Assembly: GCA_965204755.1 (NCBI GenBank)
Contig: OZ242011.1
Coordinates: 1,600,001-1,664,000 of the forward strand
Source: Candidatus Marinacidobacterium sp.
Lineage (GTDB): Bacteria; Acidobacteriota; Vicinamibacteria; Marinacidobacterales; Marinacidobacteraceae
Length of the DNA stretch: 64,000 bases
Reading direction: 5' to 3'
The notes under the pieces were generated by a model. The model was not told the DNA's origin, made no database searches, and saw only the letters and a program-made list of their open reading frames with translations. Of this stretch, positions 1 through 64,000 are shown piece by piece (position 1 is the stretch's first letter; every line of letters starts with the position of its first letter). Position numbers and translations under genes: made by a program.

Positions 1-2653
1 CGAGCACCCGGGCCTCGGTCAGCAACCGGCGGCAGAACCGCTCCGCGGGAAGGCCGAACCGGGAGATGTCCGCCCAGACGAAGAACCCTCCGCCGTGCGC
101 CGCGGTGGGGATGCCCATCCGTTCCAGCCCGTCCACCAGCATCCGCCGCCTCGGTGCGTAGAGGCGGCGGAGATGCGCCGGGAACTCGCCGGCGCGGTCG
201 AACGCCGCCGCCGCCGCGCGCTGGGAGAAGAGCGGCGCAGGGCCGGAGAGGGCGGCGCCGATCCGGGCGCAGGCCTCGATGGCGTCCGGCGGGCCGGTGA
301 GGTAGCCGATCCGGAACCCGGTCATCGCCCAGGTCTTGGACACGCTGCCGAGCGTCAGCGTCCGGGGGCGCATTCCCTCCACCGCCGCGGGCGAACGGAC
401 GGGGCCCTTGCCGTCGAGGGCCATCTCCGCGTACACCTCGTCGGAGAGCACCCAGAGGTGGCGGCGGTCGGCCAGCCGGCAGAGCGCCTCCACTTCGTCC
501 GCGCCGGTGCGCGCCCCGGTGGGGTTTTGGAAGTTCACCAGGACGAGGAGCCGCGGCCGGCTGGTGTGTGTGAGCGCCTCCTCGGCGCGGTCGGCGCGCA
601 TCCCGAAGTCCTCCCTGCCGCCGGCTTCCTCGGCACCGCAGGGCACCGGAACCATCCGGCCCCGCGCCAGGCGGATCGCCGTCTCGTAGGAGGTGTAGCG
701 GGGATCGCCGAGCAGCACTTCCTCCCCGGGGCCGACCAGCGCCAGCATCGCGACGGCGATGCCTTCCTGGGCGCCGCCGGTAACCAGCACTTCGCGTTCA
801 GGGTCCCACTCCACCCCGGTGCGTTCCGCTTCGCGGCGGGCGATGGCCTCCCGAAGCCACCGCTGCCCGCGGGGATGGAGGGGCTCGCCGGCGGCCGCCG
901 TCCGGCAGGCTTCCTCGATGACCTCCGCGGGAGCGTCGGCGTCCGGATCGCCCCGGCCCAGACTCACCACCCCGGGAAGCCGCGCCGCGAGTTCCATCAG
1001 CGAGTAGCGCGAGTCGTCCCCGTCGTCTTCCGGCTTCCGGGCCGCCGGGGCGGCCGTCGGACGGGCCGGGGCCGGCAGCGGCTCGACCCCCAGGACGAGG
1101 GCCGCCGCCCGCTGCGACGGGGCGGCGGTGCAGATCGAGACCGCCTGCTTCAGCCCGCGCAGCCGGTCGAACGCGGCGGGGGGCGCGAAGAAGAAGCCCA
1201 CCCGGAACCCGGCGAGTTCCGGCCACCCGTCCAGCGAGCCGACGAGCACCGCCCCGGGCGGAACCCGGCGCAGCGCGTCCGCGGGAAGCGACGCCAACGA
1301 GTCGCCGAGGTCCACGATCCGGAGCGCGCCCGCCGTTCGTTCGCTCCCGTCGTCGCCCGCTTCCGGCTCGCCGCAGCGCCGCAGATCGGCGACGGCCTCG
1401 CCGCCGGAGGCCGGAAGGAGGTCCAGCGCGCCGCAGGCGTTCGCGACCGCCGGATCGTCCGCCGCCGCCGAGACCACCACCGGCCAACTCGGCGGCTCGC
1501 CCTCGTCCGACCGCTCCCGCGCCGCCTCCCGCGCCCCGGCGAGCGCCACGAACAGCGCCTCCCGCCGCCCGGCGGTAACGACGACTTCCCCGGCGCCGGA
1601 GAGTCCCGCCGCCCGAAGCCGCTCCCCGATCGCCGCCCGCAACTCGGGAAGCCCGGGCCGCGCCGTGTAATGGGTCTCCCCGCCGAGCAGCGCCCGCCGC
1701 AGCCGCTCCACGAGTCCCGGCGCCAGCGCGCGATCCGGCAACGCGGCCGCCGACCCTTCCGTCGCGACCCACGCCCGATCCGCCACCGGGATCGGACAGG
1801 AATGCGTCACTTCGCGGGCTCGTCGCGGCGCTCTGGCGTCGTCGCCGTCCGTTTCACTCAGCCAACTACCTTCCCAAGCCGTTTCCGGGAGCGGGAGGCC
1901 GTGGCGGCGGACGGCGGCGGCCAGTCGGTCGGCGCGGAAGCGGCGGCCGGTGGGGGCGCCCCGGAGCAGGGCCAGCGCGGCGAAGGCCGGGCCGAGGCGG
2001 TCGGCGGAACCCCAGGCCCGTTCCTCCGGGGGGAGCCGTTCCTCTTCCTCGACGGTCATTCCGGTGGGCTTGATCCGGGCGCCGGGGGTGATCGTGTTCA
2101 CGCTCACGCGGCGTGCCTTCAACTCGGCGGCGAACGACTGCGAGAGGCCCTCGATCCCGAACTTGCTGGCGCAGTAGGCGGCCTCGCGCGGGAAGCCCTG
2201 CGTTCCGGCGCGCGAACTGGTGAGGACTGCGGAGCCGCCGTCCCCGGTCTCGAGGGCCTCGGCGAATCCCCGGAGGAGGAAGAAGGCGGCGGTCAGGTTC
2301 ACCGCGAGCGTTCGATCCCACTCCTCGTCGGTGGTCTCGGGGACCGGGTTCGGGTGGAGGACGCCGGCGCAGTGGACGAACGCGGTCAGGTCGCCGCCGA
2401 AGACTTCGCCGGTCGTCTCGACCACCCGCCGGAGGCAGTCCCGGTCGGCGAGGTCCCCGGGGATCGGGTGCGCGGCGTCCGGCCTCCCGTCGGCGATTTC
2501 GCGGGCCAGGCGCTGCAGGTCGTCTTCGAGGACATCCACGAGCACGCACCGGGCGCCGGCGGCGGCCAGCGCCCGCGCGGCCGCCGCGCCGAGCCCCCGG
2601 GCGGCGCCGGTAACGACGATGCGGGCGCCGGCGAGCGGTTCCCCCGGCGTCAT
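1..2653 (-). CDS. Fused ORF, truncated at the window edge: SDR oxidoreductase (~2653-1870), degenerate PLP aminotransferase domain (~1810-1050) and class I/II PLP aminotransferase (~1020 to <1)
   Basis: ATG at 2653 reads MTPGEPLAGARIVVTGAARGLG (SDR TGxxxGxG). The same minus frame gives GGETHYTARPGLPELRAAI (~1670), SLMELAARLPGVVSLGRGDPD (~990) and LGSVSKTWAMTGFRIGY (PLP lysine motif, ~330). The SDR-aminotransferase junction is stop-free, and the ORF track lists no terminated ORF in this frame. Confidence 0.75.
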   Translation of the reverse strand, partial: MTPGEPLAGARIVVTGAARGLGAAAARALAAAGARCVLVDVLEDDLQRLAREIADGRPDAAHPIPGDLADRDCLRRVVETTGEVFGGDLTAFVHCAGVLHPNPVPETTDEEWDRTLAVNLTAAFFLLRGFAEALETGDGGSAVLTSSRAGTQGFPREAAYCASKFGIEGLSQSFAAELKARRVSVNTITPGARIKPTGMTVEEEERLPPEERAWGSADRLGPAFAALALLRGAPTGRRFRADRLAAAVRRHGLPLPETAWEGSWLSETDGDDARAPRRAREVTHSCPIPVADRAWVATEGSAAALPDRALAPGLVERLRRALLGGETHYTARPGLPELRAAIGERLRAAGLSGAGEVVVTAGRREALFVALAGAREAARERSDEGEPPSWPVVVSAAADDPAVANACGALDLLPASGGEAVADLRRCGEPEAGDDGSERTAGALRIVDLGDSLASLPADALRRVPPGAVLVGSLDGWPELAGFRVGFFFAPPAAFDRLRGLKQAVSICTAAPSQRAAALVLGVEPLPAPARPTAAPAARKPEDDGDDSRYSLMELAARLPGVVSLGRGDPDADAPAEVIEEACRTAAAGEPLHPRGQRWLREAIARREAERTGVEWDPEREVLVTGGAQEGIAVAMLALVGPGEEVLLGDPRYTSYETAIRLARGRMVPVPCGAEEAGGREDFGMRADRAEEALTHTSRPRLLVLVNFQNPTGARTGADEVEALCRLADRRHLWVLSDEVYAEMALDGKGPVRSPAAVEGMRPRTLTLGSVSKTWAMTGFRIGYLTGPPDAIEACARIGAALSGPAPLFSQRAAAAAFDRAGEFPAHLRRLYAPRRRMLVDGLERMGIPTAAHGGGFFVWADISRFGLPAERFCRRLLTEARVL

Positions 2654-3819
2654 CCGGCGAGCATTCCGCGCAGGAGCCAGGCGGTGGCGAAGCCCAGGTA
2701 GTTCCCGAATCCGTAGCCGAAGATGCCGACGATCACCGCCGGCGCGATCCGCTCGCGCCAGCGGAGCGCCATGCCCAGCGCCAGCGCCGAACCGGGGCCG
2801 CCGACCGCCGCCTGGCTGGACAGGGTGATCGTGGCCAGGTCGAACCGCGCCAGCCAGCCGACCCCGTAGATCACCGCCGCGTGGACGGCGATGATGGAGA
2901 TCATGTAGAGGAACAGCCACGGGCCGGCCGCCACCACTTCGCGCACATCGGACGCCGAGCCGATCACCAGGAAGAACAGGTGCAGCGCGAAGTAGGAGAG
3001 CATCGCCGAGCCGCGCAGCCGCTGGATCGCCGGGACCTGGCCGAGCGCGAGGGCGATCGTCGTCAGCCACAGCACCTCCGGGACGCCGGGGAGCGCCCGG
3101 GACAGCACGCCGGCGGCGGCGAGGGCGAGCAGCGGCAACGCGGCGAGCACGGCGAGGTGGGTGATGCCGAGTTCCCCTTCGGTCCAGGTTCGCCGGAGCG
3201 CGTCGGCTTCGGCGTCGCCCCCGTCGTCGTTTCCCGCCTCCGACGCCGGCGCCGGGGCCGCCGCGCCGCTCCGGCGGCGGAACACCGTGGCGAGCGCGGA
3301 GGCGAGCGCCACCTGCGCCAGCATCCAGGGCACGGTGGAGAGGTTGTCCACCACGAACGCGCCGGCGAACAGGCTTTCCGTCATCTCCAGCCCCTGGCCG
3401 ACGGCGGCGAAGTTCAGCCCGCCGCCCCAGAACGCGCCGGCGAAGGTGCCGCCCAGTTTCCAGGTCTCCGGCCCCAGGACGCCGGCGAACAGCAGGCTCG
3501 CCCCCAGCGCGCCGCAGAAGGTGGCGAACCCGGCGAGGCCGAAGCCGATGACCATGCGCGGCCCGGCGCGGCGCAGGTCGGCGAGCCGGGTGGAGAGGAC
3601 GAACAGGACGATGGCGTAGGGAATGGCGTATCGCGAGACCGACCCCAGGAACTCGCCGCCCCGGGGAATGACGCCGAGGTTCGCCAGCAGGATCCCGAGG
3701 AGGGTGCAGACGACCGCCGAACTGATCTTGCGGATGGGGGCGTACCGCTCTTCCGCCTCGCGCGCCGCGGCGACGAGCAGGAGGAGGAACGCGAGCAGCA
3801 GCAGCGGTTGGGAGATCAC
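2650..3819 (-). CDS. DUF819-family multi-pass membrane protein (putative transporter)
   Basis: About 10 TM segments; GGGLNFAAV and SQAAVGGPGSA motifs typical of DUF819; 4-bp overlap with the downstream ATG. Confidence 0.8.
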   Translation of the reverse strand: MISQPLLLLAFLLLLVAAAREAEERYAPIRKISSAVVCTLLGILLANLGVIPRGGEFLGSVSRYAIPYAIVLFVLSTRLADLRRAGPRMVIGFGLAGFATFCGALGASLLFAGVLGPETWKLGGTFAGAFWGGGLNFAAVGQGLEMTESLFAGAFVVDNLSTVPWMLAQVALASALATVFRRRSGAAAPAPASEAGNDDGGDAEADALRRTWTEGELGITHLAVLAALPLLALAAAGVLSRALPGVPEVLWLTTIALALGQVPAIQRLRGSAMLSYFALHLFFLVIGSASDVREVVAAGPWLFLYMISIIAVHAAVIYGVGWLARFDLATITLSSQAAVGGPGSALALGMALRWRERIAPAVIVGIFGYGFGNYLGFATAWLLRGMLAG

Positions 3820-3877
3820 TTCCGGGTTCCCTTCGCGGGGTCGGGGCGCCGGGCGGGGGCGGCGCCGGGCCTCCGGG

Positions 3878-4906
3878 TCACGGGCGGGGCGGCGCGGGGA
3901 CGCCGACGAACTCCGCGTCGCCGCAGAAGAGCGTCCAGTCGCCGGCGGTGGTGCTGGGGTAGGTGCGGAAGCCGAACAGCACGCCGTCGCAGGGAGCGGT
4001 CAGGTCCTCGACCGTCTCGCCGAAGAGGTCGCGGATCTCGAGGAGCGGCTGCCCCTTTCGGATCGGTCGGCGAAGGTGCGCTTCCGCTCCGCCCCCGTCC
4101 GCCGGGGAGAGGATGCCGCTTCGACTCGCCATGACGACTTGCTGGCGCCCTCGCCAGAGTTCGGGGGCGTATTCCGGCCGGCCGCGGAGGATTCCGTAGT
4201 GGAAGCAGACATTCCGCATCGCCCGCTTCAGGGTCTCGACATTCGCGCGGAGCGCCGACGGCATGGTCTCCGCGCTGCCGCCGAGTTCTATCGTGATGGC
4301 GGCCTTGCCGCGGGCGTTCATGTCCGCCATCGGCGAGCCGGCCGGGTGCGGCGTGTCCAGGACGATCGTCCAGTCCGGGCCCATCGCCCGGGCGAGGGCG
4401 AAACCGGCTTCGTCGCCGGAGGCGGTGAAGATGGTCTCCGCGAGGTAGCAGATGTTGCCGCCGGAGTGGATGGTGATCTCCAGGTCCGCCGCCGCGGCGA
4501 CCGTTTCCGCGTGTTTCGCCGCCACGCGGTCGGTGAGGTAACCCCCGGGGCGGCCCGGGTAGATGCGGTTCATGTCGAAGGTGTGCTGGTCGCGGGGGTT
4601 TCCGCGTGACATCGCCTCGAACGCGGCCACATTCATCGCCGGGACGCCGACGACCGCGCCGCGGACCGCCGCCGGATCGAGTTCCCGGAGGAATTCCGCG
4701 ACGGCGAGGATGCCTTCCTGTTCGTCCCCGTGGATGCCGCCGTCGAGGAGCAGCACCGGGCCGGGCTCGGCGCCGTTGACGACCAGCGTCGGGAAACCGA
4801 GCGGGGCGCCGTCCACCCGGGGGAAGACGGGGATGGAACCGCTTGCGCGTTCGCCGGGCGGGCAGGTGAGCGGCCCCAGGGTCAGGGGTTCGTCGGTTCG
4901 GGTCAT
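3878..4906 (-). CDS. Succinylglutamate desuccinylase/aspartoacylase (M14-type) family protein
   Basis: GGIHGDEQEG, DMNRIYPG, ITIHSGG and ITIELGG motifs; start placed at MTRTDEP within the over-extended track ORF. Confidence 0.88.
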   Translation of the reverse strand: MTRTDEPLTLGPLTCPPGERASGSIPVFPRVDGAPLGFPTLVVNGAEPGPVLLLDGGIHGDEQEGILAVAEFLRELDPAAVRGAVVGVPAMNVAAFEAMSRGNPRDQHTFDMNRIYPGRPGGYLTDRVAAKHAETVAAAADLEITIHSGGNICYLAETIFTASGDEAGFALARAMGPDWTIVLDTPHPAGSPMADMNARGKAAITIELGGSAETMPSALRANVETLKRAMRNVCFHYGILRGRPEYAPELWRGRQQVVMASRSGILSPADGGGAEAHLRRPIRKGQPLLEIRDLFGETVEDLTAPCDGVLFGFRTYPSTTAGDWTLFCGDAEFVGVPAPPRP

Positions 4907-4953
4907 GGGCGGCAGGTCACTTTCTTCGGCCCGGTCGATCGGGGTCGGCGGGT

Positions 4954-5997
4954 TCAGGAGCGGCGCGGAGGGGCGGAGAACCCTTCGGCGAAGAATTCCC
5001 GGACGGCGTCCGCGGCGCGGGCGAAGAGTTCGCGCTGGCCGCCGGCGCCGGCGCCTCCGGTGTGCGGCGCCAGCACCGTGCGCGGGGCGTCCGCGAGCGG
5101 ATGGCCGGCGGGGAGCGGTTCTTCGCGGAAGACATCGAGACCGGCGCCGGCGAGTCTTCCGTCCCGCAGCCGTTCCGCCAGCGCCGACTCGTCCACCAGC
5201 CCGCCGCGGGCGGTGTTGACGAGGACGGCGCCCGGCTTCATCCGGTCGAGCGCCGCGGCGTCGAGCAGGTTCTCCGTGTCGTCGGTGTGCGGCAGGTGGA
5301 GGCTCACGATGTCGCTCCCGGCGAGCAGCGCGTCGAGCGAAGGGGCCGGCTCGGCGCGGAGCCGCCGGTTCCAGCCGGCGGGAAGCGGGCGCCGCATGAA
5401 GTAGCGGACGCGCATCCCGAACCCGAGCGCCCGGCGGGCGACTTCCTGGCCGATGGCGCCGAAGCCGACCAGCCCCAGCGTCCGGCCGTCGAGGACGAAC
5501 GGTTCCGGGAAAGTCCCGCCGTCGCCCCGCAGCCAGTGGAAGGCGAAGGACCGCTCCGTCGTGGCCTTCGGCTCGAGCGAGAGGCGGCGGTAGTCGCCCG
5601 CGCGGACTCCCCGGTCGCCTTCCACGATCCGGCGGGCCACGGCGAGCAGCAGCGCCAGCGCGTGGTCGGCGACGGCGACGGCGCCGGGGTGCGGGACGGC
5701 GGCGAGGGCCGCGCCGGCGGCGCGGACGGCGCGCTCCCGAACGGCGGTGGGGTTTCGGCCGAGGGAGACGACGAGGCGCGGGCGCCCGGCGAGGCGGAGT
5801 TCCCGCGCTCCCAGCGGGCGCCGGCGGGCGATGAGGGCGTCGGCGCCGGGGAGCGCGGCTTCCACGGCGGCGCGGGAGTCGTCCTCCGGCAGGCGGAGGT
5901 CGAATTCGGCGAGCGCGTCGGCGGCGACCCGGCGGACGGCCTCCGGCGGGAAGTCCGCGAACGCGACCCGCGGCGTCTTCGGTTCGCCGGCGGTCAC
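4954..5997 (-). CDS. D-isomer-specific 2-hydroxyacid dehydrogenase
   Basis: GLVGFGAIG, VNTARGGLVDE, GLDVFREEP and LAPHTGG motifs; GTG start overlaps the upstream stop. Confidence 0.9.
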   Translation of the reverse strand: MTAGEPKTPRVAFADFPPEAVRRVAADALAEFDLRLPEDDSRAAVEAALPGADALIARRRPLGARELRLAGRPRLVVSLGRNPTAVRERAVRAAGAALAAVPHPGAVAVADHALALLLAVARRIVEGDRGVRAGDYRRLSLEPKATTERSFAFHWLRGDGGTFPEPFVLDGRTLGLVGFGAIGQEVARRALGFGMRVRYFMRRPLPAGWNRRLRAEPAPSLDALLAGSDIVSLHLPHTDDTENLLDAAALDRMKPGAVLVNTARGGLVDESALAERLRDGRLAGAGLDVFREEPLPAGHPLADAPRTVLAPHTGGAGAGGQRELFARAADAVREFFAEGFSAPPRRS

Positions 5998-6947
5998 AGG
6001 ACCACGAAACCGGCGTAAGCCGCGTAGGCGGCGACCAGCAGCGCGCCTTCGAGTCGGCGCACCCGCCTCCCGGTGAGCATGAAGAAGCCGGCGAGCAGGG
6101 TGATGGCGAGAACGCCCGGGATCTCGGCGGCGGCGAGCGCCGGGTCCACCGCGACCGGCACGGCGGCCGCGGAGAGCCCGAGCGCGCCGAGCACATTGAA
6201 CAGGTTGCTCCCGATGACATTCCCGGCGGCCATCTGCACCTGCCCGCTGCGCACCGCCGCGATGGAGGCCGCGAGTTCCGGGAGGCTGGTGCCGAGCGCG
6301 ACCAGGGTGAATCCGATGGTGGTCTCGGAGACGCCCAGCCCGCGCGCGATGTCCGAGGCGCCGCGCACCAGCAGGTCCGCACCGACCAGCAGGACGAGCA
6401 GGCCGAGCGAAGTGAGCCCGAGGTGTTTCCCGAGCGGTTCTCCCGAGGCGCCGGTGGCGTCGCCGCCGGCCGGCGCCGCCTCCGGGTTCCCGTCCGTCCG
6501 CCGGCCCCAACGCACGGAGACGAAGTTGAAGCCGGCCAGCCCGACGAGGAACAGCAGACCGGCGGTCCGCGGGATCGAACCGTAGGCGGCGAACGGCCAC
6601 AGGAGCGCGGTCGCAAGCAGCATCAGGGCGAACTCGCGCCGCATCACCCCGCGGCCGACGGTGAACGGCTGCGCGAGCGCGGTGATTCCCAGGATCAACC
6701 CCAGGTTCGCCGCGTTGCTGCCGATCACATTGCCCACCGCGAGCCCCGGACTCTCCCGGAGGACCGCGATCAGGCTGGCCCCGATCTCCGGCGCGGAGGT
6801 CCCGTAGGCCACCACCGTGAGCCCGATCACCAGCGGCGTCACCCGGAACCGCCGCGCGAGCCCCGACGACCCGTCCACCAACCAGTCCGCCCCCTTGGCG
6901 AGGCCGACCAACCCGACGCCGGCGAAGACCCAGGAAACCAGTGACAA
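5994..6947 (-). CDS. Calcium/sodium antiporter (CaCA family, YrbG-like)
   Basis: Two alpha repeats: GTSAPE...GNVIGSN and GTSLPE...GNVIGSN. Confidence 0.92.
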   Translation of the reverse strand: MSLVSWVFAGVGLVGLAKGADWLVDGSSGLARRFRVTPLVIGLTVVAYGTSAPEIGASLIAVLRESPGLAVGNVIGSNAANLGLILGITALAQPFTVGRGVMRREFALMLLATALLWPFAAYGSIPRTAGLLFLVGLAGFNFVSVRWGRRTDGNPEAAPAGGDATGASGEPLGKHLGLTSLGLLVLLVGADLLVRGASDIARGLGVSETTIGFTLVALGTSLPELAASIAAVRSGQVQMAAGNVIGSNLFNVLGALGLSAAAVPVAVDPALAAAEIPGVLAITLLAGFFMLTGRRVRRLEGALLVAAYAAYAGFVVL

Positions 6948-7017
6948 CGCCGCCCGCCGCCGAAGTGTACGGGCTACGGGATCGGGTCGGAGAACCCGGG
7001 TCGCCGGCGCGGTTCGA

Positions 7018-7434
7018 TCAGCGCCCCGGCGTCGGGTTCGCCCCGCATACCGCTTCCGCGGCCTTCCGCGCGACGGAGAGCAGTCCCTCCACCTCCCGCC
7101 GCGCCCGCGCGCGATCCACCGGGAACGCCTTGACCTCTTCGGCGTCGCAGCGGAATTCGACGGCGTACGGGGTGTACTCGCCCAGGCTCGCGAAGTCGGC
7201 GGCGCGCGGCTCGTGGGCCTTCAAGAGGGCCACGAGGCGCTTGAGATCGCGGGTCGTGGGGTATCGGTGTCCCAGCAGCGCGATCCACGCCTTGAGCGCC
7301 TTCTCGGCCGCCTGCTGGACATGGAACCCGAAGACCTCGTCGGCGAATACCGCGGTGTCCGTCATGCCGCGGAGAGCCGCGAAGTCACGCTCCGCCGCGA
7401 GGAGCAACTTGCTCGCGCACTTGCCGTCGCTCAT
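7018..7434 (-). CDS. HEPN domain protein (MNT-HEPN toxin-antitoxin type)
   Basis: FHVQQAAEKALKA and YPTTRDLKRL are characteristic of the HEPN family paired with MNT. Confidence 0.85.
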   Translation of the reverse strand: MSDGKCASKLLLAAERDFAALRGMTDTAVFADEVFGFHVQQAAEKALKAWIALLGHRYPTTRDLKRLVALLKAHEPRAADFASLGEYTPYAVEFRCDAEEVKAFPVDRARARREVEGLLSVARKAAEAVCGANPTPGR

Positions 7435-7530
7435 GGAGCGCGACCCCCTCCCGAGGGGCGCTGCTCCGGATCCACTTCGTCCACGATGGCCTGCGCCATT
7501 CGGCGCAGCAGCGGATCCTTCAGGAGCGGG
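7431..7530 (-). pseudogene. Internally deleted MNT nucleotidyltransferase remnant
   Basis: DPLLRRMAQAIVDEVDPEQ matches the MNT N-terminus (DALIRAMARALVDEADPEQ). It is joined out of frame to REGVALHER, which matches the MNT C-terminus (REGVVLYER) and overlaps the HEPN ATG. Confidence 0.7.
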
Positions 7531-8233
7531 CGCGCCGGACATCGCCGTCCACCTTGACGAATACCAGGAAGTAGGAATGGTTTTTCCGCGCGTGAACTTG
7601 TTTCAGCAATCGGCTGACGCCGGGCCGATTCGGCCGGACGACGATGAAGAGGTCCTTGCAGTAGAACCCCATCCGGGCGTACTCGTTGATGATCTCCACA
7701 TGGGTCAGGTTCTGCCGGTTGGCGCTGACTTCGTCCTGGCATTTGACGATGAGCGTTCCCCGCGGCCTCAGCACCCTGCGCGCTTCGCGTCCGCCTTCCA
7801 CATAGAAGTCGAGCACCGCCGCGTGCCAGCGGCGCCCGTTCGGGCGCGGGCTCTCGTCGCCGCTGGAATAGTGGTTTCGAAACGCTCCGTGAGTTCCCGC
7901 GCCGGCCTTGGTCGCGTCGTTGTTGCGGAAGAAACCTTCCATGTAGGGCGGATCGAAGACCACGGCGTCGAAGGACTCGTCTTCGTAGGGAAGATCCCGA
8001 CAGTCCGTGCCGCTCGCCAGATCGGACGGATGGAAGTCGTAGGCGTTCTCGTCCACGCGCTTCCAGAACACGCCCTTGCCGAAGGTGACATCGGCGATCT
8101 TCGCGCCGGCCTCGACATGGAGTTCGAGGAGCCGCGGAAAGACTTGGTCGTTCGTCCCGGTGTATGCCGAAACCACCAAGTCGCTGGACGGGGATCCGGC
8201 GGGAGGCCGCCGTCCCGAGGAAGTCGGTTCCAC
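7520..8233 (-). CDS. Compact amino-DNA methyltransferase-like protein
   Basis: SAM-binding [12 protein letters not shown] followed by catalytic VFDPPY; [12 protein letters not shown]. Confidence 0.75.
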
Positions 8234-8254
8234 GGCCTCGCGGATCGAATGGGG

Positions 8255-8710
8255 TTATGCGCCGGCCCGGGGTCGCTCGTAGAGCACGACTCCCTCCCGG
8301 AGCGCGCGAGCCAGCACATGGTTGATCGAGTCGCCCCAGTATTCGACTTCGTCCAAGCTGTACACCAAGACATCGCTCGGTACCGGGAACGGCCGGAGAG
8401 CGTTGTCCAACCGGTGCATCTCCGCGCGCCGGCTGCGGCGGGTCCCGAACGGCTCCCGCTCCACGACGATCAGGTCCACATCGGAGTCGGGCCCCGACTC
8501 CCCGCGCGCCCGGGACCCGAAGAGGATCACCTGCTCCGGATCCGCTTCGTCCACGAGAGCCCGCGCCATCGCCCGGATCAGGGCGTCGACGCCCGGCCGG
8601 TCGTTCCTGGCGTCACCCGCCTCGTCCGGCGGTCGCGCAACGGAGGCGAGGTCTCCGACGCCGGCGCATGACGGGGCCGCGGGTCGGCGTCCGCGCCCGT
8701 CGCCCGTCAT
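8255..8710 (-). CDS. MNT (minimal nucleotidyltransferase) antitoxin
   Basis: ILFGSRARGESGPDSDVDLIVV motif; true start may be further downstream. Confidence 0.88.
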   Translation of the reverse strand: MTGDGRGRRPAAPSCAGVGDLASVARPPDEAGDARNDRPGVDALIRAMARALVDEADPEQVILFGSRARGESGPDSDVDLIVVEREPFGTRRSRRAEMHRLDNALRPFPVPSDVLVYSLDEVEYWGDSINHVLARALREGVVLYERPRAGA

Positions 8711-8903
8711 GGTGTCGTCCCCCGGGCAAGCCTAACGGCGGGCCGGCGGGATAGACTGACCGGCGGAACATCCGGCGGTCGTGGATCGTAGGCGCGGGCG
8801 CGCCGCGTCCTTGTTGAGGGCTTCACCGAGGGCTTCCCGGCCCGGCGACGAGAGGGGCCGGAACCGGCCCCGACGAACGGAAGACACCAGGAGACGACGA
8901 CCG

Positions 8904-10688
8904 ATGGACTACGGCGAAACCGCCGACCGGCCGCCCCGGCCGCGCCCGGCTCGCCCGTCGCGCCCGGCTCGCCCGTCGCGCCCGGCTCGCCCGCCGCGCC
9001 CGGCTCGCCCGCCGGGGCGGGCGCGGGCCGGGGCGGCCGTCTTCGCGTTGCTCGCCGGGGCGGCCTCGACCGCAGCGCCGGCGGCGGCCCAGACCGTCGT
9101 CCCGACCGAATCGGCGGGCCGGGACTTCGACTTCGCGCACCGCCGTTCCGAACTGCCGCCGGACCGCATCCTCGACCAATACCGCGACCTCCTCGAACAG
9201 GAGACCCTGGCGTTCACCATCGCGCAGGCGGTGGAAGTCGCCAGCGTGCTGCACCCGGAGATCCGCCGCCACCGGGAGCGGCTGGCGGAGTACCCGTCGC
9301 TGGTGCGGGCGGCGCGGGCCGACTACCTGCCGCAACTCGACCTCACGCTCCAGATGGCGCAGACGCGCGATCCGGGATTCCGCAACAGCCCGTTCTTCTC
9401 CCGCCTGCTGGACGACCCCGTAGCCGCCGAGGCGGGCGGCTTCGGCGGCGGCGACCCCTCCGCGTTCGCCGGCGCCTTCACCTTCGGCACCTACCTCTGG
9501 AACTTCCAACTGAACCAGACGCTGTGGAGTTTCCGCTTCCGGCCGGCGATGGACGCGGTGGACCTCGGCCGGGCGATCGCCACCTCCGAACTGAACGAGG
9601 CGGAGAACCGCATCGCGCGGGACACCGCCGCGCGGCTCTACGCCTACCTGCTCGGGGAGCGCACCCGCGAGGTGCTGGCCCGCGCGCTGGAAACCAGGGA
9701 ACGCGGCCTCGAACTGGCGCGGGCGCGGCTGGAACTCGGGGCCGGGGCGCGGCTGGATGTGCTCCGGGAGCGCGTGGCCGTCTCCCGGCTCCGCCGCCAG
9801 TTGGCGGACGCCGAAGAAGGGCTGCGGGTGGAGCGCGCCGGCATCAACGCCCTCGTGGGGCGCGCGCAGGACCGGGAGATCGAGGTGCTGGACCGACTCG
9901 CGCTGCCGAACCCGCTCCCGCGGATGCTCCCGCCGGCGGCGCTGATGGAGATCGCCACCCTGCGGCGGCCGCAACTGCGCCGGCACTCGCTCGACCGGGA
10001 GCGGTTGACGACCGAGCGGCGGCTGACCTCGGCGGACTCGCTGCCGGTGGTGCGGGCGAACGCCTCCTACGGCATCAACACCTTCACGCCGGAGAACACC
10101 TACGACTTCTCGCTCCACAACTGGAACGCCGGGGTCACCCTGACCTGGAGCCTCTTCGACGGGCTGGGCACGGGCTCCCGCCTGCGGAGCCTGCGGTCGC
10201 AGGAGACCCAGGCGGAGTGGGAGCAGGTCGAGTTCGAGTCCACCCTGGAAGTCCTGCTCCGCCAGGCGTCCGCCGACTGGAACGGCGCGCTCGCCGCGCT
10301 CGAAGAGGCGGCGCTCGCGCTCGAAGAGGCCGCGGAAGCGGAGCGGGTCGCCGGCGAGGAGCGGGACGCCGGCGCCGCGACCGGCCACTGGGTGATGGAG
10401 GCCGCGCAGGCCCGCCGCGAGGTGGAACTGGAACTGGCGCAGCACACCCACGACGCGCTGGCGGCGCTCGCCGAAGTGAAGTTCCTGGTCGGCTATCCCG
10501 CGCACGCTCCCCACTCGGTGATCGCGGATACCCCGTCCGTCGCCCCGGCCCCGTCCGTCGCACCGGCCCCCGCCGAGTCCACCGAGTCCGGAGCGCCGGC
10601 GCCCGAACCCGCCGTCGGCGGCGGCCGCGCGCCTCCGGGCCCCGGCCCCGCCTCCGACCCCGAGACCCCGACGGAGAACCCGAGTTGA
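8904..10688 (+). CDS. TolC-family outer membrane efflux protein
   Basis: AGGAG RBS, signal peptide, two OEP repeats, first gene of the RND operon. Confidence 0.85.
   Translation: MDYGETADRPPRPRPARPSRPARPSRPARPPRPARPPGRARAGAAVFALLAGAASTAAPAAAQTVVPTESAGRDFDFAHRRSELPPDRILDQYRDLLEQETLAFTIAQAVEVASVLHPEIRRHRERLAEYPSLVRAARADYLPQLDLTLQMAQTRDPGFRNSPFFSRLLDDPVAAEAGGFGGGDPSAFAGAFTFGTYLWNFQLNQTLWSFRFRPAMDAVDLGRAIATSELNEAENRIARDTAARLYAYLLGERTREVLARALETRERGLELARARLELGAGARLDVLRERVAVSRLRRQLADAEEGLRVERAGINALVGRAQDREIEVLDRLALPNPLPRMLPPAALMEIATLRRPQLRRHSLDRERLTTERRLTSADSLPVVRANASYGINTFTPENTYDFSLHNWNAGVTLTWSLFDGLGTGSRLRSLRSQETQAEWEQVEFESTLEVLLRQASADWNGALAALEEAALALEEAAEAERVAGEERDAGAATGHWVMEAAQARREVELELAQHTHDALAALAEVKFLVGYPAHAPHSVIADTPSVAPAPSVAPAPAESTESGAPAPEPAVGGGRAPPGPGPASDPETPTENPS
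8941..9012 (+). repeat. 18-bp tandem repeat (~4 copies) encoding RPARPS/RPARPP in the TolC N-terminus
   Basis: CGCGCCCGGCTCGCCCG(T/C) repeated head to tail. Confidence 0.85.
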
Positions 10689-11860
10689 ACACCACCCCAT
10701 ACGAAAACCCGCGGCGCGGCCCCTGTTGGCGCCGGCAACGGCCGGCCGCCCCGTTCGCTTCCGTCTTTCCCGCTTCGCTCGCTGTCGGTTTGGTTGCCGC
10801 CGGTTTGCTCGCCGCCGGCTGCGCCGGGGAGAGCGGCCTCGCCAGCGAGGCGGACGCGCCCGCGGCGGACGAGTTCCGCACCGCGGTCGCCGTCGCCCCG
10901 ATCACTCCCGAGACGCTGACGGATTCGCTGGAGATCTCCGGCCGGCTGGAGCCGCGGGCCGTCGTCCACATCGCCTCCGAACTCGGCGGGCGGGTGGAGG
11001 AAGTGCTCTTCGACAAGGGGGACGCCGTTTCCGCCGGCCAGACCCTGACCCGCGTCGGCTCCGACCTGCTCGGGGCGGCCCTCGCCGAGGCGGAGGCGGA
11101 AGTCGAAGCCGCCCGCATCGAGCGGGACCGCGCCGAGGCGCTGGTGGAGCGCGAAGCCAGCCCCCGGCAGTCCCTCGACGCCGCCGACGCGAACCTGAAC
11201 CGGGCGCTCGCCCGCCTGGAGGCGGCGCGGCTGCGCTTCGAGCGCGCCACCGTCGCTTCCCCGGCGAACGGCGTGGTCGTCGAACGCGCCCTCGAGCCGG
11301 GCGAAGTGCTGGCGCCGGGCAGCCCGGTGGCCACCCTCCACGACACTTCGGTGCTGGTGGCCACCATCGGCATCCCCGAACAGGACATCACCTTCTTCTC
11401 CGAAGGGGCGCCGGCGGAAGTGGTCCTCGACGCCTACGACGGCCGGACGGTCGCCGGGCGGATCAGTTACATCGCGCCGGCCGCCGCGCGCCCGGGGCGG
11501 AACTTCACCGCCGAGATCGAGGTCCCGAATCCGGACGGCGGGCTCCGCTCCGGACTGGTCGTCCGCGCGCGCCTCGAGCGCCGCGTCTTCCGGGACGCGG
11601 TGGTCGTCGGCCGGGACCTGCTGGTGGAGCGCGACGGCGCCCTGCTGGCCTTCGTCTTCCGCCCGGAGAACGGCGCCGCCGCCGGCCGGGCGGAACAGCG
11701 GGAAGTGACCATCGGCCCCGACCAGGAGGACCGCGTGGTCGTTCTTTCCGGCCTCGAAGTCGGCGAGACGCTCATCGTCCGGGGCCACCGCAACCTGCTC
11801 GACGGCCAGCCGGTGCGGCTGACCGGGGACGGCGGCGCCCGCCCGGCGCCGGCGAACTGA
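10685..11860 (+). CDS. RND efflux periplasmic adaptor (MFP) lipoprotein
   Basis: LLAAGC lipobox, lipoyl/hairpin motifs (VEEVLFDKGD, VASPANGVV), C-terminal GLEVGETLIVRG; TTG start overlaps the TolC stop (start uncertain). Confidence 0.88.
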   Translation: MNTTPYENPRRGPCWRRQRPAAPFASVFPASLAVGLVAAGLLAAGCAGESGLASEADAPAADEFRTAVAVAPITPETLTDSLEISGRLEPRAVVHIASELGGRVEEVLFDKGDAVSAGQTLTRVGSDLLGAALAEAEAEVEAARIERDRAEALVEREASPRQSLDAADANLNRALARLEAARLRFERATVASPANGVVVERALEPGEVLAPGSPVATLHDTSVLVATIGIPEQDITFFSEGAPAEVVLDAYDGRTVAGRISYIAPAAARPGRNFTAEIEVPNPDGGLRSGLVVRARLERRVFRDAVVVGRDLLVERDGALLAFVFRPENGAAAGRAEQREVTIGPDQEDRVVVLSGLEVGETLIVRGHRNLLDGQPVRLTGDGGARPAPAN

Positions 11861-11915
11861 CCGCCCCGACCACCCTGACCGGGACGGCAGGCGCGCCCCT
11901 CCGGAACCGAGACCG

Positions 11916-14900
11916 ATGAGAGTCACCCGCTACGCGATCCGGCACCGGCTGTCGGTCTATTTCCTGATCCTGATCTTCTGCCTCGGCGGAGTCGGCGTCT
12001 ATGTCTCGCTGCCGCGCGAGTCGTTCCCCGAAGTCGAGATCCCGCTCGTCGTCGTGTACACGGTCTATCCGGGCGTCAGTCCGACGGACATGGAGACGCT
12101 GGTCACCCGGCCGATCGAAACCGAGTTGAAGGCGATCTCCGGCGTCAAGGAGATCCGCTCGACGACCAGCGAAGGGCTCTCCAGCATCGAAGTCGAGTTC
12201 AACCCGGAACAGGACCTGGAAACGGCGCTGGCCAATGTCCGCGACAAGGTGGACCTGGCGAAACCCGACCTGCCGGTGGAGGCGGAAGACCCGCGGGTGG
12301 TGGATGTGGACTTCTCGCAACTCCCGATCATGCTGGTGACGCTTTCCGGCCCGGTAGGGGTGCAGCAACTCACCGAAGTCGCCGAAGAGATGGAGGAGGA
12401 CTTCGAAGCGATTCCCGGCGTGAACCAGGTGACCGTGGTCGGCGGGCGGGAGCGCGAGGTCCATGTCCAGGTGGATCCGAAGCGCCTCTCGTACTTCGAG
12501 TTGAGCCTCTCCGACCTGGTCTTCGCGGTGGCCCGCGAGAACCGCAATGTCCCCGGCGGGGAAATCGCCGTCGGCGGTCTCGAATACCTGGTGCGCCTCC
12601 CGGCGGAGGTGCGGCGGCCGGAAGAGATCGAGGACTTCGTCGTCAAGGTGCGCGACGGCGAGCCGGTCTTCATCCGCGATGTGGCGGCGGTGGAGTTCGC
12701 CTTCGCCGACGAAGCCAGCCGCTCCCGGGTGGACCGCGAACCGTCGGTCACGCTCACCGTGGAAAAGCGCACCGGCGCGAACCTGGTGGCGGTCGCCGAT
12801 TCGGTGAACGAGGAACTCGACCGCTGGGAGGAGCAACTCCCGCCCGGCATCTCCGCCGCGGTGATCGGCGACATCTCCGTGGAGATCCGCCGGATGGTGA
12901 ACGAGTTGGAGAACAATGTGATCTCCGGCCTGTTGCTGGTGGTCGGCTGCCTGATGGCCTTCGTCGGGCTGCGGAACTCCTTCTTCGTGGGCGTGGCGAT
13001 ACCGCTCTCGATGATGCTCTCGTTCATCGTGCTCGGCTGGATCGGGTATTCCCTGAACATGATGGTGCTGTTCAGCCTGATCCTCATGCTGGGAATGCTG
13101 GTGGACAACGCGATCGTCATCGTGGAGAACATCTACCGGCACCGGGAGCACGGCGACTCCGGGCCTTCCGCCGCCTACCAGGCGACCACCGAAGTGGCGC
13201 GTCCGGTGATCGCTTCCACCATCACCACGCTGTGCGCGTTCTCGCCGCTGCTCATCTGGCCGGGAATCATCGGCGACTTCATGTCCTACCTGCCGGTGAC
13301 GCTCATCATCGGCCTCTCCGCTTCGCTCTTCGTGGCGCTCATCATCAACCCCACGCTGTGCGCCCATCTCATGGCGCCGCCGCGCCGCCGCCGGAAGAAG
13401 ACCGGCGCCGAGGCCGGGGAGCACGCCTTCCGCCGGGGCTACCGCCGCCTGCTCCGCTGGGCCCTCCGCCCCGGCGAGGACGCCGGGAGGCGGGGCTGGT
13501 TCCTCCGGAACTGGGCGCTCCCGGCGGCGTTCGTCGCCTTCCTCGGGGCGGCGGTGGCGTTCGGCCTGGTGGGGATGTTCCTGCAGACGCAGGCGCTCTA
13601 CGCGCCGGCGGCGGCGCTGGGGGCGGTGGGCGTTTTCGCCTTCGCCGCCCAGGGGGTCCTCTGGCTCGGCTGGAGCCTCGGGCGCCGCCTGGTCGGCGCC
13701 GGCCCGTACCTCACCGACCACCGCTCGGGAGTGATCTGGAGCATGTGCGCCATCCTGGTGGGGACCGCGGCGATCTACATGCAGGCGGGCAAGGGCGTCG
13801 AGTTGTTCCCCGAAGTGGAGCCGCGCCAGATCTCGGTGGATGTCTCCGCGCCCGCCGGTTCGAGTTTGGAGGCTTCCGACGCCATCGTCGAGCGGATCGA
13901 ATCCCTCACCACCGGGACGACCGACCTGCGGCACCAGATCGCCAATGTGGGCTCCACCGGGCTCAGCCTGAATCCGGGAGGCGGCGGCGGCGAGGGCGGC
14001 AGCCCCAACCTGAGCCGGGTGACCCTCTACCTGGAAGAGCGCGAGGTGCGAAAACAGCGCAACACCTTCGTCACCATGGAGGGAGTGCGCGAAGCGCTCG
14101 CCGACATCGTGGGGGCGAACATCAAGGTGGACGCCCCGCAGGACGGCCCGCCCACCGGCGCGCCGGTTTCCGTGCGCATCCTGGGAGACGAGTTGGACGA
14201 GATCAGCCGGCTTTCGGCCCAGGTGCAGGACCGCATCCGCTCGATCCCCGGACTGGTCAACCTCGACGACGACCTCGAAGAGGGCAAGCCGGAACTGCGG
14301 GTCGAAGTGGACCGCGAAGAGGCGATGCGCTCCGGGGTGAACACCCAGGTGATCGCGGCCACCGTCCAGACCGGGATCCTCGGCGCGGAGGCGTCCAAGT
14401 ACCGGGTGGGGGAGGACGAGCACGACATCCGCGTCCGGCTCGCCCCCGAAGCCCGGCGTTCGCTCGACGACATCGCCGAGTTGACGGTCCCCGACGAGGA
14501 CGGCGTGCCGATCCCCATCCGCACGGTCGCCGAACTGCGGCACGGGGTGGGCCCGGCGGCGGTGCGCCGGGTGGACCTGAACCGGGTCGCCACCATCTCC
14601 GGCGATGTGGTCCGCGAGTCCGGGCGGACGGAAGCGGGCGTCCGGGAGGAAGTGGCGGGGGTGCTGGACTCGATGGAGTGGCCTCCCGGTTACCGCTGGG
14701 AGTTCTCCGGCGCCAACGCGGAAGAGGAACAGGCCACGGCGTTCCTCTCCCGGGCCTTCGTGATCGCGCTGCTGCTCATCCTGATGGTGCTGGTGACGCA
14801 GTTCGATTCGCTGGTGCTGCCGCTCGCCATCATCACCTCGGTGGCGCTCTCGGTCATCGGGGTCCTCTGGGGGCTGATGATCACCGGCACGGCGTTCGGG

Positions 14901-15347
14901 ATCATCATGACCGGCATCGGGGTGATCTCGCTCGCCGGGATCGTGGTGAACAACGCCATCGTCCTCTGCGACTTCATCCGGCAGTTGCGGGAGAAGGGGC
15001 TCGACCGCCACGAAGCGGTCGTCGAGGCCGGCTCCATCCGGCTCCGGCCGGTGCTCCTGACCGCGGTCACCACGGTGCTCGGGCTGGTGCCGCTGACGCT
15101 GGGCCTGAACATCGACTTCTTCAACCTCTCGGTCTCCACCGGCGGCGAGAGTTCGCAGTTCTGGGCCTCGATGGGGGTGGCGGTGATCTTCGGCCTGACG
15201 GTGGCCACCGTGCTGACCCTGGTGGTCGTCCCGGTGACCTACGACAGCCTCGACGACCTGATGGAGGCGCTGGCCGGCCGGCGCCGGCGGCGGGACGAAG
15301 CCGCGGCCCCCGCCTCCGGCGGCGCCCTCTCCCCGGCGGAGTCCTGA
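11916..15347 (+). CDS. RND efflux permease (AcrB/AcrD/AcrF family)
   Basis: GMLVDNAIVIVENIYR, GIVVNNAIVL and RLRPVLLTAVTT motifs. Confidence 0.95.
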   Translation: MRVTRYAIRHRLSVYFLILIFCLGGVGVYVSLPRESFPEVEIPLVVVYTVYPGVSPTDMETLVTRPIETELKAISGVKEIRSTTSEGLSSIEVEFNPEQDLETALANVRDKVDLAKPDLPVEAEDPRVVDVDFSQLPIMLVTLSGPVGVQQLTEVAEEMEEDFEAIPGVNQVTVVGGREREVHVQVDPKRLSYFELSLSDLVFAVARENRNVPGGEIAVGGLEYLVRLPAEVRRPEEIEDFVVKVRDGEPVFIRDVAAVEFAFADEASRSRVDREPSVTLTVEKRTGANLVAVADSVNEELDRWEEQLPPGISAAVIGDISVEIRRMVNELENNVISGLLLVVGCLMAFVGLRNSFFVGVAIPLSMMLSFIVLGWIGYSLNMMVLFSLILMLGMLVDNAIVIVENIYRHREHGDSGPSAAYQATTEVARPVIASTITTLCAFSPLLIWPGIIGDFMSYLPVTLIIGLSASLFVALIINPTLCAHLMAPPRRRRKKTGAEAGEHAFRRGYRRLLRWALRPGEDAGRRGWFLRNWALPAAFVAFLGAAVAFGLVGMFLQTQALYAPAAALGAVGVFAFAAQGVLWLGWSLGRRLVGAGPYLTDHRSGVIWSMCAILVGTAAIYMQAGKGVELFPEVEPRQISVDVSAPAGSSLEASDAIVERIESLTTGTTDLRHQIANVGSTGLSLNPGGGGGEGGSPNLSRVTLYLEEREVRKQRNTFVTMEGVREALADIVGANIKVDAPQDGPPTGAPVSVRILGDELDEISRLSAQVQDRIRSIPGLVNLDDDLEEGKPELRVEVDREEAMRSGVNTQVIAATVQTGILGAEASKYRVGEDEHDIRVRLAPEARRSLDDIAELTVPDEDGVPIPIRTVAELRHGVGPAAVRRVDLNRVATISGDVVRESGRTEAGVREEVAGVLDSMEWPPGYRWEFSGANAEEEQATAFLSRAFVIALLLILMVLVTQFDSLVLPLAIITSVALSVIGVLWGLMITGTAFGIIMTGIGVISLAGIVVNNAIVLCDFIRQLREKGLDRHEAVVEAGSIRLRPVLLTAVTTVLGLVPLTLGLNIDFFNLSVSTGGESSQFWASMGVAVIFGLTVATVLTLVVVPVTYDSLDDLMEALAGRRRRRDEAAAPASGGALSPAES

Positions 15348-15401
15348 CCGGGCTCCGGGGCGGTCGGAGCGGGTAGGATTCCCCGCTTCCGAACGGGGTC
15401 A

Positions 15402-15491
15402 GGAGGGGTGCAAGAGCGGCTGAATTGGCCAGCCCGGAAAGCTGGTGTGCCGGCAACGGCACCGTGGGTTCGAATCCCACCCCCTCCGCCA
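15402..15491 (+). tRNA. tRNA-Ser (GGA) with long variable arm and encoded CCA
   Basis: Acceptor GGAGGGG/CCCCTCC, anticodon stem CCAGC/GCTGG, variable arm GTGCCG-GCAA-CGGCAC, T arm GTGGG-TTCGAAT-CCCAC. Confidence 0.92.
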
Positions 15492-15526
15492 TCCGCGCCG
15501 GCCGCTGAACCGGGGCGCGGTCGGCG

Positions 15527-17755
15527 ATGAGCGTCCCCGGGCTCTTCGGGAAGCCGCTCGAGGAGCCGCCGGAGGCGGCGGAACCGGAGGCGCCGCCGGT
15601 CGAGTCCGCCCCCGCAGCCGGGGTGCCCGTCGAGTCTTCGGTCGAGGCCCCGCCCGGGACGGGAGACGCGAAGGACGCCCCCGGAGCGGAAGGGCATCCG
15701 CCGACGGGCGGCTCGGATTCCCCGGTCGCGGATGCCGCCGACGGGGCCTCGCCGCCCCCGCCCGAACCGGGGCCGCTCGAGCCGGGGCCGGAAGGCGTCG
15801 CGCCCGAAGGCGCCGCGAAGGAGTCCCCGGACGCTCCGCCGCCCGACCCGGCGCCGCCGACGCCCCCCTCGGCGACCGAAGGGGACGGCGGTCCCCCCGT
15901 GGAGGCGCCCGCCCCGGCGGACGGCGAGCCCGGGGCCCCGGAAGCCGCCGCTTCCTCCCCGCCGGTGGAACCCGACGAGGACCCGCCTCCGGCGGACGGC
16001 GAGCCCGGGGCCCCGGAAGCCGCCGCTTCCTCCCCGCCGGTGGAACCCGACGAGGACCCGCCTCCGGCGGACGGCGAGCCCGGGGCCCCGGAAGCCGCCG
16101 CTTCCTCCCCGGGCGAACCCGACGAGGACCCGCCTCCGGCGGCCAGCCCCTCCCCGGCGGCGAGCCCCTCGACGGAGGCCGCCGCCCAGCCGCCCGCCAA
16201 ACCGCCCGCCGACCCACCCGCTCCGCCGCCGCCGCCGCGGGAGGCCCCGGCCTCCGAAGAGACCGCCCGCGCCGGCGAATACGAAGTCCTGGCGCTCCGC
16301 TACCGCCCGCAGACCTTCGCCGACCTGGTGGGACAGGAACCGATCGCCCGGACGCTCCGCAACGCGATCCGCCGCGAACGGATCTCCCACGCCTTCCTCT
16401 TCTCCGGCCAGCGCGGCATCGGCAAGACCACCACCGCCCGGATCCTCGCCAAGGCCCTGAACTGCTCCGCCACCCCCGGCCCGAACCCGGACCCCTGCGG
16501 CGAGTGCCCCTCCTGCCGGGAAGTCGCCGGGGGGTTCTCCCGCGATGTCCCGGAGATCGACGGCGCGAGCAACAACAGCGTCCACAAGGCGCGCGAGATC
16601 ATCGAGGCGGCGCACTACACCCCGGTGCGCGACCGCTTCAAGATCTACCTGGTGGACGAAGTCCACATGCTGAGCATCGAGGCGTTCAACGCCCTCCTGA
16701 AGACCCTGGAGGAGCCGCCGAAGCATGTGAAGTTCATCTTCGCCACCACCGAGATCCACAAGATCCCGGACACCATCCTCTCGCGCTGCCAGGAGTTCGA
16801 GTTCCGGGCGGTGACGCCGCAGCGGGTCGAGGAGCGGCTGCGGTTCATCGTCGAGGAACAGGGGTTTTCGGTGAGCGGCGAGGCGCTGGCGCAGATCGCC
16901 CGGTTCGGCCAGGGCAGCATGAGGGACGCGATCTCGGCGCTCGACCAGGTGCTGGCCGCGGTGGAGGGCGAAGTCACCGCGGCGGAGGTCAGCGAACTCC
17001 TCGGCGTCCCGGACGCCTCCATCTGCCGCCGGGCGGCGGCCGCGATCCTCGACGGCGACCGCCGGGCGGTCTTCGAAGTCGTCGCCGAACTGGTCGCCGG
17101 CGGGCGCGACCTCAAGCACTTCGTGAACCTGTTCATGCACTACCTCCGCGATGTGGTGGTGCGCCGCGCGGCGCCGGACCGCCCGGGTCTCCTCGAGTGG
17201 CCCGACGAGCGGGGGGCGCTCACCGAATTCGCCCGGAAGTTCAGCGAAGAGGACCTGCTGCGCAGCCTCGATGTGCTGACGCGCGCCCAGGACGGGTTGC
17301 GCTGGTCGCCGGAGCCCCGGTTCCACCTGGAGATGGCGCTCCTGAAGTTGGTGGAGATGCCCCGCCTGGCGTCGTTCGAGGCCCTGCTGTCCCGGATCGA
17401 AGGCCCCCCCGGCGGCGCCCCGGCGGCGCCGGCCGCCTCCGCCGCCGGCCCCTCCGGCGAGCGGTCGTCGGAGAGCGCCGGGAACGGGGCGCCGCCCGCC
17501 CCGGTCGAACCGCCGCCCGCTTCCTCGCGGCCCGCGCGGCCCCCCGGCGCGCGCGCCCCGGCGCCGGCCGCGGCGAACGGCCGTCAGCCTCCCGGCCCCG
17601 CCGGCCCCCGGGCGTCCGGGGCCCCGGCCCCCGGGGGCGAGGTCGCCCCGGAGGTCTGGCAGGAGTACCTGGAGACCTTCGGCGGCCAGATCGTCCGCGT
17701 CCGCCCGTTCCCGGAGAACCGGCCCGGCGGCGACGCCTCCCCGACCCCCTCCTGA
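15527..17755 (+). CDS. dnaX: DNA polymerase III subunit gamma/tau with long Pro/Ala/Glu-rich N-terminal extension
   Basis: YEVLALRYRPQTFADLVGQ, GQRGIGKTT, LVDEVHML and TILSRCQ motifs; dnaX-ybaB-recR synteny. Confidence 0.95.
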   Translation: MSVPGLFGKPLEEPPEAAEPEAPPVESAPAAGVPVESSVEAPPGTGDAKDAPGAEGHPPTGGSDSPVADAADGASPPPPEPGPLEPGPEGVAPEGAAKESPDAPPPDPAPPTPPSATEGDGGPPVEAPAPADGEPGAPEAAASSPPVEPDEDPPPADGEPGAPEAAASSPPVEPDEDPPPADGEPGAPEAAASSPGEPDEDPPPAASPSPAASPSTEAAAQPPAKPPADPPAPPPPPREAPASEETARAGEYEVLALRYRPQTFADLVGQEPIARTLRNAIRRERISHAFLFSGQRGIGKTTTARILAKALNCSATPGPNPDPCGECPSCREVAGGFSRDVPEIDGASNNSVHKAREIIEAAHYTPVRDRFKIYLVDEVHMLSIEAFNALLKTLEEPPKHVKFIFATTEIHKIPDTILSRCQEFEFRAVTPQRVEERLRFIVEEQGFSVSGEALAQIARFGQGSMRDAISALDQVLAAVEGEVTAAEVSELLGVPDASICRRAAAAILDGDRRAVFEVVAELVAGGRDLKHFVNLFMHYLRDVVVRRAAPDRPGLLEWPDERGALTEFARKFSEEDLLRSLDVLTRAQDGLRWSPEPRFHLEMALLKLVEMPRLASFEALLSRIEGPPGGAPAAPAASAAGPSGERSSESAGNGAPPAPVEPPPASSRPARPPGARAPAPAAANGRQPPGPAGPRASGAPAPGGEVAPEVWQEYLETFGGQIVRVRPFPENRPGGDASPTPS
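15914..16142 (+). repeat. 75-bp tandem repeat x3 inside the dnaX 5' extension
   Basis: GCGGACGGCGAGCCCGGGGCCCCGGAAGCC... starts at 15917, 15992 and 16067; the third copy is 3 bp shorter. Confidence 0.92.
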
Positions 17756-17833
17756 CCCCCGCGCCGTGACGCCGCCCCCGGCGCGGCGGCGGCGCCCGGC
17801 CGCCCACCAGCCCCCCGCCGGAGGAATCCGACC

Positions 17834-18157
17834 ATGTTGAATCGAGTCCAGCGAATGGCCAAGCAGGTCAAGGAAGTCCGCCGGATCAAGAAGACCCTGG
17901 AAGCCGTGGTGGTGGAGGGCGAGGCCGGCGGCGGCGCGGTGCGCGTCCGGATGAACGGCGTCCGCCGGGTGGTCTCCGTCGAGATCGCCGAAGAGACGGC
18001 GGCGCGCGGCGACGCGGCGCTCCTCGCCGGTCTGGTGAAGGGCGCGGTGAACGACGCCGGCCGCAACCTCGACCGGGAGTTGTCGCAGCGGATGTCCGAG
18101 ATGGACCTCCCGGCGGACTTCGGCCAGGGAGGCGGAGGGCCCGGGGGCGTCGGATGA
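17834..18157 (+). CDS. ybaB: YbaB/EbfC nucleoid-associated protein
   Basis: VEGEAGGGAVRVRMNG motif; lies between dnaX and recR. Confidence 0.9.
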   Translation: MLNRVQRMAKQVKEVRRIKKTLEAVVVEGEAGGGAVRVRMNGVRRVVSVEIAEETAARGDAALLAGLVKGAVNDAGRNLDRELSQRMSEMDLPADFGQGGGGPGGVG

Positions 18158-18753
18158 GCAGCCTTCCCGAGCCGCTCCTCCGGCTCATCGGCGCGCTGAA
18201 GCAACTGCCGGGCATCGGCGAGAAGTCCGCGACGCGCATCGCCTTCCACCTCCTCGCGGGGGAGCGGGCCCCCGCGGAGACCCTCGGCGCCGCCATCTCC
18301 TCGCTCCACGAGCAGGTGGGCCGCTGCGGGGAGTGCGGCAACTTCGCCGACGGCCGCTCCTGTCATTTCTGCCGCGACCCGGCCCGCCAGGCGACGGTGC
18401 TCTGCGTGGTGGAAGACCCGGCGGACATCTCCGCGGTGGAGCGGGCCCGGGTCTTCCGCGGCAAATACCATGTGTTGATGGGGGTGTTCTCCCCGGTCAG
18501 CGGGAAGTCGGTGGACGAACGGCGCATCGAGCGCCTGCTCGAGCGCATCCGCGCCGAAGCGGTCGAGGAAGTGGTGATCGCGACCAACCCGAACCACGAC
18601 GGCGAGGCGACCGCCGCCTGGTTGGCCGCGCAGTTGAAGCCGGAGGGGGTCCGGGTCTCCCGCATCGGGATCGGCGTCCCCATGGGCAGCGAACTCGTCC
18701 ACGCGGACGAAACGACCATGGCCGAGGCGCTGACCCACCGAAGCGCCCTGTGA
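18154..18753 (+). CDS. recR: Recombination mediator RecR
   Basis: LPGIGEKSATR HhH, CxxC...CxxC zinc finger, Toprim domain. Confidence 0.96.
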   Translation: MSSLPEPLLRLIGALKQLPGIGEKSATRIAFHLLAGERAPAETLGAAISSLHEQVGRCGECGNFADGRSCHFCRDPARQATVLCVVEDPADISAVERARVFRGKYHVLMGVFSPVSGKSVDERRIERLLERIRAEAVEEVVIATNPNHDGEATAAWLAAQLKPEGVRVSRIGIGVPMGSELVHADETTMAEALTHRSAL

Positions 18754-18826
18754 CGGCCCGCGGGAAGAGCGCCCCGCCCGCCGGTTGCTATGCTCTCCCG
18801 CCCTTTTTCGGCGCGTCCGGCCGCGA

Positions 18827-18898
<72 letters not shown>

Positions 18899-18927
18899 CC
18901 GGACGCGCGGCCGCGCGGACCCTTTCC

Positions 18928-19899
18928 ATGAGCGAGTCGGACGGGCGGCGGGCGCTCGCCCGGTTGTTCACGGCCCTGTTGTTCGCGGCGCTCCTCTTCC
19001 CCTCGCCGGCGGCGGCGCAGCCGGCGGAGGACGACGAGGAAACGCCGCCGGTGGACATCCACATCCGGCTCCGCAGCCAGCATGTGGATGAAGTCTCCGA
19101 CCTCGGCGACCCGAAGGCCCGGCGGCTCTCGTTCTGGACGGACACCCGGATCGGCGAGCGCCTCCAGGTCCGCGCCACCTACGACGCCGGCGAAGGCCGC
19201 GTCCACGACCTCTGGGCGCAGTTCGCGGTCGGCGGCGGCCTGGCCGTCCGGGTGGGCCGGAGCGCCCCGCTGTGGCTCGGCGAGTTCACCGACGCCCCGG
19301 TCAGCCTCCAGATGGCGAACGCCGCCGTCGGCGCCGCGCTGACCCCGATCCGCGACGACGGCGTGTTCCTGTTCTGGAACCGCGGCGACCACTTCGCCCG
19401 GTTCCATGTGATCCAGGGGACGGCCTGGGAGCCCGACGACAACGACCGGAACGATGTGCTCGGCAGTTACGGGCGCTTCGTCGGCCCCTGGCGGGTCGAA
19501 GCCGGCCACTACGAAGGCCGGGAGGGCCCCGACCTGTCCCCCCGCCGCCAGACCGGCGTCCACCTCGACGGGACCTTTTCCCGCGGACGCTTCCTGCGGG
19601 GCGCGCTCTACCGCCGGGAGCAGGTCGGGCGGAACCACCTGGGCGGCTTCGCCCGGGTCCGCCGCCGCTCCGAACGCGGTTTCTGGACCGCCGCCGAGTT
19701 CGGCTTCGAGACGAACAACGGCCCGCCGGATGATTCGGGCAGCCAGATGTACGCGATCGTCGGCCTCCGCTACGAACTCCCCTGGACGCTCACCCACCTG
19801 ACCGCCGACTTCCGCCGGCGCTTCGGGGTGGTTACGGACAACGAAGTGATCCTGGTGTTCAGTTGGGTGCTGGACTTCAAGAAGCCGTGGAGGAACTGA
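18928..19899 (+). CDS. Putative outer-membrane beta-barrel/porin
   Basis: Signal peptide ending AAA-Q, amphipathic beta strands, VHDLWAQF...VRVGR pattern seen in OprO/P-like porins. Confidence 0.55.
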   Translation: MSESDGRRALARLFTALLFAALLFPSPAAAQPAEDDEETPPVDIHIRLRSQHVDEVSDLGDPKARRLSFWTDTRIGERLQVRATYDAGEGRVHDLWAQFAVGGGLAVRVGRSAPLWLGEFTDAPVSLQMANAAVGAALTPIRDDGVFLFWNRGDHFARFHVIQGTAWEPDDNDRNDVLGSYGRFVGPWRVEAGHYEGREGPDLSPRRQTGVHLDGTFSRGRFLRGALYRREQVGRNHLGGFARVRRRSERGFWTAAEFGFETNNGPPDDSGSQMYAIVGLRYELPWTLTHLTADFRRRFGVVTDNEVILVFSWVLDFKKPWRN

Positions 19900-19928
19900 C
19901 CGCCCTCCCGCCAGAAAGGAACGAAACC

Positions 19929-20459
19929 ATGGCCAAGGCCCGCCACTACATCCCCGACCGCGCCCGGGCGGTTACGCCCTACCTCGTCGTCCACGACGGA
20001 CGCGCCGCCCTCGCCTGGTACGAGAAGGTGCTCGGCGCCCGGATCGAGTCCGTCATGGACGGCCCGAACGACGCGGTGATGCATGCCGAACTCCGCGTCG
20101 CCGAAGAAGAGGGCGGGGACTTCGGGTCGCAGATCTACCTCGCCCAGGAGTTCCCCGGGATGCCGGGCGCGGAGAGTTTCGTCTCGCCGAAGACCCTCGG
20201 CGGCGCCAGCGCCACCATCCACCTCTATGTGACCGATGTGGACGCGGTGCACCGGCGGGCGCTCGCCGAAGGCGCGACCGAAATCCAGGCCCCGACCGAC
20301 CAGTTCTGGGGCGACCGCCACTCCAGCATCGTCGATCCGTTCGGACACCGCTGGGGCCTCGCCACCCACATCGAGGACCTCACCCCGGAGGAACTCGAGC
20401 AGCGCGCCCGGGACGCCGCCGCGCAGTTCGCCGAAGGCGCCGGCCCCGCCGAGGGCTGA
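19929..20459 (+). CDS. VOC/glyoxalase family protein (PhnB-like)
   Basis: VTPYLVV, VMHAEL and DQFWGDRHSSIVDPFGHRW motifs; AAGGA RBS. Confidence 0.92.
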   Translation: MAKARHYIPDRARAVTPYLVVHDGRAALAWYEKVLGARIESVMDGPNDAVMHAELRVAEEEGGDFGSQIYLAQEFPGMPGAESFVSPKTLGGASATIHLYVTDVDAVHRRALAEGATEIQAPTDQFWGDRHSSIVDPFGHRWGLATHIEDLTPEELEQRARDAAAQFAEGAGPAEG

Positions 20460-20496
20460 CCCCGCCGCCGAGGGCTGACCCCCCGCCGAGGGCTGA

Positions 20497-20517
20497 GCCG
20501 GGGGCTGACCCCCCGGC
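20497..20517. terminator. GC hairpin between convergent genes
   Basis: GCCGGGGG-CTGAC-CCCCCGGC; no clear U-tract. Confidence 0.45.
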
Positions 20518-20520
20518 GCC

Positions 20521-22338
20521 TCAGAGCGTCTTCAGGAACGCGACCAGCGCCGGGAGGTCCTCGCCGGAGACCTCGACGCCGCCTCCGGGGTGCCGCGCCA
20601 GCACCTCCCGGAGCGACCGGGCGGAGCCGTCGTGGAAGAACCGCCGCCCGAAGCGCAGGCCGCGCAGCGACGGCGGGTTGAACCGGGTCGTCCCGAGTTC
20701 GTCGGCGAGCCCCACATCGTGGACGCCGGGCGAGGTGTAGGTCGGCTCGCGGTGGCAGCGGTTGCAGGCGTAGCGGTCGAACGCCGCGCGGCCGGCGGCC
20801 ACGAACCGCGGCGCCGGCGGCGCCCCGTCGCCGTCGCGGAGGGCCGGGACTTCCAGGGTCCGCAGGTAGGCGGCCAAGTCGGCGACTTCCCCTTCGGTCA
20901 GCGCCCGTCCGCGCAGCGTGGTCTTCACCGACTTGACGATCTGGTCTTCGAGCCGCCGCATCCCGCCGTCCCAGGCGTAGGGGCGGGTGTCCGCCACCCC
21001 GAGCAGCGACAGGACGCGCTTCGGAGCGCCGTAGTTCCCGTCGCCGAGGGTGTCCGAGAGGCCATGGTTCGTGTGGCCGTCGGTGTGGCAACTGGCGCAA
21101 CTCATCCAGCCGCGCAGCGAGAGGGTGGCGTCGTGGAACAGCGCCTCGCCGCGCTCCTCCGCGCTCGGCTCGACCGCCGGGCCGAGCGCGACGCGCGCGA
21201 CCTCCCGGCGCCGGCCGGCCGAGATCACCGAGAGCGAGTCCGACCGGGTGTTCGCCACATAGACCCGCCCGTCCGCCCCGAGGGCGACCGCCGAGGGGCC
21301 CTCCCCGACCGGCAGGTGGCTCGTCCGGCGGGCGTCCGCGGCGCCGAAGGCCACCCGGGAGACGCCGCCGAGGGCGACCACCAATTCCCCGTCGGGGGTG
21401 GCGCGGAGAGCGGCCGGGTCGCCGGAGGGCGTCGACACGCTGCCGAGGTCGAGCACCCGGGAGCGCCGCTCCAGCCGGGGATTCCCCGTGAGCAGGTCCG
21501 CGACCGGGAGGGTGGTGACGCTGTTGGTGATGAAGACCCCCCACCGGATGTCGTCGGTGGTGGTGTGCATCCCGGAGTGGAGTTGCTGGTGGGCGACCGC
21601 GACGCGCTCGCCGCCGGGGAGGAGCGCCAGGCCCCGCAGGTTGTGCGCGGCGAGTTCGCGCGTCCGCAGGACGGCGCCGTCTTCCGCGGAGACGAGCGCC
21701 AGCCCGCCGCCGAACGCGTCCGCGGCGAGCAGCGTCCGCCCGTCGAGGAACACGAGTTCCCGCGGCTCGAAGGGGAGTCGCGCCGAGGCGCGGGGCCTTT
21801 CGAGGCCGTCGTCGGACTCGAGGTCGTAGAGGGCCACGGTTCGGGCCCAGAGACACGAGACCCCGAGCGTCCGCCCGCTCGCCGCCGCCCGGGTCGGACT
21901 CCGGCAGGTCGGATAGGCCGCCGCGACGGCGACCGCCCCTTCGTCGTCCGGGACGAGCCGCAGCAGGACCAGCCGGTCTCCCGCCCGGTCCACCGCGACG
22001 ATCCGTCCGTCCGGCAGGGGCGTCAGCCCGGTGATGTTCCCGCCGACCGGGACTTCGGCCAGGACTCCCGGGCGCTCGGCGGAGAGCGCCTGCAGCGTGC
22101 CGTCGCGGTTGCCGACGAGCACCCGCTCCCCGTCTGGCCCGAGGACCGCCGCGACCGCCTGCGGCCGCTTGGGCGACGGGCGGTCGGGCGCCGGGGTCGG
22201 CGCGGCGAACGCCGAACCGGCGGCCGCCGCGAGAACGAGTCCGGCGGCCGCCCCGACCCGCGCCGGAGCGGGCGGCGCGGCGGAGCGGGCGGCGCGGGCG
22301 GAGCGCCCTCCCGGGAACGAACGGAGCACGGTTCGCAT
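20521..22338 (-). CDS. YVTN/YncE-type beta-propeller fused to a di-haem cytochrome c (peroxidase-like) domain
   Basis: GEGPSAVAL...VYVANTRSDSLSVI repeats; two CXXCH motifs (CASCH, CNRCH); FNPPSLRG...FFHDGSARSL. Confidence 0.82.
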   Translation of the reverse strand: MRTVLRSFPGGRSARAARSAAPPAPARVGAAAGLVLAAAAGSAFAAPTPAPDRPSPKRPQAVAAVLGPDGERVLVGNRDGTLQALSAERPGVLAEVPVGGNITGLTPLPDGRIVAVDRAGDRLVLLRLVPDDEGAVAVAAAYPTCRSPTRAAASGRTLGVSCLWARTVALYDLESDDGLERPRASARLPFEPRELVFLDGRTLLAADAFGGGLALVSAEDGAVLRTRELAAHNLRGLALLPGGERVAVAHQQLHSGMHTTTDDIRWGVFITNSVTTLPVADLLTGNPRLERRSRVLDLGSVSTPSGDPAALRATPDGELVVALGGVSRVAFGAADARRTSHLPVGEGPSAVALGADGRVYVANTRSDSLSVISAGRRREVARVALGPAVEPSAEERGEALFHDATLSLRGWMSCASCHTDGHTNHGLSDTLGDGNYGAPKRVLSLLGVADTRPYAWDGGMRRLEDQIVKSVKTTLRGRALTEGEVADLAAYLRTLEVPALRDGDGAPPAPRFVAAGRAAFDRYACNRCHREPTYTSPGVHDVGLADELGTTRFNPPSLRGLRFGRRFFHDGSARSLREVLARHPGGGVEVSGEDLPALVAFLKTL

Positions 22339-22612
22339 TCTACGAAACCGGGCGGAACCCGGTGTTCTGTCTAGAATTCCAGTCCCCGGCTCGGCGGACG
22401 GAGGAACCCTTCCCGCCCCGGAGCGGCTTCGCGCCGGGCGGCCCCGCCCGACCGGCCCAAGCCCGGCGGATCCCCCGGTGTATCTCCCGGTCCGCTTCGG
22501 GGACTTCTTCCGGGGCGCCGTCCGGCCCGCCGGAACGGGAGAGCGGCGCCGCCCGGTTCGCCGCCCCATATTCAACCCGAGGAGCCGTCCGGCTCCTCCC
22601 GAGGTACCTCGA

Positions 22613-23419
22613 ATGAATGACCGCATCATGATCGAGGCGCGCGGCCTCAGCAAGTTCTACGGCCCCTTCGTGGCGGTCGAGGCGATGCGCTTCGCGATTC
22701 CCCGCGGGCAGATCGTGGCCTTTCTCGGCCCGAACGGCGCGGGAAAGACCACGACCATGAAGATGCTCACCGGCTTTCTCGCGCCGAGCGCCGGCTCCGC
22801 GGAGATCGCCGGGCTGGATGTGCGCGAACACCGTCTCGAAGCGGTGCGGCGGCTGGGGTACCTGCCGGAGAACGGCCCCCTCTACCCGGACATGACCCCG
22901 GCCGACCTCCTCCGGTTCTTCGGGGAAGCCCGCGAGATCCCCGAAGCGCGGCTGCCGGGCCGGATCGCCGAAGTCGCCGCGCTCTGCGCCCTGGAGCAGG
23001 TGCTGGAGAAACCCATCGGCAAACTCTCCCGCGGGCTCCGGCAGCGGGTGGGGCTCGCGCAGGCGCTCCTCCACGATCCGGAAGTGCTGGTCATGGACGA
23101 GCCCACCGCCGGGCTCGACCCCAACCAGATCCGGGAGTTCCGGCGGAACATCCGCCGGCTGGGGGCGGAGAAGACCGTCCTGATCTCCACCCACATCCTC
23201 CGGGAGGCGGAGGCGGTAGCCGACCGGGTGCTGCTGGTGAACGGCGGCCGGCTGGTGTTCGACGGCGTTCCGGCGGACCTGGAGCGCGACGGCTCGATGG
23301 AGGAGACCTTCTACCGGCTCACCGGCGGCGGCGATGACGGGGCCGCCTCGAACGCGTCCGGCTCGAACGGCAACCCGCCGCCCGCGACCCCGGCGCCCGC
23401 CGCCGAGGAGACCGCCTGA
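22613..23419 (+). CDS. ABC transporter ATP-binding protein (GldA-like)
   Basis: GPNGAGKTT, LSRGLRQRV and MDEPTAGLDPNQ motifs. Confidence 0.92.
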   Translation: MNDRIMIEARGLSKFYGPFVAVEAMRFAIPRGQIVAFLGPNGAGKTTTMKMLTGFLAPSAGSAEIAGLDVREHRLEAVRRLGYLPENGPLYPDMTPADLLRFFGEAREIPEARLPGRIAEVAALCALEQVLEKPIGKLSRGLRQRVGLAQALLHDPEVLVMDEPTAGLDPNQIREFRRNIRRLGAEKTVLISTHILREAEAVADRVLLVNGGRLVFDGVPADLERDGSMEETFYRLTGGGDDGAASNASGSNGNPPPATPAPAAEETA

Positions 23420-26199
23420 TGCCCGGCTTGGTCGAACTCCCGAAAGTCCGCCGCGGCGTGGTCGCCGCGCTGATGCGCCGCGACCTGCGGATGTACTTCT
23501 CGAACCCGTCGGGGTATGTGTTCCTGACGCTCTTCATCCTGCTGAGCGCCGCGGCGGCGTTCTGGCAGGACCGGTTCTTCCTGAACAACCTGGCGAACCT
23601 CGACCAGTTGAACGGGCTGTTCCCGTACATCCTGTTGTTCTTCGTCCCGGCGCTCACGATGTCCGTCTGGGCGGAGGAGCGGAAACTCGGCACCGACGAA
23701 CTCCTCTTCACGCTTCCCGCGACCGACCTGGAGATCGTCCTCGGCAAGTACGCGGCGGTGCTCGGCGTGTACGGCGCGGCGCTCGCGCTCTCGCTGAGCC
23801 ACGCGCTGGTGCTGGTCTTCCTCGGCAGTCCGGACTGGGGTCTCCTGTTCGCCAACTACCTGGGTTACGCGCTGCTCGGCGCGGCGCTCGCCGCCGCCGG
23901 CATGGCGGCGTCGCTGCTCACTTCGATCCCGACGATCGCGTTCATCCTCGGCGCGGCCGGTTCGGCGCTGGTGGTCCTCCCCGGCGTCTGGGCCGAGCGG
24001 TTCAGTCCCGCGCTCGCCCGGTTCCTCGAGCCGGTCTCCGCCGCCGGGCACTTCGCGGAGTTCGGGCGCGGCGCGATGCCGCTGACCTCCGTCCTCTACT
24101 TCCTGGCGCTGGCCGGTTTCTTCCTCTACCTGAATGTGCTGCTCGTCGGCCGCCGGCATTGGCCGCCCGCCGCCGACGGCTACCGGATGTCCACCCACCA
24201 CGCCGTCCGGGCGGTCGCGGTCGCGCTCGCGCTGCTGAGTTCCGTCGTCCTGGTCTCCCGGCTCGGGCTCCGGCTGGACGCCACCGCCGAGGGGCTCCAT
24301 TCCCTGTCGGCGGAGACGCGGGAGTTGTTGCGCAGCCTCCCGGACGACCGGCCGGTGTTCGTGCAGGCATACCTCAGTCCCGAGGCGCCGGAGCCGCTCG
24401 TCCAGACGCGCGCCACGCTCGAAAGCGTCCTCCGGGAGATGGAGTCGGTGGGCGGCGGCCGGGTGCAGGTGCGCATCCAGGACACCGCGCCGTTCACCGA
24501 GGCGGCGCGGGAAGCGCGCGAGATGTTCGGGATCACCCCGCGCCAAGTCCCGAGCGTTTCCTCGGCCCGCACCGGTCTCAGCGAAGTGTTCCTGGGCGTC
24601 GCCTTCACCTGCGCCGCCGAAGAGCAGGTGATTCCCTTCTTCGACCGCGGACTGCCGGTCGAGTACGAACTGGCGCGCAGCATCCGCGTCGTGGCGAATA
24701 CCGAGAAACGCCGCGTCGGGGTAGTCTCGAAGGAACTGCGGCTGTTCGGCGGGCTGGACTTCCAGACCATGCAGAGCGCGCCGGAGTGGTCGGTGGTGGA
24801 CGAACTGCGCAAGCAGTACGAGGTCGTCCAGGTCCAGCCGAACTCCCGGATCGAAGAAGAACTCGACGGCCTGCTGGTGGTGCTGCCCTCGACGCTGGCC
24901 GACGACGAGATGGACAATGTGATGGACGCCGTCCGCGCCGGCGTCCCGGCGCTGCTGCTGGTGGATCCGCTCCCCATCGTGAACATGGGCCTCGCGCCCT
25001 CGGAGCCGCCGGGCGCCTCGCAGAACCCGTTCATGCAGCAGGGGCAGCCGCCCCCGACCCCGAAAGGCGATGTCGCCTCCTTCCTCGCCGGGCTGGGGTT
25101 CTCCTGGGATCCGGGAAGCGTGGTCTGGGACGCGTACAACCCGCATCCGGATCTCGGCCACCTGCCGCCGGAAGTGGTTTTCCTCGGCGAAGGCAACGGC
25201 AACCCGGAAGTCTTTTCCGGCCTGTCGCCGGCGAGCGCCGGGCTGCAGCAGGTGGTGCTCATCTATCCCGGGCACTTCGATCCGCTGGCCGGGTCGTCGT
25301 CCGCGGAGTTCACGCCGCTGCTGACCACCGGGGACCTCTCCGGGAGGTTCCCGTACTTCCAATTGGTGCAGCGCAACTTCCTCGGGTCGCAGTTGAACCG
25401 GAACCTGCCGCACCGGCCCGACGCCCTCAGTTATGTCGTCGCCGCCGAAGCGCGCACCTATCGTCCGGCCGAGCAGGACACCGGCGACTCGGATTCCGGG
25501 GACGCGGAAGACGCCGGGGAGAACGGAAACGAGGCGGACTCGACCCGGGTCATCGCGATCGCCGACCTCGACTTCATCTCCGAACAGTTCTTCGAGTTGC
25601 GGAGGATCGGCCCGCCGAACCTGAACTTCGACAATGTGTCCTTCTTCCTGAACGCGATGGATGTGCTGGTCGGCGACGAGTCCTTCGTGGCGCTGCGGAA
25701 CCGGCGGGTGCGCCACCGCACGCTGGAGCGGGTGGAAGCGCAGGTGCTCGAGTTCACCGAGCAGCGCGCCGCCGAGGAAGACGCCGCCGAACGCCGCGCC
25801 GAGGAGGCGCTGCGCGCGGCGCAGGACCGGCTCGACAGCCGGGTGGCGGCGGTCGAGGAGCGCGACGACCTCGACTCGCAGGCCAAACAGATCATGGCGC
25901 GCAACCTCCAGGAGGTGGAGAACCGCCGGTTCAGCGTGCTCGAAGCCAACATCAACGCGGAGAAGGACGCCGAGATCCGCGCCAGCGAGGAGCGCATGGA
26001 GCGGCAGGTGCGCCGGATCCAGGGCGGCATCCGCACCCTGGCGGTGCTGCTGCCGCCGATCCCGGTGTTCCTGCTCGGCGTCTATACCTTCGTCCGCCGC
26101 CGCCGGGCGGAACGCGAAGGGGCCGCCGCCGCGCGCCGCCTGAGGCAACCGGCGGGAACCGCGCCGGAGACGGACGGCGAAGGGAGTGACCGGACATGA
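23419..26199 (+). CDS. ABC-2 permease fused to a GldG-like auxiliary domain (GldF-GldG fusion)
   Basis: WAEERKLGTDELLFTLP, RLDATAEGLHSLS and VEYELARSI motifs; C-terminal TM segment. Confidence 0.85.
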   Translation: MPGLVELPKVRRGVVAALMRRDLRMYFSNPSGYVFLTLFILLSAAAAFWQDRFFLNNLANLDQLNGLFPYILLFFVPALTMSVWAEERKLGTDELLFTLPATDLEIVLGKYAAVLGVYGAALALSLSHALVLVFLGSPDWGLLFANYLGYALLGAALAAAGMAASLLTSIPTIAFILGAAGSALVVLPGVWAERFSPALARFLEPVSAAGHFAEFGRGAMPLTSVLYFLALAGFFLYLNVLLVGRRHWPPAADGYRMSTHHAVRAVAVALALLSSVVLVSRLGLRLDATAEGLHSLSAETRELLRSLPDDRPVFVQAYLSPEAPEPLVQTRATLESVLREMESVGGGRVQVRIQDTAPFTEAAREAREMFGITPRQVPSVSSARTGLSEVFLGVAFTCAAEEQVIPFFDRGLPVEYELARSIRVVANTEKRRVGVVSKELRLFGGLDFQTMQSAPEWSVVDELRKQYEVVQVQPNSRIEEELDGLLVVLPSTLADDEMDNVMDAVRAGVPALLLVDPLPIVNMGLAPSEPPGASQNPFMQQGQPPPTPKGDVASFLAGLGFSWDPGSVVWDAYNPHPDLGHLPPEVVFLGEGNGNPEVFSGLSPASAGLQQVVLIYPGHFDPLAGSSSAEFTPLLTTGDLSGRFPYFQLVQRNFLGSQLNRNLPHRPDALSYVVAAEARTYRPAEQDTGDSDSGDAEDAGENGNEADSTRVIAIADLDFISEQFFELRRIGPPNLNFDNVSFFLNAMDVLVGDESFVALRNRRVRHRTLERVEAQVLEFTEQRAAEEDAAERRAEEALRAAQDRLDSRVAAVEERDDLDSQAKQIMARNLQEVENRRFSVLEANINAEKDAEIRASEERMERQVRRIQGGIRTLAVLLPPIPVFLLGVYTFVRRRRAEREGAAAARRLRQPAGTAPETDGEGSDRT

Positions 26200-27644
26200 C
26201 GAACGAAAACCCACCGAGCGGCGCGGACACCGCGGCCGCCCCCTCCGCCGGCGGGGAACGCCGTCCGACCGGCCCGGAACTGCGGCGCACGCAGACCATC
26301 GTCGGCGCGGCGCTGCTGCTCACCGTGCTCGCCGCGGTCAGCGCTCCCCGCAACCCGGAACCGGGAGACTTCGTGGACCTCGGCGAGCGGTTCTTCCCGG
26401 ACTTCGAAGACCCCGCGGAAGCGATGTCGCTCGAAGTGATCGAGTTCGACGAAGCCACCGCGGAAGCGATCCCGTTCCGCGTCCAGAACGAAAACGGCGT
26501 CTGGACGATTCCCAGCCACCACGACTACCCGGCGGACGGCGAGGACCGCCTCGCGCAGACCGCGGCCGGCATCCTGCTGCTGGAGAAGGACGACTTCCGC
26601 TCCGGCAATGTGGCCGACCACGCGGCGCTCGGCGTGGTGGATCCGCTCGACGAAGGCTCCGTTTCGCTGGTCGGACGGGGCCGCCGCATCACGGTGAAGG
26701 GCGCCGGCGACCGCGTACTGGCCGACCTCATCGTGGGGCATCAGGTCGAAGAACGGGAGGGCGCCTACTTCGTCCGGGTCCCGGGCCAGAAGCGCGTGTA
26801 TGTGTCGCAACTGGGCGTGGAGGTCTCCGCGGAGTTCGGCGACTGGATCGAGCGCGACCTGCTGCTCCTGGAGCGCGACCGGGTGGACCGCGCCGTGGTC
26901 GAGAACTACACGATCGACGAGCGCTCGCTGAGCGTCCAGCGGAGCGAGCGGCTGGTCCTGGCGAAAGAGGACAGCGACTGGACGGCGGAAGGCATCGGGT
27001 CCGGCGAAGAAGTGGACAGTTTCGAGATGAACCAGGTCCTCCGCGCCGCGGACGAACTGGAGATCGTGGGCGTGCGCCGCAAACCCGCCGGAATCGCCGC
27101 CTCGCTCACCGGCGACTCCGTCGGCGTGTCCAACAACGACATCCTGTCGCTGCAAAGCCGCGGCTACTACCTGACCCGCGACGGCAGCCTGCTGTCCAAC
27201 GAAGGGGAGATCCAACTGGAGACCGACGAAGGCATCCGCTACACGCTCCGGTTCGGGGAGGTGGTGTACGGCCGCGGCAAGGCGATCACCGCCGGGGGCG
27301 CGGAGGAAGGAGCGGACGCCGCCGAGGCGGACGAAAGCGCCGAACCGGCGGAGAACCGTTACCTGTTCGTCACGGCTTCTTTCGTCCCGTCGCGTTTCCC
27401 CGAGCCGCCGCGTCCGGCGAACCGCGACTACGAGGACAAACCCTCCGACGAACTCACCGACGCAGACCGGGAGAACCGCGACCTGGCGCGGGACTGGGAC
27501 CGCTGGGACCGCGAAGTCACCGAGGGCCGCGAGAAGGAAGACCTCCTGACCCGCCGCTTCGCCGCTTGGTACTATGTGATTTCCCAGGACAGTTTCGAAG
27601 ACATCAAGAAGACCCGCGACGACTTGATCCGCGACGCCTCCTGA
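26196..27644 (+). CDS. DUF4340-domain protein
   Basis: N-terminal TM, WTIPSHHDYPAD and YFVRVPGQKRVY; usual third gene of Gld-like ABC operons. Confidence 0.78.
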   Translation: MTNENPPSGADTAAAPSAGGERRPTGPELRRTQTIVGAALLLTVLAAVSAPRNPEPGDFVDLGERFFPDFEDPAEAMSLEVIEFDEATAEAIPFRVQNENGVWTIPSHHDYPADGEDRLAQTAAGILLLEKDDFRSGNVADHAALGVVDPLDEGSVSLVGRGRRITVKGAGDRVLADLIVGHQVEEREGAYFVRVPGQKRVYVSQLGVEVSAEFGDWIERDLLLLERDRVDRAVVENYTIDERSLSVQRSERLVLAKEDSDWTAEGIGSGEEVDSFEMNQVLRAADELEIVGVRRKPAGIAASLTGDSVGVSNNDILSLQSRGYYLTRDGSLLSNEGEIQLETDEGIRYTLRFGEVVYGRGKAITAGGAEEGADAAEADESAEPAENRYLFVTASFVPSRFPEPPRPANRDYEDKPSDELTDADRENRDLARDWDRWDREVTEGREKEDLLTRRFAAWYYVISQDSFEDIKKTRDDLIRDAS

Positions 27645-27821
27645 CCGGCGGCGCGACCTGACCCTTTCGGCGGCGGCGCCGGGCCGTCGCCCGCCGCGCG
27701 GCAGGGCCGGCGCCCGCTGCGCGGCGGGGCGGGTTATGGTTCGGAGGCGCGGGGAGCGGCCCGGAGCGCCGACTCCCCCGACGAACCCGGCGGACGCCAT
27801 GCCGGGGATCGGAGGGTTTCG

Positions 27822-28067
27822 ATGTCCGAGTCGGGCGCCAAGCATCACATCGGCTGCGGCGGCGGCGGTCTCACCACCGTGCTGCTCGCCGTCTTCCTCA
27901 CGCTGAAACTGACCGACCAGATCGACTGGTCGTGGTGGTGGGTGCTCTCGCCCCTCTGGATCCCGGTCGCCTTCGGGGTCGCCGCGGCGCTGCTGGTCGG
28001 AATCGGCGCGGGCGCGTTCTTCGCCGTCCGCCACTTCCACCGCCGCCGCCCCCGACTCCCGCGGTAG
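27822..28067 (+). CDS. Small membrane protein (LKLTxxIDWSWWWVLSPLW family, often phage-associated)
   Basis: GGAGG RBS; signature VFLTLKLTDQIDWSWWWVLSPLWIP. Confidence 0.7.
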   Translation: MSESGAKHHIGCGGGGLTTVLLAVFLTLKLTDQIDWSWWWVLSPLWIPVAFGVAAALLVGIGAGAFFAVRHFHRRRPRLPR

Positions 28068-28169
28068 GCCGCGCCGGTCCGCCGAGGCCGTCCGACCGAC
28101 TCCGCCTCGACCCGCCTCGTCCCCTTCCCCGGGGCCGCGAACGGATCGCGGAAGTCGGCCGTGGATCGG

Positions 28170-29417
28170 TCACGCCTTCTTCAATTCGACGACGGCCTCG
28201 TACAGACGCTTCCGGGCGCCGGCGGCCCCGGCGCGGACGCCGGAGTTCACGATGCTGTTTCCCGTGCGCGCGCTGCGGGGATGATGGATGTCCACGACTT
28301 CGAGGCCGCCCCGTTCGGCGATCCGGGCGAGGAAACGGTCCGTGGGTACTTCGATTCCCTGCAGGATGCTGTTGCCGATTACGACGAGCGCCGTTCCGCC
28401 CGGTCGAAGACACCACTTGGCGCCGCGCGCGAACCGCGCGCAGTCGTTGAAATACGCCGCCGCGTAGTTGGCCCAGCCCCGGCCCCCGTAGATGCCGCGT
28501 CCGCCGTTCCGGCGCCGAACCTCCGCAACGGTGTCCGAGATCTCGCTGTCCGCGATCGCCGGATCCAGGGGAATCGTCTCGCGCTCGCGGGCGGTTTGCC
28601 AGTAAGTGCCGAAGTTGAGGCGTTCCAGGGGTTTCAGATCGGCGGGCGATCGGCAGAGATCGAGCCAGTAGAGTTGCGGTCGCGTGTTCCGGTTGTAGTG
28701 GTAGTTGTTCAGGTAAGGCGGCGAAGTGACGAGGAGATCGACGCTCCCCTCGGGGGTCTTCCGGTAACCGTCGAGGAAGGAGCGCTGGAGCACGCTCGGT
28801 TTCCGCCGGCGTCTCGTGGAGCGATGGCTGCGGTACCAGGCGATGTCCTCGGTCATCTCCGAGAGTTTGCGGACCAGGGTTTCGGCCACCGGATAGTCGG
28901 TCACTTCGGGCCGGCCGGCCGCGGCGCGGCGTCCGAGACTGGGTTCGTAGGAGTAGTTGGAGTACTCGACCATCGTCGCCGCGAAGGCGAGGCGGAAGAG
29001 GTCGGCGGCCTCGGGGTCGGGCAATCCGTCCACGAAGTCCAGGGCGAAGAGCACCTGCCGCTCGACGGCGGGGCTGTAGAAGGGCGTTTTCGTGCGGAAG
29101 CCGGCGGGACGCTGCCGTACCGGGGCGGTCTTCTTCGACGATGCGGACTGCATGAAGGTCCGAAACCGGCGGATACCCCTCCTCAGGGCGTCGGGATCCC
29201 GGCGATGGGCGTTCACCTTGGCGCGCGAAATGAAGACGGCGTACGGGTTGATTTCATAGCCGATCACGGCGTGGCCGGCGAGGTCGCCCTCCACCAGCGT
29301 CGTTCCGGCGCCGGCGAACGGATCGAGCACCACGGCGGGGCTCGGCGCGTGGCGGGAGAGGGCGTCTTCGACGAAGTCCCTCGAGTAACCGGCGATCCAC
29401 GGAACCCAGCGATGCAC
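28170..29417 (-). CDS. Orphan site-specific DNA methyltransferase (SPPY, probable m4C; motif I before motif IV)
   Basis: VLDPFAGAGTT and LLVTSPPY motifs; start uncertain (see findings). Confidence 0.85.
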   Translation of the reverse strand: MHRWVPWIAGYSRDFVEDALSRHAPSPAVVLDPFAGAGTTLVEGDLAGHAVIGYEINPYAVFISRAKVNAHRRDPDALRRGIRRFRTFMQSASSKKTAPVRQRPAGFRTKTPFYSPAVERQVLFALDFVDGLPDPEAADLFRLAFAATMVEYSNYSYEPSLGRRAAAGRPEVTDYPVAETLVRKLSEMTEDIAWYRSHRSTRRRRKPSVLQRSFLDGYRKTPEGSVDLLVTSPPYLNNYHYNRNTRPQLYWLDLCRSPADLKPLERLNFGTYWQTARERETIPLDPAIADSEISDTVAEVRRRNGGRGIYGGRGWANYAAAYFNDCARFARGAKWCLRPGGTALVVIGNSILQGIEVPTDRFLARIAERGGLEVVDIHHPRSARTGNSIVNSGVRAGAAGARKRLYEAVVELKKA

Positions 29418-29790
29418 CGGCTGCCGGCGATTCGCCGTGAAGGCCGGGTCGCGGAATCCACCGGTTTCGGACGACCCGGTTCCGTTTCCCGAGCGGGAAA
29501 GTCCCGGAAACCGGGATGGGGAATGAGGCGCTCGCTGCCGGTGGTCCGGCGTCGGGTCGGAGCGGGGAGTCGCGGGAAACCGTCCTTCGTCGAGGACGGT
29601 AGGCGGGAACCGCGACGAAAACTGTCATATCCGCCCGGTGGATCGCGGGTCTCGTTCTCCGGAGCGGGCGGGGGCCGGTCTCGTTTCCGAGGCCCCGATG
29701 CGCCGGCTCGGAGGATCGTCGGTGTTCGGCTGCGCCGACTTCCCGGCGGGGCCGCCGTCGCCTCGCAGGGCGCGGGCGGGGGCCGGCCGG

Positions 29791-30753
29791 TTACGAGGGT
29801 TCGAGGGCGGACAGCACCGCCTCGCAGCGGGCGGCGTCTTCGGCGCGTTCCGCGGAGCGCAGGATTTCGCAGGCGTCCTGGAGCGCCGGACGGGTGACCG
29901 GAGGCAGCGGCTCGCCGGCCTCGACCGCCGCCTCCCAGCCGAGCACCGCTTCGCGCAGGTGGAGGAGCGCCTCGCGCTCGCCGAAGCGGTGGAGCGCCCG
30001 GCCCAGGCGGTACCGGATTTCCGGGTCGTCCGGCTGCTCCTCCAGACCCAGCCGGTAGGAAGAGACGGCGCGGCGGGTTTCGCCGGCGTCCTCGAAGGCG
30101 ACTCCGGTGCGGAAGTGGGTCCGCGCCCGCTCCGTCCGTCGGTCCGCCGCGGCCGCGCCGGCGGCGGCGAGGGTCTCGGGGTCGGCGGACAGGAGCGCCA
30201 AGATTTCCGCGTGACCCTTCCGGCGGGCGAGGCTCACCGCCGTCTCGCCGTTCCGCGCGGCGCGGGTCGGGTCGGCGCCGGCGGCGAGCAGGAGCCGCGC
30301 GGCGTCCAACCGGCCGCGGTCCACGGCGCTGAGGAGCGGCGTCGCTCCCCAGGTCCCGGCGGCGTCCGGGTCGGCCCCGGCCGCCAGCAGCCGCTCCATC
30401 GTCCCGAGGTGTCCGCCCATCGCCGCCCGGTTCAGCGGGGTGATGCCGTTCTGCGCCGGGTCGTCCACTTCCGCCCCCCGCTCGAGCAGCAAGTCCACCA
30501 GCCGTTCGCGGCCGAGCACCGCCGCCACATGGAGCGCGGTCATCCCGTTCGGCGCCTTCCGGTCCACCGGGAACCCGGCGTCGAGGGCGGCGAGCACCGT
30601 CTCGAACTCGCCGTCCCGAACCGCGTTCAGCACCCGCTCCAACTCCGGGGCCGGGCGTTCCGGAGCGATTTGCCGTCCCTCGGCGCCGCCGGGGGCGTCG
30701 AGCGCGGCCAGCGCCGCCGCCAGCGCGATCCCGCCCGCGGTCGTCCGTCGCAT
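29791..30753 (-). CDS. Secreted ankyrin-repeat protein with C-terminal TPR
   Basis: Signal peptide, GMTALHVAA/GITPLNRAA/GATPLLSAV repeats, TPR-like helices. Confidence 0.85.
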   Translation of the reverse strand: MRRTTAGGIALAAALAALDAPGGAEGRQIAPERPAPELERVLNAVRDGEFETVLAALDAGFPVDRKAPNGMTALHVAAVLGRERLVDLLLERGAEVDDPAQNGITPLNRAAMGGHLGTMERLLAAGADPDAAGTWGATPLLSAVDRGRLDAARLLLAAGADPTRAARNGETAVSLARRKGHAEILALLSADPETLAAAGAAAADRRTERARTHFRTGVAFEDAGETRRAVSSYRLGLEEQPDDPEIRYRLGRALHRFGEREALLHLREAVLGWEAAVEAGEPLPPVTRPALQDACEILRSAERAEDAARCEAVLSALEPS

Positions 30754-30852
30754 CGGCGGCGAGCGTAGCCCATCCCGCCGCCTCCGTCGGCTGCGCCGCG
30801 CCCCCGCTCTCCCGTCCCTCCGGCGGGCCCCGCCGGGAATAGAATCGGCTCC

Positions 30853-31512
30853 ATGAGCGAACCGACGGCTTCCGGCCCGAAGCGGATCCCGCCTCGCCGC
30901 CGCTTCCTCCGGTCGTCGGGAGCGGTGGTCGCCGCGGCCGTGACCCCGGGCGCGCTGCGGGCGGGGGAGCGATCCGCGCAACACGCAGGCGCCTCCGGGG
31001 ACATCCCCCGCCGCCTCGACCTCCCGCTCCTCCACGCTCTCGCCGCGGCGGTCCTGCCGAGCGAAATCGGGGCGTCCGGGGTGGAAGGGGCGCTGCGCGA
31101 CTTCGTCCGCTGGCTGGACGGTTTCGAGCCGGTCGCCGAGTTGCCGCACCCCTACCTGTCCACCGACCGCGTGGCCTACGGGCCGCCCGACCCGGCGCCG
31201 CGCTGGGCGTCGCAACTCGCGGCGCTGGACCTCCTCGCGCAGAAGAGCCGGGGCGCGGGTTTCGCCGACCTCCCGCTCGACGCCCGCCGCGAGTTGGTCG
31301 CCGAGGACCTCGAACGCCACGGCGCGGAATCGCCGCTGCCGGCGCCGGCGCGCGCCCCCCATGTGGCCGCCGGTTTCCTCGCCCGCTTCTACTCCCGTCC
31401 GGCGGCCGCCGATCTCGCTTACGGCGTCCGCATCGATGCCGCCGGCTGCCGGGATCTCGAGTCGGGGGCCGAACGCCCGGCGCCGCTCACCGGCGCGGCG
31501 GGAGGGCGCTGA
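30853..31512 (+). CDS. Tat-exported gluconate 2-dehydrogenase subunit-3-like partner protein
   Basis: PRRRFLRS twin-arginine motif, GFADLPLDARRELV; directly upstream of the GMC gene. Confidence 0.7.
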   Translation: MSEPTASGPKRIPPRRRFLRSSGAVVAAAVTPGALRAGERSAQHAGASGDIPRRLDLPLLHALAAAVLPSEIGASGVEGALRDFVRWLDGFEPVAELPHPYLSTDRVAYGPPDPAPRWASQLAALDLLAQKSRGAGFADLPLDARRELVAEDLERHGAESPLPAPARAPHVAAGFLARFYSRPAAADLAYGVRIDAAGCRDLESGAERPAPLTGAAGGR

Positions 31513-31514
31513 CC

Positions 31515-33107
31515 GTGGCCCGCGTCGTCGAAGCCGATGTCGCCATCCTCGGCGCCGGCATCAGCGCCGCGATGGTGGCGGAGCGGCTCGCCGAGGACAC
31601 CGACCGCTCGATCACCGTCATCGAAGCCGGCAACCGCATCTTCGACTTCGACCGCCGCTTCGACACGCGCCGCCGATTCCTCGACTACGGCGAAAACCCG
31701 TACCGCGGCGCTTACATTCGCGGCCACGACTGCCCGAACATCCAGTCGCGCGCCATGTCCGTCGGCGGCCTGGCGATGCACTGGGGCGGGACGACGCCGC
31801 GGTTCTCCCCGGAAGACTTCCGGCTCCGTTCGCTGTTCGGCGTAGGCCGCGACTGGCCCATCACCTACGACGACCTCGACCCGTTCTACCAGGAAGCGGA
31901 GGAACGAATCGGCGTCGCCGGCGAACCGGGGCCGCCGGAGTACGACCCGCGCGGCGGCGCCTACCCGATGGATCCGCTGCCGGTGTCCTGGAACCTCTCG
32001 CAGGCGAAGCAGTGGGCGGAGCAGTCCGGGATTCCATACTGGCGCAACCCGGTCTCCAAGAACTCGCGCCCCTATCGCGGCCGGCGCGAATGCATCCGCT
32101 GCGATACCTGCTCCATCTGCCCCACCGGGGCGAAGTACAGCCCGGACTTCACCTTCCGCCGGCTGCTCGACGAAGACCGGCTGACCCTCCACGACCGCAC
32201 CATGGTGCGGCGACTCGTCACCGCGCCGGACTCGGACCGGATCGTCGAAGCGGAAGCGTTCCACCGGGACTCGCCGGACGAGACCGTCTCGGTGCGCGCC
32301 CGCCATTTCGTCCTCGCCGCCGGCTACGCCTGGTCGTCCCACCTGCTGCTGGCTAGCGCCGGCGGCCGGTTCCCCGACGGTATCGCCAACCGGTCCGGAA
32401 CGGTGGGCCGGTTCATCACCGGACACCGCTGGGTGAACGCCTTCGTCTCCGTCCCGATGCGGCTCTACCCCGGCGTGTACCGACAGGACAGCCTCCTCTC
32501 GAAGCGTTTCCAGCACCGGGACGCCGAGGCCCAGCCGGACGGCAAGTACATCCGCCACGACCTCCGCATCTGGGAAGCGGACTACGGCCGCCGCGCCCGG
32601 CTCCGCGACGACGACGGCCGGTTGCTGCTCGGGGACTCCGCGCTCGCCGACTGGCGGCGGCGCATCGAGACCGGATCGCTCCGAATGCGCGGCTACTACG
32701 ATGTGATCCCCGCGCGGGAAAGCGCCCTCACCATCGAGCCGGGGCGAACGAATCCCTGGGGAATGCCGCTGCCGCGCATCGACTTCGCGGACGACCCGGT
32801 CTCCGCCGACCTGCGCGGCTACACCGAGCAGAAGATCGAGGAGCGGTTCCGCAAAATCCTCCGCGCCGGCGGCGGCGAGTTGCTGGACATCGCGTTCGCC
32901 TCCGACTACGACCACCCCGGCGGCGGCTGCCGGATGGGCGACGACCCGTCGGACAGCGTGGTGGATCCCTGGGGCCGGACGCACGACCACGAAAACCTCT
33001 GGATCGCCGGCGCCCCCACGATCGTCTCCTCCGGCTGCAACAACGGCACCCTCACCTTCTCCGCCCTCTCCCTCCGCACCGCCTCCCGCCTGGCCGCGGA
33101 ACTCTGA
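31515..33107 (+). CDS. GMC-family FAD oxidoreductase
   Basis: ILGAGISA, VGGLAMHWGG, CIRCDTCSICPTGAK, HPGGGCRMG and NGTLTFSALSLR motifs. Confidence 0.92.
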   Translation: MARVVEADVAILGAGISAAMVAERLAEDTDRSITVIEAGNRIFDFDRRFDTRRRFLDYGENPYRGAYIRGHDCPNIQSRAMSVGGLAMHWGGTTPRFSPEDFRLRSLFGVGRDWPITYDDLDPFYQEAEERIGVAGEPGPPEYDPRGGAYPMDPLPVSWNLSQAKQWAEQSGIPYWRNPVSKNSRPYRGRRECIRCDTCSICPTGAKYSPDFTFRRLLDEDRLTLHDRTMVRRLVTAPDSDRIVEAEAFHRDSPDETVSVRARHFVLAAGYAWSSHLLLASAGGRFPDGIANRSGTVGRFITGHRWVNAFVSVPMRLYPGVYRQDSLLSKRFQHRDAEAQPDGKYIRHDLRIWEADYGRRARLRDDDGRLLLGDSALADWRRRIETGSLRMRGYYDVIPARESALTIEPGRTNPWGMPLPRIDFADDPVSADLRGYTEQKIEERFRKILRAGGGELLDIAFASDYDHPGGGCRMGDDPSDSVVDPWGRTHDHENLWIAGAPTIVSSGCNNGTLTFSALSLRTASRLAAEL

Positions 33108-33123
33108 GCACCCACCCTCTGCC

Positions 33124-35055
33124 GTGGCGAAGATCGAAGTAACCGGGACCGAACTGGTCTGGCCCGGAAAATACGACGACACCGGCCGACTCCGTCAGGC
33201 TCCTCGAGATGCACTGCCCTTCCAGATCATCGAAACAGTCAACGAGAGTCGAGTGGATCGGGAGCAGAGGAAGCGCCGCCGGCACTCCCTGTTCGATTAC
33301 TGGGAGGGCAAGGAAGGCGACACTTACGAGGAAGGATGGAGAAACAAACTGATCTGGGGAGACAACGAACTCGTCATGGGTTCGCTCTTGGAGAAGTTTG
33401 CGGGAAAGATCGATCTGATCTACATCGATCCGCCGTTCGCCACCCAGATGGACTTCTTGTTCAAGACCTATGTCGGGGAGGGCAAAACGGCGATCGACAG
33501 CAAGGGCTCGGCACGCGTGGTGTCCACCATGCAGCAGAAAGCCTATCGAGACACCTGGCGAGGCGGCTTGGACAGTTATCTCGAATACATGGTGCCGAGG
33601 CTTCAGTTGATGCGAGATCTCCTTTCTGCCCGCGGTTCGTTCTTCGTACATGTCGGCTTTCAGGTGAATCACTACTTGAGAGTCGCGATGGAGAACATTT
33701 TCGGCTCTGCGAATGTACTGGATGAGATCGTGTGGAGTTACGGTACTCCCTCAGGCGGTCGAGCGGCGGGCGACAAACTGATCAAGGCGCACGAGTACAT
33801 CATCTATGCCGTCAAGGAACGAGGAAGAAGCAAGTTCCACAAGACTCATCTCGAGTACTCCGAGAAGTACATCAGGGAGCGATTCAATCAGACCGATGAG
33901 GATGGACGCATCTATCGGACCCGCAAGCGAGGCGCGGTCGTTGAGCGTCAGTACTTGGACGAGAGCAAGGGTGTGCCTCTGTCAACCGTATGGTCAGACA
34001 TCAAGCAGACTTATGCCATGCATCTCGCCAAGAGAGCAAAGGAGGAGACCGGTTTCCAAACACAAAAGCCCGAGGCCCTGTTGTCGCGTATCATCGAATT
34101 GGCCAGCGACTCCGGCGATCTCGTAGCCGACTTCTTTTGTGGCTCGGGAACGACGGTGGCTGTCGCCGAGAGACTCGGACGCCGATGGATCGGGTGCGAT
34201 CTCGGTCGGTGGGGTATCCATGTTACGCGCAAGCGCCTGCTCGGTTTGCCCGGATGCCGACCGTTCGATGTGATGAATCTCGGCAAGTACGAACGCCAGT
34301 ACTGGCAGGGGGCGCAATTCGGCCTGAAGGAGGGCGCGGATGCGACTGAGCGGGTCATCTATGAGTACATCGCCTTTATCCTGAAACTCTACCGCGCCCA
34401 ACCAGTTGCGGGCATGAAGCATCTACACGGTCGCAAAGGAGCGGTCATGGTGCATGTCGGCGCCGTCGATGCGCCTGTCACCTTCGCCGAAGTGGAGAGC
34501 GCCGTGGAGGAGTGCCGCAAGGTCGGCCAGAAGGAACTTCATGTCTTGGGATGGGAGTGGGAGATGGGGTTGGCCGGCCCCAACAAGGAGGGGGAACGGG
34601 GCGGTCTGACACAGCAGCACGCCGAGCGAGACGGGATTCGGCTTCGGCTGAAGCGCATTCCTCAAGAGGTGATGGATGTGGCGGCTTCCGACAGGAGCGT
34701 CCGTTTCTTCGAACTGGCGTATGTGGACGCGGTGGCGAAGAGCGACGAAAGTGGGCGGGTTCACGTGCGACTTCGAGACTTCGTCGTACCGCACGGCGAT
34801 CCTGAGACCAAGGAGGTACGCGAGAAGATCACGAAGTGGATGGACTGGGTGGACTACTGGGCCGTTGACTGGGATTTTCGGGAGGACACCTTCCGGCAGG
34901 GGTGGGTGGCGTATCGGACTCGTACGGAGCGCTCTCTTCCGGAGCAGAGCGATCCGCATGAGTACGGTAAGCCGGGGAATTACCGAATTCTCGTGAAGGT
35001 CGTGGACATCTTCGGGAACGACACTTCGCTGCCGCTCGATGTGAAGGTCGGTTAG
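33124..35055 (+). CDS. Type III-like restriction-modification methyltransferase (Mod, beta class)
   Basis: NKLIWGDN, IYIDPPF (motif IV) before TQKPEALLSRII...DFFCGSGTT (motif I); lower GC than the flanks. Confidence 0.9.
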   Translation: MAKIEVTGTELVWPGKYDDTGRLRQAPRDALPFQIIETVNESRVDREQRKRRRHSLFDYWEGKEGDTYEEGWRNKLIWGDNELVMGSLLEKFAGKIDLIYIDPPFATQMDFLFKTYVGEGKTAIDSKGSARVVSTMQQKAYRDTWRGGLDSYLEYMVPRLQLMRDLLSARGSFFVHVGFQVNHYLRVAMENIFGSANVLDEIVWSYGTPSGGRAAGDKLIKAHEYIIYAVKERGRSKFHKTHLEYSEKYIRERFNQTDEDGRIYRTRKRGAVVERQYLDESKGVPLSTVWSDIKQTYAMHLAKRAKEETGFQTQKPEALLSRIIELASDSGDLVADFFCGSGTTVAVAERLGRRWIGCDLGRWGIHVTRKRLLGLPGCRPFDVMNLGKYERQYWQGAQFGLKEGADATERVIYEYIAFILKLYRAQPVAGMKHLHGRKGAVMVHVGAVDAPVTFAEVESAVEECRKVGQKELHVLGWEWEMGLAGPNKEGERGGLTQQHAERDGIRLRLKRIPQEVMDVAASDRSVRFFELAYVDAVAKSDESGRVHVRLRDFVVPHGDPETKEVREKITKWMDWVDYWAVDWDFREDTFRQGWVAYRTRTERSLPEQSDPHEYGKPGNYRILVKVVDIFGNDTSLPLDVKVG

Positions 35056-35057
35056 CC

Positions 35058-37817
35058 GTGGCGCGAGCACTCTTCGTCTATGACAGGCGCCTTCCGGAGA
35101 TCACCGGTCGGCGGCCGTGGGAAAAGCCAACTTCGCATCTGGTCAAGACGGACGAGGCGCCGGAGTGGAGTCGCGAAGACGGTCGGAGGCCGAGCGAGCG
35201 GTTGCTCGTGCCGAAGATCCGGGAGGCGGTGGACCGGTGGCGGGACGGGGGCTATTCGTCGGCGTCTGAAGTGACCCGGCGTCTCTTCCGCCACTGGTTC
35301 GAGGAAGATCACTCGGTGACCGGCTACGACCAACCGTTCCGGTTCCACTTCGGACAGCGGGAAGCCATCGAGACACTGGCTTGGCTCGTCGAGTGCTCCG
35401 GCGTCCGGGACACGAAGGCCCTGATTTCGCAGTACGGAAGCGTTGGGGACGCCGGTCTCTTCCAGAACCACGGTTGCTTCCAGACGACCATGGACGGAGT
35501 GCGGCAGTGGCTCGGGCCTTCGGGGTCGCAGGATCTGCCCGCCCGGAACCTGCGCCGCTACGCGTTCAAGATGGCGACCGGCGCCGGAAAGACCTGGGTG
35601 ATGGCGATGATCGTCGTGTGGGCGTGGTTCCACTCCCGGCGCGTTCCACGCTCTCCGCTGTCGAGGAACTTCCTGATCGTCGCGCCGAATGTCATCGTGT
35701 ACCAGCGTCTCGAGAAGGACTTCGCGAACGCTCGGCTCTTCCGCGACCTGCCCCTGATTCCGCCGGAATGGACGGGCGAATTCACTCCGCGGATCATCCT
35801 TCGCGGCGAGGCGACGGAGCCGAGCCCGTCCGGCAACATCTTCCTGACCAACATCCAACAACTGCACCAACGCGAGGAATCGTGGACACCGGCGAATCCG
35901 GTACAAAAGTGGTTGGGGCCGAAGCCGAAGCCGGGCCTGCTCGGCGGACTTCCGATGTTGGATCGGGTGAAGTCGTTGTCGGACCTGGTGGTCATGAACG
36001 ACGAAGCCCACCATGTCCACGACGAGGAACTCGCCTGGAACCGATCACTGGGCAGCCTCCATAACGCACTGCCGCACGGACTTTCGGCGTGGCTCGATTT
36101 CTCTGCGACGCCCAAGGACCAAAACGGGAACTACTTTCCTTGGACGGTCTGCGATTATCCGCTTGCGCAGGCGGTGGAGGATCGAATCGTCAAAGTGCCG
36201 CTTCTCGTGGATGCCCGATCTGCGGACGGAGGGGAGCCTCAAGATCCGGACGGACTCACTCGGGAAAATGTCGCGGAGAAATGCGACGACTGGCTGCAGG
36301 CGGCGACAGCACGCCTGCAGCGGCACGAGGAAGTGTGTCGAGAACTGGCGGTCCGTCCCGTCCTCTTCATCATGGCCGACAAGAACGCGCACGCGGATGC
36401 TATCGGCACCCATCTTCGCAAGTCGGATCAGTTCGATCTGAAGGAAGAAGAAGTCCTGGTGATCCATACCAAGGGTGACGGCGAGATCACGAAGGGTGAC
36501 CTGGAGAACGCGCGCCGGGCAGCCGGGAACATCGATAGCGCAACGAGCCGCATCCGGGTCATCGTCAGCGTAATGATGCTCCGGGAAGGGTGGGATGTCC
36601 GCAATGTCACCGTGGTTCTGGGGCTGCGCGCGTTTTCCGCCCAGTCGAAGATCCTCCCGGAGCAGGTGATCGGGCGCGGTCTGCGTCTGATGCGGGATGT
36701 GAGTCCTGACCGGACACAGACGCTGGAAGTCCTCGGCACGAGGAATCTGCTGGAGGTTCTACGCGAACAGTTGGAGGCGGACGGCGTAGGTATCGGCGCC
36801 GCGAGTGTCGCCGAACTACCACACGAACTCGTCATCCGGCCGGTCGCCGAGCGCATGAACTACGACATCGCCGTGCCGATCACCAAACCGAGCCTCACGA
36901 GGAATGTGCGGCGGCTGGACGAGTTGAGTCCTCTCGAACTGGATGCCGTCGGTGGCGATGTGGACCTATCGAGAGCCCATAGCATCAGTGTGTCCGTCAG
37001 GGAGCAAGTAACCGATGCGACCGTTCACACGGAGACCGTCAGCCGGGAGGCGGCGACGAGGTCGGAGGAGTCCGTGGCGGCCATCGTCCGTCAGGTCATG
37101 GATCGATGCGGCCTACCGACTGCGTTCTCGGTGCTGTACCCGAAGGTCAAGCAGTATGTGGAGCAGAAGTGCTTCGACAGATCGGTGTCCGTAGATGATG
37201 AGGTCGTCCGCTCGCACTTGGCGCGAGAAGAACTCCGGGAACGCATCGCGGCGTATCTCGTGGAAGTCGTCGGAGCCTTGACGGCGGAGCAGAAGCCGAT
37301 CGCCTTCAAGGAGGAGCGATTCCGGCTGTCGGGCACGAAGCCGTTCCGCTGGCGTCGGAACCTGCCGCCGCCGTGCGAGGCCACCAAGACGGTCTTCAAC
37401 TATGTGGCGACCTGGAACGACTTCGAGCGGCGGTTCGCCGGTTTTCTCGACCGGGCGAAGGACATCGCCCGTTTCTCGGCCTTGGGCACGACCGAGCAGG
37501 GGACCTCGGGAACGACCTTTCGGATCGACTATCTCAAGCCCAGCGGAGCGATCGGGTTCTACTACCCGGACTGGGTGGCCGTTCAGTCGACGGAGGATGG
37601 AGATATCCACTGGATCATCGAGACCAAGGGCCGCGTCTTTGCGGGCACGAAGGAGAAGGACGAAGCCATGCGCGCCTGGTGCGAGCGCGTAGAGGAGGCC
37701 ACTTCGGAGCCATGGCGGTATGTACGGATCAATCAGGGCGACTTCGACGAGTCCGCGGATGCGGAGACGCTCGCCCGGCTGTTGGAGAGCACCGGATCGC
37801 CGGGGATGCTCGACTGA
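35058..37817 (+). CDS. Type III-like restriction subunit (Res): SF2 helicase with PD-(D/E)xK nuclease
   Basis: FKMATGAGKT, MNDEAHH, FSATP, LREGWDV, EQVIGRGLR and YPDWV...IIETKG motifs; 2 bp after mod. Confidence 0.9.
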   Translation: MARALFVYDRRLPEITGRRPWEKPTSHLVKTDEAPEWSREDGRRPSERLLVPKIREAVDRWRDGGYSSASEVTRRLFRHWFEEDHSVTGYDQPFRFHFGQREAIETLAWLVECSGVRDTKALISQYGSVGDAGLFQNHGCFQTTMDGVRQWLGPSGSQDLPARNLRRYAFKMATGAGKTWVMAMIVVWAWFHSRRVPRSPLSRNFLIVAPNVIVYQRLEKDFANARLFRDLPLIPPEWTGEFTPRIILRGEATEPSPSGNIFLTNIQQLHQREESWTPANPVQKWLGPKPKPGLLGGLPMLDRVKSLSDLVVMNDEAHHVHDEELAWNRSLGSLHNALPHGLSAWLDFSATPKDQNGNYFPWTVCDYPLAQAVEDRIVKVPLLVDARSADGGEPQDPDGLTRENVAEKCDDWLQAATARLQRHEEVCRELAVRPVLFIMADKNAHADAIGTHLRKSDQFDLKEEEVLVIHTKGDGEITKGDLENARRAAGNIDSATSRIRVIVSVMMLREGWDVRNVTVVLGLRAFSAQSKILPEQVIGRGLRLMRDVSPDRTQTLEVLGTRNLLEVLREQLEADGVGIGAASVAELPHELVIRPVAERMNYDIAVPITKPSLTRNVRRLDELSPLELDAVGGDVDLSRAHSISVSVREQVTDATVHTETVSREAATRSEESVAAIVRQVMDRCGLPTAFSVLYPKVKQYVEQKCFDRSVSVDDEVVRSHLAREELRERIAAYLVEVVGALTAEQKPIAFKEERFRLSGTKPFRWRRNLPPPCEATKTVFNYVATWNDFERRFAGFLDRAKDIARFSALGTTEQGTSGTTFRIDYLKPSGAIGFYYPDWVAVQSTEDGDIHWIIETKGRVFAGTKEKDEAMRAWCERVEEATSEPWRYVRINQGDFDESADAETLARLLESTGSPGMLD

Positions 37818-37874
37818 GGGCCTTCGGGTCGCCGAAGAACACCGGAGGAAGTCCGTGGCGTTCGCGGTAGGGGC

Positions 37875-38172
37875 GCTACCCCCCCAGTTGACCCCTCCGG
37901 GCAGGCCGCTACCCCCCCCCCCCCCCCCCCCCCCCCCCAGTTGAGCCATCGCAGGGGGCTACCCCCCCAGTCGAACCTTCCAAGTGGACTTCGACCCCCC
38001 CAGTCGGGCCTCCGGACGGGACTCGCCCCCCCGGTCGAGCCTCCGGGCGGAACTCGACCCCCCCAGTCGAGCCTTCCGGGGCGGAACTCGACCCCCCCAG
38101 TCGGGCCTTCCGGGCGGAACTCGACCCCCCCAGTCGGGCCTTGCGGACGAGACTCGACCCCCCAGACGAGCC
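37875..38172. repeat. Array of 9 units, ~33-bp period, core (T)CGA-CCCCCCC-AGTCG with semi-variable linkers; one C-run is 27 nt
   Basis: C-runs start at 37879, 37912, 37962, 37995, 38026, 38058, 38092, 38125 and 38158. Confidence 0.92.
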
Positions 38173-38189
38173 TTGGAGGAAAACCCGGT

Positions 38190-39467
38190 ATGAACACGAC
38201 TCCCGGTCCCGCTTCCCGGTGGGCGGCATTCGCCTCCCGCCGCTGGGCGGCCGTCCTGCTGGTTCTGCTCGCCTCTTGCGGCGGCGAGCGCGGGCCCGCC
38301 GGCGGGTACCGCGAGGGGATGCTGGTCGTCAGCGCGTCCCGCGTCCTCGACGGGCGCGGCGGGGTACTCGAAGACCACGGCGTGGTGATCGAGGGTGATC
38401 GGGTCGCCGCGGTGGCGGCGAACGCGGACTTGCCGACGGATGTGCGGTGGCTGCACTTCGACGACGCCTCGATCCTTCCGGGATTGATCGATACCCATGT
38501 CCACCTCTCCTGGCACTTCGGCGCGGACGGGAAACTCGCGCGCGGCGACGCGCCCGAAGTCACGGCGCTCCACGCGGTGGAGAACGGGGTGAAGATGTTG
38601 CGCGCCGGCTTCACGACCGTGCAGAGCCTCGGGAACGCCGTGGACGGACCGGTGCGCGACGCAGTGAACCGGGGCCTCGTGCCCGGCCCCCGCATCCTGA
38701 CCTCCCTGGGCCAACTGTCCGCGCGCACCGGAGGGGCGGAGGAACTCGCGGCGGAAGCGGCCCGCCTGGCGGACGCCGGCGCCGACGCGATCAAGATCTT
38801 CGCTTCGGAGAGCATCCGGGTGGGCGGCGGGCCGACGCTCTCGCAGGAGGAACTCGACGCCGCCTGCGGCGCGGCGGCGGAGCGGGGGCTGCGAACGCTG
38901 GTGCACGCGCACGGGCCGGAGAGCGCGAGCCGGGCGTCCCGCGCCGGCTGCACCACCATCGAACACGGCGCATTGCTCGACCGGGAAACGCTCGACCTGC
39001 TGGCCGCGAACGGGACCTTCTACGACCCGAACACCTACCTCATCTTCGCCAACTACTTCGAGAACCAGGATCGTTACCTCGGCATCGGGAACTACACCGA
39101 GGAAGGGTTCCGGCAGATGGAATCCGGCGCCGAACGGGCGATGGAGACCTTCCGCGCCGCGCTGGAAACCGACGGACTGAAGATCGTGTTCGGCACCGAC
39201 GCGGTCGCCGGCGCGCACGGCCAAAACCTCCGGGAAGCGGTCGCCCGGGTGGAGCAGGGCGGGCAGGAACCCATGGGCGTGATCGTCGGGATGACTTCGC
39301 TCGCCGCCGAGTCGCTCGGACTCGGGAGCGAGATCGGGACGCTCGCGACGGGTTACGCCGCCGACCTGATCGTGGTGGAAGGCGATCCCGCGCAGGACAT
39401 CGAGTCCCTGGGGAATATCCGGCTGGTGATCGCCGGGGGCGAAGTCCGCTACTCGACGCCGCCGTAG
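38190..39467 (+). CDS. Amidohydrolase family lipoprotein
   Basis: GGAGGA RBS, LLASC lipobox, PGLIDTHVH, VHAHG, TIEHG and FGTDA motifs. Confidence 0.9.
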   Translation: MNTTPGPASRWAAFASRRWAAVLLVLLASCGGERGPAGGYREGMLVVSASRVLDGRGGVLEDHGVVIEGDRVAAVAANADLPTDVRWLHFDDASILPGLIDTHVHLSWHFGADGKLARGDAPEVTALHAVENGVKMLRAGFTTVQSLGNAVDGPVRDAVNRGLVPGPRILTSLGQLSARTGGAEELAAEAARLADAGADAIKIFASESIRVGGGPTLSQEELDAACGAAAERGLRTLVHAHGPESASRASRAGCTTIEHGALLDRETLDLLAANGTFYDPNTYLIFANYFENQDRYLGIGNYTEEGFRQMESGAERAMETFRAALETDGLKIVFGTDAVAGAHGQNLREAVARVEQGGQEPMGVIVGMTSLAAESLGLGSEIGTLATGYAADLIVVEGDPAQDIESLGNIRLVIAGGEVRYSTPP

Positions 39468-39580
39468 TCCCGGGGCGCGCCCGCCGGCGGCGGTCGGGCG
39501 CGGCGGGCCGCCGGGGGCGGCGCTCCGGAGGGGGTTTCTCGACCGACGCCGCCGGGCGCCGCGGGAATCGAACCCGAAGG

Positions 39581-40432
39581 TCAGGCCGCGGCGCGGCCGG
39601 CGCCCACTTCCCCGGTGCGGCTGCGGAGGCGCTCCACGACGAACAGCAGCGCCAGCGCGGTAACGATCAGGAAAGTCGCGGTCGCCAGGATCGCCGGGCT
39701 GATTTCCTCGCGGATTCCCGACCACATCTGGCGGGGGATGGTGCGTTGGTCGAGGCCGCCCATGAACAGGACGACCACCACTTCGTCGAAGGAGGCGGCG
39801 AAGGCGAACACCGCCCCGGAGACCACTCCGGGAGCGATGAGCGGCAACTGCACCCGGCGGAACGAAGTGAGGGCGTCCGCGCCGAGACTCTGCGCGGCGC
39901 GGGTCAGGTTGCGGTCGTAACCCGAGAGCGTCGCCGTAACCGTGATGACGACGAACGGCGCGCCCATCGCCGCGTGCGCGAGGATCAGGCCGATGTGCGT
40001 CTGCACCAGCCCCACATCGGAGTAGAAGAAGAACATCCCCGCCGCGGCGATCACCAGCGGGATCACCATCGGCGAGATGAGCACCGCGGTGACGAGCCGG
40101 CGCCCCGGCATCGCCGGACTGGACAGGCCGAGCGCGGCGACGGTTCCCAGCGTGGTCGCGAGCAGCGAAGCGGAGATGCCGATGAGCAGGCTGTTCGCGA
40201 GCGCCCGGGTCCAGACGCCGCCGGTGGCGATCTCCTCGTACCAACGAAGCGACCACGCGTCCGGGTCCAGCCGGAGCATTCCCGGCGTGAAGGTGAAGTA
40301 GGGCTCCGCGTTGAAACTGAGGGGGATGATGACCAAGATGGGCGCGATCAGGAACAGGAACACCAGCGCGCACCACAACCGGTAGGCGAGATGCCCCGGT
40401 CGGAGCCGGGAGAGGAGCGTCGCGAAAGTCAA
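39581..40432 (-). CDS. Polyamine-type ABC transporter permease (PotC-like)
   Basis: AAQSLGA EAA-like loop, SFDEVVV. Confidence 0.9.
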   Translation of the reverse strand: MTFATLLSRLRPGHLAYRLWCALVFLFLIAPILVIIPLSFNAEPYFTFTPGMLRLDPDAWSLRWYEEIATGGVWTRALANSLLIGISASLLATTLGTVAALGLSSPAMPGRRLVTAVLISPMVIPLVIAAAGMFFFYSDVGLVQTHIGLILAHAAMGAPFVVITVTATLSGYDRNLTRAAQSLGADALTSFRRVQLPLIAPGVVSGAVFAFAASFDEVVVVLFMGGLDQRTIPRQMWSGIREEISPAILATATFLIVTALALLFVVERLRSRTGEVGAGRAAA

Positions 40433-40439
40433 GACCGCG

Positions 40440-41675
40440 TTACCCGAGCCGCAGGCTCATCGCGCCGACCAGGCGGTCGTAGATCACATAGAGCACGCCG
40501 ACGACCAGCAGCAGCACGCCGCCGAGCGCCCCGGCGAGCCCCCAGTTCAGCGAGGTCTGCATGTGGAAGGCGATCATGTTGGAGATCAACTGGCCGCTGC
40601 TGCCGCCGACCAGCGCCGGGGTGATGTAGTAGCCGATCGCCAGGATGAAGACCAGCAGCGCGCCGGCGCCGGTGCCCGGAAGCGTCAGCGGCCAATAGAC
40701 GCGGAAGAACGCCTGCCAGCGGCTCGCCCCCAGCGAAGTCGCCGCGCGCATGAAACTCGGCGGAATGCCCTTCATCACCGAATAGATGGGCAGCACCATG
40801 AACGGGAGCAGGACATGCGTCATCGCCACCAGCGTCCCGGTCAGGTTGTAGATCATCGCGATCCGGCCGTCGTCGGAGAGGATGCCGACGGCGACCAGCA
40901 GGTCGTTGATGACGCCGCGCGTCTGGAGCAGCACGATCCAGGAAGTCGTGCGCACCAGCAGCGAAGTCCAGAACGGGACCAGCACCAGCATCAGCAGCCA
41001 GCGGGCGGCGCGGGGCGGGGCGGAAGCGATCCGGTGCGCGATGGGGTACGCGAGCAACAGGCAGAACAGCGTAACCACCAAACTGATGAACAGCGTCCGC
41101 CACAGGAGCGGCAGGTGGACGCGCCGCTCCGGCGGCTGGCGGACGACGGCGCCGTCCTCGGCGCGTTCGAGGTCGAGCGCGTGCAGGTAGTGGCGGGCGG
41201 TGAAACGCTGTCCGGCGGTGCGGATCGCGCGCCAGGTCGAAACCTCGCCCCATTCCGCCCGCCCGGCGATCAGGGTTTCCCGGAACGAGGGGCCTTCGCC
41301 GGCTTCCAGCCGGGCGGCCGCGGCGCGAGCGCCCCGGGTGATGACGCTGCGCATCCCGCTTTCGACCCGGTTCACCCGGCCGCCGAGCATTCCCGACCGG
41401 CGTTCGGCGTCCGCCGCCGCCAACTCGCGCGCCGCGGCGGCGAACACCGCTTCGTCCGGAAGACTCCCGCCGTCCCAGTCCGAAAGGAGCGCCAGGGTCT
41501 GAGGCAGGGTGTCCGCGACCACCGGGTCGTACACGCTGCGGGCGAACATCGTCCACAGCGGCGCGAGGAAGGTGACCCCGATGAACGCCACCAGGGGAAG
41601 CGCGAGACCCGCGGCGCGAAGCCGCGCCCGCGCCGGGATGCGGACCCGCCCGGCGGCGCTCATCGGGAGAGCCAC
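40440..41675 (-). CDS. Polyamine-type ABC transporter permease (PotB-like)
   Basis: PFWTSLLVRTTSW, RAATSLGA and GYYITPALVGG motifs. Confidence 0.9.
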   Translation of the reverse strand: MALPMSAAGRVRIPARARLRAAGLALPLVAFIGVTFLAPLWTMFARSVYDPVVADTLPQTLALLSDWDGGSLPDEAVFAAAARELAAADAERRSGMLGGRVNRVESGMRSVITRGARAAAARLEAGEGPSFRETLIAGRAEWGEVSTWRAIRTAGQRFTARHYLHALDLERAEDGAVVRQPPERRVHLPLLWRTLFISLVVTLFCLLLAYPIAHRIASAPPRAARWLLMLVLVPFWTSLLVRTTSWIVLLQTRGVINDLLVAVGILSDDGRIAMIYNLTGTLVAMTHVLLPFMVLPIYSVMKGIPPSFMRAATSLGASRWQAFFRVYWPLTLPGTGAGALLVFILAIGYYITPALVGGSSGQLISNMIAFHMQTSLNWGLAGALGGVLLLVVGVLYVIYDRLVGAMSLRLG

Positions 41676-42775
41676 GCCGAGAAGCGGTCGTTCATCTCGT
41701 CCAGGTTTTCACTCCACCATCTCCAGTCGCTCATGAGCGTCTTCGTCATGTTCTCCGGGGAAGTCGGGAGGTGCGGCTGCATGTCGATCCCGGTGATGTG
41801 GGTCGTGACGAAGGGGAGACCGGAACGGCGCGCCGGCGGATAGGAGATGCGGCGGGTCAAACGGGAAACGACTTCGGGCGAGGTGTAGTAGGCGACGAAC
41901 TCGAGCGCCCGCTCCAGGTTTTCGGTGCCGGCGACGATCCCGATCTGCCCCACATCGAGCACCTGCCCGTCCCACACGATGACGAACGGCTGCCCCTCGA
42001 CCACCTGCGCGTTGAAGATGCGGCCGTTGTACGCCGTGGACATGCCGACTTCCCGGTCGGCGAGCATCTGCGGCGGCTGGGCGCCGGCCTCCCACCAGAC
42101 CACCTGGTCGCGGATGCTGTCCAGTTTCGCGAAGGCGCGTTCGAGTCCCTCCGGGGTATCGAGCGCGCGGTACACCTCGTCGAGCGCCACGCCGTCGGCC
42201 ATGAGCGCCATCTCGAGGTTCACCAGCGGCGAGCGGCGCATCCCCCGGCGCCCGGGGAACCGCTCCAGGTCGAAGAAGTCCTCGATGGTGGAGGGCGGGT
42301 CGTCGGGAAAGGCGTCGGGGTGGTAGGCGTACATCGTCGAATAGAAGACGGTGCCGGCGCCGCACTCGGTCAGCGTCTCCGGGGCGAAGTCGTCCTCCGG
42401 GGCGCTCCCGTCCGCGCCCGGCGGCAGGATCTCCGGAGGGATCCGCTCGAGCAGTCCCTCGTCGCAGCCGCGCACGGCGTCGAAGATCTCCAGGTTGACC
42501 GCGTCCCAGTGGACCCGGCCGGTGTCCACCTGCGCCCGCACCTGCGCCAGCCCGCCGGAGTAGTCCTCCATGCGCACCTGCTTGCCGGACTCCGCTCGGT
42601 AGGGCGTCAGGATTTCGGCCTCTTCGGCGCGCCCGATGGCGCCGCCCCAGGAGACGAAAGTGAGCCTCGGTTCGCTCTCGCCGCAACCGGCGAGAACGAA
42701 GAGGCCGAGCGCGGGCGGCGCGAAGCGGCCGCCGATTCCTCCGAAGCGGCCGAGGCGCCGGCCGGCGTCCGTCAT
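41660..42775 (-). CDS. Polyamine-type ABC substrate-binding lipoprotein (PotD-like)
   Basis: LAGC lipobox, VSWGG, FFDLERFPGRRG and AYNGRI motifs. Confidence 0.88.
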   Translation of the reverse strand: MTDAGRRLGRFGGIGGRFAPPALGLFVLAGCGESEPRLTFVSWGGAIGRAEEAEILTPYRAESGKQVRMEDYSGGLAQVRAQVDTGRVHWDAVNLEIFDAVRGCDEGLLERIPPEILPPGADGSAPEDDFAPETLTECGAGTVFYSTMYAYHPDAFPDDPPSTIEDFFDLERFPGRRGMRRSPLVNLEMALMADGVALDEVYRALDTPEGLERAFAKLDSIRDQVVWWEAGAQPPQMLADREVGMSTAYNGRIFNAQVVEGQPFVIVWDGQVLDVGQIGIVAGTENLERALEFVAYYTSPEVVSRLTRRISYPPARRSGLPFVTTHITGIDMQPHLPTSPENMTKTLMSDWRWWSENLDEMNDRFSAWLSR

Positions 42776-43938
42776 GTGCTTTCGGTCTCGTACTCGTGGT
42801 CGAGCGCGCGGCAGTCGGTGGGCGTCCAGCCGATGCGCACCCGGTCGCCGGCCAGCACCGCGCCGTGCCCCACGATGTTCGGGATCTTCACGATGAAGTC
42901 GTCGCGTCCGAGCAGGCGGACCAGCACCCGGATGTGGTCGCCGAGGAAGGTGAGTTCCTCCACATCGGCTTCGAACTCGTTGGCGAACATGCCTGCGTTC
43001 GGGGCGAGTTCGACGCGTTCCGGGCGGATGGACAGCGTCGTGGCTTCGCCGACTTCCCCCGGCGCGACGCGAAGCGCCCGGACCAACGAATCGCCGACCC
43101 GCACTTGGCAGAGCCCGCCTTCGACGCTCTCGATGGTTCCCTGCAGCCGGTTGTTCTCGCCGATGAACCGCGCCACGAAACTCCGCATCGGCTCTTCGTA
43201 CAACTCTTCCGGCGTGGCCACCTGCTGCAGCGTTCCGTCGTTGAACACCGCCACCCGGTCGGAGAGCACCATCGCTTCCTGCTGGTCGTGCGTCACATAG
43301 ACGAAGGTGACGCCGAGCGACCGCTGGATGCGGCGGATCTCGTACTGCATCTCCTCCCGCAGCCGCCGGTCCAGGGCACCGAGCGGTTCGTCCATGAGCA
43401 CCAGGTCCGGCTCGAACACCAGCGCGCGGGCGATGGCCACCCGCTGCTGCTGCCCGCCGGAGAGTTGCCCGGGCTTGCGGTCCTCGAAACCCTGCAGCCT
43501 CACGAGTTGGAGCGCCCGGTCCACCTGCTCCCGCCGCCGGGCCGGATCCACTTTCCGCACTTCGAGCGGGAACGACAGGTTCTGTCCTACCGTGAGATGC
43601 GGGAACAGGGCGTAGTTCTGGAACACCATCCCGATCCCGCGCTTCCGGGCCGGGGTATCGGCGATTTCCTGCCCGCGCAGGCGGATGGAACCGGTGGTCG
43701 GGACTTCGAAGCCGGCCAGCATCATCAGGCAGGTCGTCTTGCCGCTGCCGGAAGGCCCGAGCAGCGTCAGGAACTCCCCCTGCTGCACCTGGAGGTCGAG
43801 ACCGTCCACGACGAGGACCTTCCCGTCGTAGGTCTTGGTGACGCCCCGGAATTCGACATAGGCCGGGTCCGGCGCCGCGCCCTCGGCCGGCCGTTTCTGC
43901 TCGGAATCGTTCACTGCGTTCCCCGGGGTTTCACCCAT
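42772..43938 (-). CDS. Polyamine-type ABC ATP-binding protein (PotA-like, TOBE domain)
   Basis: GPSGSGKTT, VFQNYALFPH, LSGGQQQRV and YVTHDQQEA motifs. Confidence 0.93.
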   Translation of the reverse strand: MGETPGNAVNDSEQKRPAEGAAPDPAYVEFRGVTKTYDGKVLVVDGLDLQVQQGEFLTLLGPSGSGKTTCLMMLAGFEVPTTGSIRLRGQEIADTPARKRGIGMVFQNYALFPHLTVGQNLSFPLEVRKVDPARRREQVDRALQLVRLQGFEDRKPGQLSGGQQQRVAIARALVFEPDLVLMDEPLGALDRRLREEMQYEIRRIQRSLGVTFVYVTHDQQEAMVLSDRVAVFNDGTLQQVATPEELYEEPMRSFVARFIGENNRLQGTIESVEGGLCQVRVGDSLVRALRVAPGEVGEATTLSIRPERVELAPNAGMFANEFEADVEELTFLGDHIRVLVRLLGRDDFIVKIPNIVGHGAVLAGDRVRIGWTPTDCRALDHEYETEST

Positions 43939-44698
43939 CCACCGTCATGAGAAGCGCGTCGCCGCGCCATTCGACCTCAGCGGAAACATCATAGACGGCG
44001 CGCATCGCTTCCGCCGTTACCGCTTCCCGGGGCGGGCCGCCCCCGAGGATCCGTCCGCCGCGCATCCAGGCGATGCGGTCGGCGTAGCGGGCGGCGAGGC
44101 CGACTTCGTGGAGCACCACCAGCGCCCCCCCGCCGTCTTCGACGAATCCCCTCAGCCGCCGCATGACGCGCCGCGCGTGGGCCGGATCCAGCGAAGCCGC
44201 CGGCTCGTCGGCGAGCGCCAGCGGCGTCTCCGCGGCGAACATCCGGGCGCAGTGTACTAGCGCCAGTTCGCCGCCGGAGAGGGTGTCCGCCGCCCGGTCC
44301 GCCAGTCCTTCGAGGCCGCAGGAAGCGAGCGCCCGCTCCACCGCGGCTGCGTCCTCCGGCCCCGGCCGGCCGGGCGAAGCGCCGTAGGCGAAGCGGCCGA
44401 GCGCCACCAGGTCGGCCACCCGGGTCGGCCAGGCGAGCGGCCGCCGCTGCGGCAGGTAGGCGACCCGGCGCGCCCGCTCCCGGGGCCGGAACGAACCGGC
44501 GGGGCGGCCGTCGAGGGTGACCGAGCCGGAGGCGAGCGGGACCCGGCCGAGCGCCGCCCGCAGCAGGGTGGTCTTCCCGGCGCCGTTCGGGCCGAGGAGC
44601 GCCACCAACTCGCCGGACTCGACCGAGAGGTCGGCCCCGCGCAGCGCCTCCCGTCCGCCGAGCCGGACGCTCGCGCCTTCCGCCCGGAGGAGGGCCAC
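43931..44698 (-). CDS. Iron-chelate/cobalamin ABC ATP-binding protein
   Basis: GPNGAGKTT, LSGGE and ADEPAASLDPAH motifs. Confidence 0.88.
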   Translation of the reverse strand: MALLRAEGASVRLGGREALRGADLSVESGELVALLGPNGAGKTTLLRAALGRVPLASGSVTLDGRPAGSFRPRERARRVAYLPQRRPLAWPTRVADLVALGRFAYGASPGRPGPEDAAAVERALASCGLEGLADRAADTLSGGELALVHCARMFAAETPLALADEPAASLDPAHARRVMRRLRGFVEDGGGALVVLHEVGLAARYADRIAWMRGGRILGGGPPREAVTAEAMRAVYDVSAEVEWRGDALLMTVDG

Positions 44699-44703
44699 CG
44701 CGC

Positions 44704-45714
44704 TCAGGCCTCCGGGGCGCGGCGCCGGGCCGCGATCCAGGCGAAGGCCGGCGCGCCGAAGAGCGCCGCCACCACGCCGAGTTTCAGTTCCACGGTCGTC
44801 GGCAGGAGGCGGACGAAGAGGTCGGAGACGGTGAGCAGCAGTCCGGCGAGGAGCGCCGAGGGCAGCAGGCTGCGGGCCGGGTCGTGGCCGGTGAGCGGGC
44901 GGGCCAGGTGCGGGGCCACGATGCCGACGAAGCCGATGACCCCGGCGAGCGAGACCGCCGCGCCGGTGGCCAGCCCGGCGCCGACCACCACCAGCCGGCG
45001 GTGCCGGCGCAGGTCGAGCCCGACGCCGGCGGCGGCCTCTTCGCCGAGGGTGAGCGCCGAGAGCCCCCGCCGGGAGGCGAAGAGGAGCGCCAGCCCGGCG
45101 GCGAGGAACGGGGCGGCGAGGAGCAGGTCGTCGAAACTGCGGTTCGCCACCGAGCCCAGCATCCACTGCACCAGGTCGGAGAGCGAGAAGGGATTCGGCG
45201 CCAGGTTGGTGAACAGCGCCATCACGGCCCCGGCGAAACTGGAGAGGCCGACGCCGATGAGGATCAGGGTTACCGTCGAACTCAGGCGGGAGGCGGAGAC
45301 GGCGATCAGCAGGGTCGCGGCGAGAGCGCCGAGGATCGCGGTCAGCGGGAGCGCCAAACCGCCGGGGCCGCCGGGGCCGCCGATGTTGCCGAGCCCGAAG
45401 GTGAGGGCGAAGGTAGCGCCGAGCGCCGAGCAGGCGGAGACGCCGAGGACTCCCGGTTCCGCCAGCGGGTTGCGGAGGAGTCCCTGGAGCGCCGCCCCGG
45501 AGGCGCCGAGCGCCGCGCCCACCGCGAAGGCGGCGAGCGCCCGGGGGAGGCGGACCGCTCCCACGATCAGGCGGTCGGCGGGGTCGCCCCCGCCGAAGAG
45601 GGCGGCGAGGGCGCGGCTCCCGGGGAGGTCGGAGGGGCCGAGGAGGCAGGCGGCGAGGAGCGCGGCGAGCCCGCCGGCGGCGAGCAGGGCGTTCGGGCGG
45701 GCGTCCGGGGTCAT
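44704..45714 (-). CDS. FecCD/BtuC-family permease
   Basis: RLPRA, LQGLLRNPLAEPGVLGV and IGFVGIVAPH motifs. Confidence 0.92.
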   Translation of the reverse strand: MTPDARPNALLAAGGLAALLAACLLGPSDLPGSRALAALFGGGDPADRLIVGAVRLPRALAAFAVGAALGASGAALQGLLRNPLAEPGVLGVSACSALGATFALTFGLGNIGGPGGPGGLALPLTAILGALAATLLIAVSASRLSSTVTLILIGVGLSSFAGAVMALFTNLAPNPFSLSDLVQWMLGSVANRSFDDLLLAAPFLAAGLALLFASRRGLSALTLGEEAAAGVGLDLRRHRRLVVVGAGLATGAAVSLAGVIGFVGIVAPHLARPLTGHDPARSLLPSALLAGLLLTVSDLFVRLLPTTVELKLGVVAALFGAPAFAWIAARRRAPEA

Positions 45715-46676
45715 CGGCGTTCGTTGGCCGGGGGGCGCGGCGGTTCGGCGCGCCGCTGCGGGAGGCGGGCGGCGGCCGCCAGCGCTTCGACCGCTTCGAC
45801 CACGAACCAGCCGCCGCAGGCGGTCCAGGCCCCGCTGAGCCGGGTGATGGGGACTTCGTCGAGGAGGGAGCGGACGAACGGGTGCCGCGCGGCGCTCCAG
45901 TGGCCGCCGTGCGCTTCCGGCGAGTCGTAGAACGCGGCGGCGACCCGGTCGGGGCGCTCGCGGGCGAGGCGCTCCAGCGGGACTTCCCGGAATCCGGGGC
46001 TCGCGGTGAAGTTGGCGAACCCGGCGGCGGCGAACAGTTCGTGGATCAGCGTGCCCGGCCCGGCGGTGGCTCCGCCGGGCGTCAGGTAGAGCGCCGCCGG
46101 CCGCTCGCCGGTCGCGGCGCGCCGTCCGCTCTCCGCCGCCTGCGCGAGCCGCCGGTCGAACTCCGCCGCGAGGGAGCGTCCGCGGCCCGCCGCCCCGAGG
46201 CTCTCCGCCGCCCGGAGCATCGAGTCCCGAACCCCGGCGAGGTCGGCGCCGAAGCCGATCTGCGCCACGCGCGCGCCGGCGCGCCGGTAGAACGAGGCCG
46301 CCCCCGGCCCGCCGCCGTAGGAACGAACCACCAGGTCGGGTTCGAGCGCGAGCACTTCCTCCGCGTTCGGCCGCACCTGCGGGAACCCCCGCGCCCGCTC
46401 CCGGTGGTAGGAAAAACTGCTCGCGGCATCCGGCGACAGCGCCGCGATCCGCTCCCGCGGAACGAACTCCAACACATACTGGTCAGCGCAGTAATCGAGA
46501 CTGACGACTCGCTCCGTCGTTGCGGCCATGGCCGGAGGACGAAACGCATCGCCGCCGCCACTGCAGGAAACCGCGGCGAGGGTCGCGGCGGCGGCCCATG
46601 CCGGTCGGCGGCTCCGTATCCCCGGGAGGGCATCGTGATGGCGAACCTTCGGGAGCCATACCCTGCGGGTGCTCAT
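45711..46676 (-). CDS. BtuF-like periplasmic binding protein
   Basis: RVVSLDYCADQY, AEEVLALEPDLV and WTACGG motifs. Confidence 0.85.
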   Translation of the reverse strand: MSTRRVWLPKVRHHDALPGIRSRRPAWAAAATLAAVSCSGGGDAFRPPAMAATTERVVSLDYCADQYVLEFVPRERIAALSPDAASSFSYHRERARGFPQVRPNAEEVLALEPDLVVRSYGGGPGAASFYRRAGARVAQIGFGADLAGVRDSMLRAAESLGAAGRGRSLAAEFDRRLAQAAESGRRAATGERPAALYLTPGGATAGPGTLIHELFAAAGFANFTASPGFREVPLERLARERPDRVAAAFYDSPEAHGGHWSAARHPFVRSLLDEVPITRLSGAWTACGGWFVVEAVEALAAAARLPQRRAEPPRPPANERR

Positions 46677-47020
46677 CGCCCTCCGGAGGTATCGGTCGTC
46701 CCGGTTTCGGATTCCGTCGTTCCGCGAGGGGCGACCTCCGGGAACAGCCTCCGCCCGGACGACCGATTCGCGTTCAACCGGCGCTTCAGTTCCTCCATCT
46801 CTCCGGTATCCGCCGGCCAGTCCGCCGCAATCCATCGTTCGATCAGGGCGATGGCCCCGCGGTCGTCTTCTCCCGGCGGGAGTTTCCCCGGGGTCGGGTG
46901 AATGCCCTCGCTCCCGCCGCCATCGTCCTGCACGCGGGAAGCGCCGGCGCTCCCGTCGCTTCGGGGTGAACCGGTCGGCTCGGAGACCGACGACCCCCCG
47001 ACCCGTACCGGGCGCGTCAC
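46673..47020 (-). CDS. Small antitoxin-like protein, copy 2 (...EELKRRLNANRSSGRRLFP)
   Basis: Paralogous to the upstream ORF; GTGA and ATGA overlaps with both neighbours. Confidence 0.55.
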   Translation of the reverse strand: MTRPVRVGGSSVSEPTGSPRSDGSAGASRVQDDGGGSEGIHPTPGKLPPGEDDRGAIALIERWIAADWPADTGEMEELKRRLNANRSSGRRLFPEVAPRGTTESETGTTDTSGGR

Positions 47021-47322
47021 GGAAACAGTTTGCGGCCGGACATCCGATGCGCGTCGAGTTCGCGTTTCAGTTCCTCCAACTCGGCGGTCGTGTCCTCGCC
47101 GTCCTCGGCGTCCTCCTTCTTCCATGCCGCGAGGAGCGCCAAGGCTCCGGCGTTGTCCGGCGCCTCCCCCGGCGAACGCGTCGAATCGTTCGCCGATCCG
47201 CTCTCCCCGGAACGGGTATGCCGGTTCCCGGGGTCGCCGTGATCCTCGGTCCGGACTTCGGAGCGGGCGCGCCCCGGAGCGGCGGCCTTCGACGCGTTTT
47301 CGGAACGCTCGGCCCTATTCAC
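47017..47322 (-). CDS. Small antitoxin-like protein, copy 1 (...EELKRELDAHRMSGRKLFP)
   Basis: C-terminal ALALLAAW...LKRELDAHRMSGRKLFP motif, recalled from small proteins that precede PIN toxins. Confidence 0.6.
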   Translation of the reverse strand: MNRAERSENASKAAAPGRARSEVRTEDHGDPGNRHTRSGESGSANDSTRSPGEAPDNAGALALLAAWKKEDAEDGEDTTAELEELKRELDAHRMSGRKLFP

Positions 47323-47875
47323 CCGGAGGGCGGAGGTTCTTGACCGGTTGGGGGTCGTCGCCGGCGGGGGTGTTGTGCTGCATGATGATCTGCCAGCGGT
47401 CGCCGCGGTGGATGTAGGTCATCGTGTAGCGGCCTTCGTGGACGGTCATGCGCTGCTTGCCGTCGTAGAGGACGGAGAGCGCGTACTCGCCGTAGGCGAT
47501 GCCGGTGCCGCCGATCACCCGGTACTGCTCGTTGGAGGTGCGGAACTCGGCGCCGGTGGTGTTGTCGAAGAACAGGCGCCAATCTATGGCGCAGGCTTCG
47601 CGGCCCTGTTTCCCGGAGGTCGGGCCGCAGGCGTAGAACGACAGCGCCTCGTCGTGGACGGTGTCGAGGAAGCCGTCGAGGTCGCCGGAGTTCAGGGCGG
47701 CGACAGCGCCTTCGAAGGTCTCCTGGAGGGCGGCGACTTCGTCGGAGCGGTTTGCGGAGGCGGAGGCGATCCAGGACGCCAGCAGCAGGGCACCGGCGGC
47801 GAGGAGCGAGGCCGCGAGGCCCCGGTTCCGGCCGCAGCAGCGGCCCGTGGAGGGGGAAGAAGGGACGAAGATCAT
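47315..47875 (-). CDS. Exported NTF2/SnoaL-like (DUF4440-type) protein
   Basis: Signal peptide, ALNSGDLDGFL and GRYTMTYIHRGDRWQIIMQHNT. Confidence 0.8.
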   Translation of the reverse strand: MIFVPSSPSTGRCCGRNRGLAASLLAAGALLLASWIASASANRSDEVAALQETFEGAVAALNSGDLDGFLDTVHDEALSFYACGPTSGKQGREACAIDWRLFFDNTTGAEFRTSNEQYRVIGGTGIAYGEYALSVLYDGKQRMTVHEGRYTMTYIHRGDRWQIIMQHNTPAGDDPQPVKNLRPPGE

Positions 47876-47956
47876 GGTCGCGCCGAACCCTACCACCGGA
47901 GGGGGCCGGCCGAAGGCGTCCGGACCGCCGGTCGGCGCGACGCCCCCGGCGGCGGG

Positions 47957-50170
47957 TCAGAAACTCTTCAGGTAGGTCAACTTCATCACCGCGGTGCGGC
48001 GGGTCCAGCGGCGGGCTCGGGGGTCGAGGTCGTCGTCGGTGAGGTAGCCGGTGTCGAGCACCAGGAACAGGTCGCTGCCCGGCGTGTGGATCCAGTCCAC
48101 GCGGATGTTGGCCTGCAACTCCTTCGACAGGTCGTCCCACTGGACGAGCGCGTTGGCGAAGAGTTTCCGGCTGACCGCGGCGCCGATGTCGAAAGCCAGC
48201 AGGGTGGCGGTGAAGTCGCCGTCGGGGACCGGCAGCGACACGGCGCTCCGGGAGAGTCGCGCCCCGACGGTCAGGTGCGGGCCGGTCTTCACCGTCAGGC
48301 CGCCCTCCAGACTGGTCCGGGTCCCGTTCCAGAAGCCGCCGGTGGTCAACTCCGCGCCTCCCGACAGCGCGCGGCTGTCGTTCGTCCGGAACTCCAGGTC
48401 GTAGGAGCGGAACCGGTAGTCGCCGGGCGCGAGCGTCCGGCCGCGGATCGAATCCGGCCCGCCCAAGCGCTCGAACCGGTCGTCCAACTCCACCTCCAAA
48501 CTGTCCCCCGACTCGAACTCGAAACCGAGTTCGGCATTGACCAGGCGGGACTGCAACTCGCCGTCCGTGCCGTGGATCCGCTCCCCGCCGAGCGAGAGCG
48601 CGGCTTCGCGGGCCCAGTCGCTCTGCTCGAATCTCGGCTCGAAACCGGTCCACAGGTACCAAGCGTCCTGGTCGGGCCGGCGGACGAAGCCGAGCGCCGG
48701 ATCGAAGTTCCGGCCGACATGCGATCTCCCGACGCTCAACGAGTACCGGTCGTTCTCCAGGTCGAGCGCCGCCTCCCCGGCGCGGCTGTCCGACCGGAAC
48801 TCGCCGGTGGTTTCGTCCCGGACCGCGGCGCCCCAGAGGCGGAGCGCCGAACTGGTGAAGAACCGGGCGTGGAGGTCCGCGCCGACCGCGCGGCTGCCCG
48901 CTTCGCCGTCCGGGTCGAGGCTGGTGGCGATGACTCCGAGGGTGGTGCGTTCCCGGAGGTCGGCGCGCAGGCGGAGCACCGAGTTCCACGCCGCGGAGGC
49001 CCGGTCGCCGTCCGGCGAGCCGGCGCCGGTGCGGAGCGCGAGCGCGCCGATGGAGAACGGGCCGGCCTGTCCGGTGAGCCGGCCGCCGCCCAGGATGCCG
49101 CCGTCGAGCCCGACCCGCCGGCTGAAGAAGACTTCGGTATCGCGCGAGTTACCGAACTGGAAGAGGCCGGCGCGTTCGAGGAAGAACTCGCGCTTCTCCG
49201 GGAAGAACAGGTCGAAGCGCGTCAGGTTGATCTGGACATTGTCGGACTCGACCTGCGCGAAGTCGGTATTCCAGGTGAGGTCGAGCGTCAGGTTCGGCGT
49301 CACCCGGTACTTGAGGTCCGCGCCCGCCTTCCCCTGCGCGTCGAACCCGGTTTCGCCGGCGGGCTGCTGCGCGCCGAGCGAACCGTAGGGTTTCAACTCC
49401 AGGTGCCGGCCCCGGCGCACGCCTTCGAGCCCGACGAGCGTCGCGTACTGCGATACCTGGGCGATGCCCGCCCGGTAGTCCTGCCCGATGTGCGGCCATA
49501 CCACCGTCTCGTTCTTCCGGCGGATGGAGCGCGAAAACGCGATGCCCATCACCGGCTCCTCCACATCGGCGAACCGGATCGTGGTGAAGGGGATCGCCAT
49601 CTCGAGGACCCAGCCGTCTTCGTCCACCGTGGTTTCGGTGGTGAAGACCCCGTCCCAATTCCAGTCTTCCCGGTCGAGGCTCTCGTCGGAGAGGAGGGCG
49701 TCGTCCTGGGTTCCGAGCGCGCCCACTTCGAAGATGTAGGCGTTCTTGCGGTCGTGGTAGGTGTCGAGGCCGATGATGACCCGGTCGTCCTTGTCTATGC
49801 GGCCGCCCCGTTCGAGGATCGCCCGCCGGATGCGTTCCGGTTCGGAGTCGAAGAAGCGGAAACCGAAGTAGAGCGCGTTCTCGTCGTAGGCGATCCGCAC
49901 TTCGGTCGGCTCGCTCGCGGGAGCCCCGTCCACCGGCGCGCGTTGGCGGAAGCCGGTGATCGACGGTATGCCGCGCCACGGGGAGTCGTCGAGCACGCCG
50001 TCGATTTCGGGCGGCGTCGAGACGCGGACGGCGCGAACGACCGGCGCCGAGTCCCGCCCGGCGGTCGGTTGGGCGGCGGCGGCGCATGGCGCGGCGAGCG
50101 CGACGAGCGCGGCAGGCGCGACGGGCAGGAGCGCGCCCGAAGTGAGCAGGGACGGAGGGCGGCGGGACAC
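47957..50170 (-). CDS. CBM9-like/DUF5916 outer-membrane protein
   Basis: PEIDGVLDDSPW, WNTDFAQVESD and FFPEKREFFLE motifs; C-terminal F. Confidence 0.85.
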   Translation of the reverse strand: MSRRPPSLLTSGALLPVAPAALVALAAPCAAAAQPTAGRDSAPVVRAVRVSTPPEIDGVLDDSPWRGIPSITGFRQRAPVDGAPASEPTEVRIAYDENALYFGFRFFDSEPERIRRAILERGGRIDKDDRVIIGLDTYHDRKNAYIFEVGALGTQDDALLSDESLDREDWNWDGVFTTETTVDEDGWVLEMAIPFTTIRFADVEEPVMGIAFSRSIRRKNETVVWPHIGQDYRAGIAQVSQYATLVGLEGVRRGRHLELKPYGSLGAQQPAGETGFDAQGKAGADLKYRVTPNLTLDLTWNTDFAQVESDNVQINLTRFDLFFPEKREFFLERAGLFQFGNSRDTEVFFSRRVGLDGGILGGGRLTGQAGPFSIGALALRTGAGSPDGDRASAAWNSVLRLRADLRERTTLGVIATSLDPDGEAGSRAVGADLHARFFTSSALRLWGAAVRDETTGEFRSDSRAGEAALDLENDRYSLSVGRSHVGRNFDPALGFVRRPDQDAWYLWTGFEPRFEQSDWAREAALSLGGERIHGTDGELQSRLVNAELGFEFESGDSLEVELDDRFERLGGPDSIRGRTLAPGDYRFRSYDLEFRTNDSRALSGGAELTTGGFWNGTRTSLEGGLTVKTGPHLTVGARLSRSAVSLPVPDGDFTATLLAFDIGAAVSRKLFANALVQWDDLSKELQANIRVDWIHTPGSDLFLVLDTGYLTDDDLDPRARRWTRRTAVMKLTYLKSF

Positions 50171-50315
50171 GGGGAGTCGCTGAGTCGGAACGCCGGCGGG
50201 GGTCTTCGGTTCCGATGGCGGCTCCGTGCGGCGCGGATGGTACGCCGCGCCGCGCGGCGAGTCCCCCGCTCCGTCCCGCTCTCCGCCCTTTGCTCCCGCC
50301 GCTACCCTTCGGGCG

Positions 50316-51038
50316 ATGTCCGCGCTCCGTTCCCTCCGCGTTCCCGCTCCGCGGTCCGTCTTCCGCCCTCTCGCCGCCGCCGCCGCCCTCGCCGCCGCCA
50401 TCTTCTCCGCGGCAACCGGCGCGGCCGGCGGCGGGAACGAACCGTCCCCGCGGCCCGCACAGGCGGAGGAACGCTCCGCGCGCGTGGTCTTCGAGACGCC
50501 GCGCGGGGAGATCGAAGTCGCCCTCCTTCCCGACCGCGCCCCGGTCTCGGTGGCGCAGTTCCTCCGCTATGTGGACGGCGGCCACTACGACGGCGCCGCC
50601 TTCTACCGCGCCACCCGCACCGCCTCCGGCGCGGCCTTCGACATCGTCCAGGGCGGCCTCCGCCGTCTCCCGATGCTCACCGGCGCCACCGGCGAAGCCG
50701 AAGAGGAGCCGCCGTTCCCGCCCATACCCCACGAGACCACGGACGAAACCGGCCTCCCGAACGAGCGCGGCGTCCTCGCCTACGCCCGCCGGGACCCCGG
50801 CACCGCCAACTCCGAGTTCTTCTTCAACCTGGGGCCGAACCGGGTGCTGGACAGCGGCGTGGACACTCCGGGACGGGACGGCTTCGGCTACGCCACCTTC
50901 GGCCGGGTGACCCGTGGCCTCGAAGTGCTCGACGCCATCCAGCAGTCGCCGACCGACGCCCCGACCGAGGTCGAAGTCGTCCGGGGCCAGATCCTGAACG
51001 ACCCCGTCCCCATCCTCCGCATCCGCCGGGTCGAGTAG
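50316..51038 (+). CDS. Cyclophilin-type peptidyl-prolyl isomerase (exported)
   Basis: APVSVAQFLRYV..GHYDGAAFYR, IVQGG, GTANSEFFFN and GYATFGRV motifs. Confidence 0.92.
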   Translation: MSALRSLRVPAPRSVFRPLAAAAALAAAIFSAATGAAGGGNEPSPRPAQAEERSARVVFETPRGEIEVALLPDRAPVSVAQFLRYVDGGHYDGAAFYRATRTASGAAFDIVQGGLRRLPMLTGATGEAEEEPPFPPIPHETTDETGLPNERGVLAYARRDPGTANSEFFFNLGPNRVLDSGVDTPGRDGFGYATFGRVTRGLEVLDAIQQSPTDAPTEVEVVRGQILNDPVPILRIRRVE

Positions 51039-51326
51039 TTCCCGCGGGCGGCGGCGCCTCGCCGTCCGACCCCGCCGGCGCCCCCGCCGAAGGGGTGACG
51101 GTTTTCGTCGTGGCCCTTACCGAGGGTTCCCGGCGGCTTCGAAGCGCTCGACGCCGGCGATGTCGAGCGCGCCGGCCATTCCCCGGCCGGCGGAATGGAA
51201 ATCCTGCGGACTCGGCAGACGGTCTCCGGGCAACGCGCCGCCGACCCGGCTCGACTCGAGGAAGATTCGGCGACGCCCGAGGAACCGCGCCACCTGCGGC
51301 GCAAAGGAAACGATCCAATACGCGTC

Positions 51327-54302
51327 ATGAACGAGAACGACACCGCGCTCGCCCGCGGCTACCTGTCGAACGCGATCCGTTCGGCCTTCAGTAACGACAA
51401 ACGCGCCATCGCCCTGGCCAAGTGGCTCCGCCGCTACGACGACGAACTGGAAGAAGACGGAATCGCCGACCTGCGGGCGCTGTGCGAGGCGCACCAGGAA
51501 TCCGCGGAGCAGGAATCCGAGCCGAAGGACGAGCCCCCGACGACCCTCTGGCGGCCTTCCGGCCCCGAGGCGCCTCTCGGCGAGGCGGCGAGGGCCCGAC
51601 ACCTGCTGTCCCGGGCGGACGCCGCGCTTCGAGCGGAGTCCGACGGCGCGTCGACCGACGAACACTTCCGGAACAGCCCGACGGCCCGGGCGGCCTCCCT
51701 GTTCGCCTCCCGCCTCGGCCTCGGCCCGGCGGCGGCCGCGGTGCTGCACCTGGGCCACCTGTATGTCGAGTGGAGCGCGGTCGAACACCTCTACGACCAC
51801 CTCCACGAAACGCGAAAGGACATGGCGGCCACCAGCGCGACGCTCCTCGGCGTCCGCCGGCGGGAAGTCACCGACGCGTTGCTCGCGCTGCTGGAGTTCG
51901 GCTTCGGCGACCGCAGTTACTGGTACTCGGACCGCGGCCTCGGGTCGTTCGCGAACGACATCGAAGCCATCTGGCAGCCTCCGGTACGGAACGACGCGGA
52001 ATTGCTGGAGCGCCTCGTGGGGCGTCCGTCCGAGCCTTCCCTCGATCTCGACGACTTCCCCCACCTGGACGCGCGGGACGACGCGGTCCGCCTCCTCGCC
52101 GGCGCGCTGCGGCAGTCCACGCCGGGCGTGAACATCCTGCTCCACGGACGCGCCGGGACCGGCAAGACCGAGTTCGCCAAGACGCTGGCCGCCGCGGCGG
52201 GAGGCCGCCTCTATTCCACCGGCGAGCCGGAGGCCGAAGGCGAATCCCGAGGCGGCAACCCGGGCATCGACCGGCGCAACGATCTCCGCCGGGCCGACCG
52301 CCTGCTCTGGACCGAAGGCGACGCCGTCCTCCTCTGCGACGAACTCGACGAGGTCTTCGACGCCGGCGAAAAGGGTTCCCGCGTGTCGCGGCTCCGCCTG
52401 CTGGAAGACAACCGCACGCCGACCATCTACACCGCGAACCGGATCGGCGACCTCGACGAAGCGGTCCTCCGCCGCTTCATGCTGATCGCGCGCTTCACCG
52501 CGCTTTCGCCCGGCCGCCGGACGGACATGAACCGCCGGATCCTGGCGGGCGCCGACCTTCCGAAAGTCGCCGACGCCGATGCGCTGGCGGCGCGCCTGTC
52601 CGACGAACTCGAAGCCGCGCCCGGAGTGCTGGCGCAGGCGATCCGGGTCACCGGCCTCACCGGGGGCGGGGACGACGAACTCTTCCGCCACGCCGAACGC
52701 ATCGAGCGCGCGATCTCCCGCAACCGGGCCCGCCCGCGGCTCGGCCCGCCGGTCGGGGCGAAACACCCGTGGTCGGCCTTCGCCCACCTCGGCAAGCACG
52801 CCCGGGATGTGCGCGACTCGCTGGCGGCCGCGGTCTTCGGCGGTGAAGACGGCGCCGGTTCCGGCGCCCGGGCGGAGCGCCGAACGGGCGTCAACCTGCT
52901 CTTCTACGGGCCTCCCGGCACCGGCAAGACCGAATTCGCGCGGACGCTCTGCGCCGAGATCGGCGCGCGGCTCTATTCCGTCGGCGAAAAGGAGTTCGGC
53001 CCCGACGCCCGCGCCGCCGCGGATCGCTTCGACAGTCTGGAGTACGCGCTCGAAGCGCTCGCCGACGAGCCGGGAACCGCGCTCCTCTTCGACGAGATGG
53101 AGGACCTGCCCGCGCTCATGCCCAAGCAGTGGCTGAACGGCGTGCTCGAAGCGAACCCGGTCCCCATCCTCTGGGCGGCCAACTCCACCGACTACTACCG
53201 GGAGGTCGAGCCGTTCTTCCTCGACCGGATGCTGCACGCCCTCGAGTTCCGCGCGGTTCCCGCCGTCCGGCGGAAGAAGATCTACGACCGCATCCTTTCG
53301 CGGCGCGGTCTCGCCGAGGAAGCGTCCGCGCAACTGGCCGGCGAGTTCGCCCGGATGCCCGATGTGACGCCGCGCCAGGTGACGCTCGCGTCCTCGTGGG
53401 CCGCGGTCCGCGACGGCGACGCCGACGGGATCCGTCGAAACCTCGCCCGGAAGCGCCGCCTCCGCCGCGGCGCCGCTCCGGCCGCGCCGCCTTCGCCGTC
53501 CCGCTACGACGCGAAACTCCTGCGCGCCGACTGCGACCTGGTGGAACTCGCCGACCGGATCGTGGCCGGCGGCCCCCGGCGCATGGGTCTGCTGTTCTCC
53601 GGGCCTCCCGGCGCCGGCAAGACCGCTTTCGTCCGCCACCTCGCGGAGCGCTGGGAGCGCGAGACGCTTTCCCGCCGCGCCTCCGACCTGCTCGGCCGGT
53701 ATGTCGGCGACAACGAGCGCAACCTCGCCCGCGCCTTCGAGGAAGCCCGCGACCTCGACGCGATCCTGGTGCTGGACGAGGCGGACTCCCTGCTCGCCGA
53801 CCGCCGGGGCGCCGACACGCACTGGCAGGTCGGACTGGTGAACGAACTCCTGAGCCAGATGGAGTCGCATCCGCTCCCCTTCGCCTGCACCACGAACCTC
53901 TCGGACGCGCTCGATCCGGCGTCGCTGCGGCGCTTCCTGTTCCGCGCGAAGTTCCGCTTCCTCGACGGCCCGCGCATCGCCCGCGCCTTCCGCCTGTTCT
54001 TCGACGCCGACGCTTCCCCCGAGGTGCGCGGCCTCCCCGGTCTCACCCCGGCGGACTTCGCGCTCGTCCGCGAACGCGCCGCGGTGCTGGACTTCCTCGA
54101 CGACGCCGACCGCATCACCGAGGAACTGCGCAAGGAGTCCGCCGTCAAGGAGCCCCGCCTCCCCCGCGCCGTCGGTTTCGCTCCGGTCGGCGACGGGAAG
54201 GACGCCGACCGCCCCGCCGCGCCCCGGACCGCGCCCCGGCCCGCGCCGCCGGCGCCGAGTCCCTGCCGGAAACGCGAACGCTCCCCCCGGAGTCCGCGAT
54301 GA
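51327..54302 (+). CDS. AAA+ ATPase with three tandem AAA modules
   Basis: Walker A GRAGTGKT, GPPGTGKT and GPPGAGKT; Walker B LLCDE, LLFDE and LVLDE; SRH LDEAVLRRF and LDPASLRRF. Start may be 51195. Confidence 0.9.
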   Translation: MNENDTALARGYLSNAIRSAFSNDKRAIALAKWLRRYDDELEEDGIADLRALCEAHQESAEQESEPKDEPPTTLWRPSGPEAPLGEAARARHLLSRADAALRAESDGASTDEHFRNSPTARAASLFASRLGLGPAAAAVLHLGHLYVEWSAVEHLYDHLHETRKDMAATSATLLGVRRREVTDALLALLEFGFGDRSYWYSDRGLGSFANDIEAIWQPPVRNDAELLERLVGRPSEPSLDLDDFPHLDARDDAVRLLAGALRQSTPGVNILLHGRAGTGKTEFAKTLAAAAGGRLYSTGEPEAEGESRGGNPGIDRRNDLRRADRLLWTEGDAVLLCDELDEVFDAGEKGSRVSRLRLLEDNRTPTIYTANRIGDLDEAVLRRFMLIARFTALSPGRRTDMNRRILAGADLPKVADADALAARLSDELEAAPGVLAQAIRVTGLTGGGDDELFRHAERIERAISRNRARPRLGPPVGAKHPWSAFAHLGKHARDVRDSLAAAVFGGEDGAGSGARAERRTGVNLLFYGPPGTGKTEFARTLCAEIGARLYSVGEKEFGPDARAAADRFDSLEYALEALADEPGTALLFDEMEDLPALMPKQWLNGVLEANPVPILWAANSTDYYREVEPFFLDRMLHALEFRAVPAVRRKKIYDRILSRRGLAEEASAQLAGEFARMPDVTPRQVTLASSWAAVRDGDADGIRRNLARKRRLRRGAAPAAPPSPSRYDAKLLRADCDLVELADRIVAGGPRRMGLLFSGPPGAGKTAFVRHLAERWERETLSRRASDLLGRYVGDNERNLARAFEEARDLDAILVLDEADSLLADRRGADTHWQVGLVNELLSQMESHPLPFACTTNLSDALDPASLRRFLFRAKFRFLDGPRIARAFRLFFDADASPEVRGLPGLTPADFALVRERAAVLDFLDDADRITEELRKESAVKEPRLPRAVGFAPVGDGKDADRPAAPRTAPRPAPPAPSPCRKRERSPRSPR

Positions 54303-57300
54303 GGGTTCCCGACGGGTTGCTGGAGTCCGTCGTCGGTCTCGCCGCCGCGAGCGCCGGGAAGACCGGGCTACGCGCCGCCGTAAGCCGCGCGGCGATCGCC
54401 GGCCTGACCGCGGTCGGCCTTCCGTCGCGCCTGAGGGACCGGTACGGGGATACCGCGCTGTACCGCGCGGTCGATGCGAACCGGTCCCCGGAGACGCTGT
54501 CGGCGTTGCTCGCGGCCGGAGTGCCGGCGAACGCGCCCGAGGGGAGACGGGAAACGCCGCTGCATCGCGCGGCCAAGGACAACGCCGGGCCCGCCGTATT
54601 CGAAGTCCTGCTCCGGGCCGGAGCGGAGGTCGGCGCGACGGAGTGGGGCTCCGTGACGCCCCTCCACGACGCGGCGGCCCACTGTTCGGATCCGGCCGTC
54701 ATCGGGATCCTGCTGGCGGCGGGCGCGAAGGTCGATGCGAAGAGCCAGGAAGGGTTTCCGCTGCATCGGGCTGCCGGGAAGAACCCGAATCCCGCCGTCG
54801 TCGAGGCGCTGCTCGCCGCGGGTGCGGAGGTCAACGCGAAAAGTTGGAGGGAGAGGCCCCTGCATCGGGCAGCGGCGGACAACCCGAATCCCGCCGTCGT
54901 CGAGGCGCTGCTCGCCGCGGGTGCGGAGGTCAACGCGAAGAGTCGGAGGGGGACGCCTCTGCATCGGGCGGCGGCGGACAACCCGAATCCCGCCGTCATC
55001 GAGACGCTGCTCGCCGCCGGCGCGGAGGTCAACGCCACGCGCCGGGGAGAGACGCCTCTGCATCGGGCGGCCGCGCACAACCCGAATGCCGAGGTGATCG
55101 AAGTCCTCCTGGCGGCGGGAGCCGATACCGGCGCCCGCAGTGAGTACGGCCGAAACACGCCGCTCCATGAAGCCGCCGTCCACGGTCAGGACCTCGCCGT
55201 CATCGAGGCCCTCGTCGCCGGCGGCGCCGACCTCGACGCGACCGACGGTTTCGGACAGACGCCCCTGCACCGCTCCGCGTCGAGCGGTTCGCCGGAGGTG
55301 ATCGAGGCGCTCGTCGCCGCCGGCGCCGCCGTCGACTCCCGCGACCGCCTGGGGTGGACGCCGCTGCACACCGCGGCCTACGACAACTTCAACGCCGGAG
55401 TCGCGGAGATCCTCCTCAAGGCCGGCAGCGATCCGGAGGCCGGGGACCGGCGCGGCAGAACCCCGCTTCACCTGGCGGCCATGATCCGCCGTCCGCCGGC
55501 CTTGCCCTGCGCCCAAAGCGTGATACCCCGTCGCAAGGCGGTGAAGAACGCCCTCCTGGCCGCCGGCGCGGACACCGACGCGCGGGACAACGCCGACCGG
55601 CGCCCGTTCGACCGGAAGTCCGTAGAGCAGGAGATCCACCCCCCACGCGGGGAACGCGCGGACCGGACGCTGGTCGTCGGCGAATCGCAGGTCGCGGCGA
55701 TCGCGTTCGACGCTCCGGTCCGCGTGGAAGTGACGAACATCTCCGGATCCGTCGCCGTCGAGCCGTACCGCCGCCGCGGCGTCTTCCGCATCGTCGGCCG
55801 GAAACCCGGGCGCTCGGTCGTTCACTTCTTTCGAGGGGGCTGCTGGGGATCCGGCGAGTCGGCGGATGAGCCGGGCTCCCTGAGCGGTATCCGGCATACC
55901 CTCGGCAGTCGCTTCGGGCGGCGGCCGCGGTACGCGTTCACCTTGTCCTTCGAGGTGGTCTCGCCGCTCCTCGCGGCCGCCCGGAGGGATCCGAACCCGG
56001 AGGTCATCGCCGGACTGGTGGCCGCCGGGGAAGATCTGCGCGCATCCGACGAGCGCGGAAGGACGCTGCTCGACCTCGCCATCTCACGCGGGGGCGGAGC
56101 GCCGGGGGCGGTGGACGCGCTGCTCGACGCCGGCGTCGACGCCACTTGGACCAAGTTCGAGAACATGCCGCTGCACCGCGCCGCCCGCTACTCCACCCGG
56201 CCGGAAATCATCCGGTCACTCGTCTCCGCCGGCGCCGAAGTCGGCGCTCGCTGGCCGATCGTCAGCAAACACAACGAAACGCCGCTGCACTTCGCCGCCA
56301 GGCACAACCCGAACCCCGCGGTCATCGAGGAGTTGGCGGCGGCCGGGGCGAAGGTCGGGGCGCGCGCTCGGAACAAACGGACGCCGCTCCACCTCGCGGC
56401 GTCGCGGAACCCGAATCCGCAGGTCCTCCGGGCGCTCGCCAACCGGGGCGCGAAACTCGACGCCCGCGACCACCGGCGGCGGACGGCGCTGCGCCTCGCC
56501 GTCCTCCGCCGCGCGGAACCCGGAGTCCTCGCCGAGTTGCTGGCGGCGGGCGCCGACCCGAACGCCCGCGACGAGGACGGACGGACAGCGCTGCACCTCG
56601 CGGTTTCCCCGCCGCCGGAGGACGCGCGCTTCCCGCTGCCGGACGGCGAACGAATCCGGGAGACCGTCGGGATTCTCCTGCGCGCCGGCGCGGCCGTCGA
56701 CGCCCGGGACACGGGCGGCCGGTCGCCGCTCCACGACGCCGCGCGGGGTTCGCAGGATTCCCCGAGTTCAGCAGTCGGGATCGAGACGCTCGTGGATGCC
56801 GGCGCCGGCTTGGAGGATCGCGACCGCCACGGGCGCGCGCCGCTCCACCTGGCGGCGGCATACGGTTCGACGGCGCCCGTCGAAGCGCTCCTCCGCGCCG
56901 GCGCGGACCCGAATCGGCGCGACGACGGCGGCGAAACCGCGCTCCACGCCCTTGCCGCGCGGTGCGACGCGACGGCAGACGCCTTCGAGGCGCTCCTCGA
57001 CGCCGGCGGCCGGCGCGACCTCCGGAATCACCGGGGCGAAACCCCGGCCGAGCGCGGCGCGCTCCATCGGAACACGGCGGTCTTCGGGGCGCTTCACCCG
57101 GCGGCGGCGCTTCGAGACGCGGCGGCCGTAGAGGAGGCGAGGCGCTGGATCCGGCGCCACGCCAAACGATTGGGGCATTCTCGCGCCTTCTGCTCGAAGC
57201 GCCTCGGCGCCTGCGACGGGGTCATCCGGCCCCGACCGCTCGAAATCGTCCGAAGCGGCGAAGAGATTTCGCCCGAGGCCCGTCGACTGCTGGACGGTAT

Positions 57301-57787
57301 CGCCTGCCGCTGCGCCGGGCATCCGGCGGTGGGGAAGCGTTTCCTCAAGAAGGTCTGGATCTTCGAGCGGGTTCCTCCGCCGCCGGTCTTCCCTCCGCGC
57401 GGGCCGGCGCGAGATCCGATCTACCGGGGCGAGGAGGTCTTCTACGGACTGCGAAGCGGCCCCGCCGCGCGGCAGGCGATCCGCTGGCTCGACCGTCACG
57501 CGGAAGGTCTGCGGAGGCAGCCGTTCTTCTCGGGCCTTTCGTTCTCCGCGCGGGGGCCGGTGATGGCCCCGGACCTCTCGACCGTCGTCGAGCGTTGGGG
57601 CTTGTCCGATCCCTGGGAGGGGCTGACTTACCGGAGCCGGGAACTCCTCAAGCGTCTCCCGCGTCGGCGCGACGACCAGGTGTGGCCCCGTTTCGTGAGG
57701 ATCGCGAGGGTGTACCAGCGGACGAGCGTGGAGTTCTCCCGCAGCATGGCGGGGTCTTCGAGTCCGGATCGGGGAACGGCCCGATGA
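54299..57787 (+). CDS. Large ankyrin-repeat protein (~1160 aa) with an internal beta-rich insert and a duplicated C-terminal domain
   Basis: About 20 TPLHxAA repeats in two blocks; ATG overlaps the ATPase stop (ATGA). Confidence 0.9.
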   Translation: MRVPDGLLESVVGLAAASAGKTGLRAAVSRAAIAGLTAVGLPSRLRDRYGDTALYRAVDANRSPETLSALLAAGVPANAPEGRRETPLHRAAKDNAGPAVFEVLLRAGAEVGATEWGSVTPLHDAAAHCSDPAVIGILLAAGAKVDAKSQEGFPLHRAAGKNPNPAVVEALLAAGAEVNAKSWRERPLHRAAADNPNPAVVEALLAAGAEVNAKSRRGTPLHRAAADNPNPAVIETLLAAGAEVNATRRGETPLHRAAAHNPNAEVIEVLLAAGADTGARSEYGRNTPLHEAAVHGQDLAVIEALVAGGADLDATDGFGQTPLHRSASSGSPEVIEALVAAGAAVDSRDRLGWTPLHTAAYDNFNAGVAEILLKAGSDPEAGDRRGRTPLHLAAMIRRPPALPCAQSVIPRRKAVKNALLAAGADTDARDNADRRPFDRKSVEQEIHPPRGERADRTLVVGESQVAAIAFDAPVRVEVTNISGSVAVEPYRRRGVFRIVGRKPGRSVVHFFRGGCWGSGESADEPGSLSGIRHTLGSRFGRRPRYAFTLSFEVVSPLLAAARRDPNPEVIAGLVAAGEDLRASDERGRTLLDLAISRGGGAPGAVDALLDAGVDATWTKFENMPLHRAARYSTRPEIIRSLVSAGAEVGARWPIVSKHNETPLHFAARHNPNPAVIEELAAAGAKVGARARNKRTPLHLAASRNPNPQVLRALANRGAKLDARDHRRRTALRLAVLRRAEPGVLAELLAAGADPNARDEDGRTALHLAVSPPPEDARFPLPDGERIRETVGILLRAGAAVDARDTGGRSPLHDAARGSQDSPSSAVGIETLVDAGAGLEDRDRHGRAPLHLAAAYGSTAPVEALLRAGADPNRRDDGGETALHALAARCDATADAFEALLDAGGRRDLRNHRGETPAERGALHRNTAVFGALHPAAALRDAAAVEEARRWIRRHAKRLGHSRAFCSKRLGACDGVIRPRPLEIVRSGEEISPEARRLLDGIACRCAGHPAVGKRFLKKVWIFERVPPPPVFPPRGPARDPIYRGEEVFYGLRSGPAARQAIRWLDRHAEGLRRQPFFSGLSFSARGPVMAPDLSTVVERWGLSDPWEGLTYRSRELLKRLPRRRDDQVWPRFVRIARVYQRTSVEFSRSMAGSSSPDRGTAR
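54760..55090 (+). repeat. Near-identical 99-bp ankyrin-coding repeats
   Basis: CTGCATCGGGC...AACCCGAATCCCGCCGTC...GCTGCTCGCCGC recurs every 99 bp. Confidence 0.85.
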
Positions 57788-58413
57788 CCTGGCTGCTGCT
57801 TCCGCTCGCTTTCGCCGCCGGAATGGCGCTCCGCCTGTGGTTGCTCCACCGGTGGGCGGAAGGCGCGCTGCGACACGAGTCCTTCTCCGAGGCCGTGTTC
57901 CAGCGTTGGCGGGGACGACCCATGGGAATGGTGTTCTCCGTGGCTTCGGGTTTCGCCGAGGAGAAGGAATTCGGCGTCCTGCTGGACGAGGTCCGCGAGA
58001 CCGTTCGCCTCTCGTCGGGTTCCCGACCGGATGAGAGGATCGGCGAGGAGATCGGCTCGTTGCTGCGCCTCCGGAGAATCGTCGAGGAGGCGATCTCGCC
58101 GAAGGGCGTCGAGGACGGAAGCCGCGGACCGCGCGCCGTGGAACTCGGCGACTCGCGGTCGGCCCTGCTGCTGCCGATCTACGCGGCCGCCCTGCCGCTG
58201 GTCGGGATCGCCATGGCCGGCGTTTGGATCTTCGCCCATGTGATGCCCACTTCCTGGATCGCCGGAAGGCTGGAGAAGAACTACGGCATCGACGCCTCGA
58301 AGGTCGTGGGTCAGGTCGGAGGCGTCACCCTCATGTTGGCCGACGACGACGACGAAGACGAAGCGGAAGAAGACGAGGACGAAGAGACGCCGGCCCCGGA
58401 GGACGACCGATGA
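57784..58413 (+). CDS. Hypothetical membrane protein (2 TM segments, acidic tail)
   Basis: ATGA-coupled; MTWLLLPLAFAAGMALRLWLLHRW; second TM segment; DDDDEDEAEEDEDEE tail. Confidence 0.7.
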   Translation: MTWLLLPLAFAAGMALRLWLLHRWAEGALRHESFSEAVFQRWRGRPMGMVFSVASGFAEEKEFGVLLDEVRETVRLSSGSRPDERIGEEIGSLLRLRRIVEEAISPKGVEDGSRGPRAVELGDSRSALLLPIYAAALPLVGIAMAGVWIFAHVMPTSWIAGRLEKNYGIDASKVVGQVGGVTLMLADDDDEDEAEEDEDEETPAPEDDR

Positions 58414-58709
58414 TCTGGTTCGCGCTTCCGGTGGCGTTCCTCCTGGGAATGGACTGTTGCCGGTGGCTCCTTCACCGCCGGGTGGGGCTGCGGTTGCGCG
58501 CCGCCGCCTCTTCCGGGGGCGCCGCCGCCGACGGAGGCTTCGCCGCGGCGTTCTGCGACCGCCTCGCCGCCGCCGGGCTCGTCGAGGACATCTCCGCCGT
58601 CGCGGGACTCAGGAATCGCGAAGGACGCGCCGAGAGGATCCGCGCCCTGCGCCGCTTCGAGGAGAACTCGAAGACCGATCGCGGGCCGGGCGCCCCGACG
58701 ACTCCGTAG
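58410..58709 (+). CDS. Hypothetical membrane protein, short paralogue of the upstream gene
   Basis: ATGA-coupled; MIWFALPVAFLLGMDCCRWLLHRR aligns with the upstream N-terminus. Confidence 0.6.
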   Translation: MIWFALPVAFLLGMDCCRWLLHRRVGLRLRAAASSGGAAADGGFAAAFCDRLAAAGLVEDISAVAGLRNREGRAERIRALRRFEENSKTDRGPGAPTTP

Positions 58710-58747
58710 CGGCGGGCGCCCCGTTCAGGCCGCCCGCCGCGGCGGGT

Positions 58748-59269
58748 TCACCGCGGGCGGGTCGAGCGGTCGGCCCGATCGCGGAGCGGGTATCGCCGGC
58801 GATACCCGGCCATGGCGATTCCCGCGGCGACGCTCACATTCAGGGAGTTGAACATCCACCTCATGGGGATGTGGGCGAAGGAACCGCACACGGCGCGGGC
58901 CTCCGGGGACAACTCCCGCTCCGAACCCAGGACCAGGGCGGCTTTCTCCGGGAGGTCGAATACCGTCGGGCAGTCCGGGTTCGGGTCGAGGCCGATGACC
59001 TGCCAACCCTTCTCCTTCAGGGAGACCAGGTCCGCCAGGAGGCGGTCACTCGTCTCCACCGGATGATGGGTGAGCGCCCCGGCGGCGCACTTCCGCACGA
59101 CTTTCACGAACCTCCCGTCCCTCGAGAACAGGTCGGCCGCGGCGAGGACCCGGAAGTCGAAAGCGGCGGCGGACCGAAGGATGGCGCCCAGGTTGCCGGG
59201 CTGGCGAATCTCGGGCACGACGAGGATCGGATCCTCCGGTCGGTCGGGCGTCGAAAGGTGCGGGGCCAT
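58748..59269 (-). CDS. TrmH/SpoU-family RNA 2'-O-methyltransferase
   Basis: PGNLGAILRSAAAF, LVLGSE and IPMRWMFNSLNVSVAAGI SPOUT motifs; start uncertain. Confidence 0.85.
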   Translation of the reverse strand: MAPHLSTPDRPEDPILVVPEIRQPGNLGAILRSAAAFDFRVLAAADLFSRDGRFVKVVRKCAAGALTHHPVETSDRLLADLVSLKEKGWQVIGLDPNPDCPTVFDLPEKAALVLGSERELSPEARAVCGSFAHIPMRWMFNSLNVSVAAGIAMAGYRRRYPLRDRADRSTRPR

Positions 59270-59492
59270 CTGCGAGACCGAAGACCGTACGGTCGAACCC
59301 CGCCCGCGGGCGGTTCCTTCACCGGAAGCGCCGGCTCGTTCATCGGACGGATATCGAGGCGGGAAGAACACCCGGCGTTCGCCCCGGAAGAGGACGACGA
59401 AGACCCTCTTCGGTGAACGGACGGGGGCGTCCCGTTGGTTTCCTCGGTATCCGCGTCGAGAGGCGGCAGAATCGCTCGCCCGGGAAAAACCA

Positions 59493-59855
59493 ATGACTTC
59501 CGAACTCACGACCATCGGCCGCCTCCGACGATTCTTCGTCCGGATGTTCGGATTCCAGGAGGTGCTCGAACTCGTCGGCCCGCGCTGCCCTCGGTGCTAC
59601 TCGATCGATCCGGATCACGCCGCGCACGGGGATGGCGACACCGAATGGTGGAAGTGTCGGCGGTGCCGCCATCGGTTCAGCGGCCCGGTAGGCCCGTGCT
59701 GGATGGGAGAAGAAAACCTCGGCCCGCGCTGCCCCGAATGTTTCGCTGCCGATCCGTTTCACTGGGTGAACGGGACCGACTGGACTTGCGAGAAATGCGG
59801 CCACAACTGGGATGAAGGCCCGACTCTGGACGCGTTTCTCCGACCCGACAGTTGA
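59493..59855 (+). CDS. Small double zinc-ribbon protein
   Basis: GPRCPRC...WKCRRCRHRF and GPRCPEC...WTCEKCGHNW; alternative start at 59544. Confidence 0.65.
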   Translation: MTSELTTIGRLRRFFVRMFGFQEVLELVGPRCPRCYSIDPDHAAHGDGDTEWWKCRRCRHRFSGPVGPCWMGEENLGPRCPECFAADPFHWVNGTDWTCEKCGHNWDEGPTLDAFLRPDS

Positions 59856-59911
59856 CCGGGTGTCGTTCTCCGGAAATCCGGAAACGAAGTCTGCGTTACC
59901 CGCTCCGGGCG

Positions 59912-60130
59912 CACCTATACACGATTCGCGCCACCTATACACAATACGGGGCAGCTATACACAATTCCCGTCAGCTATACACAATTCCCGTCAGCTATAC
60001 ACAATTCCAGTCAGCTATACACAATTCCCCTCGGCTATACACAATTCGGCGGCAGCTATACACAATTCCGCGCCGGCTATACACAATTCGCTCGCACCTA
60101 TACACAATTCCGCGTCGGCCATACCCGGTC
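59912..60130. repeat. Direct-repeat array, block 1: 10 copies (plus 1 degenerate) of CTATACACAATTC at 20-21 bp period
   Basis: Cores at 59915, 59935, 59955, 59975, 59995, 60015, 60035, 60056, 60077 and 60098; degenerate copy at 60119. Confidence 0.96.
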
Positions 60131-60287
60131 GATCCTGTCCGTAAACGATCCGCCACTTCACCCTCAGGGCTCGTTTTCGGCCTTACGAGCCCCCGGAGGC
60201 GACATCCATGGGCGCACTTCGGTCGCCGGCGAGTACTTGCGCAGGGTTGCGCGCCGCGCCGCCGCGCCGCGCCCGACCGAACCCGGC

Positions 60288-60364
60288 CACCTATACACAA
60301 TTCCCGATGCAGCTATACACAATTCGCGCCGGCTATACACAATTCGGGCAGCTATACACAATTC
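60288..60364. repeat. Direct-repeat array, block 2: 4 perfect copies of CTATACACAATTC
   Basis: Cores at 60291, 60313, 60333 and 60352. Confidence 0.96.
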
Positions 60365-60471
60365 GCGCCGGCCTTCGCGGCGCCGAACGAGCCACTCCCG
60401 TCGCGTGGAAGAACGCTCGGCGCTCGCGCCGGACGACCGGCGGTCGGGCGCGTCGAGCCGGACCTGGATCG

Positions 60472-61140
60472 TCAGAGTATCGCGCCCCGGTATCCACACC
60501 CCATCCGCAACTTGAGGAGCAGTACCGTGCGACCGCCCGTGTCGACTTCCAACCCGTTCGGGTCGTCGAAGTCTTCTTCGAAGATCAAGCCGTTGGGGTC
60601 GGACAAGACCACGGCCGCATGGTCGGGGGTTCCCGCCAAGTTGGCCTGGACGAGTTCCGCCGGGTGGGTTCGATACCACGCCTCCTCGTCTTCAACGAGG
60701 AGGTTGAAGCGATTCAACCACAGGCAATCGAAGCGATACGCCGGTTCTTCGGCGCGGAAGGGAGTGAACACCAAGGCGCCGCAGGCCCCAAGGCTCCTTC
60801 GCTGGTTCCGACCCGGAGTCGTCTCGTTCACCGAGTCCAGTGCCCTTTTGAACCTGGACAACAGGTCGGGGCAGGCCCCGCCCCGTTCCTCGATTTCCGG
60901 GAAGATGCTCCACCTCTCCCGATTCTTTCCGAAGGACTTGATGTGGCGGATCGACTCGTCCCGAAAATCGTGGAGCCAGGAGCACTTCGCAGCGTCCGTC
61001 ACCGGCAGGAGGAGGCGATGCGTGTACTCCTCTCCCGTATACCGGATGATCTCGTCGGGGCGGAATCGAGGAACGAACGAAAGGCGATCGATTCCGTCGC
61101 GCCTGGGGTTGCGCGTGAAGACGGTGTCCAGGTGGATCAT
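60472..61140 (-). CDS. Hypothetical protein (222 aa, no recognised family)
   Basis: ATG with a GCAGG-like RBS, globular amino-acid composition, lower GC than the flanks. Confidence 0.65.
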   Translation of the reverse strand: MIHLDTVFTRNPRRDGIDRLSFVPRFRPDEIIRYTGEEYTHRLLLPVTDAAKCSWLHDFRDESIRHIKSFGKNRERWSIFPEIEERGGACPDLLSRFKRALDSVNETTPGRNQRRSLGACGALVFTPFRAEEPAYRFDCLWLNRFNLLVEDEEAWYRTHPAELVQANLAGTPDHAAVVLSDPNGLIFEEDFDDPNGLEVDTGGRTVLLLKLRMGCGYRGAIL

Positions 61141-61413
61141 GCGGGGACCTGCTCTGCGGTTTCGCTCGAGAGGGATCGAGGACGGGATGTCCTTCCCGGC
61201 CCCGGCGGCGTTGGTGTCGGTGGAGAGTGGTAGGCCCGACTGGACTTGAACCAGCGCCCTCCGGTTTATCAGACCGGCGATCTAACCTGCTGATCTACGG
61301 GCCTGACCGGAGACGGTAGCCCCGAATCCCGCCGGCGGGGGCGCGGTTCATCGGACGCGCCGGTTCGTTAATCGAAATGGATCGAGAGGGGATCGGCCCC
61401 CGGCTCGCTTCGC

Positions 61414-62595
61414 TCAGCCGGGAGGACGGAGGGGCAGGGCCGCGACGCGGGCGAGCGGGAGCGCGGTGATCCGGTCGCCCAGCGGATACTCGGCGTCCCC
61501 CGGATACACGACGAACAGGTGTTCGAGGTCGAGGTCCTTCGCCACCACATGCATGGACTTCGTGGTCTTCGGGGCGTCGGTGCACTGGAACTCGAAACCC
61601 CACCGGCGTCCGCGGCGAAACAGCAGCAGGTCGAGTTCCGCGCCGCGCTGCGTCCGGTAGTAGAACGCCCGGCGTTCGCCGTGGGCGGCCAGCGTCTGTT
61701 CGAGCGCGAACCCTTCCCAACTGGCGCCGTACCGCGGGTGGAGCGCCAGTTCCGCGAAGTCCTCGATCTCCAGCAGGTGGTGGAGGATGCCGCTGTCGCG
61801 GAAGTAAGTCTTCGGGGACTTCACCAGCCGCTTGCCCAGGTTCTCGAACCACGGCGGCAGCACCCGGAGCAGGAACGCGCCGGCGAGCAGGTCGCGGTAC
61901 CGATTCACGGCGGCCGGACGCGAGTCCACCGACCGGGCGAGTTCCGCCGCGTTCCAGGTCCGGCCGTGGTAGTGCGCCAGCATCCTCCACAGCCGCGAGA
62001 GCGCCGGCGCGGGCGGCGCGCCGGCGAGCAGCGGCAAGTCCCGCTCCACGAAGGTCGCGGTGAAGGTGTCCATCCACCGGGTCCAGGCGTCGTAGGAGTC
62101 CGCCAGGAAGGCGCGCGGGAAACCGCCCCGGAGCCAGAGACGCGTCAGCCGTTCGGGCCCCACTTCGCCGAGCGAAAGTCCACCGAGATTCACGAACAGG
62201 ATGCGTCCGGCGAGGCTCTCGGAAACCCCCCGCACGAGATCCGGCGAAGCGCTGCCGAGGACCAGGAACACCGCCCGGCGATCCGGATCGTCACAGACCG
62301 GGCGCAGCACCTCGAAGAGCGCCGGCAGCCGCTGGATCTCGTCGAGGACGACCAGCCCCTCCTGCTCTCGCAGGAGGCGGTCGGGGGTCGCGGTCAGCGC
62401 CTCGCGGTCGGCCGGACGCTCCAAGTCGAAGCGCGTCGTCGGGCCGTCCCAAGTCGCCGCGATTTCTCGCGCCAGCGTCGTCTTCCCCACCTGGCGCGCC
62501 CCGAGGAGCGCGGCCACCGGGCTCTCCGAGAGCGCCTGTCTCGTCGCGTCGAAGGGGGCCTCGCGACGGATCCGGTCGGATCGAGGTTGTTGCAT
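61414..62595 (-). CDS. AAA_14 ATPase with DUF4143 (wHTH and restriction-endonuclease-like C-terminus)
   Basis: GARQVGKTT, VLDEIQ, SESLAGRI, LWLRGGFP, KRLVKSPKTYFRDSG and YYRTQRGAELDL motifs. Confidence 0.93.
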   Translation of the reverse strand: MQQPRSDRIRREAPFDATRQALSESPVAALLGARQVGKTTLAREIAATWDGPTTRFDLERPADREALTATPDRLLREQEGLVVLDEIQRLPALFEVLRPVCDDPDRRAVFLVLGSASPDLVRGVSESLAGRILFVNLGGLSLGEVGPERLTRLWLRGGFPRAFLADSYDAWTRWMDTFTATFVERDLPLLAGAPPAPALSRLWRMLAHYHGRTWNAAELARSVDSRPAAVNRYRDLLAGAFLLRVLPPWFENLGKRLVKSPKTYFRDSGILHHLLEIEDFAELALHPRYGASWEGFALEQTLAAHGERRAFYYRTQRGAELDLLLFRRGRRWGFEFQCTDAPKTTKSMHVVAKDLDLEHLFVVYPGDAEYPLGDRITALPLARVAALPLRPPG

Positions 62596-62626
62596 ATCGG
62601 TCAGAACTCTGGTCGATATGCAACAA
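62587..62626. promoter_or_regulatory. 19-bp-arm inverted repeat overlapping the start of the DUF4143 ATPase (operator-like)
   Basis: TTGTTGCATATCGGTCAGA-AC-TCTGGTCGATATGCAACAA; 17/19 Watson-Crick pairs. Confidence 0.7.
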
Positions 62627-62688
62627 TAACGACCCGCTCACACGAACGCAAGACTCCACCCGCACCCCGACTCCGGGGCGCGCGGCCC

Positions 62689-64000
62689 CTACGGCGCGGG
62701 AGGAGGCGCGGAGTCGGCGGCGGGGGCGGGCTCGTCCACCCGGACGCCGCGCTGCGAACCCCGGGCGACGGCGATCCCGGCGGCCCACTTCTCCTCGTCG
62801 GTGCGCTCCTCCACGGTAGGCACATGGAACCAGTCGTTCTGCACCCGGTCGCGCCGCACATCCAGCACGCAGTAACCCCGGTGGTATCCCTCCCCGAACT
62901 TCATGTGCGGGTTCGCCGCCAACTGGTCCTCCACCGCCTGCGCCACCGCCGCTTCCGTTTCCAGCCGCCGCAGGAAGGAACTCGGCGAAGAGATCGCGGT
63001 CGTGACGAAGTCCACGCCGTACGACCCGGCGCCGGTATCCCGGTCGTAACCCGACAGCGGCGACCGCGGGAGGTCCATACCCCAGGACTGGTGGACATCG
63101 CCGGTCAGCACCACCAGGTCCCCGATGCGCTCGCGCTCCAGGAAGTCGAACAGCCGGTCGCGGCTCGCCCGGTAACCGTCCCACTGGTCCGGGTTCATCG
63201 GGCGCCCGTGTTCGTCCAGCATCGGCCCCATCATCACCTGCTGGCCGAGCACCGGCCAACGAACGCCGGCGGCCTTCAGGCCGGCGAGTTCGCCGTAGAG
63301 CCACCGCTCCTGTTCCGGCCCGAGCAGCGTCCGCGACGGGTGCGCCATCGCTTCCGTGTCACCCCACGCCGCCTGCCGCGACCGCCCGATCAGGCGCGTG
63401 TCGAGCATGATGAGGTCGAGGAGGCGGCCGAAGCGGAAACTGCGGTAAGTGCGCTGGCTCGGCCAGGGCTCCGGTTCGCGGATCGGCATCCACTCGAAGT
63501 AGGCGCGGACGGCGGCTTCGCGCCGGACGAACCAGTCGCCTTCTTCTTCCTCGACCTGGTGGTTCTGCGCGCCGTCGGTGTAGGCGTTGTTGGTGATCTC
63601 GTGGTCGTCCCAGACGCAGACGAACGGATGCTGCCGGTGGAGTTCCTGCAGGTCGGGGTCGGCCTTGTACTGGGCGTGCCGCGTCCGGTAGTCGGAGAGC
63701 GTGACGATCTCCCGGTTCGGCGTCGGGACCCGGTCGAAACGGCTGCCGTCGCCGTAGTCGCGGTTCGTGTACTCGTAGAGGTAGTCGCCGAGATGCAGCA
63801 CCGCGTCGAGGTCGTTGCGCTCGGCGATGCGCCGGTAGGCGTTGAAGTAGCCGAAGGGGAGGTTGGAACAGGAGGCGAACGCGAACCGCGCCTGTTCCGG
63901 GTCGCTCGGGAGCGTGCGCGTCCGCCCGACCGGGGAGCGCTCGCCGCCCGCCTCGAACCGGTAGTAGTAAACGGCGCCCGGCCGGAGTCCGGCGGCGACC
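62689..64000 (-). CDS. phoD: Alkaline phosphatase D family protein (5' end outside the window)
   Basis: FAFASCSN, LHLGDYLYE, VWDDHE, MLDTR, DQWDGY and LTGDVH motifs. Confidence 0.93.
   Translation of the reverse strand, partial: VAAGLRPGAVYYYRFEAGGERSPVGRTRTLPSDPEQARFAFASCSNLPFGYFNAYRRIAERNDLDAVLHLGDYLYEYTNRDYGDGSRFDRVPTPNREIVTLSDYRTRHAQYKADPDLQELHRQHPFVCVWDDHEITNNAYTDGAQNHQVEEEEGDWFVRREAAVRAYFEWMPIREPEPWPSQRTYRSFRFGRLLDLIMLDTRLIGRSRQAAWGDTEAMAHPSRTLLGPEQERWLYGELAGLKAAGVRWPVLGQQVMMGPMLDEHGRPMNPDQWDGYRASRDRLFDFLERERIGDLVVLTGDVHQSWGMDLPRSPLSGYDRDTGAGSYGVDFVTTAISSPSSFLRRLETEAAVAQAVEDQLAANPHMKFGEGYHRGYCVLDVRRDRVQNDWFHVPTVEERTDEEKWAAGIAVARGSQRGVRVDEPAPAADSAPPPAP

Follow-up and report, generated by a model that had tools for sequence, protein, structure and literature searches.

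A helically phased direct-repeat array, one of nine on an acidobacterial chromosome, and a candidate winged-helix protein that may dock on it

The repeat array and its reality

We analyzed a 64,000-nt stretch of DNA (hereafter, the window) from a Candidatus Marinacidobacterium genome assembled as a single contig (C1, 3.976 Mb, 71.7% G+C). The window corresponds to C1:1600001-1664000, and positions in the list below count from its first nucleotide. Between two open reading frames we identified 14 copies of the 13-nt core CTATACACAATTC, all on the + strand and spanning 59915-60364. Twelve copies are exact and two carry one mismatch (59915, CTATACACGATTC; 59935, CTATACACAATAC). The locus is organized as follows:

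59493-59855, + strand: frame of ~120 amino acids with two zinc ribbons, to the left of the array; on the opposite strand, the beginning of a SpoU methylase gene overlaps this frame
59915..60110, + strand: left block, 10 head-to-tail 13-nt CTATACACAATTC units spaced 20-21 bp, the first two with one mismatch each
60111..60290, + strand: centre, 180 bp, 71% G+C, between the last core of the left block and the first of the right
60130-60135 and 60146-60152, + strand: two forward copies of CGATCC(G) within the centre, the second extending to CGATCCG
60167..60192, + strand: G+C-rich hairpin within the centre, GGGCTCGT, a 10-nt loop, then ACGAGCCC
60291..60364, + strand: right block, four exact units that keep the orientation of the left block, at intervals of 22, 20 and 19 bp
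60472-61140, - strand: orphan frame of 222 amino acids, to the right of the array

Dinucleotide-preserving shuffles of the sequence gave an expectation of 0.05 matches to CTATACACAATTC, and none of 100 shuffles reached 14. Start-to-start spacings are 20 bp six times and 21 bp three times, then 193 bp across the centre, then 22, 20 and 19 bp, and Tandem Repeats Finder (TRF) detects both blocks. A preliminary description of this locus, made from the sequence alone, had reported the same number of copies, the same split into 12 exact and 2 mismatched units, blocks of 10 and 4 about 180 bp apart and these spacings, all of which we reproduced exactly. The CAC, CAG or CGG triplet that it noted before each core and the variable, G+C-rich linkers (7-8 nt in the left block) were seen again as well. 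The flanking frames are convergent, as it stated, with the left one ending at 59855 on the + strand and the right one lying on the - strand, provided that both are real genes. Folding of the window centre does not go beyond that of shuffles (z-scores -0.39 and +0.64); short hairpins resembling the one at 60167..60192 occur in most of the array centres described below.

The preliminary description had named an assembly artefact as something to check for. We found the locus in contigs assembled from sequencing runs of three other studies (X4, X6 and X10), with flanks ~98-99% identical to ours. These contigs span the centre with 1-4 differences and end inside the repeat blocks, as is expected of short-read assemblies. 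Because contigs of independent studies carry the same locus and bridge its centre, we conclude that the array is real and not an artefact.

Nine arrays with a conserved, helically phased core

Across the genome, CTATACACAATTC occurs 104 times at up to one mismatch (100 exact), whereas the reversed 13-mer, used as a control, does not occur at all at the same tolerance. All 104 copies are confined to nine arrays, which we term family A:

0.358, 0.756, 1.208, 1.660 (window), 2.045, 2.895, 2.971, 3.119 and 3.494 Mb of C1: family A arrays, matches to CTATACACAATTC

Each family A array consists of two blocks of 4-10 units in a single orientation, separated by a centre of 140-222 bp that in seven of the nine measures 177-193 bp. 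The nine centres are G+C-rich (69-86%) and cannot be aligned with one another, which argues that the units have not recently spread as whole copies; a 9-mer search for motifs common to the centres returned only G+C-rich, low-complexity words.

The units show a sharp division between core and linker. Conservation extends over 16 nt, [C/G]A[G/C]CTATACACAATTC, while the 86 linkers comprise 68 different sequences; most linkers are 7-9 or 17-18 nt long (range 2-30). Comparison of neighbouring units that have the same length found differences at 94 of 297 linker positions and at 3 of 390 core positions (Fisher test, 1e-34). The distance between units is constrained too: 78 of 86 within-block spacings, mostly 20-22 or 29-32 bp, fall within 1.5 bp of a multiple of 10.5 bp, compared with 31% by chance. 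Neighbouring units sometimes have identical linkers, so slippage does occur. Sites on the same DNA face at two or three turns are, however, what an interacting row of DNA-bound proteins needs, and slippage is no source of such spacing. These data support the view that the core is kept by selection and that the arrays are more than slippage alone can make. The preliminary description had proposed both selection on the core and helical phasing from the single array in the window, and both now hold genome-wide.

A second family in the same genome, family B, shares the block-centre-block layout at five loci with the core AAAGACACAGGCTC. Its centres end in a 40-bp A+T-rich stretch that looks like an IHF site. 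The same design recurs in three related genomes with cores unlike CTATACACAATTC: the same-genus genome G001 has AAAGACACAGGG arrays at five loci and none of family A; G003, from another genus, has yTATTyCCCCAGCTC on six contigs, in two blocks on five of them and with a single recognizable unit on the sixth; and G008 has TTATCACCCCAGCTC arrays at two loci. The family A core itself has no exact copy in any of 40 relatives, including members of the same genus, and its 0-2 one-mismatch matches per genome are near the control level.

At two loci orthologous to array loci, the spacers of G001 are free of arrays and measure 288 bp and ~45-65 bp, compared with 730 bp and ~600 bp here, which indicates that the arrays were gained in this lineage. 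At a family B locus, synteny with G001 stops at the array. Inspection of the two insertion sites compared with G001 revealed neither terminal inverted repeats nor target duplications that we could recognize. Scans of metagenomes and genomes for the family A core returned only one unrelated origin-like region, in a genome of 47% G+C (L027-L030). Viral contigs gave no match to the core of family A or B, 50,697 phage records gave none, and 72,556 plasmid records gave a single 34-bp, chance-like match.

The genome is also rich in other repeats. Separately, of its seven IS3-family end remnants, five are found 14-40 nt from an array and one more at a distance of 291 nt.

We looked for order in the placement of the arrays. 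Six of the nine A arrays, and nine of the 14 A and B arrays together, run along the presumed replication fork if the origin is assumed to lie near dnaA (1.82 Mb), which is not significant. Nor is the evenness of their chromosomal spacing (gap CV 0.56, P 0.07 for A arrays; 0.66, P 0.085 for A plus B). The cumulative GC skew follows an irregular course and reaches its minimum near 2.5 Mb, and the minimum of gene-strand bias, near 1.4-1.8 Mb, is close to dnaA; the comparison with the skew minimum suggested in the preliminary description thus yields no link to replication.

The genes next to the array do not recur as partners. The preliminary description had put forward the zinc-ribbon protein, the 222-aa orphan and an AAA_14/DUF4143 ATPase as possible partners. 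By tblastn, the first two have no paralogue in the genome, and of its 27 AAA_14/DUF4143 genes just two lie within ~1.3 kb of an A array (C1:1661588-1662046, in the window, and 2896654-2897151). Pfam searches of 48 frames around the nine A arrays revealed otherwise unrelated genes, among them an amidohydrolase, SNF2 helicases, a methyltransferase, shikimate and histidine genes, Uma2 and Fic. We therefore rejected all three neighbours. Many A and B arrays do adjoin restriction-modification or defence genes, namely SNF2 (twice), ResIII, Uma2, Fic, a DUF1156 methylase, HsdR, and Dcm with EcoRII.

Neither the 48 A-array frames nor 32 frames around B arrays and one further locus contain a Pfam family of the Rep_3, TrfA or RepA type, and no cas family was found in the frames neighbouring A arrays. 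The earlier statement that the window has no rep, par, dnaA or cas gene stands for dnaA, which lies outside at C1:1822832-1824703, and for the frames between ~53 and 62.6 kb of the window, the part covered by our Pfam scan.

A candidate reader protein encoded beside arrays

In G008, we identified an open reading frame that terminates within the last repeat of an array. A tblastn search of our genome with this frame returned six matches at E up to 1, three of which are paralogues, each adjoining a different repeat family:

C1:2046014-2047135: paralogue of 373 amino acids, beside the A array at 2.045 Mb (2045498-2045918); its start codon is 95 nt from the outermost core, and transcription leads away from the array
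C1:1047266-1048330: paralogue lying 104 bp after a B array
C1:2589968-2591251: paralogue 81 bp from a 120-bp satellite built on GGGGCTCGATCCG, core CGATCC(G)

Linkage between this gene and arrays extends across genomes. In 17 genomes we located 21 copies of the gene, and 20 of these have a tandem array of period 18-53 in their 1.5-kb flanks: 15 upstream of the start codon (99-536 bp), five downstream, and none in G042. At random gene-sized places in our genome the rate is 0.12, measured at a slightly stricter TRF score limit (60, against 50 at the gene loci). The 21 loci make up about nine groups of orthologues, whose flanks are alike through common ancestry, and so do not count as 21 independent events. 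The core is common to orthologous loci and differs between paralogues.

Protein and arrays also coincide taxonomically. A profile built from five members and run over 401 genomes of the class gave full-length matches only in this bacterial family, in 21 of 27 genomes with 1-6 per genome. The other 373 genomes gave four matches, and the three of these viewed in full cover the C-terminal part only. G005, the one protein-less genome used as a control, showed no two-block arrays in its first 1.141 Mb (39% of the genome, the part scanned), while the same detector found four in that span of our genome and 13 in the whole of it.

Within our genome, only one of the nine A arrays adjoins the candidate gene at C1:2046014-2047135, which lies ~382 kb beyond the window. 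We assign the window array to its product by the core that it shares with the array beside this gene, which is the sole tie between the two. The preliminary description had proposed an undescribed array-plus-protein system; it was right as to the kind of system, and it looked for the protein in the window, outside of which the candidate is encoded.

In alignment, members of the protein family consist of three parts. The N-terminal one has the conserved motif PPGLDRIR..WLW.R.IG, after which come ~100 residues rich in G, A and R; the middle one is a linker, 70-250 residues long, that is rich in proline and includes a basic patch; and the last comprises ~75 conserved C-terminal residues. An AlphaFold2 model of the candidate predicts long helices at residues 18-149 with moderate confidence (pLDDT 50-74), disorder at residues 150-285, and a winged helix at residues 290-373 (pLDDT above 90). 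Eight orthologues from other samples are 95-97% identical in the N-terminal part and 95-99% in the winged helix, compared with 67-85% in the fast-evolving linker, which carries insertions and deletions among them.

The best Foldseek matches that we inspected are all winged-helix DNA binders, led by a Fic-family C-terminal domain (E 0.013) and followed by ArsR/SmtB, MarR and Z-alpha proteins, with no match at E 0.001 or better. Pfam Fic-like_C matches three of five members (E 3.7e-4, 0.023 and 0.027), HTH_20 matches two of five (E 8.6e-4 and 0.0091), and PADLOC gives a single weak match to the Csa3 winged helix (E 0.0055); every match of the C-terminal domain to a named family sits below curated cut-offs. 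NCBIfam gave nothing meaningful and PHROGs matched none of five proteins. In a profile search against solved structures the N-terminal part resembles designed coiled-coil bundles (E 3e-4), and this piece of one paralogue matches an apolipoprotein family below cut-off; an ESM Atlas look-up of the N-terminal part gave no usable match.

A word-indexed search found 18 relatives, none of them named. With an exhaustive profile search we obtained 49 representatives at E up to 1e-30, mostly full length, and a much larger number, 725 at 1e-10, that have the C-terminal domain alone in common. Full-text literature searches returned no title or abstract opening on this protein family or on phased arrays scattered over a chromosome.

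The CGATCCG core of the third repeat family reappears inside other arrays. We counted 16 copies in the 14 A and B array centres where 2.1 are expected (P ~1e-9), distributed over eight of the 14. Their orientation differs by family, with 11 forward and one backward in A and none forward and six backward in B. By sequence, these copies hint that two paralogues may meet on one array.

A docking platform, its alternatives and its relatives

We propose that the window array is a cis-acting docking platform, one of nine, for a winged-helix protein encoded in trans, with the product of C1:2046014-2047135 as the best candidate. This is the reading we favour on balance, by a modest degree of confidence. 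The options listed in the preliminary description included a platform on which proteins bind cooperatively, akin to an iteron or centromere, and this is the best reading of the array. In the proposed mechanism, one winged helix would recognize one 16-nt site, [C/G]A[G/C]CTATACACAATTC, and sites two or three helical turns apart would place successive proteins on one face of the DNA. Each block could then carry a cooperative, head-to-tail protein-DNA filament, and the two blocks would flank ~180 bp that often includes CGATCCG sites of a paralogue. The helical N-terminal parts may link or tether such complexes, and at the home array at 2.045 Mb the complex probably also regulates the candidate's own promoter.

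The role that we favour for such a platform would be in chromosome organization or the centromere-like tethering of loci. Autoregulation with titration is possible, as is a decoy role in defence, given that many arrays adjoin restriction or defence genes. We found no motor of the ParA, ParM or TubZ type within 1.5 kb of the gene at 11 of its 21 loci, nor in the A and B array frames, so that a role in segregation would lack a known engine.

Some other sequence-specific protein might instead dock on these sites, with the winged-helix gene a frequent passenger of repeat-rich spacers. Core selection and phasing demand a reader without naming which, eight of the nine A arrays have no candidate gene nearby, and the proximity of IS3-family ends indicates that arrays draw other insertions too. 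We nonetheless consider this alternative unlikely: chance placement does not readily account for a gene that adjoins an array at nearly all of its loci, for three paralogues beside three repeat families in one genome, or for the presence of protein and arrays in the same bacterial family.

We give little credence to the arrays being a selfish or neutral minisatellite, or a small mobile element, with no protein partner and spread by transposition and slippage. Their gain in this lineage, their absence from the two orthologous loci of G001, the linkers shared by some neighbouring units and the general richness of the genome in repeats are all compatible with such an origin. Neutral decay should, however, strike cores and linkers equally, which is far from what we observed, whole-turn phasing has no neutral cause, and the two insertion sites show no recognizable terminal inverted repeats or target duplications.

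The repeats-centre-repeats layout is also that of iteron origins and pac sites, and the arrays could be copies of plasmid or phage origins or packaging sites, retained as decoys to sequester the initiator or terminase of an invader in a form of non-coding defence. The many restriction-modification and defence genes beside arrays and the A+T-rich, IHF-like end of the family B centres would fit this idea. We nevertheless think it very improbable, since the viral, phage and plasmid collections searched hold no phage or plasmid with these repeats and the protein linked to the arrays is encoded on the chromosome and shows conservation within the bacterial family.

A cluster of DnaA boxes that titrates or recycles the initiator, like datA, DARS or the clusters of Bacillus subtilis, was an early suggestion. 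The 9-mer CTATACACA within the core is, as the preliminary description read it, one mismatch from the DnaA box, differing only at position 1 from the consensus, TTATNCACA. From TTATCCACA it differs by two mismatches, and near-matches of this sort cluster nowhere in the genome but in the nine arrays. The likeness is real, because the unrelated 47% G+C genome carries two exact copies of the 13-mer among many classical TTATCCACA-type boxes in its origin-like region. Moreover, our genome holds one exact TTATCCACA and no classical box cluster, either upstream of dnaA or anywhere but in the arrays themselves, and the comparison with dnaA-upstream boxes proposed earlier found nothing to compare. Against this, 16 nt are conserved, seven of them beyond the 9-mer and including AATTC; DnaA specificity is normally conserved, yet the core was not found in 40 relatives, some of the same genus; arrays of identical design carry unrelated cores; and the family A centres are G+C-rich. 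A DnaA-box reservoir is thus a tempting but weak reading, with a very slim chance of being right, which the proposed link to the winged-helix protein would remove.

Least credible is a transcribed repeat RNA, whether a sponge for an RNA-binding protein or, as suggested before, a precursor cut to ~20-nt pieces: regular unit size and single orientation are all that favour it, while the window array has no Rfam match, it and three family B arrays have no sigma-70-like promoter or intrinsic terminator above shuffles, the centre folds no better than shuffles, and helical-turn phasing belongs to DNA and not to RNA.

Two other repeat classes were set aside on their anatomy. CRISPR arrays have 23-50-nt repeats, unique spacers of similar length and cas genes; here a 13-nt core alternates with linkers of, for the most part, 7-9 or 17-18 nt, and neighbouring frames lack cas families. 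REP/BIME elements, whose units are imperfect, hairpin-forming palindromes, do not apply either, since the core is not self-complementary and all units of an array point the same way.

The unit geometry is that of plasmid iterons. These are tandem repeats of 17-22 bp that all point one way, in which ~16 nt are conserved and a few bases vary; they are set about two turns apart and often in two clusters. Family A likewise has phased tandem units in one orientation with 16 conserved nt. It departs from iterons in that no Rep-family gene was found in the frames around A and B arrays, in that its G+C-rich centres have no A+T-rich unwinding region (family B has its 40-bp stretch), and in that nine copies sit in one chromosome.

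Dedicated proteins that tie scattered chromosomal sites to a cell structure through a second domain are known from Bacillus subtilis, as RacA with ram and Noc with NBS, whose sites are single palindromes. Our proposed scheme would resemble these in having a dedicated reader, scattered specific sites and a second-domain tether; it differs in its phased direct-repeat arrays, and the proteins are unrelated. DnaA-box clusters away from the origin, such as datA and DARS of E. coli and the six of B. subtilis, have in common with family A that there are several clusters of initiator-box-like 9-mers, and differ in that here the conservation is longer than the 9-mer, the core belongs to one species and the units are strictly phased.

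The closest known arrangement overall is the type III centromere of plasmids and prophages, TubR-tubC (PMC6009700). There, the winged-helix protein TubR binds direct repeats split in blocks upstream of its own gene; the tubC repeats span from 130 to more than 350 bp; and the TubR complexes, which are bent or ring-shaped, also cover and repress the promoter and are passed to the motor (PMC6009700). Split direct repeats likewise lie upstream of the candidate gene at the home array (95 nt) and of the gene at 15 of 21 loci, with the window array a remote copy. The candidate has a predicted winged helix, in a protein whose size and extra domains are unlike those of TubR.

Several features differ. 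The flanks of 11 gene loci and the array frames contain no TubZ/tubulin family, and the candidate protein is three to four times larger than TubR, with its predicted helical N-terminal part and disordered linker. Cores here are 13-16 nt and spaced 20-21 or 30-33 bp, most arrays are distant from the gene and scattered round the chromosome, and one genome has several paralogues side by side, each paired with repeats of its own. We therefore class the arrays as a variant of the centromere/iteron kind and a member of neither family, because the flanks examined have no motor or initiator, the protein has extra parts, and distant arrays and coexisting paralogue-repeat pairs are present.

A bolder extension, which we offer as speculation and consider improbable, is a chromosomal "address code" private to the bacterial family. 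Each paralogue would read its own phased arrays, and the N-terminal helices would gather loci or anchor them, whether to one another, to a condensate or to the membrane. The result would be a multi-site, holocentric-like arrangement that organizes or segregates the chromosome, has no known motor, and evolves as protein and repeats change in pairs. Composite arrays, in which blocks read by one paralogue flank CGATCCG sites of another, would then be junctions between sets.

If the link between protein and arrays is true, the repeat arrays gain a named candidate reader, which makes the proposal directly testable. The reader family would be restricted to one family of Acidobacteriota, and each of the several paralogues in a genome would have phased arrays of its own, some adjoining its gene and others up to megabases away. 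Such a system would carry the principle behind plasmid centromeres and iterons over to a chromosome, at many sites, and would provide natural orthogonal protein-DNA pairs.

A second array family and the DnaA boxes of the genome

We identified a second family of two-block arrays in the Candidatus Marinacidobacterium genome, defined by the core AAAGACACAGGCTC and termed B arrays, at five loci on its single contig C1:

C1:245538-245957, B array
C1:587965-588404, B array
C1:1046737-1047162, B array
C1:2291686-2292209, B array
C1:3356797-3357237, B array

In every B array the centre closes with ~40 bp of A+T-rich DNA that is similar to an IHF site and lies immediately before the right block, and in the right blocks some cores directly abut without a linker, giving a 13-bp period. 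We detected no classical DnaA box clusters in the genome, including the 1.17 kb that precede dnaA (C1:1821658-1822832), and exact TTATCCACA occurs once genome-wide. Public contigs retrieved by pattern scans (L027-L030) carry a region from an unrelated genome, with 47% G+C, that is dense in TTATCCACA-type boxes and resembles a replication origin; it contains two exact copies, 22 bp apart, of the 13-mer that builds the A arrays, the family of the window array.

Surroundings of the window array

The G+C content of window positions 59-61 kb is 63-64%, versus 72% for the genome. One tRNA gene lies nearby:

Window 61228-61304, - strand, tRNA-Ile (GAT) gene

We observed that a 16-nt piece from the 3' part of this gene (61233-61248) has a second copy, with 15/16 matches, at 59773-59788, within the zinc-ribbon frame. 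The pair flanks both the array and the 222-aa orphan, and could be either an integration-site trace or a chance match. Genes with AAA_14/DUF4143 domains number 27 across the genome. Elsewhere in the window, a run of 27 C occupies 37912-37938, and a 33-bp repeat in 6.6 copies comes after it at 37961-38174.

Satellites and dispersed repeats

The sequence GGGG(C)TCGATCCG forms the basis of large satellites at three loci. In one a 15-bp unit is repeated 116 times, while the other two have 120-bp units; one satellite adjoins the third paralogue of the candidate winged-helix array reader.

C1:339974-341756, satellite
C1:2587848-2589887, satellite
C1:2780725-2782397, satellite

We also noted a dispersed repeat of ~220 bp with some 70-90 BLAST matches, part of them tandem, which has the appearance of a small mobile element of the non-autonomous type. 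Example copies are:

C1:1207026-1207263, ~220-bp repeat
C1:3120869-3121097, ~220-bp repeat
C1:316627-317507, ~220-bp repeat

IS3-family remnants and a possible transposon end near the arrays, and repeats before ATPase genes

A 75-bp element that starts with TGTCGAG and contains two GACACC(G/A)AC-TTTT-CGCA repeats is present in five copies, three of which adjoin A arrays, with both orientations seen. It may be the end of a further transposon.

C1:358306-358371, 75-bp element
C1:585869-585944, 75-bp element
C1:1575798-1575879, 75-bp element with repeated GACACC motif, then ATPase gene (AAA_16/nSTAND1 type)
C1:2970640-2970716, 75-bp element
C1:3119661-3119737, 75-bp element

ATPase genes of this kind (AAA_16, nSTAND1) also come after a repeat array in the relative G003 (L080). 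Six copies of the palindrome GTTGACAAC (15-bp period, 46% G+C; C1:2558518-2558620) stand ~30 bp upstream of a similar frame with an AAA/STAND-type ATPase-like start, a putative ATPase whose Walker-A-like GPRRIGKT was read from the DNA.

Terminal inverted repeat remnants of an IS3-family element lie near arrays in six of the seven cases present in the genome:

C1:245997-246018, IS3-family remnant
C1:358269-358290, IS3-family remnant
C1:755718-755739, IS3-family remnant
C1:1207894-1207915, IS3-family remnant
C1:2895835-2895856, IS3-family remnant
C1:2970735-2970756, IS3-family remnant

All six point their outer end toward the array. Five are 14-40 nt from the array edge, the other 291 nt. One G003 remnant directly contacts a repeat unit, and another relative, G039, holds 43 copies of the intact element. 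The IS3-family insertion sequence seems to be drawn to the arrays.
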